Shown here: positions 1-64,000 of the stretch, piece by piece
Layout of the letters: each line of letters opens with the position of its first letter
Numbering within the stretch: the first letter of the stretch is position 1
Origin: Dimorphilus gyrociliatus
Taxonomy: Eukaryota; Animalia; Annelida
Length of the DNA stretch: 64,000 bases
Direction of reading: 5' to 3'
Assembly (NCBI GenBank): GCA_904063045.1
Contig: CAJFCJ010000031.1
Coordinates: 1 to 64,000, forward strand
Translations under genes and position numbers: made by a program
The notes under the pieces: model-generated
Seen by the model: the letters and a program-made list of their open reading frames with translations, nothing else
Database searches by the model: none
Told to the model about the DNA's origin: nothing

Positions 1-10
1 TTTTACTTAC

Positions 11-3000
11 TTTAGCATCTTCTTCCAAATTCATTCCTGTTCCGGGTCTACTTAAAATAGTACTCGCAATTTTTTGTGCGTGTTCAGTAAGGGCACTGAC
101 AAGTTCATGCTCCGACATGGGTTTAGGTGAAAAAGCGAATTGTTCAGATCCATCATCTAGTTTAAGGACAAAAAAATCTGTAACATTTGCAATAGACTAT
201 TGAAATGTTAACTGAATTATCTCGATAAATCGAATCAAAATATTTTAACGTGGTTGTGACGAAATCTTGGTAAAAAGAAAAGTACGGTAACAAGGTCAAC
301 AAAATATACCTAGTTATTATTGTTTCCCTTTTATATTTACTATTTATTCAATTCTTAAAAACGTCTATAAAAATATCGAAAATGCAATTTTTGTGTTTGC
401 CTTTCTTTTTCCCTGTCAATATGACTTAAATAGGAAAATCATGTGATCGGAATAGGGAGAAAAAAAGCCAGTAATTCTTATTCATTTATATTTTTTACTC
501 GATTTCGTCGCTTATCCCCGTTAAAATGCTTTTTTTTGTTTTTTTAAGGGTTTTTTTTTTGTCATTCGTCGTCGTCTCTAGGGATAGTAATTAGTTCTTA
601 TTGAAAATATTACAAACTAAAAGGTAAAAAACAAAAAATGGAAACCAAAAAAACTAAAAAAAAAAAAAATACACATTTTCAAAACGTCAAACGTAAAAAA
701 AAAATAAGAAAAGGTATAATAAATATAATTACAAATACAAAAAAACTCCATTCAAATAATTAAATCAGAGAGGGGAAAATGTTTCATAAGGGTTTTGTTT
801 TTTCAAAAAAACAAAAATATTGATAAAATAAATGAAAAAAAAAACAAAATTACTTCTTCAAAAAAGACAAAATCTGTTGAAATCAGAAGAATTTCGTTGT
901 TTTATTTTATTGCACAGAACCTTTTTAATACCTGATATATATGATAGATTGTCTGACGGTATGGATCTTTGACTCTTTCTTGTTGTCGTTCTTGAATTGA
1001 GATAATCGATAATGGGATTGGACTGTATCGATTGTCTTGGTGATATTCTAGACATGAAATTTTCTTCGTCAATTTCTTCTTCAATAGTTTTTGGTAATTT
1101 TTGTAATTTTTTCGACGCTAAAAAACCCTTTTCTTTTCGCCTTCTTCGTACTGTTTTGTCTGGCGGTAGGTCCATTATTGGAAAATTAAAATGACTAACT
1201 TTCTGCGACTGATTGTACTGAACGTGTGGAATGGTTAGAAAATCTCTACCATCGGCTTGTAATTGCTCTTCCAGTTTTAAGGAATCAGAAGCTGATTCAT
1301 CCGTTTCATCACTAAACTCTTCTTCCCCTTCCTCTTCCTCTTCCTCATCCTCTTCCTCCTCGTCGTAGGAGTCGCTATTAGTGTACTCATCTTCATCCTT
1401 GTATTCTACCCTTTCTAATTCAGCAGTAACGTTTTCTTGATCTCCTTCAATGTCATTAACTTCTTTTTCTCTATCACTTCTAACTCTAATCTCTCTAACA
1501 TTTTCCTCTTCAAAATCCTCTACTACTATTATCTGATCTTCCACACTAATATCTCTATCCAGACTATTTTCCGTCTCTTTCTTCTCCTTACTATATTCTA
1601 TAAAAATTCCTGGCACATCTTTAGATTTTATTTTTTTAATCTTCTTCCTCGTCTTTTTAGCATTTAACCTATCAACTCGTCTAATATGTTCACGTTCCAA
1701 ATCATCTAAATCCTCTATTACGTTTAAATGAATAAACTAAATAATCTGTTTTCCTTTTCTTATGTTTTTGTACAATAAAAATCATTTTGCACGTAAGATA
1801 ATCAATGAGAAGATAAATACATAGATAATAAATAATAAAGATTCTCTTTCAATGTTTCTATAATCAACTTAAAATATAAATAATAGAAATAAATACGTAA
1901 TAAACAAACAAATAAATAACTTAAAAAGAGAATGAAATATATATAAATAAGTAGTAAAGTAATTAAAAGCTTACCTTGAGGTAATTTTACACTTAATAAA
2001 CTTGCTCCGGAAGGAGATAAATCATCAGATCTTTCAGCTTTTTTTTTTACAAGAAAAAAGGAAATTATTAATACTATTATCTCCGCTAATCAACTCTTTA
2101 TTTCTAACTTAATTCGACTCTTTCCATTGAACTCTTAATTTGCTGTCCTGAAACAAGTGATGCGGGAGATGAAGGGCGAGTCCATTTTTCGTCATCCTAA
2201 TAAATAGTAGAAGAAAGTAACATTTTCCTTTATTATTTAATTTAATATACTACCGTAGTAGACGCGTTCAATTTAGTAGGAGTGACAGGTCTTATTGTGC
2301 CTCCTACACTGACAGTCTCTCCACCAGGAACAACAATAACGCTGCCAGTTGTTGATTTTTCTAAAGAATGATAATTAAGAGAAATGAAATGAGAAAGTTA
2401 TTGGCATATAATCTGACAAGTTAATAATATTAGATATTTCTTTCCTTTACTTAGCTTATATTAACATATATTAAGGAAATATCTAAAATATTAAATAAGG
2501 TCGTTCAAAATAGTTTATGCAAAATTAAAAATAGAAGAGAAAATTTTAAAAGTCATGAATATTCATTAGGCAATATATGGTCAAAGGTTTGGGAAGGAGA
2601 TGGCATAGATGCATACTTTAATATGAAATAAAATAAAAAAGTCTTAGATTTTTCTCTTAATAACTAAAAAGATGTAAATTTAGAATAAAGTAAATAAAAA
2701 GTATATAAAACTGAAAGAAGATAAAACAGTTGGAAGGATGAAAAATAGAAATATAGAAATTTTTCGTCTGCTTTTTTTTTTTAAGAACCTTCTGCTCCTT
2801 TCTTCTTTTTTCTTTTTTGTGTCGATTTGGATTCAACTGTATCTTTTAATCTCCATCCTTTAATTGTTGATGTTTATATTTTTTGTTTTGTTTTAGGGTG
2901 TAAAATATGTGTTGAAGTGAATATTTTGGATTTTTGTTTAAAAAAAAAAAGAAAACTTATATAATGTTTGTTTTGTCAGAAAATGGTGCATATATTAAAA

Positions 3001-6000
3001 AACAACACCTGCAGGATTCCCTGTTTTATGTTTGTGAAAGGTAGAACTAAAAGAACTGGACAATACGGTCGATCCAGGATCTTCGAATTGTCCTAATAAA
3101 TTTTAATATAGGACTTTTGTGGAATTTCATTATTAATTCTAAAATTACCCTTTAATTCAACTGTGTGTAGTGAACTGGACGGAGTAACCTTGATATCTTC
3201 TTCGTCTTTGAATAAAAGAATAAATGAGTGTTTAGAATCAAAAGAAGTTTCTTTTTTTTCACAGTTTTACTGATAATCAATTTGTTTGTTTTGTTTAAAA
3301 AAGAACATTGAACAAAACCGAACTATGAGGAAAGATGCATTTAATTAAGGTTGTAAACACAAACCTGTCGTTTCATCTTCGGCTTCTCTGGTAACTTCTA
3401 AGGTAGGTTCTCTACTAACTGCGGTTGGTCTAACACTGGCCTGAGTGAGAGTGCTGGATTGAGGGGTTGGAGGTTCTACTTGGACTAGAGGTAAGCTTAG
3501 GTCGATTATGTGCTTTTTAATTGGTGGTAAAGCAGCAGCACTAGCAAAAGTTTGCTCGCGTGATAGCAAACCCGTTTCATCTACGGAACGGATTGGTGAT
3601 AATTGACCTGTGATTTTTTCAGTGCATTTAATTCATTAACACCAATAAAAATAATTATTTTTGTTTTTTAAATACAAATCTTGTGTTTAATTTAAAAAAC
3701 AAAGTTAATTTCATTATAGTATCGTAACTATACAGTATGACGCCGTACAGTATAAGTTACTTTCATAAAGATGGCATTAGTGGGGGCATTTTACAATGTT
3801 CTTTAAAAATTTCGTAATTTTCAAAATACTATCCGTATTAATTATTAATGTCAAAAATATCAAAATTTATGATTTATTCTTAATTAAAAAAATAAAAATT
3901 TGGATGAAAACTAAACGGAAGTAGTATTTTTTCTCCGCCAAAAAATTTCCCCAATTTGCCTATTATCGTAGAAATGGAAAATGATTAGATTACTTATGAA
4001 ATTTATTACTAAAACTTAACTTCTTATCATTGGTTAAATAATAATCTAATTGTTTTGTTCCATTATCTACAAAGTGTTCTTTTTTTTTCAATAAATTAAA
4101 AAAAGAAAAACACTTTTAAAAACTTAATTTTAAAAAAAAACAACAACAGTTAATTAAGAAGCTGTAAATAAACACCAAAATGAATAAAAAAAAAAAACAC
4201 TGATAAAAAAGAAACTCCAAAATTCATGCATAAAAGCCGGGTTAGCAGGTGTCAAATTTCCATGCTTTTGTTTTGATTTATCTTACCAAATTTCCTGTAG
4301 GCTATTGGATCCTCAAAGCTAACGCCACTAACACTGGAACGTCTGGAACTAGCACCACTCTGTGGAGTTGAATCCTTTAAGGATGCTACAGGTATTCCCC
4401 CGCAATATTCCCTCTCTCCATCAGAATCGGGTAAACTTCTACTCTTTCCTTTTATTTTTTACAAGGTGCAGTTTTTTGTTTTGTTTTTAAATTAATAAGA
4501 AAGCAGAAGAGGAAAAAAAACAGTAAGTTTTTTCTTTTGAATAATATAAATAATTAATATGTAAATAGTTAACCTATCATTGAGGAGCTAACTTTCTAGA
4601 ATCAATTACAATACAGTTAGTTTCTCTATCTTTATACATAATAGTATAGATATCAATGCTTAATGTGACATAGTTTCGTATTGTTTACCACGAAAAAGAA
4701 TGATAAAAGCGTACTTTTTAACAAAATAAATAATATATATGTATATATGTATACATTGAAGATATATTGTATATAAAGTAAAAAGTATACCTGTATTTTT
4801 GAAGCGAGGGGATTTCATTGATACTTTAGAACCTTTTGGTCCTGATGAACTACTTCCTGTTGCTGATTTTACAGATTGTACCTCCAATTGAGACTCAAGA
4901 TAATTCTAAATAGGGATTAGATTTATTAATAAGTTCTTCTTTTATAATTTAATTTCAACGAACCATAACAGCTTCACCCATGTCAAATTGACTGTAATTT
5001 GATTTGGCACTGCTAGCACCATCAGGTTTGGCACGAGAGGGAGGATGTTTTACAGGGCTGGATTCTTTATCGAAATCCTCCTCTTTAACTTCGCTAATTA
5101 CCTCTTTTTCCATTTCATCGTACATCTCTTTTTCTCTTAGGGCCTGTTCTTCAAGAACTCTCTGTGAAAACAAAAGGTATATTGGTTGGTCATGTTCTAT
5201 TTAATAGTAAATAATGTGAATTATACCATCTGTTTATCGAGAGCGTCATTTATGGCACTTTTAACTAAAAGATCAGCAAGAACGTCCTCCTTTTTACCTC
5301 GAGGTAGACGTTCGTAGGCTATTGATTTTTTCTGCTCCTTGTCAACAATGGCTAAAGTGGAGAATTTCTGCGTTAAAGTATCCGGATCTTCTTCTTCGGT
5401 AATTTCTTCAAGTTCTGTTCCAGTTTTGGCGAATGAGAAACCGCTAAGTAAGCCGGGTGCAAGAAGCATCTGCCTGAGTATTCTATAAGGAGGCGGTAAG
5501 GCCGAAAGATCATCGTTAATTCTCGTCCTAAGACTTGGATTAACGGCATTGGGCTGATAGATTGTTTTCTCTTGAACAAATCCTTGCGCTGTGAGTCTCT
5601 CTAGGAACGAATCATCAAACGATCTAGTCAATCGGCTAAGGTATCTTCTAGCCGAATAGCCCGGTCTAAGTTTCTTATATTTATCAGCATTGGTGAACTT
5701 TAGATTAACTGGAGAACCCTGTATTAACGGACCACTTTTTAAATTATTAATTGAAAATATAGTCGTATCCAGCCCATTGAAAGAGTAATATCTACCCTAA
5801 CAATCAATTTATAAAATGGTCGAATAAACTTCAAAGAATTAATTACTTGCCAAAGCGCTAAAATTTTGTTCATATTTCTGGTCACATGATTAGATTTTTT
5901 GATTAAAAAGTGACAAAGTTTATATATCATAGATGGGATTGATAAGTCTATCCTTTAAAACAAAAAAAAATGATATATTGACTTTGTACACTATATAAAA

Positions 6001-6999
6001 TATACCATAGAAGAGTAGAAGATTAGTACAATAACTGGGAAAAAGGTGAATAAATAACTTATGAATAATCTATGTAAATAGTTTGAGTAACTCTGTAATA
6101 GAGTTTTAAATAAAAAAAAGGGCATTTATTGTTTAGAATAGAGAAAGGATCTGCTGTATATTTTATCTTATAAATGTTACACGTAACGCGCCTACTAGTT
6201 GAAATTGTAAGAATAATAACTATTAAATAATTCAATATACCTTTCCACCGTAGCTAAGGATTGCTCTTCCTAGATCTTCAACTGTGTGTAAAATCTCTTC
6301 TATAGATGCGCTTTCATCTTCTTTCTTTTTATTCTTTTCGGCAAGATCCTCCGAAAAGAGTATTAAGGCACCCTTTCTAGTGGTAAAGGTTTTAGGTAAA
6401 GGTACTTCGGATCTCGACGTTGAAGTTGCAATTGAATCCTCAGAGACCGGTGGTAAATATAATCTTGCCGAATGATAATTATGATAATCCTGAAAGATTA
6501 GAAATAAAATATTGTATTTTTTCTCTACTATATAAAAATTTAAAGCTACGATCAAACAAAAAGAGACAATGAATTATAGCAGGATTGATCGAAAAATGAC
6601 TTAAAACTCTCATCCTTAAAGAAAGAATTATCGACGAAATAATAGAAATTATACCCTCTTTTTCAACTTGAAGTTTCTCAATTCCTCTTTAATATATTAA
6701 CTGAATAATATAGGAGGAAGAAATTTTTATCAATGTATTGGCATTCATAACAAATATTATTAGGCTTTATGTTTCTAGTAAGTGTTGTTAAGGATAAGGT
6801 TTTTTTTTTCTTTTTTTTTTTTGCAGGTAGTTAATTAATAAAGTAGAAATATTTTCTATTTCTATATTTAACAATATTCCTATTTCTTTCTTTTTTATAC
6901 CTGAGGTTCTAATTCAACATCAATTCTTTCATGACCATTCTTTCTTCTTGTTCCGACTCCTCTTGATAAAAGGGATAAATTTATCGTTATTCCGGGCAT
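11..6999 (-). CDS. KIAA2012: KIAA2012-like protein, multi-exon, 3' end lies beyond the left window edge
   Basis: Exon 1 6999-6901 (MPGITINLSLLSRG...ELEPQ) splices to exon 2 6489-6241 (DYHNY...LPKTFTTRKGALILFSEDLA...LHTVEDLGRAILSYG). These match recalled KIAA2012 motifs LSLLSRG, EPEDY and LPKTFSTRKGALILYSE. Further exons include 5718-5227, from 5161 down, the acidic ORF at ~1700-932, and 177-11, which ends in a GTAAGT donor. Internal junctions were only partly checked. Confidence 0.75.
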
Positions 7000-8192
7000 T
7001 CTAAGGTCATATTAATAATAGTAAGTTTGGTTTTTTTGTCTAGTATCCATATAAATGTCTGTTGAAAATATCACTGAAATAATTATCCGATTGTTGAAAG
7101 TTGAATTTAAATTATCCTTTTATATCCTTCTATTATTTTTCGCTCTTTTCGAGAGAATTTCCTATCATTAAAACTATAAGAATTGCGAATAGAACCAAAC
7201 GAGAGAAAGTAGAAAGAGTAAATAATAAAAAAAATCGCCGCGTATCGAAGTGGCGCTGTTTCGATTGGTTTCGGATATAGAAATACAGGCAACAGGCCGT
7301 TTTATTCAATAAGCTTGAATGGCAATCAGTACAAGATATATATATATATATATATATTTATGTATTTATATACGTTTTAACTAGTAAAAAGAGGCCTGTA
7401 ATCATAAACAATTATTTTGAAATTAAGCCAATTAACATAAATATTTAATATAAGATAAGTATAAGAGGGCGGTCAAAAAGGAAAATAAGAGAGGTACTTT
7501 TGTCGGTAATGTTTAAAAATTTTTAATAATAGTGATAATCCAATAAACATCTATATTAACCTGTCTCTCTATACTATTTATATGATATACTTTCACTTTT
7601 AAACACGATTATAAATACACATATAGTTATATATTAATGATAATGCTGTATGAATATGCAGTGCAAGCTTTTTAAGAAAATGTAAAGCATTTGATATGGA
7701 TCAGCTTGAATGAGGAAATGAAAGAAAAACAGTAACGAGTTAGTCAATCTATCTTGTTCTAAATTACAATTGAATTTTTTTTATTCATTGAAAGCTAGTA
7801 AATCTCTCTCTCTCTCTCTTTCCTTCTCTCTCAATCGTATTTTAACACATTTTCTCTAGCTCTTGAAAATGGTCTATCACCCAATTGATAAAAGAAAATT
7901 TTTGCTTTTTTGATTTATAATATTATAAAAATCTTAAGACATAAGCATATTTTAATTTTCTCTCTATGTCTTTTGTTCTCTCTCTCTCTCTCTCTTTCTC
8001 TCACTACCATTATGTTTAATCCCTTTAAAAAATTTTGTCATTCAACATATAAATGAATGGTGGGTTAAAAAAAAATTCACAGTCAATATTCGCCTATAGG
8101 TATTAGGCTATAGAATAAGCGAAAACAACAAAAGTCCTTAGATCAATAACCACTTTGTATAAAGTGGCGGGAAGGACGCCATATTAGTTAGT

Positions 8193-8205
8193 ATTGCCAG
8201 GCAAC
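8193..8205. promoter_or_regulatory. RFX X-box-like element upstream of KIAA2012-like
   Basis: ATTGCCAGGCAAC (reverse strand GTTGCCTGGCAAT) is a near-perfect X-box ~1.2 kb upstream of the ATG at 6999, in a locally GC-richer patch. Confidence 0.45.
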
Positions 8206-9216
8206 AGCACAGATGACCACGTGCGAGAGAATTTCTTACATAACGATAAGATATTTCGCAGTTGGAGGGGTTGTTAAAGCTTTAAGAGTATTATAAACTG
8301 ATTATTACATAGGAGAGATAAGGAAATTTTTTGTTGTATTCTAGATTATCTTAGATAAGATCGAATAGATTAGAGCACCAAGTCGTAATAAAAGAATGTT
8401 TTTCAAGGAATTTTATACTCGTAGGCGTGTTCTAAGAAAAACAAAAAAAGGTAGTTGACATAAAGAAAAATTGATTAGATGAATGTCAATGATGTTACAT
8501 AAGTAAATATAGGGAAAAGAAGTTCTTGTCAAGCAGGATATCCGTTTGTTTCACCTTTGAAATAAAGAAAAGGTATAAAAACTAAATCGTTAAAACTCCA
8601 ATTAGATTATCTATCAATAACTTTTACACTTATACTTCTTTATCGATTTTTAATTAGTGTCTGTTAATAATCCTACTTAATAAGTTGATGTCAAAGAAAA
8701 ACTACAGATGGCGATTTTCAGCTACGCCAAACGCTAGAGGCAATTATGCAAGAATGTTAATGAAATTGCGACAAGCTAAGATATGGTGACTGATGGCGGA
8801 TAATATGCAAATTGCCGCTTACTATTTTCCTTTTTGTAACAAGCAATTCTCGTCCATCATGCTGATGGTATAGACAATATAAAGATTAAAAATTCTTTAG
8901 TGTTTGCTCTATGAAAATACATGATTAAAGATTACTCTGACTAGAAAGAGATAAGTCAGCGTTCGAAGATATAATTCAAAAGTTTGTCCAAAATATATGG
9001 GCTGTAAAGAAAAGTGTTCGAAAATTAGTGATTGTTATTGGCAGCGTAACAAAAGTAATTTCAATTTCAATTGAAACGTAAAATTATCTTGAAATAAATG
9101 CTTATAAATAAACTGAAAACGTACTCTGGAAAGAAATATGACTAGACGGTAAACGTTAAAAATAACTGTTCAGGTTACAATTGAAATAGATGAAAAAGTC
9201 AAAGAAAATGTATACT

Positions 9217-12200
9217 TTAGCCAAATATATCTTGTAATTCGTCATTGGCTGTTTTGTCATTACTTTTGCCAGCATTATTCGTTCCAGGAGTATTCTGTTT
9301 TGACATTTGTAAATTTGAATAAATTGGATTCGGAGGAGTTACAGGAATATTCGGACGGTATGAAAAATTCATCATGGGAGAAATTGGTTGCAAAGGATTT
9401 GCTTGTTGGGAGGTCGCTTGTGGTTGAAACGATGACGGTGCATTCCTCGGTTGAAGAAACGGGTTGGTTTTAGTTGGTCTACTACTGACAGGTCTGCTTT
9501 GTGGTATCATAGGCACACTTCGTGGGGTCATAGGCAGACTTTGTGGAGTCATAGGCATACTTTGTGGAGTCATAGGCATGGTATTTGGAGTCATAGATCT
9601 GTTTTGTGCTTGGGATATTGGAGAAATAAGTGAATCTTGTAATTGAGAGCTTAAATCTTTAACTGTCGATGCTTTTTGTGCAGTTACCGACTGATTCAAG
9701 TTATTTAAAGGTTTCAATTGAGTTGATGAATTTTCAGCATATAAATTTTTTTGTTCTGTTTGTCGTGTCAGTTTAAGCTTTTCTTCCATTGTCAGCTGAG
9801 GCTAATAAGTCAAAATGGATATTTTTAAAGCTAAAACGATTGAAAAAATAAAGGAAATAAACCTTAGAATTAGAAAAATTTTTCGTTGAAGCCTTATTAT
9901 TTGTATTTTCTGTACCATTCCCATTGAAAGTTGACATAAATCCGTCCATCTAAAATTTAAAGCAATAGAGAAATTTAAATCATATCAAAGTTCAAAAGTA
10001 ACAAACCAATGTGTTGCCATTATTTTGCTTATTTTCTTCGGATTTAACATTGTTAGCAGCATGATGTTTAAAATCTAAACCTCTGCAAAAACGTAAAAGA
10101 ATATACGCTTGTTTTTATTCTTAAGTCAACTAACCTTTGTTCATCCTGTATAGACTTTATTTGTTCTAATTTTACTCTATGTTCATCCTCTACTTTATTC
10201 AGCATATCGCGTATAATTGACATGAAAGCATTGAACTGTATATGGAAAAAAAGAAAAAACTTTATATTATTTTTCATTCTGAAATTTTTCTAATCAATAT
10301 TTATATGTTACACTAGATAGTTATATAGTATAAATTATATATATATATATTAATCTACTTTCAAATATTTGCTTTACTAAATTTGAGATATTGCAATATA
10401 TATAATAGTTAATTTTTTCAATAAGCTTTTTATCATTGTAGATAATATTGTATGTATATATAAATGTATATACAGTTTATATAGTATATGTGTGTAATGC
10501 ATATTAGTAGTATATAATTAATTTCAAAGTTAAAAATATTGAATTAACTTTAAAATTAACTTTAGAATACCGATATTATATTTTTAAAAAATTTTATATA
10601 TAAAAAGTTACAATACGAAAGTTTTTTATGTAAATAAATAAAAAATACAATTTAGAATACAAACCTGATTTAAATTTAAACTGTTGTCAATAGAAAGGGG
10701 TATAATAAACGGTAATACCCGATTTGCCATAATATCCTTTGTAATTCCTAATTTTTTATGGGTTAGCGCTACTTTATAAATTCCTGAGAAATAAAGATGA
10801 AGAGTTAACATCTTCTTCAAGCTTGAAGAGATACTGTATTTGTTAAATACGAACCTAGCATACTCATTAACACAGCTGGTTCTCTAGATGGTATTTCTGT
10901 TAGTATTGGAAAAATATCGTCCAATACATACCATTTATCCATATATTCCATTATCTTTCCAATACATATTAAGCAATTAACCCTCACCTAGAATTGTTTA
11001 ATGTTAAACTATATTATTAAAGATATATTCTAGATAGCTCACACTTAAAATAGATGTTTGCAAAGCCAGCTTTCTAATTCTGGGGATAACATGATTCTTG
11101 ATGGAATTGTATTCAACCAAATTAGCAAAAGTAGGCAGAATTTCGAGACATAGTTCCTGTGAATAAATTTAATGGGTTACGATGGAATATCGCATTTCCT
11201 TATAGAATAGGTATTATCTACCTGTATTTGAGCAGCATTTCCTTCTAAACATCTATAAACCATGGGCAGAACAACATCCCTTATCTCAACAGATGAAGTT
11301 TTACTCAATAATAAATTCATATTTTGAAGAAATATCAAAGATATTTGTACAGGATCTCTCAGTGAAAAAACTGCTTTCAAGTCTGGCCATATTAATTCCA
11401 TGTATTCCTTATCTGACGATTTTTCAGCTACACTTAAAGTAGTTGGCAGAACGAAAGGGACCATATTTGGATTCGAAAATTCCTTAGCGATACATGGTAT
11501 AACGCGATTCAGTTGAACTCTCTATAAATAAGTGTTTATATAAATTAAATTACAAGTAATATTACTTAATATTTACCAATGGCATTTGGTTAATAATCTG
11601 AGGTAAACCTTTGAAAAATTTAGACTTTTCCAAATTATCTCTTTGAAAAAGCGAATCCAAATATTGTAGAGTCATTACGCCAACATCTTCAAAATATGGT
11701 ACCTTTGAGAAATAAGAGATGAACGATCAAACATAAAGCATACATTTAATAACAAACTTTGGACATTTGGTCAGCATCTGGTCGTAAAGTTGGTTCTGTG
11801 TTTAATAGCATTTTAACTTGCTCTCTTATTTCTTCTGGTAAATCGTGTGAAATAGAATTTCTAATAGTTCGTAACTTAAAAAAGGAATTATTAGAATAAT
11901 AAAGTTAAATTTGAATTAATTTTTCTCACTCACCTTTTCGATATTTGATCGAAATCCGTCTAGATTATCGCGACAATCATAGGGTGTTTTTCCTTCATTA
12001 TGCAGGGCATAAAACAGAATTCCCAGCGAATACATATCGCTGGCAGGAGAACTAGCTTGCTGCAGTATACTTTCTGGAGATGTGAAATTAAGCGGAGGCT
12101 GCGCTATTGGAGGAAGGCTCGATCTCCATTCAGGACAAGCCCAAAAAGGCTGGAATTAATAAAAAGGAAACAACAGTGTTACTTTGTCGATGTAATAAAT

Positions 12201-13135
12201 TTAAATATGTAACTATACTTCTTGGTCATTGCTATTTGAGTTTGGGATTGAAAAATCAAAACCAAATAGTTTCCAAGCTCCATTCTTATTTAAAATAATG
12301 CTTGAAGGAGATAAAGCAAAATGAACTAGCTTTGCGCTATTATGAAGAAATGTTAAACCCTCTGTGATCTGCATAAAGATTAGAAAATTAGAAAAAATTT
12401 TGTTTTCAAAAACCTATAAACAAAACTTTACTTGCAATAAACCATATTTTACTTCAACAGGAAACAATTTGAAATTTTGTAAATTAGAAGGAATGTTTGA
12501 CGATAAATTTGTATGATCACCAAGAATATTTCCTAGACTTGAAAACACTGGCTCGGTCACAAATGCTAATGAATCCCTTTTAATAGAATATTTGCGTTAT
12601 GAAGAAAAATCTTGACAGAATACTAATACCTTGACTCTTCGAGTGGATGCATAACAGAGAGGATTTTAGGATGTCTTAATTTAGTTAGCTGAGAGACTCC
12701 TCGTTTTATGATACTAATAACTATTTCGCGATCAGGTTTAGAATATTTTTCTACTAACTTCTTGTCGAATATCCAAACAGCAGCATTCTAAAGTGAAAGA
12801 ATTGTTTCAAAAAAGAAGCTTATAAAAAAAATACTATCTTCAGCCTACACTAATAAAAAAATTTTGACAAATGATTGTTTTCTGTCTATTTATTTGTTAT
12901 GAAATCAGAAAGAATCGCATACCTCTTTGGTGCTTTTCTTAACAGCTGCATGAATCTTCCACTGATAACAGGGGCCTCCACTTCCCTATTTAAAGATATT
13001 AAGTAAAACTCCTCTGTTGAGATTATTAATGAAAGTTCTACAAACTTGCAGAGTTAACACTTCAAAATCTCTTGTTACTGGATTCCCAGGTAGTGCTCCA
13101 CTAACTGTTGACTTTATCTTACTGAAGACGTCCAT
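9217..13135 (-). CDS. SCYL2: SCY1-like pseudokinase 2 (CVAK104), many short exons
   Basis: The N-terminus MDVFSKIKSTVSGALPGNPVTRDFEV..GSGG..WKI..KKSTKE matches SCYL2. HEAT-region exons read MVPFVLP..., LIFLQNMNLLL, VLPMVYRCLE and IYKVALTHKKLGITKDIMANRVLPF. It ends in a Pro/Gln-rich tail with the stop at 9217. Confidence 0.9.
9497..9594 (-). repeat. Coding 21-bp minisatellite (~4.5 copies) in SCYL2 tail
   Basis: Unit ~CTTTGTGGAGTCATAGGCATA on the + strand, encoding PMTPQS(M/L)-type heptads. Confidence 0.85.
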
Positions 13136-14396
13136 TGTTTTCCATCTGTAAAAATTAAAATCATTTTATGATTGATAATTTAAAAATTAAAAATTTATAA
13201 AGAGCCCTGATCAATATCACCGAAGAAATAAAAGCCAAGATATATTTAAAAACAGAAATTAGATACATGCAAATTTATATTTTTTTTAAATATTACGTTA
13301 CGTCTCTAGTTGATTTTTGTAAAATTTTAGCAGCTTGGTCCATTTTTAATGCTACTTTACAAATAATTAGTTAGTACAATTATATTATTTATAGAAATAG
13401 TAATTTTCAAAAGAAATTGCAAATAATACCTGTTAGTTCCTCGTTTGACAATATTATTTAATAAATAAGAGAAATTAAAAGTGAATAGAAGAGAATCAAG
13501 GGAAATATCACTAGCACTAGATGAACAGCTTATACGTCTGCAATTTATCTATTTCCGCTTCCAAATTTCTTTTCTAAAGTCTGGTTCCCGGATAATATTT
13601 TTAAAAAAAAGTTTGTCTATTATTTTGTTTTTATTCCTTTTTTGTGACAATATTTGAATATAATAGTATCATAAGTTGACTCTATTAATATTTGTAGGAC
13701 AAGGTTTGATAAATCGTATATCATAAAGATAGATAGCAAAAAAAGTTAATTTTAAAAAGTTATTTGACAGCACTGATTTTTTGTATATTGCAAAGTAGTG
13801 ACAGAAAAACCTTTATAAGACACCGTGCCCCCGTACTTTAGACACACCCTTCTAACGAATTCAGGAACAGAAATATTCTAAGTGTGAATGTTCAAAATAT
13901 CTTCCTATTCAGGAAATTATAAAGCATAAAACCACATTTGCTGAATCTAAGATAATTTAATTGCTAAAGGAACTGTAGGTAAGTTTTATGTTCCATTAAT
14001 TAAGTTTTATACCATGCAACAAGTTTTTTGAATAGCATAAAAAATATCATGGTCTCAAAAGATATATATTTTTGTAAAGCGTTGTATTGTATGAATTTTT
14101 ATCGACTATAACAAACTTCAAAATAGTTATAAATATATAAGAAGACTTTTTAGCGAAAAATAATATTAAATAAAGTTGAAAATGAAAAATGTTCTAAAAT
14201 TAACACGTGTTACTATTTAGAGTTTTACAGTTTTATACTACTTTTTCATAATTGAAAAAAGCTTTAAAGTCTTTCATAGTCACTTTTATAAAACGAAATT
14301 TCAATTTTCATTTTTAAACGTGTACTTTAAATGCTAAATTTTTTTCTATAGCGGAAGTTACCAGTGCTTTGGTGAAAATTAATTGTCAATGGTAAC

Positions 14397-15952
14397 ATGT
14401 CATTTGAAGAAAATATGAGCGATAACTATCTATCCTCACCTGAAGGATATGATTTTTCTATATTTAAAGAAGCTCCAGAAGCAAAATATACTTGTCCAAT
14501 ATGTCTAATGGTTCTGAAGTTGCCATTTCAAACAGTCTGTGGCCATCGATTTTGTAAAGCTTGTATACTGTCTTGGATAACGTAATGATTTAAAATTAAA
14601 ATTATTTCATAATATAAGCTTATTTTTTCTTATTAGGCAAACTAATGGAAATGATTGTCCGGTTTGCAAAGAATCTATCGAAAAATATAAAGTTTTTCCA
14701 GATAATTTTGCAAGAAGAGAAATTTGTGCATTGCCCATCTGTTGTCCTTATCAGCAATACGGATGTTCAGCAAAAATAACATTGACAACGAAAGTAAAAC
14801 ATGCTAAAGAATGTATATATCAACCTATAGCATGTAATACATGCCACAATTTTGTACCCAAGTCGCAAATAGATCAGCATATAGAAGAACAATGCCCTGC
14901 ACTTTTCAAGCAATGTGAAATATGCTGCAAACAAGTTCTATTAGCTGACTTTCGTGTCTGTTTTAATTCTATCATTGGTGTTCTATCTTTTCTAAAAATT
15001 AAATTTTTTTATATAGAACCATCACAAAGCTTGTAAAAAAGAGAATACAACTTGTGCATATTGTTTAAAGTCACTTAAATTATGTGAGGTACGTATTTGA
15101 AAATATCTGTTTGAATATAAATTGTATACTTACATTTTTCAGTTATCGTTGCACGAAGATAATTGTGGGGAAGATGAGCTAACCTGTCAATTCTCAGACA
15201 TTGGATGTCCGTTTAGAGTAGTATTTAAATGCTTTTCATATCATAATTGCTTATTTTATGAATTTTCACAGGCTAAGAAGGAGAAAATGGAAGAGCATCT
15301 GACCGATCCTTTTAGCATTTATCAACATCAATTTTATTTAAAGGAAGCATTTCTTCAAAAAAATAGTTCGTCTCGTGCTAGTGAAAAACGTCAAGATGAT
15401 CAATTAGCTTATTTAAATAATAAGGTCTCGTACTTGGAGAGCGTTGTTGAAAAACAAGCAAATCATCTTGATAACAACAATTCGGGATTGAATGAAGAAC
15501 GCTATTGTTTTGGAAGATATATTTGGAAAGTTTATCCTGTGGACGAATTGAGACAGAAAGCTGTTCTTGGTATAAAAAGATCAGTTCATAGTTCGTCTTT
15601 TTATACTTCTCCACATGGTTACAAAATGTCCCTACGAATAAATCTTAATGGCATAGATTCGTCATTAAACAAATGCATCTCTTTGTTTATTCATATTATG
15701 CAAGGGGAATATGATGACTATTTGAGCTGGCCATTTCGAGGCACCATTACCCTAACTCTTGTTGGTCAAAACGGTCATGATGATGTCGTCGAAATCTTGA
15801 AGACAAGAACCAATTTAGCTGCGTTTTTTAAGCCGAATGGTGTTCGCAATTACAAAGGATTTGGTTACATGGAACTTGTTCCGTTGAATACCTTGGGAAA
15901 TTACGTAAAAGATAATACTCTAGTTGTACGTGTTAAAATTGTTGAAGAATAA
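14397..15952 (+). CDS. TRAF6: TRAF6-like E3 ligase (RING, TRAF zinc fingers, coiled coil, MATH), 5 exons
   Basis: RING CPICLMVLKLPFQTVCGHRFCKACI, spliced via intron 14582-14636 to CPVCK..VFPDNFARREI. MATH domain contains FYTSPHGYKMSLRINLNG...ISLFIHIMQGEYDDYLSWPFRGTITLTL. Confidence 0.85.
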
Positions 15953-16165
15953 AATATCTGGCTTTAACTTGAAATTGTTGTATTTTTTCATATTAGAAAA
16001 AACTTTGAAAAACAAAGTTTCAATGAGTCATTAATTTACATTTATTATCTCGGGGGAAACGACTGTTGCACGCAATGACTCAACGCTTTGTGCAGCCCTG
16101 AAACGGGGCCAGATAATCAATAAAGCAACGGGATTTTCGGTTCTTTTTCCTTTCTATCGTGAAAC

Positions 16166-16492
16166 ATGTCTGAAGTCTCCTCTGAATCGTCAATTATTTT
16201 CGGAGTAGGTTCTCCCATTCCTAAACCAAGGATGAAGGGCGGTGGTATTTTTGGTCATGTACCAGACGCTTTTGATGGAAAAAGCCTAGACTTTAATGAT
16301 AAAATATATGAAAACGGATCGAAAAAGTTTACAAAGCCAGAGAATAGTGACGACCTTGTCCATTCAATTAATGTTAATGGTTCCAATATTTCAAATTTAT
16401 CATCTGCTTCGGCTAAAAAGAAAAATATAACTGAAAATAGATTACTAAAGAAAAAGGAAATTTCGGCTAAAATAACATTTATTGATGAAGAG
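16166..16492 (+). CDS. Alternative long first exon (109 codons) of the DHP/CRMP gene
   Basis: Runs from ATG 16166 to a phase-0 GAG|GTAAGG donor, compatible with the phase-0 acceptor at 17242. Contains GSPIPKPRMKGGGIFGHVPDAFDGKSLDF, similar to the vertebrate CRMP-A N-terminus. Confidence 0.75.
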
Positions 16493-16931
16493 GTAAGGCT
16501 TTTCTTGTCTTTTAATTTTTATCTATTTAATTTACCATATACAATTCGAAGCCAATTAAAAGTGGTAACAAAAACAATCAACCTTTATGCTTAATAGGGT
16601 GTTTGATAATTCCATGGAACATTCTATTTATCAGCGTAATTGAACATGGAAATTACACGAATCCTTGTAAATCTTTTTCAGTTAAATTGAAATGCGATAT
16701 TACAATAGATTATTTTTTAAAACTTTTAAAAATCGTCGGCTAAATCTAATTGGCGTATTTAGGATACGGTACCACTCTAGGATAGGGCGGCCATATTGGC
16801 ATATTGTAATGCGTTTTTGAGACCGGCGCCAAGCTACTCTGTCAATCTCAAGTTAACTGGTTTTTTCGATCTCTGCTAGAGTTGTGCACTTCAAAGATTC
16901 AATTTTTAAGAATTTTAAAAGCCGATGCGAA

Positions 16932-19084
16932 ATGTCGAGAGTTAATCCAGTAAAGAAAGTGCCCCTACATTTGCAGGTTTGTCTATCGCCAATTTTATTG
17001 GAAGCCTTCGCCGTATAGATTTTTTCACTTTTCGTTTATCCGATGTTTGACAGATGTTAGACATTTCGCACTATTAACAAGTCTAAGTATTTTTAATGCA
17101 ACGAATGTGGAAAAGCAAAAAAGACTATGTTTATTTGTTTTTTTTGTGCGATCTACTATTGTTTTTTTTTATCAACGCGGGAAAAAAAATGTTATGTCAA
17201 TGGAGTGACTCACAATTTTAATTATTCATTGTCTTTTGCAGAGCGCCCAATCTAGAATACTTATCAAGGGTGGAAAAATTGTAAATGATGACCGCTCATT
17301 CTTCTCTGATGTCTACATTGAAGATGGGGTCATTAAGTAAGCTACACAAGAGTCTGTAAGAGATATCTGAATTAAAATGAAATAATATTTTTTCAGACAA
17401 ATTGGCAACAATATCACAATACCAGGTGGTGCGCGTACAATCGAGGCCAAGGGTAAACTCATCATTCCTGGTGGTATTGATACCCATACTCATATGCAAC
17501 TTCCATTCATGGGCATGACCGCCGTTGACGATTTTTATCATGGAACAAGGGCCGCTTTAGCGGGCGGAACAACAATGATAATTGATTTTGTTCTAGATAA
17601 GAAGGGAACTCCTTTATTGGAGGCATACGAGAAATGGCGTTCGTGGGCTGATTCCAAAGTTTGTTGCGACTACGGTTTTCACGTTGGTGTTACTTGGTGG
17701 TCAGATAAAGTTAAAGCTGAAATGGAAACACTCGTAAAAGAAAAAGGAATAAACTCCTTTAAAATGTTTATGGCGTATAAAGACATGTTTATGCTACACG
17801 ATAATGAATTATACGAATCGTTTAAGAGATGCTCAGAGTTGGGAGCACTTGCGATGGTTCACGCCGAAAACGGCGAAATTATAGACGAAAAATCGAAGGA
17901 AATTGTAAGCACTGGGATTACCGGCCCTGAGGGACACGAACAATCAAGACCAGAACCTTTAGAAGCCGAAGCAACAAACAGAGCAGTCATGATTGCGGAC
18001 CAAGCCAACTGCCCGCTATATGTTGTTCACGTTATGTCGAAGAGTGCGGCTGACGTTGTAGCTGCGGCCAGGCGAAGTGGCAAAGTTGTTTTCGGTGAAC
18101 CTATAGCGGCTGGCCTTGCTACCGATGGAACTCATTATTTCAACAAATGTTGGCGTCACGCAGCCGGACATGTGATGTCCCCTCCTCTGCGTCCAGACAC
18201 TACCACACCAAAATACTTGATGCAGCTTTTAGCTAACAACGATCTTCAATTAACAGGTACCGACAATTGTACCTTTAATGCCGATCAAAAAGCGTTGGGT
18301 AAGGATGACTTCCGAAAAATACCCAATGGAGTAAACGGAGTTGAGGATCGTATGAGTGTTATATGGGAAAACGGAGTTCATTCCGGAGTTATGGATCCTT
18401 GTCGATTTGTTGCCGTCACTTCGACAAACGCGGCAAAAATTTTTAACATTTACCCGCAAAAAGGACGTATTGCTGTAGGATCCGATGCAGATATTGTTAT
18501 CTGGGATCCCACTGCTACTAGAACCATTTCAGCTAAAACCCATCATCAAAAATGCGACTTTAACATATTTGAGGGTATGACTTGTCATGGTGTACCAGAG
18601 ATCGTAATAAGTCAAGGTGCTATTGTGGTTGAGGATGGTCAGGTCCACGTTACCCAAGGTATTGGACGATACATTGAAATGCCTCCATTCCCTGAGGCGG
18701 CGTTCGCTAAGTTTGAGCACAAGCAAACTGGTCCCATAAAAATCGATAGAGAACCATACGACGGATCGGTAGCTCAGCTCCCTCAAAGCGAGGTTAACGA
18801 TACACCTCAGTCAATAAGATCAAGAATGATGGATGGAGCAAATCCAATCACAAACAATCCGGATTTTCATAATAGACCTCCGACTCGTTCTGGTGGTCGT
18901 TCCATGCACGATTCCAGCTTCAGTCTTAGTGGTATAATTTTTTAACATATATTAATATTTAATACCTTTCTAATTTTTAACTTTTTAATCCTTTTTAGGT
19001 GCACAATATGACGATAAAAAACCACCAAAGTCTGGTATGAAAGTAATTAATCCTCCCGGCGGTAAATCCAGCGGTATTTGGTAA
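16932..19084 (+). CDS. DPYS: Dihydropyrimidinase / CRMP (short isoform), 4 exons
   Basis: Exons 16932-16976 ([15 protein letters not shown]), 17242-17336, 17397-18931 and 18999-19084 are all frame-consistent. Metal ligands are present: [30 protein letters not shown]. The tail reads SFSLSGAQYDD..PPGGKS. Confidence 0.95.
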
Positions 19085-19659
19085 GAAGAGGAGAGAAGAA
19101 GAAAAGTTTTAATTCATTCATACTCGAAGATGATTCTTTTCCTAATCATTTAAGATAAAATTTTTGAACATTCCGTAATTGTTCCTTATAACGAAAGCTG
19201 TCTTTCGAATTAAAAATTTGCCTAAATGTTACACTTTTTCGTGTTCTGTAGCTAACACTCTTGAAAAGCTTAACATGACAAAAAGTCTTTTATACATTTA
19301 GTCAAAATCTATTTGGAAGAAAACTATAGTCAAGTCATCTGTTTTATTTTGTTCAGTTAGTGACAAGCAACTTGGCCTTATTGTGGTTTATGCAGCTAAT
19401 AGTATGATGTGAAAAAAAGAAGCATAAATACATAACTATGTAATAGCAGGCGCTTTATATCAGTGGCTTTTGATGTGATTGTCAAAAATAGACTAATACG
19501 AGTTAGAATAATAAACATATCTAAGTAAAAAACAAAAATTTGAAAAAAAAATCGTCTGTTTTGTTTTATTTGAGAAAAGATACAAAGGCATATTCAATTT
19601 CTTGTTTGAATTAAGTCTGAAGATGATAAATGTCAGAAAAACAGTATTCTTTTCTTCTA

Positions 19660-20865
19660 TTATGATAAATCGGAATTGAACTGATCTTCTGATTGATAAG
19701 TAATTGATACTTTTTCCAAGGATGGTCCTCTACAAATCAGACAAGTTTTTCTATTCTTTAACAATAGGCGGAATGTATCAATATGTTCCTCATCAAATAC
19801 TTTTGTACTAAATGCGTCAATAACATCTATATTCGGATTATTGGCCACAAGATGAACTAATCCTTCGGCAGTGAAATTCTCAATTCCTCTTATATTTAAG
19901 AAATTGATATATTTTAAATATTTAGAGATATTGTAAAGAGATCTATCAGTTAGACTTTTAGCATTTGCTAAATTTAGATTTCGAAGTAGTGGCAAACCCT
20001 GGAGGAAAAATTAGTATAATTACTTTTATGTGATTATATAATAATTTCGATAAGAAGAATTTACTAACCCTTAGTAATCTTTCTACAAAGTGATCATTTA
20101 GAAAGAAATCGCAGTTATCAAGGGAGAAGAACTTTATATTTGGAGATTTCGATAGAATTATTTTTATTGTTTTTTCCGTTATATAAACTCCGCTCAGATC
20201 TAAATGCTCCAAGGTTAAAGCTAAAAGACTAGATAGATCTTTATTGTTTAGGCGTCTTTTTAGTTTACGGCGTCGGATTAATTCGCTAAAATTTACAAAT
20301 TGAAAAGAAAATTAGGATTAGGTTAGGGTTATATGAAATCTAATCGCTTACTTAATTAGATATTCATCTGGAAAATTCTCAAAATCGTATTGTTGCACAT
20401 TTACAAGAAGATAGTCTAGGCATCTCTCCAAAAGTCGGATAACTTTTGTTCCCTCGTGAAATGGACTCTATTAAATAAACAAGTTAAAGTTCTATCATTA
20501 AGATAGAATAATAAACACACGAATGAACCTACTCTCTCAAAATATCGTCCGTAGGATGCTCTCACAAACATTTCATCATTTTCAATCTTTTCCTCAAATC
20601 TTCTATGTCCGCTGAACGATGTCGACTCTTTAATTGTGTGTTTTACATCTTCCCAACTGGTTAATTTCATAAGGGATAATGACATTATATCTTCTAAGCG
20701 TACATAGCCATCACCGTAAATTACTAAACCCTCTTTGACCGCTCCGTGCCTTAGGAGATAGGTTAATTTTCTACTCGTCTTATTTATTCTATCAATTAAT
20801 TCCCTATTTTCATTTGCAATATCTATATCCAATGAATCACTATTAAGAGTTTGAATTTCCTCCAT
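19660..20865 (-). CDS. Fusion protein, ~334 aa: Tpt1/KptA (tRNA 2'-phosphotransferase) N-lobe + BC-box-like helix + AMN1/FBXL-type LRRs
   Basis: Exons 20865-20533, 20467-20352, 20285-20069 and 19998-19660 join by GT-AG introns of 65, 66 and 70 nt, all in frame. The N-part SRKLTYLLRHGA..G..DGYV..EDI..RRFE..VRASYG is Tpt1-like. The C-part has VIRLLERCLDYL and LRRs (LEHLDLSGVYIT, LRNLNLANAKSLTDRSL). Confidence 0.8.
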
Positions 20866-21184
20866 TTTCTCTATTTATTATTATTGTTATTATTATTATT
20901 CAAAATTTAACTGAATTTTCAAGTATTTCAAGTCCTTTTTTTAACTGGATTGATCGTTGTTACGTCTAGAAATTTATTCTTATTATCAAAGATTACGAAA
21001 TCGTCGCTTTTAAATAGCAGAGAATATTGCACAATTAAAGCAATTAGAACGATTTTGTGTCTGTAGTGAAGATGGCGTTAGTTTATCATGGCAACATTCG
21101 AAGTCACGTGATATAATATATGAACGAACGTTTTCAATTCTATTGGAATTTAATAGTTTATGTGTAGATTTTGTCGATAAAAAC
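20866..21184. promoter_or_regulatory. ~320-bp bidirectional promoter (Tpt1-LRR / RNASEK)
   Basis: Head-to-head ATGs at 20865 and 21185. Contains YY1-like AAGATGGCG (21069-21077), X-box-like GTTTATCATGGCAAC (21081-21095) and E-box/CLEAR-like GTCACGTGAT (21103-21112). Confidence 0.65.
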
Positions 21185-21538
21185 ATGCTGTGTTGTGGCC
21201 CGAAACTATCTGCATGTGGTATGGTACTAGGCCTTTGGGGTGTTATTATGCTGGTAATCCTAAAATTATAAACATTTTTATATTTTCACTGAGTTCCTTT
21301 GAATCGTCAACAGACTTTCCTGGGCATATTTTTTCAAATCGAAAGTCCAGCCCTAGCCGAAGATTTACCAGTTGAGGAGGAAGAACTTCTAAAAGACGAC
21401 GTAGGAAAATACATGAGTGGACTTTATAAACAGGCTTCGGCTAATTGTTTTATAGCGGCCGTTGTATACGTTGGTGTACTATGCTTTTCTTTCGTTTCCT
21501 ACAAGCTAAGCGATAGAATGGCCTACTTAAAACCATAG
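21185..21538 (+). CDS. RNASEK: Ribonuclease kappa / V-ATPase subunit f, 97 aa, 2 exons
   Basis: Exon 21185-21253 (MLCCGPKLSACGMVLGLWGVIML), a 60-nt intron, then 21314-21538 (TFLGIFF..SPALAEDLP..Y.QASANCFIAAVVYV). Two TM helices. Confidence 0.9.
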
Positions 21539-24230
21539 GTTACAAAATTGTTAGAGTTAAATATCTAGAAATGTTTCAAATTTTTTTATCATTTTGTTCC
21601 TTGTTTCAAATGCTAGTCTCAAATTCCTCTAGTCAAACCAATAGATAAAAAATGTTTTATTTCTTAATGATAACCTTTTTATTTTTCTTTACAAGTTAAT
21701 TTTAAATTGAAGAAAATATATATATAAATTGTATTTAATGTAAATACATTTAAATATTATATATAATACGCATTTATATAATGTAATATAGAAAAGATGA
21801 ACGCAAACTCATTGCCTAAAGGGCTTTGGTATAATATATATTCTTTTAATTTCCTTGTCACGTATACGTAAACAGTAAAGGAAATTTAATTGGTTTCATT
21901 TTTCAGCCATTTTTTGTGTAAATCAGTACCGAAAACCTTCAAAATAACAATTATACAATGTCTTATAAGTATTTTTCAACTATGAAGAAGACAAGAGAGT
22001 TTTTAAAATGTTGAAAAAATTAGAAAAATAAGAAGAAACAATTAAAGTCAAAAATAAAAAGAAAAAAATGTTATTTTTAGAAAAAAAGTGCCTTTAAGTT
22101 TAAGCAGCAAATATTAGAAAGTCAAATAAAATATCACCATTTCAATCCATTTGGTATGTTGGCAACAAGTGGAAAAATAGGATTAATAGCACTTGATGTT
22201 TGTTCTATTTTACAGATTAAGTGTGCTTTTTATAAAATGCATCTAAATGACCTTTTTCATAGACAGAGAGAGAAAGAGAAAAAAAGAGATTGAAAATCTG
22301 AAAAACTATGTAGAGTATTGTTCATCATCATTGTCATTGTAACTTTCATTTCGATCGTTTCTATGTCAATTTGTCTCTAGGGTATATTATGATGAATCAA
22401 CATAAATGAATGCAAAAATTCAACATTAACAAATCGAAACATTTCCACAATATAGTTCGAATCAATTAACTCTATATATTCATGTGGATTTTTCTGATAT
22501 TTTTTATGTGGTTATCTTTCTAATCCTCTTAATAATCCTTTACAGATTTAAAATACCAACATCGGCTTTATAGAAGCTCTTAATCAGTTTAAATAATAGT
22601 AATAACAATAATAATAATAAATAGTAATAATAATATTAATAACTCTGAAGCTTATGACTTTTAATATGGTAAAACTAATCACATAAGAATCTTAGATTTT
22701 TAACAAGGATTTGATATTTATCCCTTAGGGGTAATTCAGTTTCTAAATAAAGAAACTTTCCACTTCCTTCTACGAATTCTTTAATTCTATTTCTTGATTT
22801 TGAAGTTATACCTTAGAAAAAAACGCTTCAAAATACTCTTAATTGTCTTGTTAATGGAAAAAGAGAAGAAAGTAATCAAGGGAAAATCTCTGCCTTATAC
22901 ATTTCTATGTTAATCCCATATATATATATATAGTATATATATATATTCTTATAAATAATTACATTTATTATTAATAACACTTTATTCAAATATAAAAAGA
23001 AATTGCTATGATAAGTATCATTTTTTAAAGCTGGAGGTGGATAAAGAAACTTGGGGATAAGAGAGAAAGAGAGAGAGAGAGAAAGTGTGAGTGTGTGTGT
23101 GTATAAGAGAAAGAGTTTGTACTTATGCCTACATACGAATGTGTTTGTGTGATGTAAAAATATACGGTATAAAGTATATCTATACTCTATACAATACAAT
23201 ATAATAATTAGAGAGATTCTACGTTCAAGAGAGTTAATTATCTCTATTATATCTTATAAAAGGATTAGTTCAAGTGTTAATATTTATTGGTTTTTTATAA
23301 AATAAAAAAAAAAGAAACTATTCGTATGAACACAAATATAGAAATGACAAAAATTCAATGGGTTCTCAACGTAAAGTTTGTTTAGACTGCATAAATATAA
23401 ACTGAATGTTATATATATATATATATATTTGCTAAACTATTTCATTGAAAATAAATATTTCTACTAGAATCGTAGAATTTTTGTTTTCTTTTCTGTTTTT
23501 ATCTTCTTCTTCATCATCATCATCATCTTCTTCTTCTTCTACATTTACAAATCTTATCACAAGTACTGCTTCAATCGTATAATAATTATTAGTGTTATTA
23601 GTGTTTATTCTGTAAATATGGCTAAACAGACGTGTAATATTAAGCTACAGTCTCTGCTAAGGTAGTAGAACTGGATAAAAGATTAAGATATTAGCTTACT
23701 CAGCACACACCAGGGAGTCTTTAAAAAATTATGCTTTAAGAATAGATAAACAAGAATCAAATATGCTCTAAGTACATCAGAATAAAGATTGTTATACTAT
23801 TCTAGATAGGCCTATATATAAAGGGTGTATTTTTAAAAAGTCTCTTAATCAATCTCGAATTTCAAACATAGGATACAAATAAAACATTTAATAGGTTAAA
23901 TAAGAATAGAGTATGCTATCTTTTTCTCTCTTTTAACAAATAATTTACTCAATTAAATTAAAATAATTATTAAAAAAAAACGACAAAAGCAAATATGGAT
24001 TTTACAATAATAAAATAATATACAGTGTATTTTCAAGGTCATCGAAAGCTTAATTGGACGAGTAAAGGAGTAAGGGGTAGATTGATAAATGGGGGTAAGT
24101 GAGTGATTTTTAACAAGAATTGTTTACTTAACGGCGCTTATACACTTCAATTTAAAAACTAGAATAAATTTTCTAATCCCTCCCTCTCCTATCACATTCT
24201 TTCATCTTCATTATCTTCTTTATCACTCTT

Positions 24231-24259
24231 CCTCCTCCTCCTCCTCCTCCTCCTCCTCC
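24231..24259 (+). repeat. (CCT)n microsatellite
   Basis: About 10 perfect CCT units within a pyrimidine-rich tract. Confidence 0.9.
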
Positions 24260-25394
24260 ACATACTCCTCCTTATATTACTCACCTATGAATAATAATAA
24301 TATATAACATATATTAAATCACATATTGAAAGAATTTGAAGAAAAAACGTAATAACTATAGTCCTACTTTTATAAAGCATATGGTCATAGCACGATAGAT
24401 TTATATATATATATATATATATTTAAATCATTATGGATTAAACGTGGAACTCGGGCAATTAATCCGTACTAAAGAGCAGATCTAATCTTTAAAAGAAGTG
24501 AACAAAAAAGTAAAAGTCTATAAAAGTTTAAATTTTTAATACGTATTATTAATAGAATGATAACTCTAAATATTATTTTATTCTTTCTTTCTCTCTCTAT
24601 CTCTCTCTATATATATATAATATCTCCATATCTATCTCTATCTCCCGCTCTTTCTCTTTCTTCTCTTCTTTTTCCTTCTTTTATGGCAAAAAATTCTTAA
24701 TGGAATTCAGCGTTAGTTAATTAAATAATCAAGATTGCTTTAAAGTGCTTCAAGTAAAGATTTCATGAATTTTTAAAAGTAATTCGAAAGTGTTCCAATT
24801 CTTCTTGTTTTGTTTTTTTTTTTTAAAAAATAATAGAGTGGAACAAATTTTCCATTTAAAACTTTTTCAAAAAGCATTTCATTATTATTTTTATATTAGT
24901 TTTTTTTTAAAAAAAAAAGTTAAGACGTAACAATAAGAAAAACAATAACAGCAATAAAAAATGATTGTAAACAATTCATACTTTTTTTTTAATTGTATTT
25001 CCTTTCTCTGTTTTTTTTTTCGTACAATTATCATTATAATTATTATTATATAATAGGAACTGAATGAATATACTAATTGAAGTGGGGAGTTTGTAGTATA
25101 TGTTTTGGATTGAAAAAAGACAACAAAAAAATGATTAAGTTTATTAAGAAGATAATAGTTTGGAAATAAATGGACAGCTATTAGATATTTTAAAACGCAT
25201 CCATCATACTGCATAAAGATTTAGCATATGTTATACGCAATGTTTTACTAATCGTTTATTATACTAATATATTCTTTTGAAAAAAAAAGACCCCTCCTTG
25301 TTCGCCCCTATGTGCTCTATTAAATGTTCATTCGTTTTCCGGACAGTGCCATCTATCGGTCAGAGATCATCTGTTCGCCTCCATTTTCTCCGTG

Positions 25395-25404
25395 GCGCAT
25401 GCGC
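25395..25404. promoter_or_regulatory. NRF1-type palindrome GCGCATGCGC
   Basis: Perfect palindrome ~20 nt upstream of the ATG at 25425, in a GC-richer patch (25290-25410). Confidence 0.55.
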
Positions 25405-25424
25405 TTTAAGTTCTATTTGACAAC

Positions 25425-27900
25425 ATGGACAAGAGTATTTTCTTGAAATCAATGTTAATTGTTGTCGTCATGTGTCTTTTGAACTGTAATTGGTGCCATG
25501 GAATGAAGATAAGTAGGGTTCTACAAAAATTCGAAACAGTTCGTGATAAATCAGGGAGAAAATTCGACTTTTCCGAAGACTGTTATTCAATAAGTACGAA
25601 ACGAAACAAGAGGAATGTCATTCTTCAAGATTATATAACAAGTATAGTGAGTACAATAAGTGTGAAAACTTGTAGCGTGCTACTTGAAGTGAATCCATTT
25701 TACTCTTTATAGAAAGTAAGTGACTATATGGAGAGTAAGGATATGACACCAAGATATTTGCTTGAAAAATTAGCTAGTTTTTATAAAGTACCGTCCGAAC
25801 ATGTTCACTTAAAAATGTGTGGTCAGAAAGCTTTGTTCTATGTGGTTAAGAAAGAAGCTAAAGCTAATTCTGTGGATGTGAAAGACTGGATAGCCCCTTA
25901 TCTTGTCAGTGCAAAATTGAATGCTGCTATTGCTGCTGTTCCTTCCGAAATAGGCTTGACGGCCCAGAGTCAGGTATGAAAAGTGTGAACGTAGGCAATT
26001 ACTATTTGATAGCGTTACTAGTTCGATATACGTAGCGTTAAAGGCGCACTCTGTTGACAGAAACAGTCTAATGAGGAAGATAAGAGCGTAATGGAATACG
26101 TTCCTTACGTAGTCGTCGCCGTTATTTGCCTAGTGTTACTGGCTGTCATATTATCGGTGAGCGTTACTTATTCCAACTTTTACGGCGTCTAACTATCGTT
26201 GATATTTTCTTTTTTCCCTTTCACCTATTTAAGGTATGGGCTTTTACTAGACGTAAGAAGTCAGAAAAATGTCAGGAGCAGCGTTTAGTCTGCGTCTATC
26301 CGAGTGTTAAGCCGAATCTGATCAGTACGAGTCAAGTACAGCCAGATTCGCCCTCACCCAGCCCTTTCAGTACTCCGAAAATAAAAAACAGGAGTTTACT
26401 GGAAAGGCGGGGTTCCAATGCATCCTTGACTATAAGCTTAACACCCCCACCACCCCAAAAATCGGCTATCAAAGAATGTAGCGCTCAACTGTCTTTGGAG
26501 AGTAATACTCGATGCCTTTCCTTCAATGAACTCAGCTCTACATTAGAAAATGTTGAAAGTTTAACGAAAGAATTCTGGGTTAGTATTTTATATTTATTTT
26601 GTTTTTTTGTCTCTTTTTTTTTTTAATCTTTTTTTTTTAATCTTTTTTTTTTTAATTTTTTTTAACTTCTTCTTCTTTTTCTTTTTCTTCTTCAAAAAGG
26701 AAATACCAATGAATCATCCGGATAAGGCGATTGTTAGCGGTTCCGGTACATTGAATCGCTATAGGACAATTATTCCGAGTAAGTACTGTTTTAAATTATC
26801 TCCGATGTCGGTTGCTCTTTCATCTCCGAAGGTTTACTTTGCAGACGAAACAACGCGAATTAAGTTAAACGAACAAGATGGTAAGCCAGGATATATTAAC
26901 GCTAATTACATCCGGGTTAGTCTTTTTTTTACAACTGATGAAAAGACGTCTTGTATGGGATTACATGTTGCTTTTTAACACGGGTATAGGGCTACAACGG
27001 TCAGAAAAGAGCTTTCATAGCTACTCAAGGTCCGATGCCGCACACGATAGTTGATTTTTGGAAGATGATTTGGCAGGAGAAATGTGAAATAATTATTATG
27101 ATTACGAAATTGGAGGAAGAAGCAAGAGTTCGTATTATTACTTTATAGCCTAAAATAATAATAGATATACTTAAATATATATTTATATATATATATAGAT
27201 ATATATATATATAGATATATATCTTTACTGTACATAGTACACATGAGTGTATTGTTTCGTATAGAAAGATGCACTACAATTACACATCTATTAGCTTAAA
27301 AGTTCATCATCCGTTTAAAAATTTTTGCTTAATCAGATAGAATTTTAATATAAATTAATCAAACAGAACAAGTGTGAAATGTATATACCAGAAACTGGTG
27401 ATGTACGTCATGGTGATTTTGAAATTTCCGTCGAGAATATTAGCTATCATTCGAGTTATGAGATACGAGCAATTTGCTTCAGAGTAAGCCTACTATTTAT
27501 TTGTATAGCAGCCAAAAAGTGTTATAAATTTTCTTTTTCGTTTTAAAAGTATAATGATGAATCAAGAACGGTGAAACATTTTTGGTATACTGCCTGGCCG
27601 GATCAGAAAACTCCTGAAACGGCAAGAGATTTGGTTCAACTAATTGAGGATGTCAAATCGGTAAAGAGGGACCAACCCGTCGTCGTTCACTGTAGTGCTG
27701 GTATTGGAAGAACCGGCTGTTTTATAGCGACTTTTATAGGCATACTGCAGATTTTAATGGAAAAAAAGGTTGATATTTTATCTATTGTTTCTCAAATGAG
27801 GTTGGACAGAGGTGGGATGGTACAGACGTACGAACAGTACGAATTTATACATCAAGCCCTAAACGTCTACATATCAGACTTTTTGCCAGATACCTCTTAA
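25425..27900 (+). CDS. PTPRR: Receptor-type KIM-containing tyrosine phosphatase (PTPRR/PTPN5/PTPN7 family)
   Basis: Signal peptide (MDKSIFLKSMLIVVVMCLLNCNWCHG) and short ectodomain. A TM exon at ~26060-26156 (YVVVAVICLVLLAVILS) is missed by the ORF track. KIM LLERRGSNASLTISL, then NRY, GYINANYIRG, FIATQGP, WYTAWPDQKTP, VHCSAGIGRTG and RLDRGGMVQTYEQYEF. Confidence 0.9.
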
Positions 27901-30900
27901 AAAATATGACAAAAAAAATAGCATGCATTTATTACCTAAAGGAGACTAAAACAACTAAAATATCATCGCTTTTTCATTTGTATTTCTCTATCTCCTTTCT
28001 CTTGTCTTTTCTTATTCGGGTATATTAATATATACACATACATTTATGTATATATTAATATACTAGCAGCATATCTAAAAAAAGAAAGATATTTTGTGAA
28101 TAGGCAGAACGAATTTTATCCTGCAGACAACGCGAGTTTTGGCACTTATGTATATATATATATATATATATCGTTCATGATTTAATAGTAATGATAGTGA
28201 TTATTATATTATTATTTAAATATTTATACGGTACTTTTTATTGCCTTAAAAAACGAATTCGCCTGAAACTTGTCTATATACATACACACACACACACACA
28301 TACATACAAACATACATGTATACAAGTTTATATATATATATACAGTATATATATAAAATATTTAATTTGTTCTAATTGAATTAATTAATTAATTATAAAG
28401 AAGAAAAAAAATTCACAAAAACATAATAGAAAAAAAATTTAACGTCCTTCTCGTATTTATTATGATATATAAACTTATACATATATATATACATATATAT
28501 ATATACATACTATTCTATTTAAATGCATATATATATATATATATATACAAACAAACATACACATATACTCATTTAGGTTTATTTTTTATTATTTTTTTTT
28601 GACTAATATGTTCAAACTCTGTGTTCGCTTTTATCAATTCTAGTCACTGCATGAAAATTGTATTGTCAGGTCTAGTTGTCGTATTGATTATAGGTTTACC
28701 TCTGATTCTTGAAATGGGAACTTTAAATAGTTGCTACGGAGTAAACGATAATGAGTGCTTTACGAAAATTGATATTATTTTTGTTAGTATTACACTCCGT
28801 GTTTAACCTGTAATTATATTGTTTATTGCCAACCTTTCAAAACTTTATTATTATTATTATTATTATTATGGTTATTGTTATTGTTATTATTTATTTAAAT
28901 ATTTGCTTCTTTCGTTAAAACGATAAAGGAACAAACTTAAAAGCTTTAAATTTCTCTCCTTGGCCAAAATTTTTGGATTGATTTATTGACTGATTATTTA
29001 TTTATTTATTTATTTCCATTGTTGTTGTGATTTTACGGTCAAAACTGCCCTTTTTTCCCGATGGTTCTAGTCCATGAATTTCCTGCTAACAACAATATCC
29101 AATTTCAAGTAATTTCTAGTTTAAGTTCTACGGATTCTTTTAACGCGCTGTGCACATTTACAGTTTTCTGCAGTAAATCGCTTTATGTGTAAAGAGTCAT
29201 TTTTTTTCTCGTTGATTTATCCAATCGGTATTACGTGTTTTTTTTTTCTTTTTTTTGATACTAAACAAATGTTCAGTTCTTTGATGTTGTCACTAATGAA
29301 TATATTTTGATGTTATTTTAAATATATAAATGTTATGGCAAACCTTGTCCAAATACGTCATTTACGTTATCTCGTCTGCCTTACCCATATTATTATTGAT
29401 ATATATATATATATATATATATAGTACATTTATTTATTTACATGTTTTGCCCAATTATCAATATATACATGAATACAGGAGTATTGATACATTTTTTATT
29501 TGTTCTAGTGTAATAAACAAATAGATATGTAAAAAAAGGAAAAGTGATTTATAAGCTCTTCCTATCTACCTATTATTGTTTTATTTTATCTATAATTACA
29601 AGCTATAAGACGTTAAATAGACGCTGAAGTTTGTTTGTCAAAAGTATAACTGATACTACATTATCGATTTATATAATTCAATTGTAGTAGCCTTTTATAA
29701 TTGTTACCGTTTTTTTTATTTACCTGGCAATAGACGCTTGTTACTTTAATTAATATTTTATAGTATATAGTCTATAAATATTATTTGCTGATTATTTAAA
29801 CAGCTCTTACTCTTCTGATAAATGTATAACTAGGACAAAAATACCGTACATACATGCATACATCCTCAGTATTTATTATTCTTTACATCAAAAAGTTCCT
29901 TGAAACAGAAAATTGGACAATTTTTTATCATCTTTCATCCTCTATTCCCTTTCTTTTTCCAATGATAGCGAGAAGGAGAAATCACACTATCTCGCTACTT
30001 TGTTCTTTGCAGAGAAAACTTAATCTTTTCTTATAAATGATATTCTCCTTCCTTCCTTTTTTAGCTATTTCAATAAAAAAAAGGGTAAATGGAAAAGTTT
30101 ATTGAATATTCAAGATAATAAAAGAAGAGAACGTTATAAAATTATCTATACGAAAGGATTTTTGTTACAAGATGTATAGTTTATTCTTCAAAATTGCTGA
30201 CAATTCAACAAACAAGGCAGAAAAAGGAGATCACATGACGACATTTATGTACTAGCTTTAGGTTTAAACTTCTTAGCATTGAGAAAATTGTCTAGGAAAC
30301 TGAGAGTCAAGTAGGTTGGCTTATACTTCTTTGATTACTTTTGTTTCGACGTGATAGTCTTCTATTTTATAGGTTTCGAAAGCAACCGTCGTCTAGAAAG
30401 AAGCCATACGGAAGTTTTAGAATCGTACGAATCTACGAATCGTACAAGAGACAAGAGAGAAAGAGAAAGAGAAAAAGAGAGAGAGACGCTTCAATTTCTA
30501 TAAATACTTTATACGGAAATCTAGTTCTGTTAAACGGGCAAAATGAGAAGGAGAAAAGAGAGCGAGAGAAAGTTAAAAACCTCCTCTTAACAATAATACA
30601 ATATTTACAAAATCTACCAACTAAGACAGAGACCCTTTTCTTCTAATCTCTATCTTCACTTACATCAGTTCTTTGTTTTTTCCTCTCTTACTACTTTTTT
30701 TTTTTACATTAAAATACTAATTGAGAAAGATATTCATTAAGATTAATTAATATGTGATATACAGCATGCATATTCTCGAGTTGTTTTTTCCAAGAACCTT
30801 TAATGACGTTTATATTAGTCTTTTCATAAGGAAAGATAGCCATAACTAAAAGAGCTAATTATATTTACTAAATGTATAAGATTCACCATCATTTTTTATA

Positions 30901-30905
30901 TAGTA

Positions 30906-30906
<1 letters not shown>

Positions 30907-30973
<67 letters not shown>

Positions 30974-30982
30974 TGAGAGAGA
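30907..30982. repeat. Compound (TA)n(GA)n microsatellite
   Basis: About 23 TA units followed directly by a GA run. Confidence 0.9.
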
Positions 30983-31951
30983 TGATATACGACGTATATA
31001 TCAGTATACATCATTTCTTTTTATCCTATAAATTTTTATATATGGCATAGTTTTCTGGAATGTTTTATATATAACAACTGTTTACAAACTTTCCCCGTAT
31101 AAATATCTCTTCTCCCATCAATCGCTATCCTATTATTGTTAGCCTTAGTTTTAGCCTTGTACAATGTGACACTGTTTTTGTTTTTTTTTCAAAAATAATG
31201 AAAAACAATGAGATAATCTGTTTAAAGGATTATCCAAACTTTTTTAGAATAAAAATACTAGAGTTTTCAATGTTGAATGAATTTTCAATTGTTTCCTAAA
31301 AACGCTTTGTTATTGCATGATATGTGATGAATATTCCGCATATACTGTATATACGTTATTCTATATAATAATTATAAGCTACCTATGTACGTAACAGTTG
31401 TTTAAAGCCTACGAATTGTGAACTTACATACGGATCAATAAATATGATAAGGGTACTCAGAAATACTAAGCTTTTTAAAGGAGAGGTTAAGATGGCGATA
31501 GCATGTTATGAATTATTATGTATTTTATACTTATAGGGGTTTAAAGTAATCAATTATGATGTTTTTTTTCTCACTCACTCACTCACTCACTCTCTCTCAC
31601 TCTCTCTCACTCTCCTCTTTTCTTCTCTTAGCTTTCCCGCCCATTTATGAAAAATATATTTCCATTGTAGAATGCACTATAATACTTATTATATTTTTCA
31701 TAAACATCTAAGGAAAAGAGTATTTATACATTGAACATTCTAACTTTACGTACGAAAAAGCCATAATTACTATAGGTATAGTCACTTTTTTCTATTATTT
31801 TCTCTCTCTTCTACTCTCCTATTCACTTAAATGAATTGTCTACCAAAGAATTATTAACAAGAAAATTTTCCTGTAGTCATATTATTCCTTATTACTTGTT
31901 CGCTATTTTTAAAATTTGAAAACTTTACAACCATTATTAGCCTGTAGACTG

Positions 31952-31957
<6 letters not shown>

Positions 31958-31993
<36 letters not shown>
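31958..31993. repeat. (CT)n microsatellite
   Basis: About 18 CT units. Confidence 0.9.
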
Positions 31994-31995
<2 letters not shown>

Positions 31996-33473
31996 GTCTC
32001 TTCCCTTTCTGTCTAGTTACTAATTTTTTTTTCAAGGTAAACATAACGTCAGAGAAAAATTTCCTTCTGTAAAATTATAATTACTGACGCTGCAAAAAAA
32101 AATTGTATAGTATATAGATCTATTTTTAAAATTGTCGCAGTAATATTACCCAAAACTGAAAATAGCTTGTAATTATGGACAAACTGTCATAAAAAATTTC
32201 GCACTCATTCAGCGAGTAATTAAGGGTAAAAAGAAAAAACAAAATATGAACAGAGTGTTTCCCATCTTTCATTCGTTTCTTTTTTTTTTCTTTTTAATTT
32301 ACTGGATGGCTTACCCAAAACCCTTTGATTATTGTAAATAAATATACAGTATATATAATTATAAACTACTGCCAACTTTTAATTCCTCCATTCAAGTGAT
32401 TGGTGAGTAGGCAGAAAAATATCCTATCATAGGAAGGTTGTAATTCAACGTTTAACCTAAAGATGGCGTATAAAACGGGTAATTTTAGACGCCTATTTCT
32501 TTGAAAGATTTCAGATTCACCTGCAAAAAAAAAAACACACAGAAATTGAGAAAAAAAATTAATATTTTTAGAATATGAATTCCAAAATTCCAATTTGATG
32601 AAAACTTAATAGGAGCAATTATTCCTTTGTTTAAATGACTAGAAATATATTCTGTGCATGTATAGGTTTATTTAAGCATTAAATGCGAATTTGTTAAGAA
32701 AGAATGATTATTCTAAAAGAAGAAGAAAGAGAAACATAAATAGAAGATTATCTTTTCGTACTCAATGGAAAAAGGAATGACTTTTCTCTTTATATATTTA
32801 GTTATAATTAATTGAAAGAGGTGTTAAGAAAGAATAGGAATAGTATTAGTTTTAGTAACTTAATGATAAAAACATATAAATCTTGTAGCTGTTAAAAAAA
32901 GAATCAGAAGAAGAGGAGGAACACTGCAGAGAAGAGAAAGAATGAGGTGAAAAACTTAGATGAATAGTGTTTATTATCAACTATATACATGTATATGTAT
33001 ACATTAGTATATAATTGCAAAGCTTCTCTTCCTTTATATAGTTAAGAACAAATATATCATAGAGAAAAGACATTTTTTCCCTTTATTTCGGTCTAATAGA
33101 TTACGCCATGCTGCTGTTTTTTATATAAAATTTATATATACTGTATATAATAATTAATGGTATTAATACTTTCTTTTTGAAAAGAACCTAAGAAAGTTTC
33201 CATAGATAAATTTAGTATCATTGATAAAGTAAGCGAGAAAAATCTCTTGATATTTTTGTTTTTATTTCAATATGAAAGGAGAATCTCTTTTAGTTACGTC
33301 ACTGATAACGGGGTTACAAAAAATTAAAATCATATCCGGTTGATTATTTTTCTTTTCCAATCGATAAGTATTAAATCGATGTGAACAATTAAGTGTCTAA
33401 TCGATATTAATTGTTGTTGAGTAGATATCAAGATTTTTTTTGACTGTTGGGCCACGTCATTTCAGTTGGAAAA

Positions 33474-34186
33474 ATGTCACCGAACGCTCCAAGTATACGC
33501 CAACCGAATATCGATGAAGGTTTTGACAATCATCATCTCGATTTGTGGTTTTGGTCCGAATATCAAAAGAAATTTGATAAAGTTTCACTCGATGAATTGC
33601 ACGAAAGAAAAATTGGTCTTGAGAACAATTTTAAGAACAATTTTTTCTTTTGTCGCCCAATGTACGATGCCATTCGACAGGAAATAAGGTAAATATTTTT
33701 TGTTCGACCTCTTTAATTGTTTTTTATCTTTTTTTATGGAAAAAAATTATGTTTTTATAAAAAGATAGTTGTAAACTTTTTATCTCTTTCTTTCTGTCTA
33801 TCTATCTGCCTATCTTCTCATTCTAACACACCCCTACACAGCTTAACAGAAGGTCTCTCGCTGAAACTGTACGAAAGAATGCAAAGATATATTAAGTCGT
33901 CTTCCGAACTTCACGAAGAGCTTAAACGGCAATTAGTTCATTGCCACGACGCATTCGAACAGGCTGTAGGATATTTATTTTTGGCTAAATGTGAAAAAGT
34001 TATTTACGAACTTTTTTGGTTTGTTACTCGTCAACGAATATCTCCAACAGTCCAGGTAAGTGAGCAAGGGAGGAGAAGGGGGAAAAGATCCATCATTAAT
34101 TGAATTGTTTAATTCTATTAAAATTAATTTATTTCTCCTTTTAGAACTTGTACGATGCTATGCTGAAAACAGGACTTTATCATTAG
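33474..34186 (+). CDS. Unknown 156-aa protein, 3 exons; essentially a stand-alone copy of the domain at the C-terminus of the neighbouring gene
   Basis: Exons 33474-33688, 33842-34055 and 34145-34186 have canonical splice sites and compatible phases (2, 0). It aligns with the C-terminus of the gene at 35484-38905. Confidence 0.8.
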
Positions 34187-34874
34187 CCGTTACTAGTACA
34201 TATACCACATATATACAGTATATTATAATCGTTTTTTCTCTATATTTTTTATCTTAACGGTTATCATTTGTTAAAGGAGACCGGTTTGTAAAAAAATATG
34301 TTATTGTTCTTCTTCTTTTTGATATATTGCAGCTAGAATAATTTCTAGGGAGAATGGAACATTTATGATTCTTTTTTTTTTAAACCTTGAAATTATATAG
34401 TTAAATTAACACATGCAATAATCATAATGAACAAAGACTACAAGAAAAATAAAAGTATAGAGTTCACTAATTATGTTTCTTTTTTTTAATATTAATCATT
34501 ATTAGTCTAACGGATTTAGTCTTGCTTTACACGCTGTCTTGTTCGCCATTTTGTTTCACTATTCTCAATTTACTCTCTTAGTATACCATATACAGTATAT
34601 ATCATATACGTTTTACAAATATTGTAACAAAGATATCTGCTCTATCGCGTAAATAAATAAATAGAAACAAATCACTTCTCATTTCTAAAGGTTTCAAATG
34701 AAATGTAAACTTTCACACTCGATTATCTTTCAAAATTATATATAAAATTATATATAATTGACCTATCATCTAAGTTCACGTAGTAATTTTAACCTATCTA
34801 TATCTTCGATGTAGCTCTTGCACTTAATCTTATGTTGTTCATTTGAAAATTACTCTTTCTCTCTCTCTCTATAA

Positions 34875-34908
<34 letters not shown>

Positions 34909-35483
34909 CTCATTAATTTTATTTTCTTCAGAGTTTGTCTTCCTCCCTGCTCCTCTAGCCACCCGCGAGGCAACTAATGCCCGTGTAGGCTTTTGTCTAT
35001 TTAGTTAATAAAGACATTCCTTCCTTTTCTCCTACTTAAAAATCTTCCAAGTGAGAGGAGACTTCACTGTTCGTCTTCTGAGTAATTATTAACTACGGTA
35101 TCGTATAGCAGTCCTAATTTTCCCTTAAAATGCATTATTAGTCCATTATTTATTTTAATAACGCTCGAAAACTGACACCCAGTCTTGTAGTGTTTAAACG
35201 AACGGTGTTAATCGAAAACTGATATTGATACCTTGGAAAGGTTAAAGGTGTGCTTTTTCCTAGTGTCGTTAAGATAGTGAGTGATATAATAGATATTCCA
35301 CGACTTTAGTTACCACAAAATACGAAGCGTTTATATTTTTTTCCCAATATTGATGATAATCATCAGCAAAGTACAACAACGATGATAGCACCAACGTATA
35401 ATCTTAACAAATAGAAATAATAGAGAACAAAAAAAACCAAACAAAAAATAACAAAGGAAAAAGAAAACGGAAGAAGATAGAAA

Positions 35484-38400
35484 TCATAACTTGTCTAAGG
35501 ATCCTTTCTCGTCTAAAAGAGATGCTATCTTGCAGAAGGCCTATAAAGAATGAAATATAGTTATAGAGATAAATATTTGAGTAAGGGGAAAAAAATTTTT
35601 TTTTATACTTACTCTATCAATCGCTGCGCTCTTCGCGATTATAATATCCTCCAAAAAGTTACACACATTATTTTCAAATTTAGAATGAAAGAGTTTATAG
35701 ATACCCGAATCAAGTATATTATCACATGCACTAATTTCTTCCAAAAGACTTTTCCTTACATTTTCAGCATCTCTCAATGAACTTTGAGCACTCATAAGAA
35801 TTTCGGCTGTTAACTTGTCGTTCTGCTCACAAATACTAAATAAACGCTCGAAACAATCATGATCTGTAAAATATTTTTTCAATAATTCCTTTTCTAAAGA
35901 GATTTTACGACTTTTTATTTGCTCTAAAGACATTCCCTTCATAGTTGCAAACGTTTCCCAGAATATTAAATCCAACTCATAGTCTTGTCTAACTCTCTTG
36001 TTAATTTCTTTCGCTCTTATTGAATCTTTACCAATTAATTTACGTTTGATTTCGTTGAAAGTTTTATTTCTTTTTGGTTTGGCGCAACAAATTGCTCTCC
36101 AAGGTTCTAATTTCATCTCCTTTAGTTCATTGAAATTGCCATTCATTAAACACTTTTGTTCATGTTGTATAGCTCGCATATATTCCATTTCAACAACGAA
36201 CCACGGATCATCATCTGAATTGGATTCAATAGAGTTTAACTGGTCATATAAACTTTCTTCTCTATATTCGCCAATCTCCATCTCGTCTTCTGAGTCGTTT
36301 GCGTCTGTTACATCTGCAATATCATTATCACTATAATCGTCATTACTATTATCGTTACTATCTTCATCAGTAATCTCCTGGTCGCCAAATTCATTGTTAG
36401 TGTTATTAGCATTGACATGATTGTCGTCGTCATCATCATCATCGTCATTATCGTCGTCGTTATCTTTATCGTCGTCGTCGTCGTCATCATTGTCATCTTT
36501 ATCATTTTCATCATCATCTTTGTCACCGTCACCGTCGTCATTGCCATTTGTATCACCTTGCTGGCTAACATCATTATTATTGTGAAATTCGTTTTGGTCC
36601 TCAGCGAAATCATCGTCACTTTCACTTTCCGAAAAGGACATACTTTGTTCCAAATTGTCTTCATAAGTCAAGAAGGGCTTCTCCAGCTTGTTCTGCCTTT
36701 CTCTTAATCCATAAAATGGTTGTTCTTGCTCCAATTTTAGATTTCTTTGTCGTTCCTCTTCCTCTAACTCTCTTAAACGTCGTCTCTTTAATCTTTGTCT
36801 TCTTTTCTCTGCTTTTTCTCTGTTGATCCGTTCACGCCTCAGCATATATTCAGTAAAAGAACTATTTTGCAGGGTATCTCCTGTAGCTACTTCTGAAAAT
36901 GATACAGGTTCTTCTAACGTTGGTAAATCGAGTGGGCTTTGGATTGTTGTTATGGGTATAGAGTTCATTATGTTAGGAAAGACTATTGAATCTCCAACAT
37001 AAATACTATTGACTGGTTGCGCAACAGATGCCATTGGCTCAAGCCCTCTGACATTCGTAGGCATTTGAGTATTCTGTTCAAGATCCTCTGCAGTATTTTG
37101 GTGAGTCTCTATCACGAAATTTTCCTCGCTGCTCATTTCGTCTGTAGTAGTTTCGATATGGCTTTCAATATCTTCTCCTTCGCATGACAACAAAGTTTTA
37201 TTAGTATCATCGTAAACAGTCGACGACGTTTCATAGTAATATATTGAATCTGGTTGCCAGCTGGCTGCTGATTCTAAATCAAGATTGAAATAATATCATC
37301 GTTAGCTTCTCATTTAACAAAAAATATATAATATAGGTTGTTACCTTGATAGTTATCGTTCAAGCTAGCATAAGGTTCATAATAGTAGCTCTGATCGTAT
37401 TGGGTATAATAATTATCAAGATGAGTTTCTTCAAAGTAGTTGGGATTCTCATTTATTTGCATTTCAGTATTCCAGGTTGCTTGACGAACGTCTTGCTGTT
37501 GTTGTGCGTGCCAAAAATTATAGTTGAAAGACGACGTTGGAATACTATTATATTCGGCATTGAATGTGTTCGCGAACATTAGATCGTTGGAATAGCCAGT
37601 TGCTGAAGCGGGTAATTGTGAAATTTCGAAGAGGGACGAATCAAGTATTGTTTGATCATAATCGATGCGTTGGACGTCTACATCTACAAAACTACTCCAT
37701 GGTTTATCGTTGTCTATGATAATATTTTTATCTTGTTCTGGGTTATTCGTAGGTGGTAGATTATTGATATTTGAGACGTTTGAAGCATTGGCAAAACGGC
37801 AGGATTCTAAAAACGTCTTATTGCTGTCGTTCATACTAGCCTGAGGCAAGATATTTTGATATTCTAAGCTTGATTCAAGCATGTCTTGATTATTGTCCAC
37901 TTCTTGGACATCAATATCGGCAAAAGCACTCCAAGGATCTTCTTCCCCAGGCAAGTTATACGTTAAATTTAAATTGTTCGTCAGATTAGGATTCCAATTC
38001 TCGCCATAGGTCTGTAGAGAGTAGTTGGTAAAAGTATTTTCAAGGCGATGTGTTTCAACGACTATTGAATCTTCAATCGAACAAGCCGCACTCCCGATAT
38101 AAGACGTTGAAGAAAGTTCATTTCCTTGGTGTTCTATAGTGAATGCGTTTGTTGAAACCCAAGCATTTCCATCCGGCGTTTCATCGAAGCTTTCAATAAC
38201 ATTCGTTAAATTAACCTGTGAGACAGTATCGCTATACTCATAAGATTGTGTCTCGTGATACTCTGGCCCGTAACGGTCAAAAGAATCTTGATTGTAGATA
38301 CTATAATCTACATTTATCAGACCAAAATATGATCCGTTGTTGCTGCTACTTGATTGCGTTTGTTGGAAGGTGTTCTGATAATATCGGTCAAATGTGCTAT

Positions 38401-38905
38401 ATTGATTAGGGTCGCTTTCCGGATTTATATCGTCAAAAATGTTGGAATTATCTTGATTATTAAGTGGGTGAGCCTCTTGGTTAAAACTGTTTAGATGTTC
38501 AAGGGAAATTTCGGGGAAAGGTGGTTCATAGCGATCTTCGTCCGTGAGAACATTCGGGAAGGGAACGTTTAACGGTCTGGGTGATATGGAGCCTTGACAT
38601 TCTTCAGCCGAATTGGAAGAACTACAATATTCATTCCCACCCGAGTTAATATGCCTTTCAATTTGTATTTGGTCTTTATAATTCTTTATATTGCTGCTTT
38701 CTTGACTATTTGGGATTAGTGCACGTGGGTTTTCGCCACCACGTGTAGAATTAACCATACTATCAAACATATTTTTATATTCACATTCACATAGTGATGA
38801 TGAATTTAAGCCATTATTCGCTTCTTCAATTGTATTTATCTCACCGACATTATGATTTTTTTGAGTCTGTAAAGACTCGCCTAACGGATTCGAGGAGTTC
38901 GGCAT
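35484..38905 (-). CDS. Unknown ~1092-aa acidic/N-rich disordered protein with C-terminal helical domain, 3 coding exons
   Basis: ORFs 37310-38920 and 35541-37193 join in frame through intron 37344-37274. The last exon is 35540-35484 (AFCKIASLLDEKGSLDKL*), after a GAT AGA|GTAAGT donor at 35613. An extra upstream exon cannot be excluded. Confidence 0.8.
36400..36600 (-). repeat. Coding Asp/Asn-rich (GAY/AAY) low-complexity tract
   Basis: Encodes DGDGDKDDDENDKDDNDDDDDDDKDNDDDNDDDDDDDDN. This explains the overlapping shadow ORFs. Confidence 0.85.
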
Positions 38906-41900
38906 TACGAAATGATACAAATTCGCTGTATATGATTTAAAGTATGCTTAAGATTAATTCAATCATTCTTAAATCAAAATTTTGCAATAAAATATCGAAT
39001 TAAAAGTTTTATTAGGGAAAATGTTTCAAAAAAACTTACCGTTATTACTTGGTCTAAAAAACTTACAACTTTCCCGCTTTTTTGAGTAGTCTAAAAACTA
39101 CTCAACATATTCGTATTATAGACATTCTTTTTTATTCCGAAATTTTTTATCTATAAACTTATATAAGATTTTTTATTTATCGTGAGTGAAAACGATACAA
39201 ATTGCAAGAAATAAATTCGGAATATGTCAGAAAAAGATTTAATGTCTTAAAATAGGTATTTAGAGGCAAAGATCGAAATTTTAAAATGTTTTTTCAAAAT
39301 TTTACGAAAATGTCTGTGGGAAAGTCCTTGTCTACAATACAGTTGGCGTAAAGTTTTTTGTTTTCAAGTTATTAAGGGGAAGAATATGATAGCTAGTCAA
39401 GAAATGGGTCATAAAACTTGATCCTAGTTAAAACAAGTATCTTTTGATTTTTCTTTATGTTAAAAAAATTTATTATCCGTTTGTTGATCAGTTGTTATAT
39501 TGAAGAGTTTTCGCTTTAGAGAATACTTTTAATTCTCAGAAATTAACTTTATAGAATGCAATCGAAGGATACAAGATCTATTACATATCAAAAGTGCTCG
39601 TATGATTTTTTTCTCATTTTAATAATCTTGACTGTAATTACGCTCAGCGACCTCTAGTGTCGCTTCCATGAGATCAACTCCTTTGGCTTCCTATGCTTGA
39701 AACTGGTTGACAGCTCTCTCTAGCCGAAGCAACAACAGTTTTGGGAGAAAGTAAAAAAGATAAAATCAACAAAAGTTCCAAAGGTAAATGATCAATACTT
39801 TGTAAAACTAGACTAGTTAACAATTTCTATAAAGGAAAAAAAAAGAACAATAGTAGAAAATAAAAGAATATTTATGTTTGCTTCTACATTTTTTTTCTTT
39901 TTTTGTTTTGTTTTGCAGGCAAGTTATAAGTCTATATCACGTTCTTTGTCTTTGGTTACTTTTTGGTTAAGAATTCTGAAACAAAAATGGCGCATGGAAA
40001 GCAATCTTCGAAAAAAAAAACTCAAAAAAGGTCTAAAAAAAGAAAAACAATTTATTAAATTAAATATTAGGTTCGTTTAGGAAGGGGAAAATGGCTTTTG
40101 TTTATTTAGAAGAATTGATGTAATTCCTCTCCAAAGACAATTATTTATAGTTTCAAGATTTTTCTTTCATTGACGCTAAATATTTAATATTTGTATATTT
40201 TATATAAACTATATTTATACATATACTATATCTGGAATGTTTTTTTTAGTAGTAACCTGGAGATGTTCACACGTCCAGTTGAAGCTAGACACTCCAAGTC
40301 TAGAAAGTTGGAGAATGCGAAAAGAAGTAGAGAGTCGAATAAAGATTATGGAATCTTTCAATATCTTTTCAGACGTACCTTTGGAAAAAGATTTGAGCAG
40401 AATAAGACAAGAGTAAGAATGAATGTAATGTGACGGCCCTAATTCTTCCAAAACAAGGGTATACTTCCGGTATAAAATATTTATATGTAAATTATATAAT
40501 ATAATAATCGATATTTAAAAAAAAGCCTATCGGCTTTTAAATGTATTGATGTTGTTATTTTTTCTTCTATCAATACTCTTACTGTATAGTTTATATAATG
40601 GCAATGTGATATATATGATGGAATGATGAGTGGGGATGAAAACAAAAATAACAAACAAACAAACAAATTAATTCACAATTATTAGGCAATACATTCTTTT
40701 AAAAGAAAAAATATATATTCATTATTCATTCAAAAAGGAAAAAGAAAGAATCTTTTATAAGTAAAATAATAAACGATAAACAAATATAAGCATCGTTTTA
40801 TCACTTTTATTTTCTATGTTTCTCTTTATTTTATTATTTCTTTATTTCTTTCTTTCCTTTTGTATCCCTATTTTGTTTTTATCTGTTTTCATTTATCTTT
40901 TATTTATATGTTTTGTTTATTTAAAAAAAAAAAGGAAAAAATAAAATAGTAAAGTTATTTTCAAAGGATTCAAATTGCAAAAGAAAAAAGGAAAGGAACA
41001 GAGAGAACATACGTAATTAAATTTTTAGAGTGATTGACAGATTTTATATTTGTAGAGCCTATTTATGATTCTATTTTAGATTGTGAGAAAAATCGTGATC
41101 TTGACAATGTAAAAATTTTTTCTTCTCATTAGACAATCTAGTTATTTTATGAATATCATAGAAAAACGAATGAAGAAAAGAGAATAGAAGAAAAGATGCT
41201 TTTTTTTTAATTATTAAATTTTTTTAAATAACTGATAAAAAGTTCAATTTCCCTGTTTTGGTTTTAATTCTGTAACAACGCCATCTGTAATTCTTATCAT
41301 ATTTACTTATAAAGGGAATAGAGAGAGATGTGTAAAGGTAGTATTAAGAGATATTGAAGAAAATTGATAATACAAAACATTAATCAGTTACTTTTAGCTT
41401 CGTACAACTAACTGATTGATTTAGAAAACCATTCTATAAATAGTTTAAAGAGAAAGAGATAAAATTATAAATTAGTTATATACGCAGGGTAAACAATAAA
41501 TATTAATCTATGGTCAATTAAGAAAAAAAAATTGAAGAATAAACTCTTTTATTTCAATTTCTATGTAAGAGTTGCAAAATAGTTGTTAGCATGTCTATAT
41601 ATATATATAAATTTAGATTTAGTGTATATATATACATTTCATACACTTGGTGTATAATTGAAAATAACGTTTAAAGTGAACTTTGATTAAGGCAAGTTTA
41701 AATATAAGATGTTAAGCACCTGACTAGGAATTGCATAAATCTTGGTGTAATTGTTGACATAAAAATACCATTTAGTGTTAGCTTGTAATTCTAGTAATCA
41801 CTTAATCTTACGTTTTTTTATTTCACGCACACTTTTATATAATTATGTAGTATAGCACAATGGACAAACACGAATATTGTTTTCCTTTTAAGTGGCTCTT

Positions 41901-42455
41901 TTTTTTTGCAACTTTTACTATACTATTTCATACGGATCTTGATCTTTTTAAGATAAGGAAGGAAGGTTTTTTCTTTTTTTTGCAATGTTCTTCAAATGCC
42001 ATTTTGACTCGTCCGTTCACAATGAAGCAACGGAAGTGATATACCTGCAGATAGGTGTTAGCTTAAATATCTGTAAGATAAAAAGAAATTTTAGCATCTA
42101 TTTCATTATTGTTTAGTAGGGGCAAGTTGTCGTTTTGATATTTTATTCTCTTCTTTTTCTTGCTTATTTTTAACGTAAAAGAATGATAAAACTATTTAAG
42201 TGTACTTAAAAATGATAACATATTGAACACAAGCTTTTATTGCCTAGTAATACAAACAACTATATACAGAATTGATTGAATGAATGAGAAATTTTTAATC
42301 AATGTACGAGAGAGAGATAAAATGTATAAATATAAAATATGAAAACTAACCAAAAAGTGGGCTAAAAATTCTGTCCTGCAAATTTTTACATATTAATCTT
42401 TTTTGATGTTTTACTTGTCTTGTAACTAATTTCATTGTTGTAACTAACAAAGGAA

Positions 42456-42489
<34 letters not shown>

Positions 42490-45400
42490 GCATGTTGATG
42501 TAATGTGTGTAACTAGTTTTATGCTTAAGTAGATGTACTCTAAAATTCATACCGGAAGCAAAAAGTTAGGCTTGTCTATGTCAATGATGGAATAAAAATT
42601 GAATGAAAATGAGTTTGTTTTTATTTCCTTTTTCTTTTAAAAGCTAATGTTAGTAGTATCTTAAGAATAGTATTATAAGCAATTTATAGAAAACTTACTT
42701 TTTATATAAAACAATAAATTAATTAATTTAAAAAAAAACGTTAACTTGCAAATTTTGCAATAACGCACTTAGTCAAATAAATGAAAATGAAACCACGTAC
42801 ATATTTTTAGAATGTAAAAAACAAGAGAGAAAAACACTAATAAGGTATTTATTTATAAATATAAATGAAAAATATCTTTGTCATTTCATTTTTTCATAGT
42901 TATTCTATATCTTTCTTGTCTTAAAAGACCAAGGACATTGCTAATGCAGAAAGAGTTAAAATAAAGTCTTATTAACAATTCTAACAAAAGAACGGATACT
43001 TAAATACTTCCAAACAGAACTTCATAAAACATTGTATTTGTATAGACTCTATTAATAGTAACTAGAAGAAAAATGGAACCAAATTATAATCAAGTTTCTT
43101 GAGTTTCCGGATAAATAGCTCTAATTATTCACCTAGAAGAAAGAAAATAAGAGATTTTTTTTACTTTGAAAAGAAGTTTCTATAAACATTAAAAAAAAAT
43201 TTAGTTTCTTGAAAAATGTTGGCATTTCTTCTCTTCTCTTCTCTTCTCTAGGGAAGAGGAAGAGAACTTTTTTCAAAAAAAAAAATATTACATTTTAACC
43301 TATATCAAAAATACAATTGAAAAAAAATGAAAAGAAAGATATTGGAAACGATACATTAGATTAAATAAAACTGAGAAGATACATTTTAAACTTGTTCCTT
43401 TTCTTTTCTTTTACACAAGCACACATGTGGATTTATTGAGAAAAAAAAACAAGAAAAAAAATAAATAAGGTAGGAAAAAAAAAGAATAAAGGCAAATAAT
43501 GAAAAATATTTTTATAATTGTTTCCCTTTAACAATGCATCTTATTGTTAAATTATATTATAATTATTATCTTTTGAGAAAGTTTTATCCTTTTTGTTGTT
43601 TTATAAATACAAAGTATACATATTTATTGTATACACTGTATATATATACAGTAAATATATCTACAGAATACAGAATATATGTAACAATTACTTAAAGGCG
43701 AGCTCTACTCTATTTTTCAACTGCAATTAATGTTATTACCATGCTTTTCCACTATTATTTTGACCTCCGAAAAAACGTTGTGCATTTTTCATTTGATTTC
43801 ACATAGGAATGTTAACGAAAAACCCTGGATTATGGAATATGATAAAGCTTGAAGAAAACTATTTTCATATTAGAGATAATACAAACGTACATATATATCC
43901 GCACGCACCCACGCACGCATATTAAAATTATCATGCATAATCGGTAATAAACTATTTAAAACTATAAATTTATACGGGAAAATGAAATTATACAAGTGGT
44001 AAACTACTAATTAGCATGAATTTAAAGTTTTTAATACTATTTTCTTGAGGATATACTAATTGTGTAAAACTATTTGTGTAGGAGAATGTAAGAAAAAAAA
44101 TGAGAAACAACCAGGAATTATCTCAAAAAGAGACAGACAAAGACATAACATATTATAATTATGACTACGTACACAATTTTTCTCTTGCTTCGTTAGTTTG
44201 GGTTATTTTTTTTCTAGAGTGAAAAATAGGATAAAGAATACTATTAAGCTGTAAAGTTGAAGTATATTTAATATATCTTTTCCTGCTTGCTGGGTTTTTC
44301 ATACTCGTCACTTTTCTTTCTCTTTTTAATAGCTCACTAATAAAGCTAAAAATATATATATATATATATTTAAAAGTGAGAAAAACAACAACAACAACAG
44401 TAAAGAGATAATCTTCTGGAATAGGTTTTATTTTCCTTTTTTTAATCATACAAATTTATTATTTTCTTTAGTTTTGACTTGATTTTTTTAAATAGAAAAA
44501 AATTGTGTTGATTATGTAAAACTGATGGTTTATCATATTCCTCTCAAGCAATCAGTGAAATAGAATCAAGTCATATTATTTCACTACAACAACGAGTGAA
44601 TAAACAGTATGTGAAATATTATATCTTTTGCCGGATGTACACCGTTAATATTATGTTAAATATAATGTACAGTGTATAAGATATATCATTTACCGTATGA
44701 ACGCATAAATGTGAGATTTATCAGTTTTAATTTGTATCATTCTATCTATCTATCTATCCGATTAATGAATTTCTCAATTCTCTACTATATAAATAACAAT
44801 GTTAAATATATAGATGCTTCACAATTAGAGAATGTTTTCTATACATAGTTTACACCTATTTATTCATACTGTACACTCTTCTCAGAAAATAGCTGTTTAC
44901 TCGTCCAACACCCTTTCAAAAACTAGCAAAGAGAAGAATATCTAATAATTCTTAGAATTACTTTTATTGAATTACACAAGGTGTTCATTAAACAGAAATA
45001 TCACTAGCCCCATTATTTTATAGGAAACCAACTCTTAAAAAAAAACACCATTTCTTTTTGCATATAGCCCTAATTAATTTAATTTATCTAGTTTTCTTCG
45101 TAAATACTATTCATACATAGCTAGACAACTTAAATTATTGATTATTCTTTCTACATTGGAATAAATCAATTCTTTGATAAGCTATTCTAATGATCAACAT
45201 GCTATAAATTTATTGAACTTTTATAGAACTTTTACTAGAGTGAATATCTCAACCAATTGAAGTATATTCTATATTTTTCTCTGTAAAATAGTCAACATCT
45301 TAATAGAATTATTATGTAATCAAACATTTTTTAAAAGGTTTACTTCTAGCTTACGCTTTTATTGATTCTTTCGTTTTTCGAGTTTTCATCAATTACTAAA

Positions 45401-48400
45401 AGCTTTTTAGTTAAAAAAAAAAAGCGTCTGGAAAAGGAACCCGTTAAAAAGAACAAGCCTTCTCCTCCAATGGTGATATTTAATGTTCTATTGAAATCTC
45501 TCTTATTAGTTATTCGATTCTCTCATGTTCTATTATATTACCACTAACGCCCTCTGGTATCTTTTCCAATAGAATAAATACTATAAAAAGCTAAAAAGAA
45601 TAGAATGGAACAATTGAATATTGAAGAGAGATAGTTGTAAAACTTCTACAGGTATCACCTAATATATATATTGCGAGAGGAAGAAAGAGAGAATTTCTTA
45701 TAAATTAAAGAAAATCGTTTCGAAGACGATAATATATTTTACAGTGAAACCAAAAATAGTTAATTATCTTCTGTATGCGTACGGTTTCTTTTAGTCGATG
45801 GAACACTCTCTAATCGTATTAGATCACGAAATAAACAAATAGTTTAAGTTGTTCATTGAATGAAATAAGAAAATACTTATTAAAATGGAATAATATAGTA
45901 TAGAATATAAAATAGGAAATTTCTCCGAAAATCATTGTAAATACGAAATAAAAGAATCTCTTATCTAAATCTAAACAAAAGTATAGCGTTTCTTAATTCT
46001 TTTTTCTTTATTATTTTACGTTAATTTTTTCTAATTATAGAACTTTCCTTTATTTTTACAAATAATGGAAATAACTAATAAAATTCCTTTGACTGGTAAA
46101 TGGCAAACCGACGATAAGCTCAAGGTCTTTTTCCCTGTAGTTGTCCTAATTTGCAAATTTCCATTTAAAAATCCATGGTTCTTCTATATTATTAGAAGAG
46201 GACAATAGCCTCTTATTGAAAGCTACCAGAAGTAGAATAAGAAATAGGCAAATACCTCCATAGTTCACCTAATTTATAAATTGGGAATATACGTTATATT
46301 CTATTGGGTATTTAGAAAAGAAGGATAGATGGATGGATGGATGAATAGATGAATGAATGAATGAATGCACGTTTGAATTAATGGTCGGATTAAAAGTTTT
46401 ATAGAACATTGCAGAAAATATCAAAAGAATAAAATCTGATATTCTATTTAAATTATGGATAATTGCTAACCAAGTTCAACAAACTCAACCTTGTTTAGAT
46501 ATAAAAATTATTAAAAGAGAAAAAGACGTTACTATATCATACGATGATCGTTAAATGGAAAACATTCATAAATAGACCAAAATACAGCTTGTTTACTTTT
46601 AATGGGTTCTTTTTTTGAAAGTGTGACGTCATGTGTTCTTATAAGTTGAATATTCATTTAACAGAACGTGTCTCAGCTATTAGTAACTTTCTCACCACGT
46701 TTTTAATTAATCTTTGACATTTAGTGCTATCTCAAGTGTGGATTATGTTTAACCCTAGATTTTTTTTATTGGGATACGGAGAAAAGCCGAGTTCAGTTGC
46801 CTCTCCAATGACAAAATTGTCTCTGCCTAGAAAAAGATGAAAGTAAATTATTTTCTTCTTCGTACCACGTAGGATGAAAGAGATGATTTGCGTTGAGTTT
46901 AGCAAGTATACATAATTAACTTCTCGTCAAAATGACAATATCATAAAATTGAAGAAGAATAAATGAATTTCATATTATAATATAGCTTTTCAAAAGGTTT
47001 CTCTCAGTTGACGATTCAAGGATATTCATGAATGAAATATCACAGTAGATGGAAACAATTTAAAAGATTTTCCATTATTATTAGCATTCTGATGAGTGAG
47101 AATATGAGGAAGAGAAAAAAATGCATCTTCTAAGTACATACATATTGATGATCTATTTTTAAAAAAAGAAAGCACACCCTAGAACATCTGCTGCCCAGAT
47201 TAAAAAAATCATCTTATCATTTAACTAAGAATTATACATAAAAGAAAACCGGAAGTTGAATACTTTGTTATTAGTTTAATTAGTTTTACATAAATATATA
47301 TTTAGTATAACAGTTTTCCTCATTCTCCTATACTATACAGTATAATTTAGATAGTATATTTTTAGAACTTATCAAGCAATAGAGGTGACCTTGAAAATAT
47401 TGATTGTAGTTGTAAGTTCAAGGAAAAGATTTCAATTGAATAATTACTAGGAAAAAGACACATCTGTACTTTGAATTGATAGATGATGAAAAAAGTGCGT
47501 TACTTTATATAGTCTATAAGTTTGTCACGAGTATCAAATGTTAATATTTAAAGATATTGATATGCCTATTCATTTTTCTTTTGCTTTTTTGAATATCTGA
47601 TGGATTATGTGTTATTCAATTTGCTCTGTCCCTATACAATAAAAACAAATAGAATTTATATCCTCAACTGCATTTATTTTAGGATGATAAGCAAAAGAAT
47701 AATAGATGGAGCGACTGTACGGGCTATGAGATGAGAAAAGGGAGAGAAAGAAAGACAGAGAGAGGGAGAGAGAGGGGAGGGGGAAAAGGGATTTATTATA
47801 AATTGTATAATGTACATATTTATGTCTAGACAGAAAAGGAGAGGTGAAAAAACTTTTAAGATTATTACGCAGGATTGTATGCATATGCATATATGCTATA
47901 GAGTTGCCCTATATAAATTGTATATACAGTATAAGTATAATACTTATTGTATAATCATTACTATATTGTTTATTAAAATAATAAAGAATCTCTCTCCCTC
48001 TCTCCCTTTCTCTCTGTTTTTCTTTTTAATCGATAAATGAAATATCTCTTAATTTATCCTAACGCCATCTGGATTTTTTTAACTATTTTACTTCTATATT
48101 GTTATCTTTTGTGCATACTTTTCTATTGATACTTAATTAATAATTCGTTGTCTCTTTTTTTTTGTTATTGTTACTATCATTTCATAACAATTCGTTTAAT
48201 ATGAAACTAATGAAAATATACTGCATATCCGTACTCATTGACCTCATTTTGAACAAGAGAATAACAAACAAATTACAAAAATGTCATCCAATTTATGGGC
48301 AATAAGGATTTATTTACTTAAAATTTTCGACAGCGTCCTTTATTATAATTTTCCATAAATGTAAATGAAACTAATTTCTAATTTGTGTATATTTGAGTTT

Positions 48401-49232
48401 ATATGCATAGAAAATATTTGAGATTTAACGCTTTTCAACAAACATAAGGGAGAATATAAGTAAAAAGAGGGAGAAAGAAAGAGAAAGAAAGAAAAAACGC
48501 TGAGTAATTAACGAGCAGAGCTTATCAATTTCTTTCTTGAAAATTACAAGTTTCTTCTCTCGGCGGTTATTGACTTTACGTATAAGAAAAGATGTTATGT
48601 TTTGTTTGTATTTTTTTTTTGTCTTATTTCTCATAATTACTACTTTCATTTTCTAGATAATCTTTTACATTTTTCCTTTCATTGCTTTTTTTTCTTCTAT
48701 CTTTCTTTATTTTTTATGAATTATCTACTTCATTGCTTTTTTTTAAAAAGAATAAACGTTTACGAAGAAGCCTACATTCTCACAGCCGTGACCAGAAATT
48801 ACAGGATCAGATGAATTGAATTGAAACTTGATGATAAAATTTCTTATATATACAGTATATGTACTCTACTTAGAGGTTATTAACGTATTCTCATTTTCTC
48901 CGTATCGGTTATTAGCCTACTATTTCTCTTTTTTTTTCTTAATTTTAATGAGAGCGATAAGAATTTTGTATTATTTTCCTTTAATTACAAACATTTATTG
49001 TTAATTGATAATTTCACAACAAAGAAAGAAACACAGAGAGATGTCTTTTTTTAAACAAACATTGAAAAAAAAGAAGACATTAGATAAAAGATTATTTATA
49101 GTACATTTTACTTGGCTGAGTTTATTTTTGAAAATTTGAAGACAAACAATCATAGTGAAAGGGTAGACTACAAAATTTTTAACAGCTATTGATTTCGTTT
49201 GAAATCGTTTTAGTAACCACAGATGCACGTTC

Positions 49233-49999
49233 TCATGAGTGCCTGGTAGCTAGAGACTTCCCACAATTGGGGCAGAGAGCCTTTTTGATACCCACATGTA
49301 CTGTGGAAATATGACGTCTAAGAGATTGAACCCACTTGAATGATTTTTTGCAGAGTCGGCAATCAAAAGTTTTTTCAGTTGAATGAACGATTTGATGAGC
49401 CTTTACCACAGAGGGTGCTGATTTATATGGACAAAGCTCGCATTTTACTATTCCAGGTTTCAACGGCTTTTCTAGTTTGATGACTGATACACAGTCGTGT
49501 GGGTAAGGTTCATCCATCCATGGGCAGACTCCAAGACCTTTATAATCTTTCTTCACTCTTTTAGGTATACCGCTTCCATATGATAAGGTCTGCTTTTCCG
49601 TTAAATACGATTCAGCCAGCGAGTTGTCAGCATCATTCAAAGTTATAATGGGAATATTAAACTTCTCGTTTCTCCGACTCTCAATGCTGGAATCATTGAA
49701 AACCCTTGAACTAAAATCCTTTGGAATTGACTTTTCATCAGAGCCTGGCATTTTACCATCAAAGTAAATTCGATAAGTAAACTACACAAATGTTGTAGGT
49801 GGCGCAATAGGACTTCTTTCTAGACGAATAAGCGTCTCTTTACTAATGGACAAATTTGAAAATATATTTTGATTTGTCAAGGTAATATTTTCAATGTTCT
49901 TTGATAATGAGTTATTTTTCGACAGTCACATCAATCAGAGTTGAAACTTCAATTTTTAAAGAAAACGAATCTTTTTACAATGTAACAAATTGTTACCAT
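49233..49999 (-). CDS. C2H2 zinc-finger protein; third finger truncated (possible frameshift or pseudogene)
   Basis: Fingers CELCPYK..HQIVH and CRLCKKSFKWVQSLRRHISTVH, then CPNCGKSLATRHS*. Probable start is an ATG-only exon 49999-49997 (ATG|GTAACA) spliced to the acceptor at 49781, in frame with ORF 49233-49751. Confidence 0.65.
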
Positions 50000-50646
50000 A
50001 ATTATCACTGCAAGGCCACTAAGCGGCTAGAGATAAAAAGATAATCATTGGCATCTACTTTTAAAAATTTCTTGGAAAATCTGTTTTTTGTTATTTTTAT
50101 AAAATGGTGCTAATCTATGCATCGCCCTGCTTCCATTTACGTTAAAATAAATGTATTGTTCATTTTAGCAAATGAAAAAAAAACAAAATAATAAATATTG
50201 CAATTTGTTTTTTTTTCGTACAGGAAATAAGGTTAATTTATATATTTATAGCCTAACTTACAAAGAGTAAAAGAAAGTAGGCTTTAATATCATTGCATAG
50301 AGACAATGTATTTTGGGAAGTTAGATACGATTTTCAGAAAATTCTACCCTAGCATTGGAAAGCGGTTTTAAATTTCTGATTTTTTTTATCTAGGCGAAAC
50401 TTTCTACTCCAAAGAGCTTGATAAATTCCCCTCCAATGACAAACATTTATTAGCAATAATTTAGAGCAATCCAGTTTACATTATGAAAAAAATTTCCTTA
50501 CAATAAAGAACACCTCAACACTATTAAGGAATCTTTAAGGAAAACAACATGATATGTAAGGCTGACAAAATATGTAGGTTTACAAATATAACATATACAT
50601 GTTTACTCGATGCAGTTAATACAAAAGTACATTAATATTAATACAG

Positions 50647-53600
50647 TCAGGCTTCAGAAGTTGAATCAGGTTCAATTGTTTGCGGGGAACTTATTGGGGG
50701 CAAGCGGGGAATATATTTCAAAATCTTATAAAAGTCGTTAGATGATTCCAGTGCCTCTATTATGTATAAGTGTTCAGGTCTTTTTGTCCAAACCCTTCCA
50801 TCAATATCGACCAATTTACCTAATATTAGCAAACTGAAGAGAGTTGTATCAATTTCTTTATATTTCCTTTCAGCCAAATTTAGATGAAATATTGTGGCAG
50901 GATCTTTCAATCCACTTTCGCTGAGAGAATACAGCGTCTGAACCATAAAATGGAGGTCAGGACAAGAACAATTTAAATTTATGGATGAAAATCGTCCATC
51001 TTTGAAACTTTCAAAGAAAGTTTTCTTTATCTCCTCAATAAACAACGACTTTCCACTTTTTGTTTTTGACGAAATGACCAATCGAACAGTTGATTGGTTT
51101 TGGTCTAAAGACGCAGCAGACTCGGATAAATCAGTCGATACTTTCAACGCAATTTCCAGCTTATTTCTAATAGTTCCCAAATCAAGAACAGAAAGCGAAG
51201 CCGAATTTATTTTGAAATTGGCTAAATCTCTAATTAATTTGCACTCTTGATCATTTCTTGAACGGCAAAATATAGTTATTTTCATTTCATCTACAGTAAA
51301 GATTAAAAAATAGTAGGATTAACATTTAGCAAACATTTAGCTTACCAGATTCACCAGTTTCGTGCAATTTCTTAAACATTTTTTCGAGAACTTCGGCAGA
51401 TTCAGAACTCAGCCTCTCCGAATTAACAAACGAATATAAGCGTTTAGAATCAAATGCAGCTTTTCTGTACATAAGTTCTATAGCTTCTGGTGTTGTTCTA
51501 TCAGAGCATAATAAGACTTGCGAAGCGGTTGGACATTCAGAGTTATCACCGGCAAAGTAAATGCTAAAAAAAATCTGCCATATATCGTCCATAGGACTTA
51601 ATACGATTAAGTTGGGCGAGCCTACAGCCAACGGCGAGGGCATGTCGAAATCTGTAAAGTTTGGAGTTATTTGTATTTCCCGAAGGATAACTCCTAAATG
51701 GTCAAAACTGAGAATGTCGTGGGTCTCATAAGTGCCCTTAGAAAAATGTCGCCATAATTCCTTAAGAGTAAATCCCATAGACCTATCGAAGAAAGATTAT
51801 TTGTTTTAGGAGACAAATAAAAGCTTGATATATACTTACATTTGAGCATACTTCTCATACTTCATAACTTTCAGAAGTGTACTTTTCTTCGAATCCATAC
51901 TCTTCGTCTTTCGGAGTAGATTAGCACATTTCAGTTCGATAAATTGGTTTTCGAAGGATTTATTCAATTTTCCTTTCTTTTTTTTCTTTTTTTTAATCGT
52001 CTTTTTAGAAGCAGCAACAGTAGTATCGTTTTTACTCTTGTCATTTTCCATACAGTAAATTATTGCCATATCGGTTGCATCTTCTAAGTCGAAAATAGTA
52101 ATAAACTTTTCAGCTGCAACTGAGACGAGTTCCTCTGCATAACCGATACCTAAAAGTTCCTCACGAATACTAGCTCTTCGAATGTCTTTGTCTAGCTCAG
52201 ATAGTTCTTCATCAGATACATGTTTATCAACAGTCACATGAGCTTTTTTCATCAATCTCAATTTCTCATATGCGACCGATGCCTCCGTAACGCCCTTTCG
52301 TATATCCGACTCTGAACAATCGTAAAGAAGACTGAGCATATTTGTCAATTCTCTATCTATGTTTGCAATTTCAGGGTGTGTCCAGATTAAAGCAAACCTT
52401 TTCCTTAGATAAAAAAGTTGAAGGGCTGTGAAAAAATTTAATAATTGGTACTGAGAACGTTTATAATCGATAATGTCAGTCCATTCCACAAGAGTATTAT
52501 CGAGCTCCTCACAGACATCGACAACATGCTCTAAAAGTGTAACATTTGGTTTTCCTGTGAGAATTATCGGTACTCCAAAATTAAGAGTCATATTGAAGTT
52601 GCCTCTAGCCTTCTCAAATAGAGTAAATTTACAATCGCTATAAAGTAAATTTCCACTATCATGTAAATCTTTCAATGCGCTGGCTAAATAAGACATTGCC
52701 TCCAACAGTGAAACAAAATGATGACCCATCTCATTATCATTTTTGATTTCATAGTTATTAACTAACATAAGCAAATCTCTTAGCCCATTCATTTCAGTCA
52801 AATTTAAAGTTCGACGTGTTTCATCTTCTATAGTAAGACCAACAGCTTTCGAGGGATTTGTATCTTTGCACGTTGAAATTTCATAAATAGACAATTTATT
52901 GATGTCTTTAACGTTTTGTTGAATTAGGATTTCAATAGTTCTGAAAGATTCTTGAAGCTCTCTAACCCATTCTAATTGTTGATCAACATTTGGAAAACTT
53001 GTGATTATTGTATCGTCTATTTTAACTGTTAGCCATATCGGCTCAACGGTTTCATCCACTAAATCATCACTTTCCTCAAGTTCTTGAATTAACGGAGTAT
53101 ATTCAAAAACAGCTTCGTAGAAAGCCGAAATTTTTTCAATAGCAAGAGTACACGGATCAGACATAAGCGATAAATCCACAATTTCTTTTATCAATGTAAG
53201 CGACGGGATATTGATGTTAAGCCAAACCACGAATTCCCTGAATTTTTGAAGAACATCTAGAGTATTGGTTTGCTTTCTGGATGTATTCTGCAGCCAACGT
53301 TGAAGGTCTACAACATCTGGAGAGATACCAAATATCCTACAATCTTTATCCTTTACCTGAAATGAAATACACTTATAGAACCAATAATATACAGCTATGT
53401 AGCTAATCACATTGAAATATTCCTTGGTAATGTTGAAATCACCCAACAGCTCATATGCCTCCCTTATTAGTAGAAAAACCCTTCCAGCTTCTGTGGATTT
53501 TTCAAGACTAGCGAAGAGATTCAATTGATCTATCCTAGTCAAAATAATGTCACTATTAGATGTCTTGGTTATCCTCATCGCAAGCTCAAATTCTTTTTGT

Positions 53601-56600
53601 GCCAGTAGAATGTCTTTGTTGACTAGATCGATCATGTCGTCCATGTCATTAAATGTTAGATTACCAGTGTAGAAATTTTCCGCCCATCGACTATATTTCT
53701 CTGGTGATTCATCGGATCCCTGTTCTATACGATTGATCTTTTTTTTAACCTTTTCATAAAATATTTTAAGAAATCCTTGATATCTAGGGTTTTCACTAAG
53801 CTTTGTGCACTTTTCCATTATCTTTACAATTCCAGGACTGAAAGTTGTTGTCTTTAATTTTACACGACTATTTCTATTTTCCAGTTGCCTTGGGAAACAA
53901 AAGTCCGAGAAAATAAGGTGTGGCGAGAGTATAAAATCCATAGGTAACTTGATTTCTATTAAAAAAAAATTATCAACATGATCGACAAAAGTTAAATAGA
54001 AACATTTATTTACTTATATTTGACATCTCTAGCACTTTGTCAAACCCGTTCAAGCTATGGATTTTAGCCTTAAATGTAGTCCATTCTTCATCTCTAAGTG
54101 ACATTACTCGTACAACTGTTTTAATTTGGAACATTGATAAAGATAAGTCAGTACAACGACTTAGTTGACCAGCTTTTTGAATTTCCATAAGCACTATTGA
54201 GAGAAAAGGTGAATTCGAAACGTCTTGAAAAACTCCGACAGAAATTGAACCATCGTATATTTTTTTAATGACTCTTATTGCTGTAGAAAGAAGACCATTC
54301 ATGATTCCTTTGAAAAGATTTTGCGTCTCCGATGGTTGATCTTGCTTTAAATTTCTGTAGAAAGAAAGATAATGCGGAAAGCATGGCCACATATAAAGGT
54401 GTTTCATCAGCCGCTCACAGCTTTTAGGTAAAGTTTTACGAAGAGCGAAAGTTAAAACTTGAATATATCGATCAACATTGGCATATGCTATGCGGAAGAG
54501 GTTATTAGGAGTATTTTGCAATAGATAATCTAGAGCTTTAAACGATTCTTCATTGAAAATTTCTTCGACATCCTTGTGATAATAAGAAAATTCCGAACAA
54601 CAGTATACTTCTATGACGGCTTCAGGTGTAGATCGAAAAATCTAAAAAAATAAACAAACAGTACAATATTTTACTAATTTGTTTATAAGTCATCGTCTAA
54701 GCGAAGAGAATCTGTTTTTATCTAATAAGATGTACTTACACCGATTCTGCTTGCAATATGAAATTTAATAAATCTAGAAAACTTCTCATATACATATCCA
54801 TTTTGTGGGCATGTTCTAAGCAGGTTAGAGTAGAAACCCAATTCTCTAGCTTCTTTCATAATAAAAGCATTTGGATCTTTGAAGAAGATATCTAGTGAGA
54901 AGCAAGCGTTCATCCATCTTCCGATGTAATCTTCCAAGCGATCAACTAATTTTTCCAAAATCTTTTGCGAGGGTTCTCTCATTGGAAATGAAAATCCAGA
55001 CAAAACTTGAAGATTGAATGACACAAGAGACTGAAATAACTCAACGCTATCCAATTTCTTTCCATCCCAATGATATAAGTTTCCAATTTGTTTTTGGACT
55101 ACTTTGAGGGAGTCAAGTGCAATTTCACTCATGATAAACCAGTCGCGGTCAGTCAACAGTTTTCTGTCATGAAGAATAATACATACTATATTACAAATTG
55201 AGCAGATTTTAAATTGAATGTCTTACGATTCTTTCAAATCTTTAACTCGAATTGGTAGAACGTAATGTATAGCATGTAGAAGGCCTGAGAGACTCTATAA
55301 ATTCCGTAGTTTAATTATTATTATATTATATTATATTATATAGATTAACAGACCCTGTAAATTCTTTCATTTTGCTGTAAATTAATAAACATTCTTATCC
55401 AAAAGCAAAGCGAGGCGAGCATAATTTCCGGACGAATAGTAGCACTTATAAAAATCTTGGGTAAAAAATGCATAGGTCGAGTTGCAATAAACATACAACA
55501 GGAATGTAAATCAGACTCGAGGCTCATTCTAAAATTGTCTGATAACTCCAAAGAGCTTTAAAAATGCATTTATTTAGCAATGTATTAGTTAAACAAAACA
55601 ATAACTTACCGATTGGGGCCTAGCTCACAAATCCTTTGTTTTACTTTTGTCATTAACTCATAGCACCAATCAATATCCCACCACTTTCGTTCACGATGTT
55701 TGAAATCGAAACATTTTCCTCGACTTATGTTTATTCCTCTAACTAAATAGTTATATAATGGCATAACAAAAACCCAACTGTCGCAAAGAGCCTCGTTTTT
55801 GGACTCTACGCACATATTCAATAGCTTTTCCATTGATCTAAAACATTTCTTATCAGTAAAAGTAAATTTAAAGGGATTTTATTCTACTAACCGGTCAATA
55901 AATTTCAAACTTCCACTGAAGTTATCTCGAAGCAACTCCAAAATATAGCCCAGATCTTTAGTACTTTCCAAGGCTAGTAATTCTAGCGGAGCAATTTCAA
56001 GGCTCAAATCAAACTCAACAACCAGCACACAGGAGACTACAGCACAACATATTCTATCAATAACGTTTTGGGGATCTGCATTATTTATATCATTTTCAAT
56101 CGTCAATCTACAAAGAGTAATATAGTTTCGCAAAACCTAAAATAAATTGAAGACTTTTAGTAAAATACAGATATCTATTTCGAAAAGACGTACTTCTTTG
56201 ACCAGTTCCTTCTCATCTGCATGATGTCCATAAGTTTTCAAAGACGAGTGAATAGTATTTAAGAACTGAGAAGCTTTACGAAAGCAGAATTTTTCATTTA
56301 CTCCTTCAAAGTGTTTGTACTTTGGCATAAAATAGCAGATCCCTATTGAAGAGTATGCTTTAATAAAAAGAAACAACTTTCATTAGGATATACTGATAGC
56401 CTACCCATGCTAGTAATCTCCTTGATTGACTGGTTGGAGAAAATTTCCTTGTGCCTCGAGATAACTTCAGTGATCAACAGCTCCTTAGACTGAGGGTATA
56501 AGAAGCCATCGAAAACAACAAGACCTGAAAAGGATTCAAAGTTCATTAAACATATTTTAAGTAAGATATGACTTACAATTATTATGGGAAAAATCCTCCA

Positions 56601-59600
56601 AATCAGTCTTCGTACAGAATCTGTTACATCCATTATGTTTATGAAAGTCAACAAAATCTTCATAATCAGTTTCGCTGATTATTCCATTCTCCTCAATTCC
56701 ATATTTGTATTCAAGGAAATTAATTACTAAATCTTTGGGAAGCAGAATTTCTACTCTACCCAAACAGAGGTCCAAGGGAAATGGCCTATGATTTGTATAT
56801 AGGATTATCAGATTATTCGTTTTAGCTTACATTAATACATACTGGTATATTTCGACGTCGTAATGAAATTCCCCAAGATATTCTTGAACTTCGTTATAAA
56901 AAGTTATACACAGCTTTCTATCATTGCCGATACCAAATAAACTTTTACATAATACGGAGTAAAATATTATTTTGAGAGTGTTGTCATCCACTGGTTCTTC
57001 TACAATGTCTTCAGTGAATTTTACAGAGCGCCTCTTCCTCCTATCTCTCCTTGAAATTATAAAATTTTTATTTTATTGCAATTTGTTAAATCCAGAACTT
57101 ACTTCTTTTTCGGACGATCTACTGACGATTCATGACCTGTTTCTCCTTTCTTCTGCAATTTATAAATTAAAAGAAATAAATGCCATATATATGCCAAAAA
57201 TTTGTCTTACCTCTTCGTTAGATAAATTATCGAATATTCGTAATATTTCTTCTCTAGCGAATATATCTTCGATATTTTGCATCATTTTAGCTAGTGAAAG
57301 TCGGGGCGCAACTTTATTTTCTATAGAAGCTTTGCTCTGTGATTTACGAGCAATAAATGGTGTGATCGTTCGCAACTTTTCTTGTGATAACTTTTCATCT
57401 TGAAGCTTTTTAGTAAGGCGATTAATTTCAAAAATTCGTTGACATTCATCCTCTTCGTGTGTCTGATCTTCCACTCTCTCTTCATTTAGCTCAAAAGAAA
57501 TCTCGGGCTCATTAGAACACTCCAAGCTCTCGTCTCCATTTTCGTCTTCATCCATTGGAGATGCCGTAGCTATTACCTGTTCTATCTCACTATCTGAAAT
57601 AGCAATCTTTTCGACTGTTGAACAAATATCTTGTATTTTCTGTGCAGCTGTAGGTGTATATCCGGTGTTTTCGCATTCGCTTGACCTTACACCCATGAAC
57701 ATTTCTTCTGAAGGAGAGATAACGAAACATTTGTCGCAATTCTCTATATCTAAGTTATCATTCGAAGCAGTATCAGATGGCTCAAGAAGCGCTTTTAAGA
57801 AAATATTGTCTAACGAGTTTGTTTTGCCCATCGATTCATCAAGCGTTAAATCAATAATTCTTTTATCTAATACTTGGATCATTTTTTCGTGGAACTGTTT
57901 TGTGTTGGCCACTAATGCTGCTGTGAAATGTTCACGTTTTTTAGTTTTTTTAGACGTCGAATCATTTTCAAGTGATTGGAGCTCCTTTTTACTTTCTTCT
58001 TCTAGTCTAGCCAAGTGTTCCTTTTTAAAATCCTCATGTTGTTTTATATAATTTAGAAGCATTTCAGAAGAAATTCTATCAGCTCCCCCACTGTTTGTCA
58101 ACAATTGGATACATTGCTCTTTGGACATTTCTGCTATTTCCCGATCTAATAGCACAGAATTCATTTCAGATGAGGTTTTCGACTTTTTCAGACTTTGATC
58201 ACCTGATGATAGACTGTTACATTCAGCACGACTTCTCTCCACTATTTGGCCATGTTCGTCAACAACACCAACTTTAGTCATTCGAAATCTGTCACTTAAT
58301 CGTTTTTTGTCTAAATGAAACTTATTTGGTTTAAGAGTCTCTCTTTTCGAATTTTCATTATTTGTTGGAGAATCAGAAATTTTGACCGAGTCGGTGAAAT
58401 TCGAGTTTACTTGAACAGCAGTGCTTTTCTCTTCACATTGAGAATTATTTGATGACTTCATATTAGTTTCGTTCAAGCTGGATTTAGAAGTTTTTCCTGT
58501 TTTAGCTGCTCTCTTACTACATTCAACTGTAGAGTTTGTATCAATCTTTGGGTTAGACTTCTCTGAAGGACCAGTCTCTGCATCTATTTCAAAAAAATTT
58601 TCATGTGATACATTTATGGGATTAGTATTAGAAGTAGTCTTAGAGTCTAAAAAATTTATCTCGCATTTTTGACAATTCGCTTTGTCTGGTATAATTTTAC
58701 TTTCAGTGTCAATTTCAGTATTTACTAATGAGCTTTTTAACAAGTTTGAAAGTGATATTTTGCGAATTGTCGAAGCGACAGATTCAGTTTTGCAGTCTAA
58801 GCTACTTAATTTAGGAAGGGTCAAGATACCAGTGGTCGCTTCTTCGTCAATTGCCGTTTTTTCTAATATCTTCGTGGCGGTTGAATTCTGCGATGTTCTT
58901 TGGACCATTTTCTCTTTCGATATATTCATTTCATTTCCAGACATATTTGTTGAAGGTTTTGATATTTGTAATATTCTTTCAACAACTTCAGTTTCGATTT
59001 TCAAGTTATTTGAATTCTCTTTATGGTTGCTTAAATTCTCATATTCTGAGTCAACCGCAGTACAATGAGACGAGTTTGGGGCAGCTGGTTCAATCATGTC
59101 GGGTATTTTAGGTGCAACACTTTCAACTTTAATTTCGGATGCATCTGATCTGTTTTTGGAAATGTTAGCAAAGTCTCTCTCAGAAATAATCATAGAAGTG
59201 CATGTGAGTTCATTTTCGGAATTAGTCACAGAATCTTCGAGTTCAATGCTGGAATTACTTGCTGTGTTTACCACATCAAGTTCAACATTTTCAGATTCGA
59301 GTTTAAATTTAGTTTTATTCTCTTTGAGAACGTTTGTAATTTCGTTTTCCATATCACTTGTAAAATCTTGTGAGACTGTTGTAGAACTTTCAGTTATTTC
59401 AGTTTTGGCATTTTCAATTTCGGTACTAAATTCTTCTGTATTCCTTTTGGCGTTGTCGAAGTTCTCAGAATCAATTTTAATATCTTGTGATAAATTTACA
59501 GTACCAGCTTCCAAACTATTCGTTCCCATCTTTGAATCATCTATAGTATCTTCAGAAGCGCACGAAAAAAATTCATTTTCGGAACTAGTTATAGAATCAT

Positions 59601-61519
59601 CAGATGTGCTTGTTGTAGTGCTTTCAGACGTATCAGTAGTAACTTTTTCAATTTCAATTCTATTATCTACTGCATTCTCTTCAGAATTGTACACCATTAC
59701 ACTTCCATCTGAATACTCTTTGGAAACGTCTGCAATTCCATCGTCGCAATCAATTGTAGTCTCTTCCGATAAGTTTGTTGAAGTACTTTCAATGCATTCA
59801 GTTTTAAGTTTTGAGTCTTCGGTATTCTCTATCGAAGTGCCTACCAGCTCATTTTCTGGGTTATTCATAGAGTCTTGTGATGCACCTATACAAGCAACTT
59901 CAACTTTTTTAGATATGTTATTCTTAGTTTCCTTTCGCAAGTCAGTTGAATTCTCTTTTTGATCGCTTAAAGATTCATTTTTCGAGTCAATTAAGTCTGA
60001 AGAGGTGTTTAAAATAATATTTTCAACTTTAAAGTCTTTTACATTCTCTTCAGAATCTCGTGAAGTGCTTGCCTCAACACTTTCATTGCTTTTGGCCTTA
60101 AGCTCATTTCCACTCTCTTTGTTTTTCAAAACTCTTGAAATTTTATTTTCATAATTAGCTGTATCATCTTTCGATATATTTATTGCAGCAACTTCAACAG
60201 GCTCAGTTTCAATTTTCAGGTCTTGTGAATTCTCTTCCGAAACACACACAATTTCATTTTCGAAATTTGTCATAGAGTTTTCAGGTCTATAGAACACACC
60301 AGTATCAACTTTTAATTCATTTTCATTATCGGAATCATTTTTAGAATATTTCGATGTATTTCTTTCAGTAGTCTCAATATTTACAGTTTCATTGTTCAAA
60401 TCTACTTCTCTAAAGGAGCATGTAAGTTTATTTTCGGAGTCGGCTTTTGAATCTTGCGACGCGTTTGCAGCAGTATTTTCATCTGTTGTTGAAGTTTCGG
60501 ATGTTAGCGCTGTTGCACTAGCAATTTTAATTGTAGTGGTTTCATTTTCTGTTCTCAGGTTAGAAGTTCCAATCTCCTTGGAATTCAGAGGAAGACGATT
60601 TTCCAGATCATTTGCTGAATTTCGTGAAAAATTTCCGTTAATTGTTTCAATGGTTCCAGTTGCAATGATTTCAATCGGAAATTTTTGTATCTCAGCATTG
60701 ATTATCATATTTTTCGTCATTTTTATCATTGCAACTTTGCCAGTTTCAACAGCGAGTTTTAAATCGCTTAATTTCTTATCTCCAGTATCCAGGCTGCCTC
60801 TAATTACTGCTGCTTGTAACATGTCTGAGGCACGTGTAGTTATAATTTCAAATGGAGAAGTGCCAGTCAAAGGCGTTCTTCCCACATTTACATCGACAGT
60901 TTCGTTATCTATCATTTCAATGTCATCAATTTCAGGAGCTGGTTCAATTGGTATCAAAATTTTATTCGATTTTTCTACCGAATTTTCATTGGTCAACCCA
61001 GAAATCGAAGCCAAAGTCATCTCGATAATTGGTATAATTATGTCATTAGCTTCTTTGCTTCTTTTCGCCTTGCAATTTTCATTCGGCTGTCTGTTCCTTT
61101 TGACGGTATTTCTAGTTTGAACTTGCTCATAGTCTCTTGAGTTGTTTGGAATTATTGAAGTTCTATCTGACTTGATACCCTTCGCTTGTATCTTACGTCT
61201 TGTCTCCATTTCTGGCCAATTGTTTTTACTTCTTTGAAGTCCTCCGACCGGAACTACTTTTGAAAAAGTTCCAGCTGTAATATTGAAAAATGGCATTACT
61301 CAATAAATTTTTAAAGTTAAATTATTACGTACATGAAGATAATGTTCTAGGCCTCGAATATTCTCCTCTCACCACCGAACCTACAGCTGTAAATATGATA
61401 ATATTAAATTACTGATAAATGACCTTACGCAATGACCAACCTTTAGCGCAGAATGGGCAGAAATTTATATTTAAAGGGAAGGCAGAGTTATCAGCTCCGC
61501 ACCCTGTGCAGTCCTTCAT
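50647..61519 (-). CDS. RNF213: RNF213 (mysterin)-like protein, C-terminally truncated after AAA1; 17 exons, ~3307 aa
   Basis: Hand-spliced frame is continuous: 61519-61441, 61386-61333, 61274-57211, 57152-57103, 57049-56843, 56785-56577, 56524-56405, 56342-56194, 56136-55892, 55837-55610, 55555-55354, 55294-55227, 55163-54740, 54641-54014, 53955-51840, 51782-51346, 51290-50647. Motifs: N-terminal CxxC..FCPFC, LEYKY, WVFVMPLYNYL, YQLLNFFTALQL, LSFDHLGVIL, SPNLIV..CPTASQVLLCSDRTTPEAIEL, GKSLFI, FHLNL..LFSLLILGKLVDIDGRVW..PEHLYIIE. Confidence 0.85.
58900..60450 (-). repeat. Degenerate ~35-40-aa coding repeats in giant exon of RNF213-like gene
   Basis: Recurring ENE(I/L)xxxSxENxxD(L/S)KxExxxVE units, e.g. 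ENEIVCVSEENSQDLKIETEPVE, ENELVGTSIENTEDSKLKTECIE, ENEITNVLKENKTKFKLESENVE and ENLSNHKENSNNLKIETEVVE. Confidence 0.65.
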
Positions 61520-62494
61520 TGGCCTCCTTGAAATTTGGGTCTTCTTTCAGAACGTTCGCGAAGAACAAAAGCACGTGTTTCGGAATATAAAGCTGACGTC
61601 AAAATTGTCGTTAAAACTTTTCAAAAGCTCTATACCTGTAAGAATAAAAGAGATAACTTTTTATGTATTGTTCAAGTTAAACTAAAAACGCTTTCTAGTT
61701 TTCAAAAAAAAAAAATAGTTCAACAAACGTTATACTCTTGAGTTCAGTACACGAATGAAAGACGTTGTGTCACTTGCAGACCGGTATGGTTAACCGGTAG
61801 ATGGAGCACAGGAAGTTTAAAAGCGGAAATGGTAATAAGCGGGAAAATTTCAAGTTTATTAATATGAAATGTCGTAAACTATAATAAAACTGTTTTAAAG
61901 TTGATAGTTAAGAAGCTGAAAAGAAGTTTATCACTAAAAACTATTTTTTTAAGACAAAAAGGCAAGATAGGATAGTTATTAATGTACAAATTTATCAGAA
62001 TCGAAACTGTTTAATTTAATTCTTGAGTAGTAAAATAATAAGTTGTGAAGTAAAGTGGTAAACTGGTAATTATGGAATAATACCAACAAATACATATCAT
62101 AAATGGTTTAAATCTGATCTAAGTAATGCGATACTTATGCAAGGTAAACCTATAATAGGATGGGGAAATAAATAGTTGTAATGGTAGAGATCAAAATTAG
62201 AATTTTTATTAAGAATATTTATATCTGCAAATTTGCTTATAGATTTTATTATCTTCTGTGATATAAATATTGAAACTTATTACATTTTTTCGCTTATAAT
62301 ACATAGGATTTCGTCAATAAAAGGTCCCTTTTAGGGATGACCAAGAAATTTTTCCTAACCAATAATATTTCTGCAACTTTTACAGAATTCAGTCGGATAT
62401 TATATATAGTGCAAAGCAGATACATGCGAGAGAAGCGACACCTATGCAACATAAAAGTCGACGAAGGTGTTAGAGCATCTAGTCGCTCTCGTGA

Positions 62495-63106
62495 ATGGCT
62501 AACGGAAGTCGGGAAAAGATAACAATCGTCGTATTGGGAGCGTCAGGCGTTGGAAAGACATCACTAATAGAGCAATTTTCTAAACAATGCTTCAATGACT
62601 GTTATTCACCTACAAGACAGCGTAGTGCTTACTTTGTAAATGTGCTAATAAATGACCGATTACACGATGTTCAAATAATTGATCTACCTACGTTGGTTAA
62701 TTTTCCAAAAGACGGTGCCTACGAAAAGGATTATAAAAATTTAAGAGATGCCTCAGCCTATATATTAGTGTTCGATTGCTCATCGGAAAAGACTTTTTTG
62801 TATGTTTCGAAAATTCGAAAGCAGATACAACAATGGTCAAAAACCGTCCGTCGTGAAGCACCACCAATTGCCGTTGTTGGTAATAAATATGATGTAGCTG
62901 GTATGTCGGCAGCTTTACGAAAAGAATACGCAAATCTAATAAGAAAGCAATGGAAATGTGGTTATTATGAAACGTCAGCCAAGTTTAATTGGCATGTCGT
63001 ATTAGTTTTTAAAGAGCTCTTTGTACAAATGGACCAGAACTCTAATAAGAATGCTTCAGTTAAACTGAATGGTACTTTCCGGACGAGTAAATGTACGATT
63101 TTGTAA
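62495..63106 (+). CDS. RASL10B: Ras-like family 10 small GTPase, intronless, CaaX
   Basis: G1 GASGVGKT, RASL10-type G3 QIIDLP, AYILVFD, G4 VGNKYD, KQWKCGYYETSAKFNWHV and C-terminal CTIL. Confidence 0.82.
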   Translation: MANGSREKITIVVLGASGVGKTSLIEQFSKQCFNDCYSPTRQRSAYFVNVLINDRLHDVQIIDLPTLVNFPKDGAYEKDYKNLRDASAYILVFDCSSEKTFLYVSKIRKQIQQWSKTVRREAPPIAVVGNKYDVAGMSAALRKEYANLIRKQWKCGYYETSAKFNWHVVLVFKELFVQMDQNSNKNASVKLNGTFRTSKCTIL

Positions 63107-64000
63107 GACGAAATGGTATGATTTTAGAAATACTTGACTGTTAAACAGCTTAGGGATAAACAGTATATAAAAAAAATTACAATTCCATCACATTTTCCTT
63201 TATTAAAAAGTAACAGTTTATAAATTTAACGCAAACTTAATTGATCGTGTAACAGATGTATATTTATGTATGAAAAAATAAATTATGGCTTATTCTTAAC
63301 ATATATAAATATATTAAGTATATATATTAGTATATACATATAAATTTATATGTATAAATATATATATATATATACTGTATATATACTAATATATTTTAAT
63401 ATTTATATATAAAAATTCATGATGCCAGTCATGGCAAACGAGATAAGCTCGCAATAAAAATCAATGTACAAACTAATTTCAAATGAGATATCAAATTAAT
63501 TTTTACCTATTTTTAATAGAAGAAAAAAGTAAAAACGGCATTTTCTATGTCAGTTACTGCAAGAAGGCTTGTAAACAAATCATCCCTCGCCAACCATAAA
63601 TGTCAGGACCTTTTTCGCGTGCAGTTAATGAAGGAGTGGAGGGGGAGCCAGTTCGATCCAGCGTGATAGTAATTATAATGTACTTATACTGACAAACCAT
63701 TCATTAGCTTCAGTTGGCACACCGATTCTCTGAAATCTTTCTGTAATCGATGAGCGCTTAATTAGAAAACGGGTTACTTCCCTTTTCCTCCTCTTTTTTA
63801 TTTGATAAACGGTGCCAAAAAAAAAATGAAAACGATAATTCCATTTCTATTCTATGTCTTTATTTTCTTTTTTTCGATGTTGGCGGTCGTGAAATGGATC
63901 AATCTTCTCGATCTAGACAGATCGATTATCATATATGTCTACAAATTGCCTCTTTTTCTTTCCTGTTTTTCACTCATCCTTTATAAAAAGAAAACAAGGT

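What the first reader, a model, noticed from the sequence alone, without database searches (positions are those of the whole stretch)
19660..20865. Tpt1/KptA RNA-binding lobe fused to a BC-box-like/LRR E3-adaptor module, with no NAD+ lobe
Seen: exon 1 encodes a Tpt1-like N-lobe with all four tetrad-equivalent residues (LLRHG: R,H; RRF: R; VRAS: R), but YGR replaces the usual QGH. The gene then splices in frame into VIRLLERCLDYL and LRRs. The NAD+-binding C-lobe is absent. Established: Tpt1 uses the Arg-His-Arg-Arg N-lobe to bind RNA 2'-phosphate and a separate ADP-ribosyltransferase-like lobe to bind NAD+. AMN1/ZYG11/FBXL-type LRR proteins carry an N-terminal LxxxC or F-box helix and act as cullin-ligase substrate receptors. 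Inference: a non-catalytic reader of 2'-phosphorylated, damaged or ADP-ribosylated RNA ends coupled to ubiquitination, i.e. a candidate RNA-sensing E3 adaptor. I know of no description of this architecture.
Basis: partly seen in the sequence, partly recalled or inferred. Interest (0 to 1): 0.85.

Follow-up and report, generated by a model that had tools for sequence, protein, structure and literature searches.

The report
Tpt1 RNA lobe fused to LRRs
This expressed worm gene belongs to an old, unstudied animal protein family that keeps only the RNA-binding half of the RNA-repair enzyme Tpt1 and joins it to a leucine-rich-repeat protein-binding module, so it probably binds a phosphate-marked RNA or nucleotide and hands it to a partner protein instead of acting as an enzyme.

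Summary
The gene is DgyrCDS14171 of the annelid Dimorphilus gyrociliatus: four exons on the minus strand (20865-19660), 334 aa. Exon 1 is a Tpt1/KptA RNA lobe (Pfam PF01885, 50.5 bits, profile positions 2-81 of 177; 1.3 Å rmsd to mouse TRPT1). The rest is a helical cap plus five 26-residue LRRs, closest to AMN1 and FBXL/Skp2 LRRs. There is no NAD+ lobe.

It is not a one-off. The same architecture, with the same intron at the domain boundary, occurs in cnidarians, molluscs, rotifers, echinoderms, a hemichordate and amphioxus, with a fragment in a nematode. Databases name these proteins only automatically, and I found no paper on the family.

- The fourth tetrad arginine lies in the missing C-lobe, so at most three of four residues are present.
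- The catalytic His is Tyr in 26 of 28 family members.
- No member has a Pfam F-box. The BC-box-like pattern is conserved but too short to prove anything.

Best reading: a non-catalytic adaptor that binds a phosphorylated RNA or nucleotide. The E3-receptor role is plausible but untested. One metagenomic relative adds a NADAR ADP-ribosyl-hydrolase domain. The scan separately noted a Tpt1 with extra N-lobes elsewhere in this genome; I did not check that note.

The parts
19660..20865 (-). Coding span of DgyrCDS14171 (334 aa, 4 exons, stop codon included)
   Evidence: The model translates without stops. It is identical to deposited protein P0001. All three introns are removed in the run X1 contig.
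20533..20865 (-). Exon 1, aa 1-111: N-terminal helix plus the Tpt1/KptA RNA lobe
   Evidence: Pfam PF01885, 50.5 bits, profile 2-81/177. Model residues 23-109 superpose on mouse TRPT1 7yw2 residues 19-103 at 1.3 Å, Z 13.3, 32% identity.
20542..20790 (-). Tpt1 RNA-lobe core, aa 26-108. Holds S31-R32, R39-H40 (20746-20751), R88-R89 (20599-20604), V101-R102-A103 and Y105-G106-R107 (in place of QGH).
   Evidence: Column counts in 28 family members: R39 28/28; position 40 is Y 26 and H 2; R89 26/28; R102 26/28. Alignment with catalytic Tpt1 proteins.
20468..20532 (-). Intron 1 (65 nt, GT..AG, phase 0), exactly at the boundary between the RNA lobe and the linker
   Evidence: Joint 20467/20533 in the transcript contig. 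The same intron position is found in Liolophura, Branchiostoma and Rhopilema orthologs.
20352..20467 (-). Exon 2, aa 112-150: conserved linker (SPFHEGTKV; H115 in 27/28), the BC-box-like helix RLLERCLDYL (aa 122-131, nt 20408-20437) and the FPDEYLI motif
   Evidence: Conservation counts. Helix 123-133 in the AF2 model. AMN1 homologs align from residue 118/123.
20286..20351 (-). Intron 2 (66 nt, phase 2)
   Evidence: Joint 20285/20352. The Liolophura ortholog has an intron at the same place, after DEYLI plus 2 nt.
20069..20285 (-). Exon 3, aa 150-222: cap helices and the first two LRRs
   Evidence: phmmer match to FBXL2 LRRs covering aa 173-273. Strands 177-179 and 202-204 in the AF2 model.
19999..20068 (-). 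Intron 3 (70 nt)
   Evidence: Joint 19997/20068 with 'cut +1'.
19660..19998 (-). Exon 4, aa 223-334 plus stop: LRR 3-5, a C-terminal cap and a disordered tail
   Evidence: AF2 strands 229-231, 255-257 and 281-289; pLDDT above 90 up to about aa 310. Skp2, Rad7 and FBXL17 LRR matches at Z 16.
19539..19659 (-). 3' UTR, up to the end of the transcript contig
   Evidence: Contig record 2 starts at 19539.

Best explanation
DgyrCDS14171 is the Dimorphilus member of an ancient, single-origin animal family. In this family the RNA lobe of Tpt1/TRPT1 (a winged-helix-like domain that cradles a flipped-out nucleotide and clamps its 2'-phosphate) was separated from the NAD+ lobe. It was joined, through a conserved linker, to an AMN1/FBXL-type leucine-rich-repeat solenoid.

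Shown here:
- the architecture
- that the gene is expressed
- its conservation from cnidarians to cephalochordates
- the absence of every NAD+-binding element

Inferred:
- The protein cannot transfer phosphate or ADP-ribose.
- It works as a non-catalytic adaptor. Its RNA lobe still carries the two phosphate-clamping arginines (R39, R89) and the Ser-Lys/Arg pair that sandwiches the base. That lobe binds a phosphorylated nucleotide ligand, such as RNA with an internal or terminal 2'-PO4, a 5'-PO4 end, or an ADP-ribose-phosphate-type adduct.
- The LRR module binds a protein partner.
- The partner may be a cullin-RING ligase core reached through the conserved T/R-L-x-E-x-C/S-x-x-x-I/V helix. This is one possibility, not a finding.
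For: Gene and transcript.

Tpt1 RNA lobe:
- Pfam hit at 50.5 bits.
- All 28 aligned members hit PF01885.
- 1.3 Å rmsd over 83 residues to mouse TRPT1.

Retained ligand-contact positions:
- R39 28/28, R89 26/28, S31 as S/G 23/28, position 32 as K/R 27/28.
- These map by motif and offset to Pho Tpt1 Ser6, Lys7, Arg14 and Arg62, which hold the 2'-PO4 nucleotide (PMC10622864; offsets).

Loss of catalysis:
- No C-lobe motif in any of the 42 LRR-module proteins.
- His to Tyr in 26/28 members, and QGH replaced by [YF]-x-R.
- The fourth tetrad Arg lies in the C-lobe (PMC8464070).

LRR module:
- Sequence matches to FBXL2, FBXL17, KDM2 and SKP2.
- AMN1 homologs are the top structural matches.
- Skp2, Rad7 and FBXL17 at Z about 16.

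Old and under constraint:
- Orthologs in Cnidaria, Mollusca, Rotifera, Echinodermata, Hemichordata and Cephalochordata, with a fragment in Nematoda.
- The boundary intron is conserved.
- 45 of 47 family N-lobes fall in one clade, SH-aLRT 83.

Context clues:
- A relative on a metagenome contig carries N-lobe + LRR + NADAR (PF08719, E 1e-29) in one uninterrupted ORF. NADAR enzymes remove ADP-ribose from nucleic-acid bases (PMC11833690).
- Yeast Amn1 binds Skp1 and Cdc53 and drives Ace2 turnover (PMC6181423).
Against: - No binding was tested, either to RNA or nucleotides or to proteins.
- In Runella Tpt1, NADP+, a 2'-phosphate mimic that contacts only the N-lobe, binds weakly (KD about 1 mM; PMC8464070).
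- In the enzyme, part of the phosphate cage comes from the missing C-lobe (Arg133 and Arg115 in Pho Tpt1).
- The Lys60-equivalent position is not conserved in the family.
- The His-to-Tyr and QGH changes could mean the pocket has been repurposed.
- No F-box was detected, and the BC-box pattern is too short to be significant.
- The function of animal AMN1 is unknown.
- The NADAR fusion is a single lineage.
Confidence: 0.5

Rival explanations
1. Substrate receptor of a cullin-RING ubiquitin ligase that is directed to RNA. The BC-box-like helix would bind Elongin C (CRL2/5), or the cap helices would bind Skp1. The Tpt1 lobe would bring in a protein-RNA complex that carries a 2'-phosphate or ADP-ribosyl mark.
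For: - A conserved pattern [T/R]-L-x-E-x-[C/S/A]-x-x-x-[I/V] is followed by F-P-D-E-aromatic: L123 28/28, C/S/A 26/28, I/V 27/28, F143 26/28, P144 23/28, D145 28/28.
- The nearest folds are E3 receptors: Skp2, FBXL17, FBXL2 and Rad7-Elc1.
- AMN1 homologs are the best AFDB match.
- Yeast Amn1 binds Skp1/Cdc53 (PMC6181423).
Against: - 0 of 28 members hit a Pfam F-box.
- hhalign against an F-box/LRR protein aligns the LRRs only.
- The linker profile finds no BC-box or F-box chain in the PDB.
- Structural aligners place residues 112-170 on LRR units of the targets, not on their F-boxes.
- The ninth position of a Cul2 box is not hydrophobic here.
- The reported F-box of yeast Amn1 is atypical and internal.
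Confidence: 0.25
2. An AMN1-like LRR protein in which the former Tpt1 lobe no longer binds nucleic acid. The lobe would serve as a protein-interaction or structural domain, a relic winged helix.
For: - The catalytic His is replaced by Tyr in 26/28 members.
- The QGH hinge is replaced.
- There is a 5-6 residue insertion before KRF.
- The Lys60-equivalent position is variable.
- The isolated N-lobe has weak affinity for a 2'-phosphate mimic.
Against: The residues that stayed invariant or nearly so (R39, R89, K/R32, S/G31, G41, R102) are the ones that line the nucleotide and phosphate pocket in Tpt1 structures. A relic domain would not be expected to keep those in particular from cnidarians to chordates.
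Confidence: 0.2
3. One half of a split enzyme. The RNA lobe would cooperate in trans with a separate NAD+-binding ADP-ribosyltransferase-fold protein docked on the LRRs, restoring 2'-phosphotransfer or RNA ADP-ribosylation.
For: The two Tpt1 lobes are structurally independent and flexibly linked (PMC8464070). LRRs are docking modules.
Against: No free-standing C-lobe partner was seen. The hinge QGH and the catalytic His are not kept in the family, which argues against preserved chemistry.
Confidence: 0.04
4. A gene-model artefact: exon 1 and the LRR exons belong to different genes.
For: None beyond the a priori possibility. The transcript contig also runs into the neighbouring opposite-strand gene, which shows that the assembler can merge overlapping transcripts.
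Against: - The three minus-strand splice joints directly link exon 1 to the LRR exons, in frame.
- Intron-free transcript-derived orthologs (Logan contigs of about 1.1-1.6 kb) encode the same fusion.
- The relative on a metagenome contig has it in one continuous ORF.
Confidence: 0.01

Closest known systems
Tpt1 / KptA / TRPT1 RNA 2'-phosphotransferase (Pfam PF01885)
   Same: The N-terminal RNA lobe matches in sequence (50.5 bits, about 32% identity to mouse and human TRPT1) and in fold (1.3 Å rmsd). The SKxL...LR[H]GA and KRF motifs are present, including the two phosphate-clamping arginines.
   Different: The whole NAD+ (ADP-ribosyltransferase-fold) lobe is absent, and with it the fourth tetrad Arg and the HGT motif. 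The QGH hinge is Y-G-R here and [YF]-x-R in the family. The tetrad His is Tyr in 26/28 family members. An LRR domain follows instead.
AMN1 homologs (animal 'protein AMN1 homolog', about 258 aa; yeast Amn1)
   Same: They are the best structural match for residues 118-313 (Foldseek E 4.8e-9 to 3e-7, TM by hit 0.53-0.61). They start with the same helix-then-'ΦP..' cap before CC-type LRRs. NCBI names the oyster ortholog 'protein AMN1 homolog isoform X3'.
   Different: Sequence identity is only about 18%, and AMN1 has no Tpt1 lobe. Orthology is not shown. The function of animal AMN1 is unknown. Yeast Amn1 has an atypical internal F-box that I could not find here.
FBXL-type F-box/LRR proteins (FBXL2, FBXL17, SKP2, KDM2A/B)
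   Same: The 26-residue cysteine-containing LRRs are detectable by sequence (FBXL2 E 3.7e-12) and by structure (Z 14-16.6).
   Different: No F-box was found by Pfam in any of 28 members, nor by profile comparison.
VHL-box / BC-box substrate receptors (VHL, ZYG11/ZER1, Rad7)
   Same: A conserved L-x-x-x-[C/S/A]-x-x-x-[I/V] helix lies just before an LRR domain. The Rad7-Elc1 structure is among the top structural matches (Z 16.1).
   Different: Only a short pattern is shared. The Cul2-box consensus is not fully met. There is no significant profile match and no binding data. The comparison with the VHL and ZYG11 sequences is from my memory, not from a tool.
S. pombe Tpt1-Yae1 fusion (PMC12810181)
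   Same: It shows that Tpt1 modules take part in domain fusions in eukaryotes.
   Different: That fusion keeps a complete, active Tpt1 catalytic domain. This family keeps only the RNA lobe.

Membership tests
Tpt1/KptA RNA 2'-phosphotransferase | N-terminal RNA lobe (first half of PF01885) with the Tpt1 fold | tested here: met
   Pfam 50.5 bits, profile 2-81/177. 1.3 Å over 83 residues to 7yw2, Z 13.3.
Tpt1/KptA RNA 2'-phosphotransferase | C-terminal NAD+ lobe (ADP-ribosyltransferase fold, HGT motif) | tested here: not met
   The Pfam match stops at profile position 81-82. Residues 112-334 are helices and LRRs. 0 of 42 LRR-module proteins have the C-lobe motif.
Tpt1/KptA RNA 2'-phosphotransferase | [quoted passage not shown] | tested here: not met
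   R39, H40 and R89 are present in Dimorphilus. The fourth Arg belongs to the absent C-lobe (PMC8464070). The His is Tyr in 26/28 family members.
Tpt1/KptA RNA 2'-phosphotransferase | Conserved QGH(S/T) inter-lobe hinge | tested here: not met
   Y105-G106-R107 aligns with QGH. All 47 catalytic N-lobes examined have [QH]GH; 39 of the 40 LRR-module N-lobes examined lack it.
AMN1-like LRR proteins | Fold of the helical cap plus CC-type LRR solenoid equivalent to AMN1 from its N-terminus | tested here: met
   AFDB-SwissProt: AMN1 of rat, zebrafish, mouse and human at E 4.8e-9 to 3.3e-7. Query 118/123-306/313 aligns with AMN1 5/10-191/257. AMN1 clusters are next-nearest in the ESM Atlas.
AMN1-like LRR proteins | Sequence-level orthology to AMN1 | tested here: inconclusive
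   About 18% identity in the structural alignments. No AMN1 sequence was retrieved for a tree.
F-box proteins (SCF receptors) | F-box motif (PF00646 / PF12937) | tested here: not met
   0 of 28 members at E up to 1. hhalign against the F-box/LRR protein P0179 aligns LRRs only.
F-box proteins (SCF receptors) | Binding to Skp1 | not testable with these tools
   No complex prediction or experiment was available.
BC-box / VHL-box receptors (CRL2/CRL5) | BC-box consensus [S/T/P]-L-x-x-x-[C/S/A]-x-x-x-hydrophobic | tested here: inconclusive
   The pattern is present at aa 122-131 in 27/28 members if the first position is left free. The strict consensus, with T at the first position, is found at this site in 11/28. 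It is too short for significance, and the linker profile finds no BC-box chain in the PDB.
BC-box / VHL-box receptors (CRL2/CRL5) | Cul2 box (hydrophobic-P-x-x-hydrophobic-x-x-x-hydrophobic) or Cul5 box downstream | tested here: inconclusive
   F143-P144-D145-E146-[Y/H/F]147 is conserved, but position 151 is polar or variable.
BC-box / VHL-box receptors (CRL2/CRL5) | Binding to Elongin C | not testable with these tools
   No complex prediction or experiment was available.

The most novel reading that the evidence does not exclude
This animal-wide family is a non-catalytic reader of RNA phosphate marks, such as an internal or terminal 2'-phosphate or an ADP-ribosyl-phosphate adduct. It would deliver the marked RNA or its bound proteins to a cullin-RING ubiquitin ligase or another effector. 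That would be an RNA-mark-directed quality-control adaptor made from half of a tRNA-splicing enzyme, found in many invertebrate phyla and amphioxus. I saw no vertebrate or insect member.
Probability: 0.15. Interest if true: 0.85.

Novelty: new variant of a known kind. Interest (0 to 1): 0.55.

Why it matters
Tpt1 has so far been studied as a two-lobe enzyme. The role of animal TRPT1, and of RNA 2'-phosphate and phosphate-end ADP-ribosylation in animals, is still open.

Here is a family that kept only the RNA 2'-phosphate-binding lobe for more than half a billion years, always attached to an AMN1/FBXL-like LRR module. This suggests that animals do something with such marks other than erase them. 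The family gives a concrete, testable handle: a small, soluble-looking domain with two invariant arginines.

It would also give animal AMN1-like LRR proteins a first functional context. If the RNA lobe turns out not to bind nucleic acid, the family is still a clean example of an enzyme half being reused as a module.

Tried and rejected
- F-box hypothesis. The Pfam scan of 28 members found no F-box. The profile comparison with the F-box/LRR protein P0179 aligned only LRRs.
- BC-box or F-box by profile. A 65-position profile of the linker against PDB sequences gave only chance-level hits: AMSH-like protease and eS25, E above 0.3.
- AU test for monophyly of the family N-lobes. It did not finish in two 300-s runs. 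I report only the quick ML tree, with SH-aLRT 83 for 45/47 rows.
- Literature. Searches for Tpt1/KptA + leucine-rich repeat, PF01885 + LRR, and TRPT1 + AMN1 found nothing on this family. The one PF01885 + LRR paper is on a different ADP-ribosyltransferase-like family and lists TRPT1 only in a table.
- Spread of the N-lobe-LRR-NADAR architecture. Only its own cluster was found, so it is an isolated clue.
- A full-length TRPT1 in this genome. The multi-lobe Tpt1 representatives I looked up were from other species.
- The opposite-strand neighbour at 21185-21538 gave no Pfam hit. Its resemblance to ribonuclease kappa is from my memory only.
- Gene-model artefact. Rejected on the transcript joints.
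Full report
**The gene**

Reading the minus strand of 19000-21600 gives a four-exon model: 20865-20533, 20467-20352, 20285-20069 and 19998-19660. All introns are GT..AG, of 65, 66 and 70 nt. The model translates to 334 residues without a stop. An exhaustive HMMER search with exon 1 returned a 334-aa public protein (P0001) identical to my model. Its source name is DgyrCDS14171 of Dimorphilus gyrociliatus, a miniature annelid with a compact genome.

**Expression**

One public run (X1; library type not recorded) holds an assembled contig of 1,832 nt that lies on 19539-21253. It skips exactly the three introns, with CT..AC ends on the plus strand, meaning GT..AG on the minus strand. Exon 1 and the LRR exons are joined in frame.

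The same contig runs on across another joint, 21253 to 21314, into a small plus-strand gene. The two head-to-head transcripts therefore overlap or were merged by the assembler. This does not affect the three minus-strand joints.

**What the protein is made of**

*Exon 1.* Exon 1 alone matches Pfam PTS_2-RNA (PF01885) at E 3.2e-13, 50.5 bits (cut-off 26). The match covers only profile positions 2-81 of 177.

*Structure model.* An AlphaFold2 model built on a 28-sequence family alignment has mean pLDDT 85 and pTM 0.65.
- Residues 23-109 superpose on mouse TRPT1 (7yw2, residues 19-103) at 1.3 Å over 83 residues, Z 13.3, 32% identity. Human TRPT1 gives the same result.
- Residues 123-170 form three cap helices.
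- Residues 177-301 form five strand-helix repeats of about 26 residues.

*LRR part.* By sequence it matches FBXL2 (E 3.7e-12), FBXL17, KDM2A/B and SKP2. By structure the best PDB matches are Skp2, Rad7 (in its complex with Elc1) and FBXL17, at Z about 16. The best reviewed-UniProt models are AMN1 homologs (E 4.8e-9 to 3e-7, TM by hit 0.53-0.61), aligned from AMN1 residue 5-10 to query residue 118-123.

**What is missing or changed**

There is no NAD+ lobe. I collected 189 related proteins; 42 carry this LRR module and 46 carry a C-lobe motif (HGT...RxHIH). None carries both.

- In Runella Tpt1 the tetrad is Arg16, His17, Arg64 and Arg119, and 'Arg119 is housed in the C-lobe' (PMC8464070).
- In the archaeal structures the distal arginine bridges the NAD+ α-phosphate and the junction 3'-phosphate (PMC10622864).
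- Dimorphilus therefore has three of four: R39, H40 and R89. The Arg of VRAS is the arginine of the IRA motif before the hinge.
- The alignment with catalytic Tpt1 proteins shows S-Y-G-R in the place of N-Q-G-H.

**A family, not a one-off**

The same architecture (about 300-385 aa) is found in:
- Cnidaria: Rhopilema, Hydractinia
- Mollusca: Liolophura, Crassostrea/Magallana, Ylistrum, Elysia, Physella, Biomphalaria, Bulinus, Candidula, and partial records from Lottia, Sinanodonta and Plakobranchus (Solemya velum P0178, 273 aa, shows LRR Pfam hits only)
- Rotifera: Rotaria
- Nematoda: a fragment from Soboliphyme
- Echinodermata: Patiria, Acanthaster
- Hemichordata: Saccoglossus
- Cephalochordata: Branchiostoma

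It is also found in many intron-free transcript assemblies. AlphaFold DB has a cluster representative with the same two-domain layout (R7V4H2, E 6.5e-28). It also has a 417-aa protein that aligns over the whole length at 19% identity. The ESM Atlas has a 52-member cluster, mostly molluscs. I saw no vertebrate or insect member, but the searches do not prove absence.

Source names are automatic: '2'-phosphotransferase', 'uncharacterized protein', 'F-box protein SKP2B-like', 'F-box/LRR-repeat protein 7-like', 'protein AMN1 homolog isoform X3'. I found no paper on the family.

**Signatures and origin**

In 28 aligned members:

| Position | Count |
|---|---|
| R39 | 28/28 |
| 40 | Tyr 26, His 2 (Dimorphilus is one of the two) |
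| R89 | 26/28 |
| R102 | 26/28 |
| 105 / 107 (in place of QGH) | [Y/F] / R |
| F109-E110 | family-specific motif |
| P113-x-H115 | family-specific motif; H115 in 27/28 |

'LRYG' occurs in 36 of the 40 LRR-module N-lobes, in seven short fragments that look like family fragments, and in none of 47 catalytic Tpt1 lobes.

In a quick ML tree of 163 N-lobes, 45 of 47 family rows form one clade (SH-aLRT 83). The only other row inside that clade is itself a family fragment. The two rows outside are P0054 and P0102, which keep LRHG and YGHS. An AU test did not finish.

The phase-0 intron directly after ...FE[R/L/P], at the lobe boundary, is at the same place in Dimorphilus, Liolophura, Branchiostoma and the jellyfish Rhopilema. 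The intron after DEYLI + 2 nt is shared with Liolophura. The fusion therefore predates the split between cnidarians and bilaterians.

**How it probably works**

In the Pyrococcus and Aeropyrum structures the junction nucleoside is flipped into a crevice of the RNA lobe.
- Its base is stacked between Arg62 and Lys7.
- Its 2'-phosphate is held by Arg14, Lys60, Arg62, Tyr74 and the C-lobe residue Arg133.
- His15 and the C-lobe tetrad arginine (Arg116 in Aeropyrum, Arg115 in Pyrococcus) sit at the junction 3'-phosphate (PMC10622864).

By motif and by alignment offset, the Pyrococcus residues map as follows:

| Pho Tpt1 | Here |
|---|---|
| Ser6 | S31 |
| Lys7 | R32 |
| Arg14 | R39 |
| His15 | H40 |
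| Arg62 | R89 |

These are the positions the family keeps. The positions tied to chemistry, or supplied by the C-lobe, are changed or gone.

My best reading (confidence 0.5) is a non-catalytic module that binds a phosphorylated RNA or nucleotide and is joined to a protein-binding LRR. Points against it:
- Nothing was measured.
- In Runella Tpt1, NADP+, a 2'-phosphate mimic that contacts only the N-lobe, binds weakly (KD about 1 mM).
- The Lys60-equivalent position is not conserved.

One relative, P0102, adds a NADAR domain (PF08719, E 1.3e-29) after the LRRs. It lies in a single 448-codon ORF on a metagenome contig, with a CHORD-domain gene two genes downstream on the opposite strand. NADAR enzymes remove ADP-ribose from guanosine in DNA and RNA (PMC11833690). 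This points to nucleic-acid ADP-ribose or phosphate biology, but it is a single lineage.

**The E3-adaptor idea**

The helix [T/R]122-L123-x-E125-x-[C/S/A]127-x-x-x-[I/V]131 fits the BC-box pattern and is strongly conserved. It is followed by F143-P144-D145-E146-aromatic.

Against this:
- No member has a Pfam F-box.
- A profile comparison with an F-box/LRR protein aligns the LRRs only.
- A profile of the linker finds no BC-box or F-box protein in the PDB.
- Structural aligners treat residues 112-170 as extra LRR-like units.
- The ninth Cul2-box position is polar.

Yeast Amn1 does bind Skp1 and Cdc53 (PMC6181423), but through an atypical internal F-box. I put the ubiquitin-ligase receptor reading at about 0.25. 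It needs complex modelling or interaction data.

**Verdict**

The finding is a real, expressed and ancient domain architecture. It is absent from the literature I could search but present in databases under automatic names. It is not a Tpt1 enzyme and not a demonstrated F-box or BC-box protein. I rate it a new variant of known kinds, with moderate to good interest (0.55).

Noticed in passing
window 21185-21538 (+), intron 21254-21313: A small two-exon gene lies head-to-head with the finding. Its product is about 97 aa, begins MLCCGPKLSACG... and has two hydrophobic stretches. From memory it resembles ribonuclease kappa, but Pfam gave no hit. Its transcript overlaps, or was assembled together with, the 5' end of DgyrCDS14171.
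   Followed up: partly
window 17494-18945 (+): A single 483-codon exon of a dihydropyrimidinase/CRMP-type amidohydrolase (PF01979, E 3e-21). Its transcript contig (depth 882) ends at 19551 and overlaps the 3' end of the finding's transcript (19539) by about 13 nt, so the two genes converge.
   Followed up: partly
L001:3985-5331 (+), metagenome contig Ga0209960_1006899: P0102 is a 448-aa single ORF with a Tpt1 RNA lobe (keeps LRHG and YGHS), LRRs and a C-terminal NADAR domain (PF08719, E 1.3e-29). A CHORD-domain gene lies two genes downstream on the opposite strand. The organism is unknown, and no second lineage with this architecture was found.
   Followed up: partly
proteins P0057, P0037, P0030, P0023, P0020, P0019 (one search hits): Several proteins carry tandem Tpt1 RNA lobes. 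In some, extra N-lobes precede a complete Tpt1 (Tegillarca, Owenia, the ostracod Notodromas). Others hold arrays of several lobes (metagenomic proteins of about 850 aa; a dinoflagellate protein of about 1,050 aa). The RNA lobe seems to behave as a mobile module.
   Followed up: partly
L004:2487-4460 (Branchiostoma floridae locus of P0006): The lancelet ortholog's locus holds several tandem copies of the exon that encodes ...RRRQLTNAVLRSLLS...LDLHDMYFT. One gene model (P0007, 487 aa) strings them together.
   Followed up: no
C-termini of P0022, P0151, P0152, P0153 (alignment A1): Four orthologs end in a conserved tail P-C-x-[LM]-L-P-N-F-G-[KL]-[VT]-W, which the Dimorphilus protein lacks. P0022 (Liolophura) and P0152 (oyster cluster) are molluscan. 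The source organisms of P0151 and P0153, both transcript assemblies, are not recorded.
   Followed up: no
window 20311-20330 (intron 2, minus strand): A short telomere-repeat-like run (aaccctaacctaatcctaat) lies inside the 66-nt intron.
   Followed up: no
fragments P0002, P0005, P0024, P0029, P0035: Several short database 'proteins' end in ...FER/MER followed by V and a few odd residues. That is what reading through the conserved GT of the boundary intron would give, and the window's own ORF 20416-20865 does the same. They look like truncated gene calls of family members.
   Followed up: partly

Follow-up and report, generated by a model that had tools for sequence, protein, structure and literature searches.

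Domain-only dominant-negative paralogs are known from the Id proteins, which are set against the bHLH factors, and from LITTLE ZIPPER, set against HD-ZIPIII. The RGS box (PF00615) comprises nine helices, and helices alpha1-3 precede the one carrying ENLxFW. Two adjoining genes of the tiny marine annelid Dimorphilus gyrociliatus, DgyrCDS14177 and DgyrCDS14178, can be compared with both. The pair resembles microProtein systems in that the small protein consists of roughly one interaction-type domain, is paralogous to the corresponding part of a larger protein, apparently through partial duplication, and is more abundant than the large one at the RNA level. Unlike in these systems, no effector domain that a microProtein could poison is recognisable in the large protein. 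With the RGS box it shares a predicted all-alpha domain of similar size, a motif around (E/D)(N/L)(L/D)xFW and a C-terminal amphipathic helix, but the domain has no HMM match, its motif spacing differs and the N-terminal three helices are missing from the small protein. The pair also resembles orphan families, with no detectable homologue beyond a single species among Pfam, PDB and about 15 billion clustered proteins, and with a low-complexity, disordered composition. It differs from a recent de novo reading frame in its divergence to about 20% identity, its introns and its maintained frame, from which it follows that the pair is old and constrained. The pair formed by DgyrCDS14177 and DgyrCDS14178 is real and lineage-restricted, though fairly ordinary.

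Both genes lie within the window, the whole 64-kb stretch of D. gyrociliatus DNA that was analysed (Table 1). The assembled translation of DgyrCDS14177 (+ strand, 156 aa) is identical to its NCBI protein, P0001, and the assembled CDS of DgyrCDS14178 (- strand, 1092 aa) equals P0002. The genes are convergent (tail-to-tail) with 1297 nt between their stops, close to the 1.3 kb given in an earlier sequence-only reading of this DNA.

Table 1. Coordinates of the two genes, the shared domain and the repeats of the large protein
Feature	Position	Strand	Content	Basis
Small gene exon 1	33474..33688	+	codons 1-71 plus 2 nt	translation, NCBI identity, transcript contigs
Small gene intron 1	33689..33841	+	153 nt, GT..AG, phase 2	contigs of X1, X2
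Small gene exon 2	33842..34055	+	to codon 143; Cys106 and LF..K.E motif	translation, contigs
Small gene intron 2	34056..34144	+	89 nt, GT..AG, phase 0	contigs of X1, X2
Small gene exon 3	34145..34186	+	13 codons plus stop	translation, contigs
Large gene exon 1	37345..38905	-	residues 1-520	CDS = P0002, contig 10 of X2, composition
Large gene intron 1	37274..37344	-	71 nt, GT..AG, phase 1	X2 contig joint 37273/37345
Large gene exon 2	35613..37273	-	residues 521-1074	contigs, composition
Large gene intron 2	35541..35612	-	72 nt, GT..AG, phase 0	X2 contig
Large gene exon 3	35484..35540	-	18 codons plus stop	contigs, CDS assembly
Shared helical domain (predicted), large protein	35613..36065	-	residues about 924-1074	BLASTP, Smith-Waterman, alignments, tblastn
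Repeat copy 1, large protein	37820..37981	-	residues 309-362; core DPWSAFADIDVQ..D..Q.ML.SSL	
Repeat copy 2, large protein	37586..37750	-	residues 386-440; core KPWSSFVDVDVQ..D..Q.IL.SSL	

Transcript contigs from two independent runs, X1 and X2, confirmed all four introns. Three of the junctions (33688/33842, 34055/34145 and 35613/35540) had been read from the letters beforehand and were borne out; the fourth is 37345/37273. The joint of the first small-gene intron appears in contigs of both runs at 33686/33840 (cut +2), and that of the second large-gene intron at 35539/35612 (cut +1) in an X2 contig. The transcript of the small gene runs on to at least 34388, and the 3' UTR of the large gene is visible down to about 35327. 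The 3' ends of the two transcripts are roughly 800 nt apart without covered overlap, so that nothing points to antisense coupling. In run X2 the small transcript had a contig word depth of 484 and the large one about 27, an approximately 18-fold difference by assembler word depth in one run, which is a crude measure. An acceptor-like tttcag just upstream of the small-gene ATG was considered as a site of spliced-leader trans-splicing and rejected, since the genome paper reports no spliced leaders in the species (PMC7854359).

The small gene is under coding constraint, and its reading frame is maintained. At the local base composition (the genome is 69% A+T), an open frame of 156 codons has a chance probability of 3.6e-6. 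Each of the three differences from an independent metatranscriptome contig is a synonymous transition at a third codon position (P about 0.01-0.04), so that the support for purifying selection comes from three polymorphisms only.

The two genes are, from their sequences, true paralogs sharing an old domain of about 150 residues. When the last large exon was searched with the small protein, BLASTP gave E 3.5e-6 over small residues 7-126. The Smith-Waterman score of the small protein with the large C-terminus was 91, compared with 30.3±4.9 and 31.7±5.5 in two sets of 2000 composition-preserving shuffles (z about 12); none of the 4000 shuffles reached the real score. The alignment proposed earlier, with about 21 identities by hand count, contains 21 identities and 50 positives in 121 columns and was thereby upheld; overall identity is about 17-20%. 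The motifs common to both copies are LDLxFW, SL[DE][EQ][LI]..RKI.LE, a Cys and LF..K.E, of which the first two lie in exon 1 of the small gene (as LDLWFW and SLDEL..RKIGLE). Conservation is best at hydrophobic or motif residues, which are scattered along the whole domain. Small residues 6-143 are homologous to large residues 924-1074, confidently so for at least small residues 6-126. Since the homology begins at residue 6, the small protein is domain-only, a small single-domain protein homologous to part of a larger one, which is the architecture of microProteins. No third copy of the domain was found by tblastn of both domains against the whole window.

The sequence-only reading had also claimed an identically placed intron. 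Phase-0 introns follow codon 143 in the small gene and codon 1074 in the large gene, both exactly 37 codons past the aligned Cys (C106 and C1037, respectively), and this part of the claim stands. The similarity between LF..K.E, the last well-aligned motif, and the intron is very weak. In MAFFT and global Needleman-Wunsch-type alignments, residue 143 of the small protein falls opposite large residues 1077-1080 and not 1074, so that optimal global alignments displace the equivalence by 3-6 residues. Exact coincidence therefore presupposes a gapless alignment and varies with the alignment chosen; identical placement in both genes is plausible. The phase-2 intron that interrupts codon 72 of the small gene has no counterpart in the large gene.

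The domain had been described as unrecognised, and searches agree with this. The Pfam-A hmmscan at E<=10 returned no family for P0001, P0002, residues 900-1092 of P0002 or the exon translations, and the two-sequence profile matched no chain among the PDB sequences at E<=10. Single-sequence PDB searches gave chance-level matches only (an LRR protein at E 0.019 over 50 aa; gamma-SNAP at E 0.45). An exhaustive HMMER search of 1.84 billion representative proteins with the profile of the two domains returned P0001 and P0002 and no further member. The word-indexed search of 5.8 billion proteins, queried with the small protein, the N-terminal 700 aa of the large protein and the profile at E<=10, found self matches only. 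In JGI metagenomes, back-translated motifs gave 146 pattern matches, none of which was confirmed. A literature search on both locus names found no paper. Sensitive sequence search thus found no homologue outside the lineage; this absence could reflect poor database sampling of dinophilid annelids and not true species restriction. The suggestion of an undescribed two-component family was overstated, since in public data there are exactly two members, both from one species.

Structure prediction suggests that the shared domain is all-alpha, a helical bundle or coiled coil. AlphaFold2 gave all-helical models for both copies, though poor ones (pLDDT 40 from a single sequence, 53 from the two-row alignment). 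Foldseek of these models against PDB and AFDB clusters found no match at E<=0.001, all with TM<0.4. For the small protein, the ESM Atlas gives a model with a pTM of 0.49, whose neighbours are generic helical bundles only.

Overall, the pair is best explained, and with moderate confidence, as a lineage-restricted (orphan) paralog pair derived from an inverted partial duplication. On this view the 3' part of a gene was long ago duplicated in inverted orientation, which produced two convergent genes; alternatively, a small ancestral gene may have been duplicated and one copy extended later. The two genes have in common the predicted all-alpha domain, some 150 residues long, and probably also a phase-0 intron close to its end that predates the duplication. 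The outcome would be a domain-only paralog adjoining a long, mostly disordered, acidic protein. The inverted duplication, as originally proposed, fits true paralogs in tail-to-tail orientation.

It is quite unlikely that the two genes carry a known helical domain that has diverged strongly, with the large protein being the rapidly evolving orthologue of one already described. The candidates here are an RGS-like box starting at the ENLxFW helix and, as a weaker lead, a GGA-type GAT domain. RGS-family clusters made up 78 of 100 language-model neighbours of the isolated C-terminal fragment of the large protein (best 0.85, with 145 of 256 shared features), but the same region in full-length context gave no lead (best 0.54). 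The Atlas neighbours of the small paralog are RNase III families and not RGS, and the scores of these leads lie within the range often reached by shuffled proteins; being mutually inconsistent as well, the RGS and RNase III leads were rejected. By eye, LDLxFW...RKI.LE and [FL][DE]...[IL]F...F resemble RGS helices alpha4/5 and alpha7, which is a lead only. In the small protein the FW motif begins after just 21 residues, which leaves no room for helices alpha1-3 of an RGS box, and the motifs stand about 20 residues further apart than those of RGS boxes. Neither protein matched the Pfam RGS and RGS-like models (PF00615, PF09128) or any other Pfam model at E<=10, and no RGS structure was among the top Foldseek matches, the models being too poor to exclude the fold. 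The GAT domain (GGA/TOM1) was likewise rejected: phmmer of the large C-terminus against PDB found GGA1 GAT chains at E 0.1-0.14, whereas the small protein, the profile and Pfam gave none. Furthermore, D. gyrociliatus has been described as conservatively evolving (PMC7854359), so that a conserved protein should have been recognisable, which counts against a diverged known domain.

The layout of the pair is consistent with a scaffold plus a small partner or dominant-negative. The domain may, tentatively, be a helical protein-protein interaction or oligomerisation module, with the abundant small paralog acting through the same contacts. It would hetero-oligomerise with the large protein or compete for the partner of the latter, as microProteins do. 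A more specific version, in which a new lineage-born helical oligomerisation domain makes the small protein a microProtein titrating or capping a long acidic, probably nuclear scaffold, is unlikely. It is possible, though doubtful, that the paralogs are functionally unconnected, with no binding or competition, the adjacency being a scar of duplication and the small protein having taken on a separate role, such as that of an abundant small structural or adaptor protein. The low identity means that interaction surfaces could be wholly diverged, and both the difference in transcript depth and the separation of the 3' ends favour this reading; conservation of hydrophobic and motif positions domain-wide, however, is expected if the fold, and possibly the oligomerisation mode, was retained. 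Partial duplicates often decay, and the small gene has no homologues outside the D. gyrociliatus genome, as a transcribed, functionless remnant might. Such a remnant is highly improbable: the 156-codon frame is intact although the amino-acid sequences have diverged by about 80%, both introns are spliced correctly and one of the two occurs in the small copy only, transcript depth is high and all three polymorphisms are synonymous.

Should the small protein turn out to modulate its large paralog, the locus would be a compact case in an animal of a partial inverted duplication creating a regulator of its own parent gene, and a new helical interaction domain would be added. A scaffold and antagonist reading would likewise imply an animal pair made in one step by inverted partial duplication. 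As it stands, the locus is one more orphan gene family in an otherwise conservatively evolving genome; its practical use lies in the annotation of DgyrCDS14177 and DgyrCDS14178, and it opens no long-standing question.

Compositional bias, and with it probable disorder, extends over about 900 residues of the large protein, in line with the disordered extension of that length described earlier. In exon 2 a basic R/K/E stretch is followed by a long acidic tract, D/N-rich and about 170 aa in length, and then by the shared domain, which forms the extreme C-terminus. The short, strongly basic stretch resembles a nuclear localisation signal, and the large protein is predicted to be nuclear. The N-terminal half, the product of exon 1, is N/S/Q/Y-rich and net acidic and contains two repeats of about 55 aa. 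The local alignment score of the two repeat copies is 99, compared with 27.9±5.2 for shuffles, none of 2000 of which reached that value.

Residues 7-126 of the small protein (DgyrCDS14177, 156 aa) match the C-terminal region of the last large exon of its 1092-aa neighbour (DgyrCDS14178, the large protein) in a single significant BLASTP alignment (E 3.5e-6, 32.7 bits). Shuffling, proposed in the sequence-only reading as the measure of pairwise significance, gave Smith-Waterman scores of 30.3±4.9 and 31.7±5.5 (2000 shuffles of each partner), with a maximum of 62; the real score of 91 was never reached, so the similarity does not come from composition. The hand count of roughly 21 identities in that reading was reproduced: of 121 alignment columns, 21 are identical and 50 positive. 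Both copies have the motifs LDLxFW, SL[DE][EQ][LI]..RKI.LE and LF..K.E and an invariant Cys. The homology begins at residue 6 (SIR) of the small protein, which is thus essentially the domain alone. A third copy was not found by tblastn in the whole window. Judged by these alignments, the claim that the two genes are paralogous, with a domain in common, holds.

The 156-aa product assembled in the sequence-only reading proved to be an NCBI protein, and the tail-to-tail arrangement with stops about 1.3 kb apart was measured as convergent genes with 1297 nt between stops. DgyrCDS14177 is carried by contig CAJFCJ010000031.1 of GCA_904063045.1, and the window, at 31% G+C, is eukaryotic DNA rich in A+T. 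Upstream on the forward strand, the neighbouring gene encodes a protein tyrosine phosphatase of 559 aa (PF00102; L001:1-3603, in the stretch upstream of 33474), with no link to the pair seen.

Gene models and protein regions of the convergent pair (nucleotide positions are those of the window)
Feature	Position	Strand or protein	Remark
Small gene exons	33474-33688, 33842-34055, 34145-34186	+	translation is DgyrCDS14177 letter for letter
Large gene exons	38905-37345, 37273-35613, 35540-35484	-	translation exactly DgyrCDS14178, annotated 1092 aa
N-terminal region	residues 1-600	large protein	N/S/Q/Y/E-rich, net acidic
Two ~55-aa repeats	residues 309-362, 386-440 (37820-37981, 37586-37750)		significant, alignment score 99 versus 28±5 for shuffles
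Strongly basic stretch	after residues 1-600	large protein	RRERINREKAEKRRQRLKRRRLRELEEEERQR
Acidic tract	residues about 700-870	large protein	D/N-rich
Helical domain (predicted)	residues about 924-1092	large protein	shared with the small protein

The locus is present in two public runs, X1 (a coral metatranscriptome) and X2. The predicted junctions 33688/33842, 34055/34145 and 35613/35540 were all seen in X2 contigs together with 37345/37273, each with GT..AG ends, and both junctions of the small gene occur independently in a 491-nt X1 contig. The small transcript reaches at least 34388 and the 3' UTR of the large gene was traced down to about 35327. No X1 or X2 contig covers about 34516-35259, so the two transcripts do not overlap. 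A (TC)n/(TA)n microsatellite (34860-34910) lies inside this untranscribed gap. The contig word depth in X2, a crude measure, is 484 for the small gene versus about 27 for the large one, which suggests a far higher abundance of the small mRNA. Depth is uninformative on expression at 36376-36561 (summed, 1603 in X2 and 61 in X1), since this GAT/GAC-rich poly-Asp/Asn coding stretch draws numerous unrelated contigs from each run. Within the large-gene exon that encodes the domain, a 56-nt segment with GT..AG ends (35649-35704, reverse strand) is missing from a single X2 contig, whose depth is 10.3 versus about 26 for the unspliced form and whose short side is 28 nt. Such a minor isoform, if genuine, would be frame-shifted after ...NILDSG and lack the final helices of the shared domain.

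Between the X1 contig and the assembly there are three differences in the small coding sequence (D18, L24 and V114), all synonymous third-position transitions (P under neutrality about 0.01-0.04 for an all-synonymous outcome). At the local base composition, a frame of 156 codons would stay open by chance with a probability of 3.6e-6. By both measures, the small gene is a maintained coding gene rather than a decaying fragment. The N-terminal low-complexity half of the large gene shows just two differences, K393R and W403C, both nonsynonymous, which fits weak constraint there at a contig depth of only 2.9.

The repeats, which lie in the probably disordered N-terminal half of the large protein, have the core [DK]PWS.F.D[IV]DVQ..D..Q..L.SSL, in which we take the W..F.D pattern to recall WxxF-acidic adaptor-ear-binding motifs. 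W403C, from an independent metatranscriptome contig, falls in the second copy and argues against strict constraint. The basic stretch RRERINREKAEKRRQRLKRRRLRELEEEERQR is presumably NLS-like.

The claim of an identically placed intron stood in part. Intron 2 of the small gene (after codon 143) and the last intron of the large gene (after codon 1074) are both phase 0 and lie exactly 37 codons past the aligned Cys (C106 and C1037). By our own arithmetic, one specified intron would coincide in codon and phase within a domain of ~130 codons by chance at roughly 1/390, or ~0.5% once both small-gene introns are allowed for, figures that hold only if the last 20 pre-intron residues, where the sequences are barely similar, align without gaps. 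The equivalence shifts in MAFFT and in global alignments run at several gap penalties, where small residue 143 stands opposite large 1077-1080. Given the weak similarity and these shifts, a terminal phase-0 intron ancestral to both genes is probable rather than proven. The small gene has a further intron, phase 2 in codon 72, to which nothing in the large gene corresponds.

The domain is indeed unrecognised in the libraries searched: when 1.84 billion cluster representatives were scanned exhaustively with an HMMER profile, the two query proteins alone came back. Word-indexed searches of 5.8 billion proteins gave self matches only, with no homologue detectable for the first 700 residues of the large protein, and the domain was not found in JGI metagenomes. 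Pfam had zero matches to either protein at E<=10; against PDB sequences the profile had no match and single-sequence searches gave chance-level matches only. On this evidence the shared domain is seemingly outside every described family. No paper mentions DgyrCDS14177 or DgyrCDS14178, which are annotated but unnamed.

AlphaFold2 models of both copies contain helices only, at a low pLDDT of 40 (small protein by itself) and 53 (C-terminus of the large one, from a two-row alignment), and Foldseek of these low-confidence models found no match in PDB and AFDB clusters. Generic helical bundles are the sole neighbours of the small protein's ESM Atlas model (pTM 0.49). The domain, about 150 residues long, is therefore predicted to be all-alpha. 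Language-model neighbours were RGS families for the isolated large fragment (0.85, 145 shared features), RNase III families for the small protein, and none for the same large region in full-length context; these leads are mutually inconsistent, with scores in a range that shuffled proteins often reach. By eye, LDLxFW...RKI.LE resembles RGS helices alpha4/5 and the last amphipathic helix alpha7, but there is no HMM match, the motif spacing differs and the small copy lacks room for helices alpha1-3, and a diverged RGS-type box is quite improbable. D. gyrociliatus is described in its genome paper as evolving conservatively and lacking trans-splicing (PMC7854359), which makes a known protein diverged past recognition less likely; an orphan pair is not thereby remarkable.

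The most likely history is an inverted duplication, at the DNA level, of the 3' portion of a gene, which accounts for the tail-to-tail layout, for a domain-only product whose homology starts almost at the start codon and for the terminal intron that is probably common to both. In a possible reverse history, the ancestral gene was small, and after its duplication one of the copies was extended. At about 20% identity, either the duplication is old or the genes are fast-evolving. The pair is of a familiar kind, in which a partial duplicate carrying the domain alone accompanies a taxonomically restricted gene. The best-supported reading gives the two proteins one putative helical interaction-type module in common, which the large protein has at the tip of a long, probably disordered acidic tether and the small one apparently supplies free and in excess. 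Tentatively, and in line with the two-component idea of the sequence-only reading, the small protein might hetero-oligomerise with the large one or compete for a common partner, as in the microProtein model; that the two are functionally unconnected is about as likely.

At its 5' end, the small gene is reached by a sole contig, beginning at 33471. An acceptor-like tttcag, which may mark an upstream 5'-UTR exon, lies 8 nt 5' of the ATG (33460-33473). Coding sequence continuing upstream without splicing is ruled out by the in-frame stop at 33441-33443. The X1 contig of the small gene (33471-34203) is correctly spliced with about 99.4% identity to the assembly, which places Dimorphilus or a very close relative in that coral sample.
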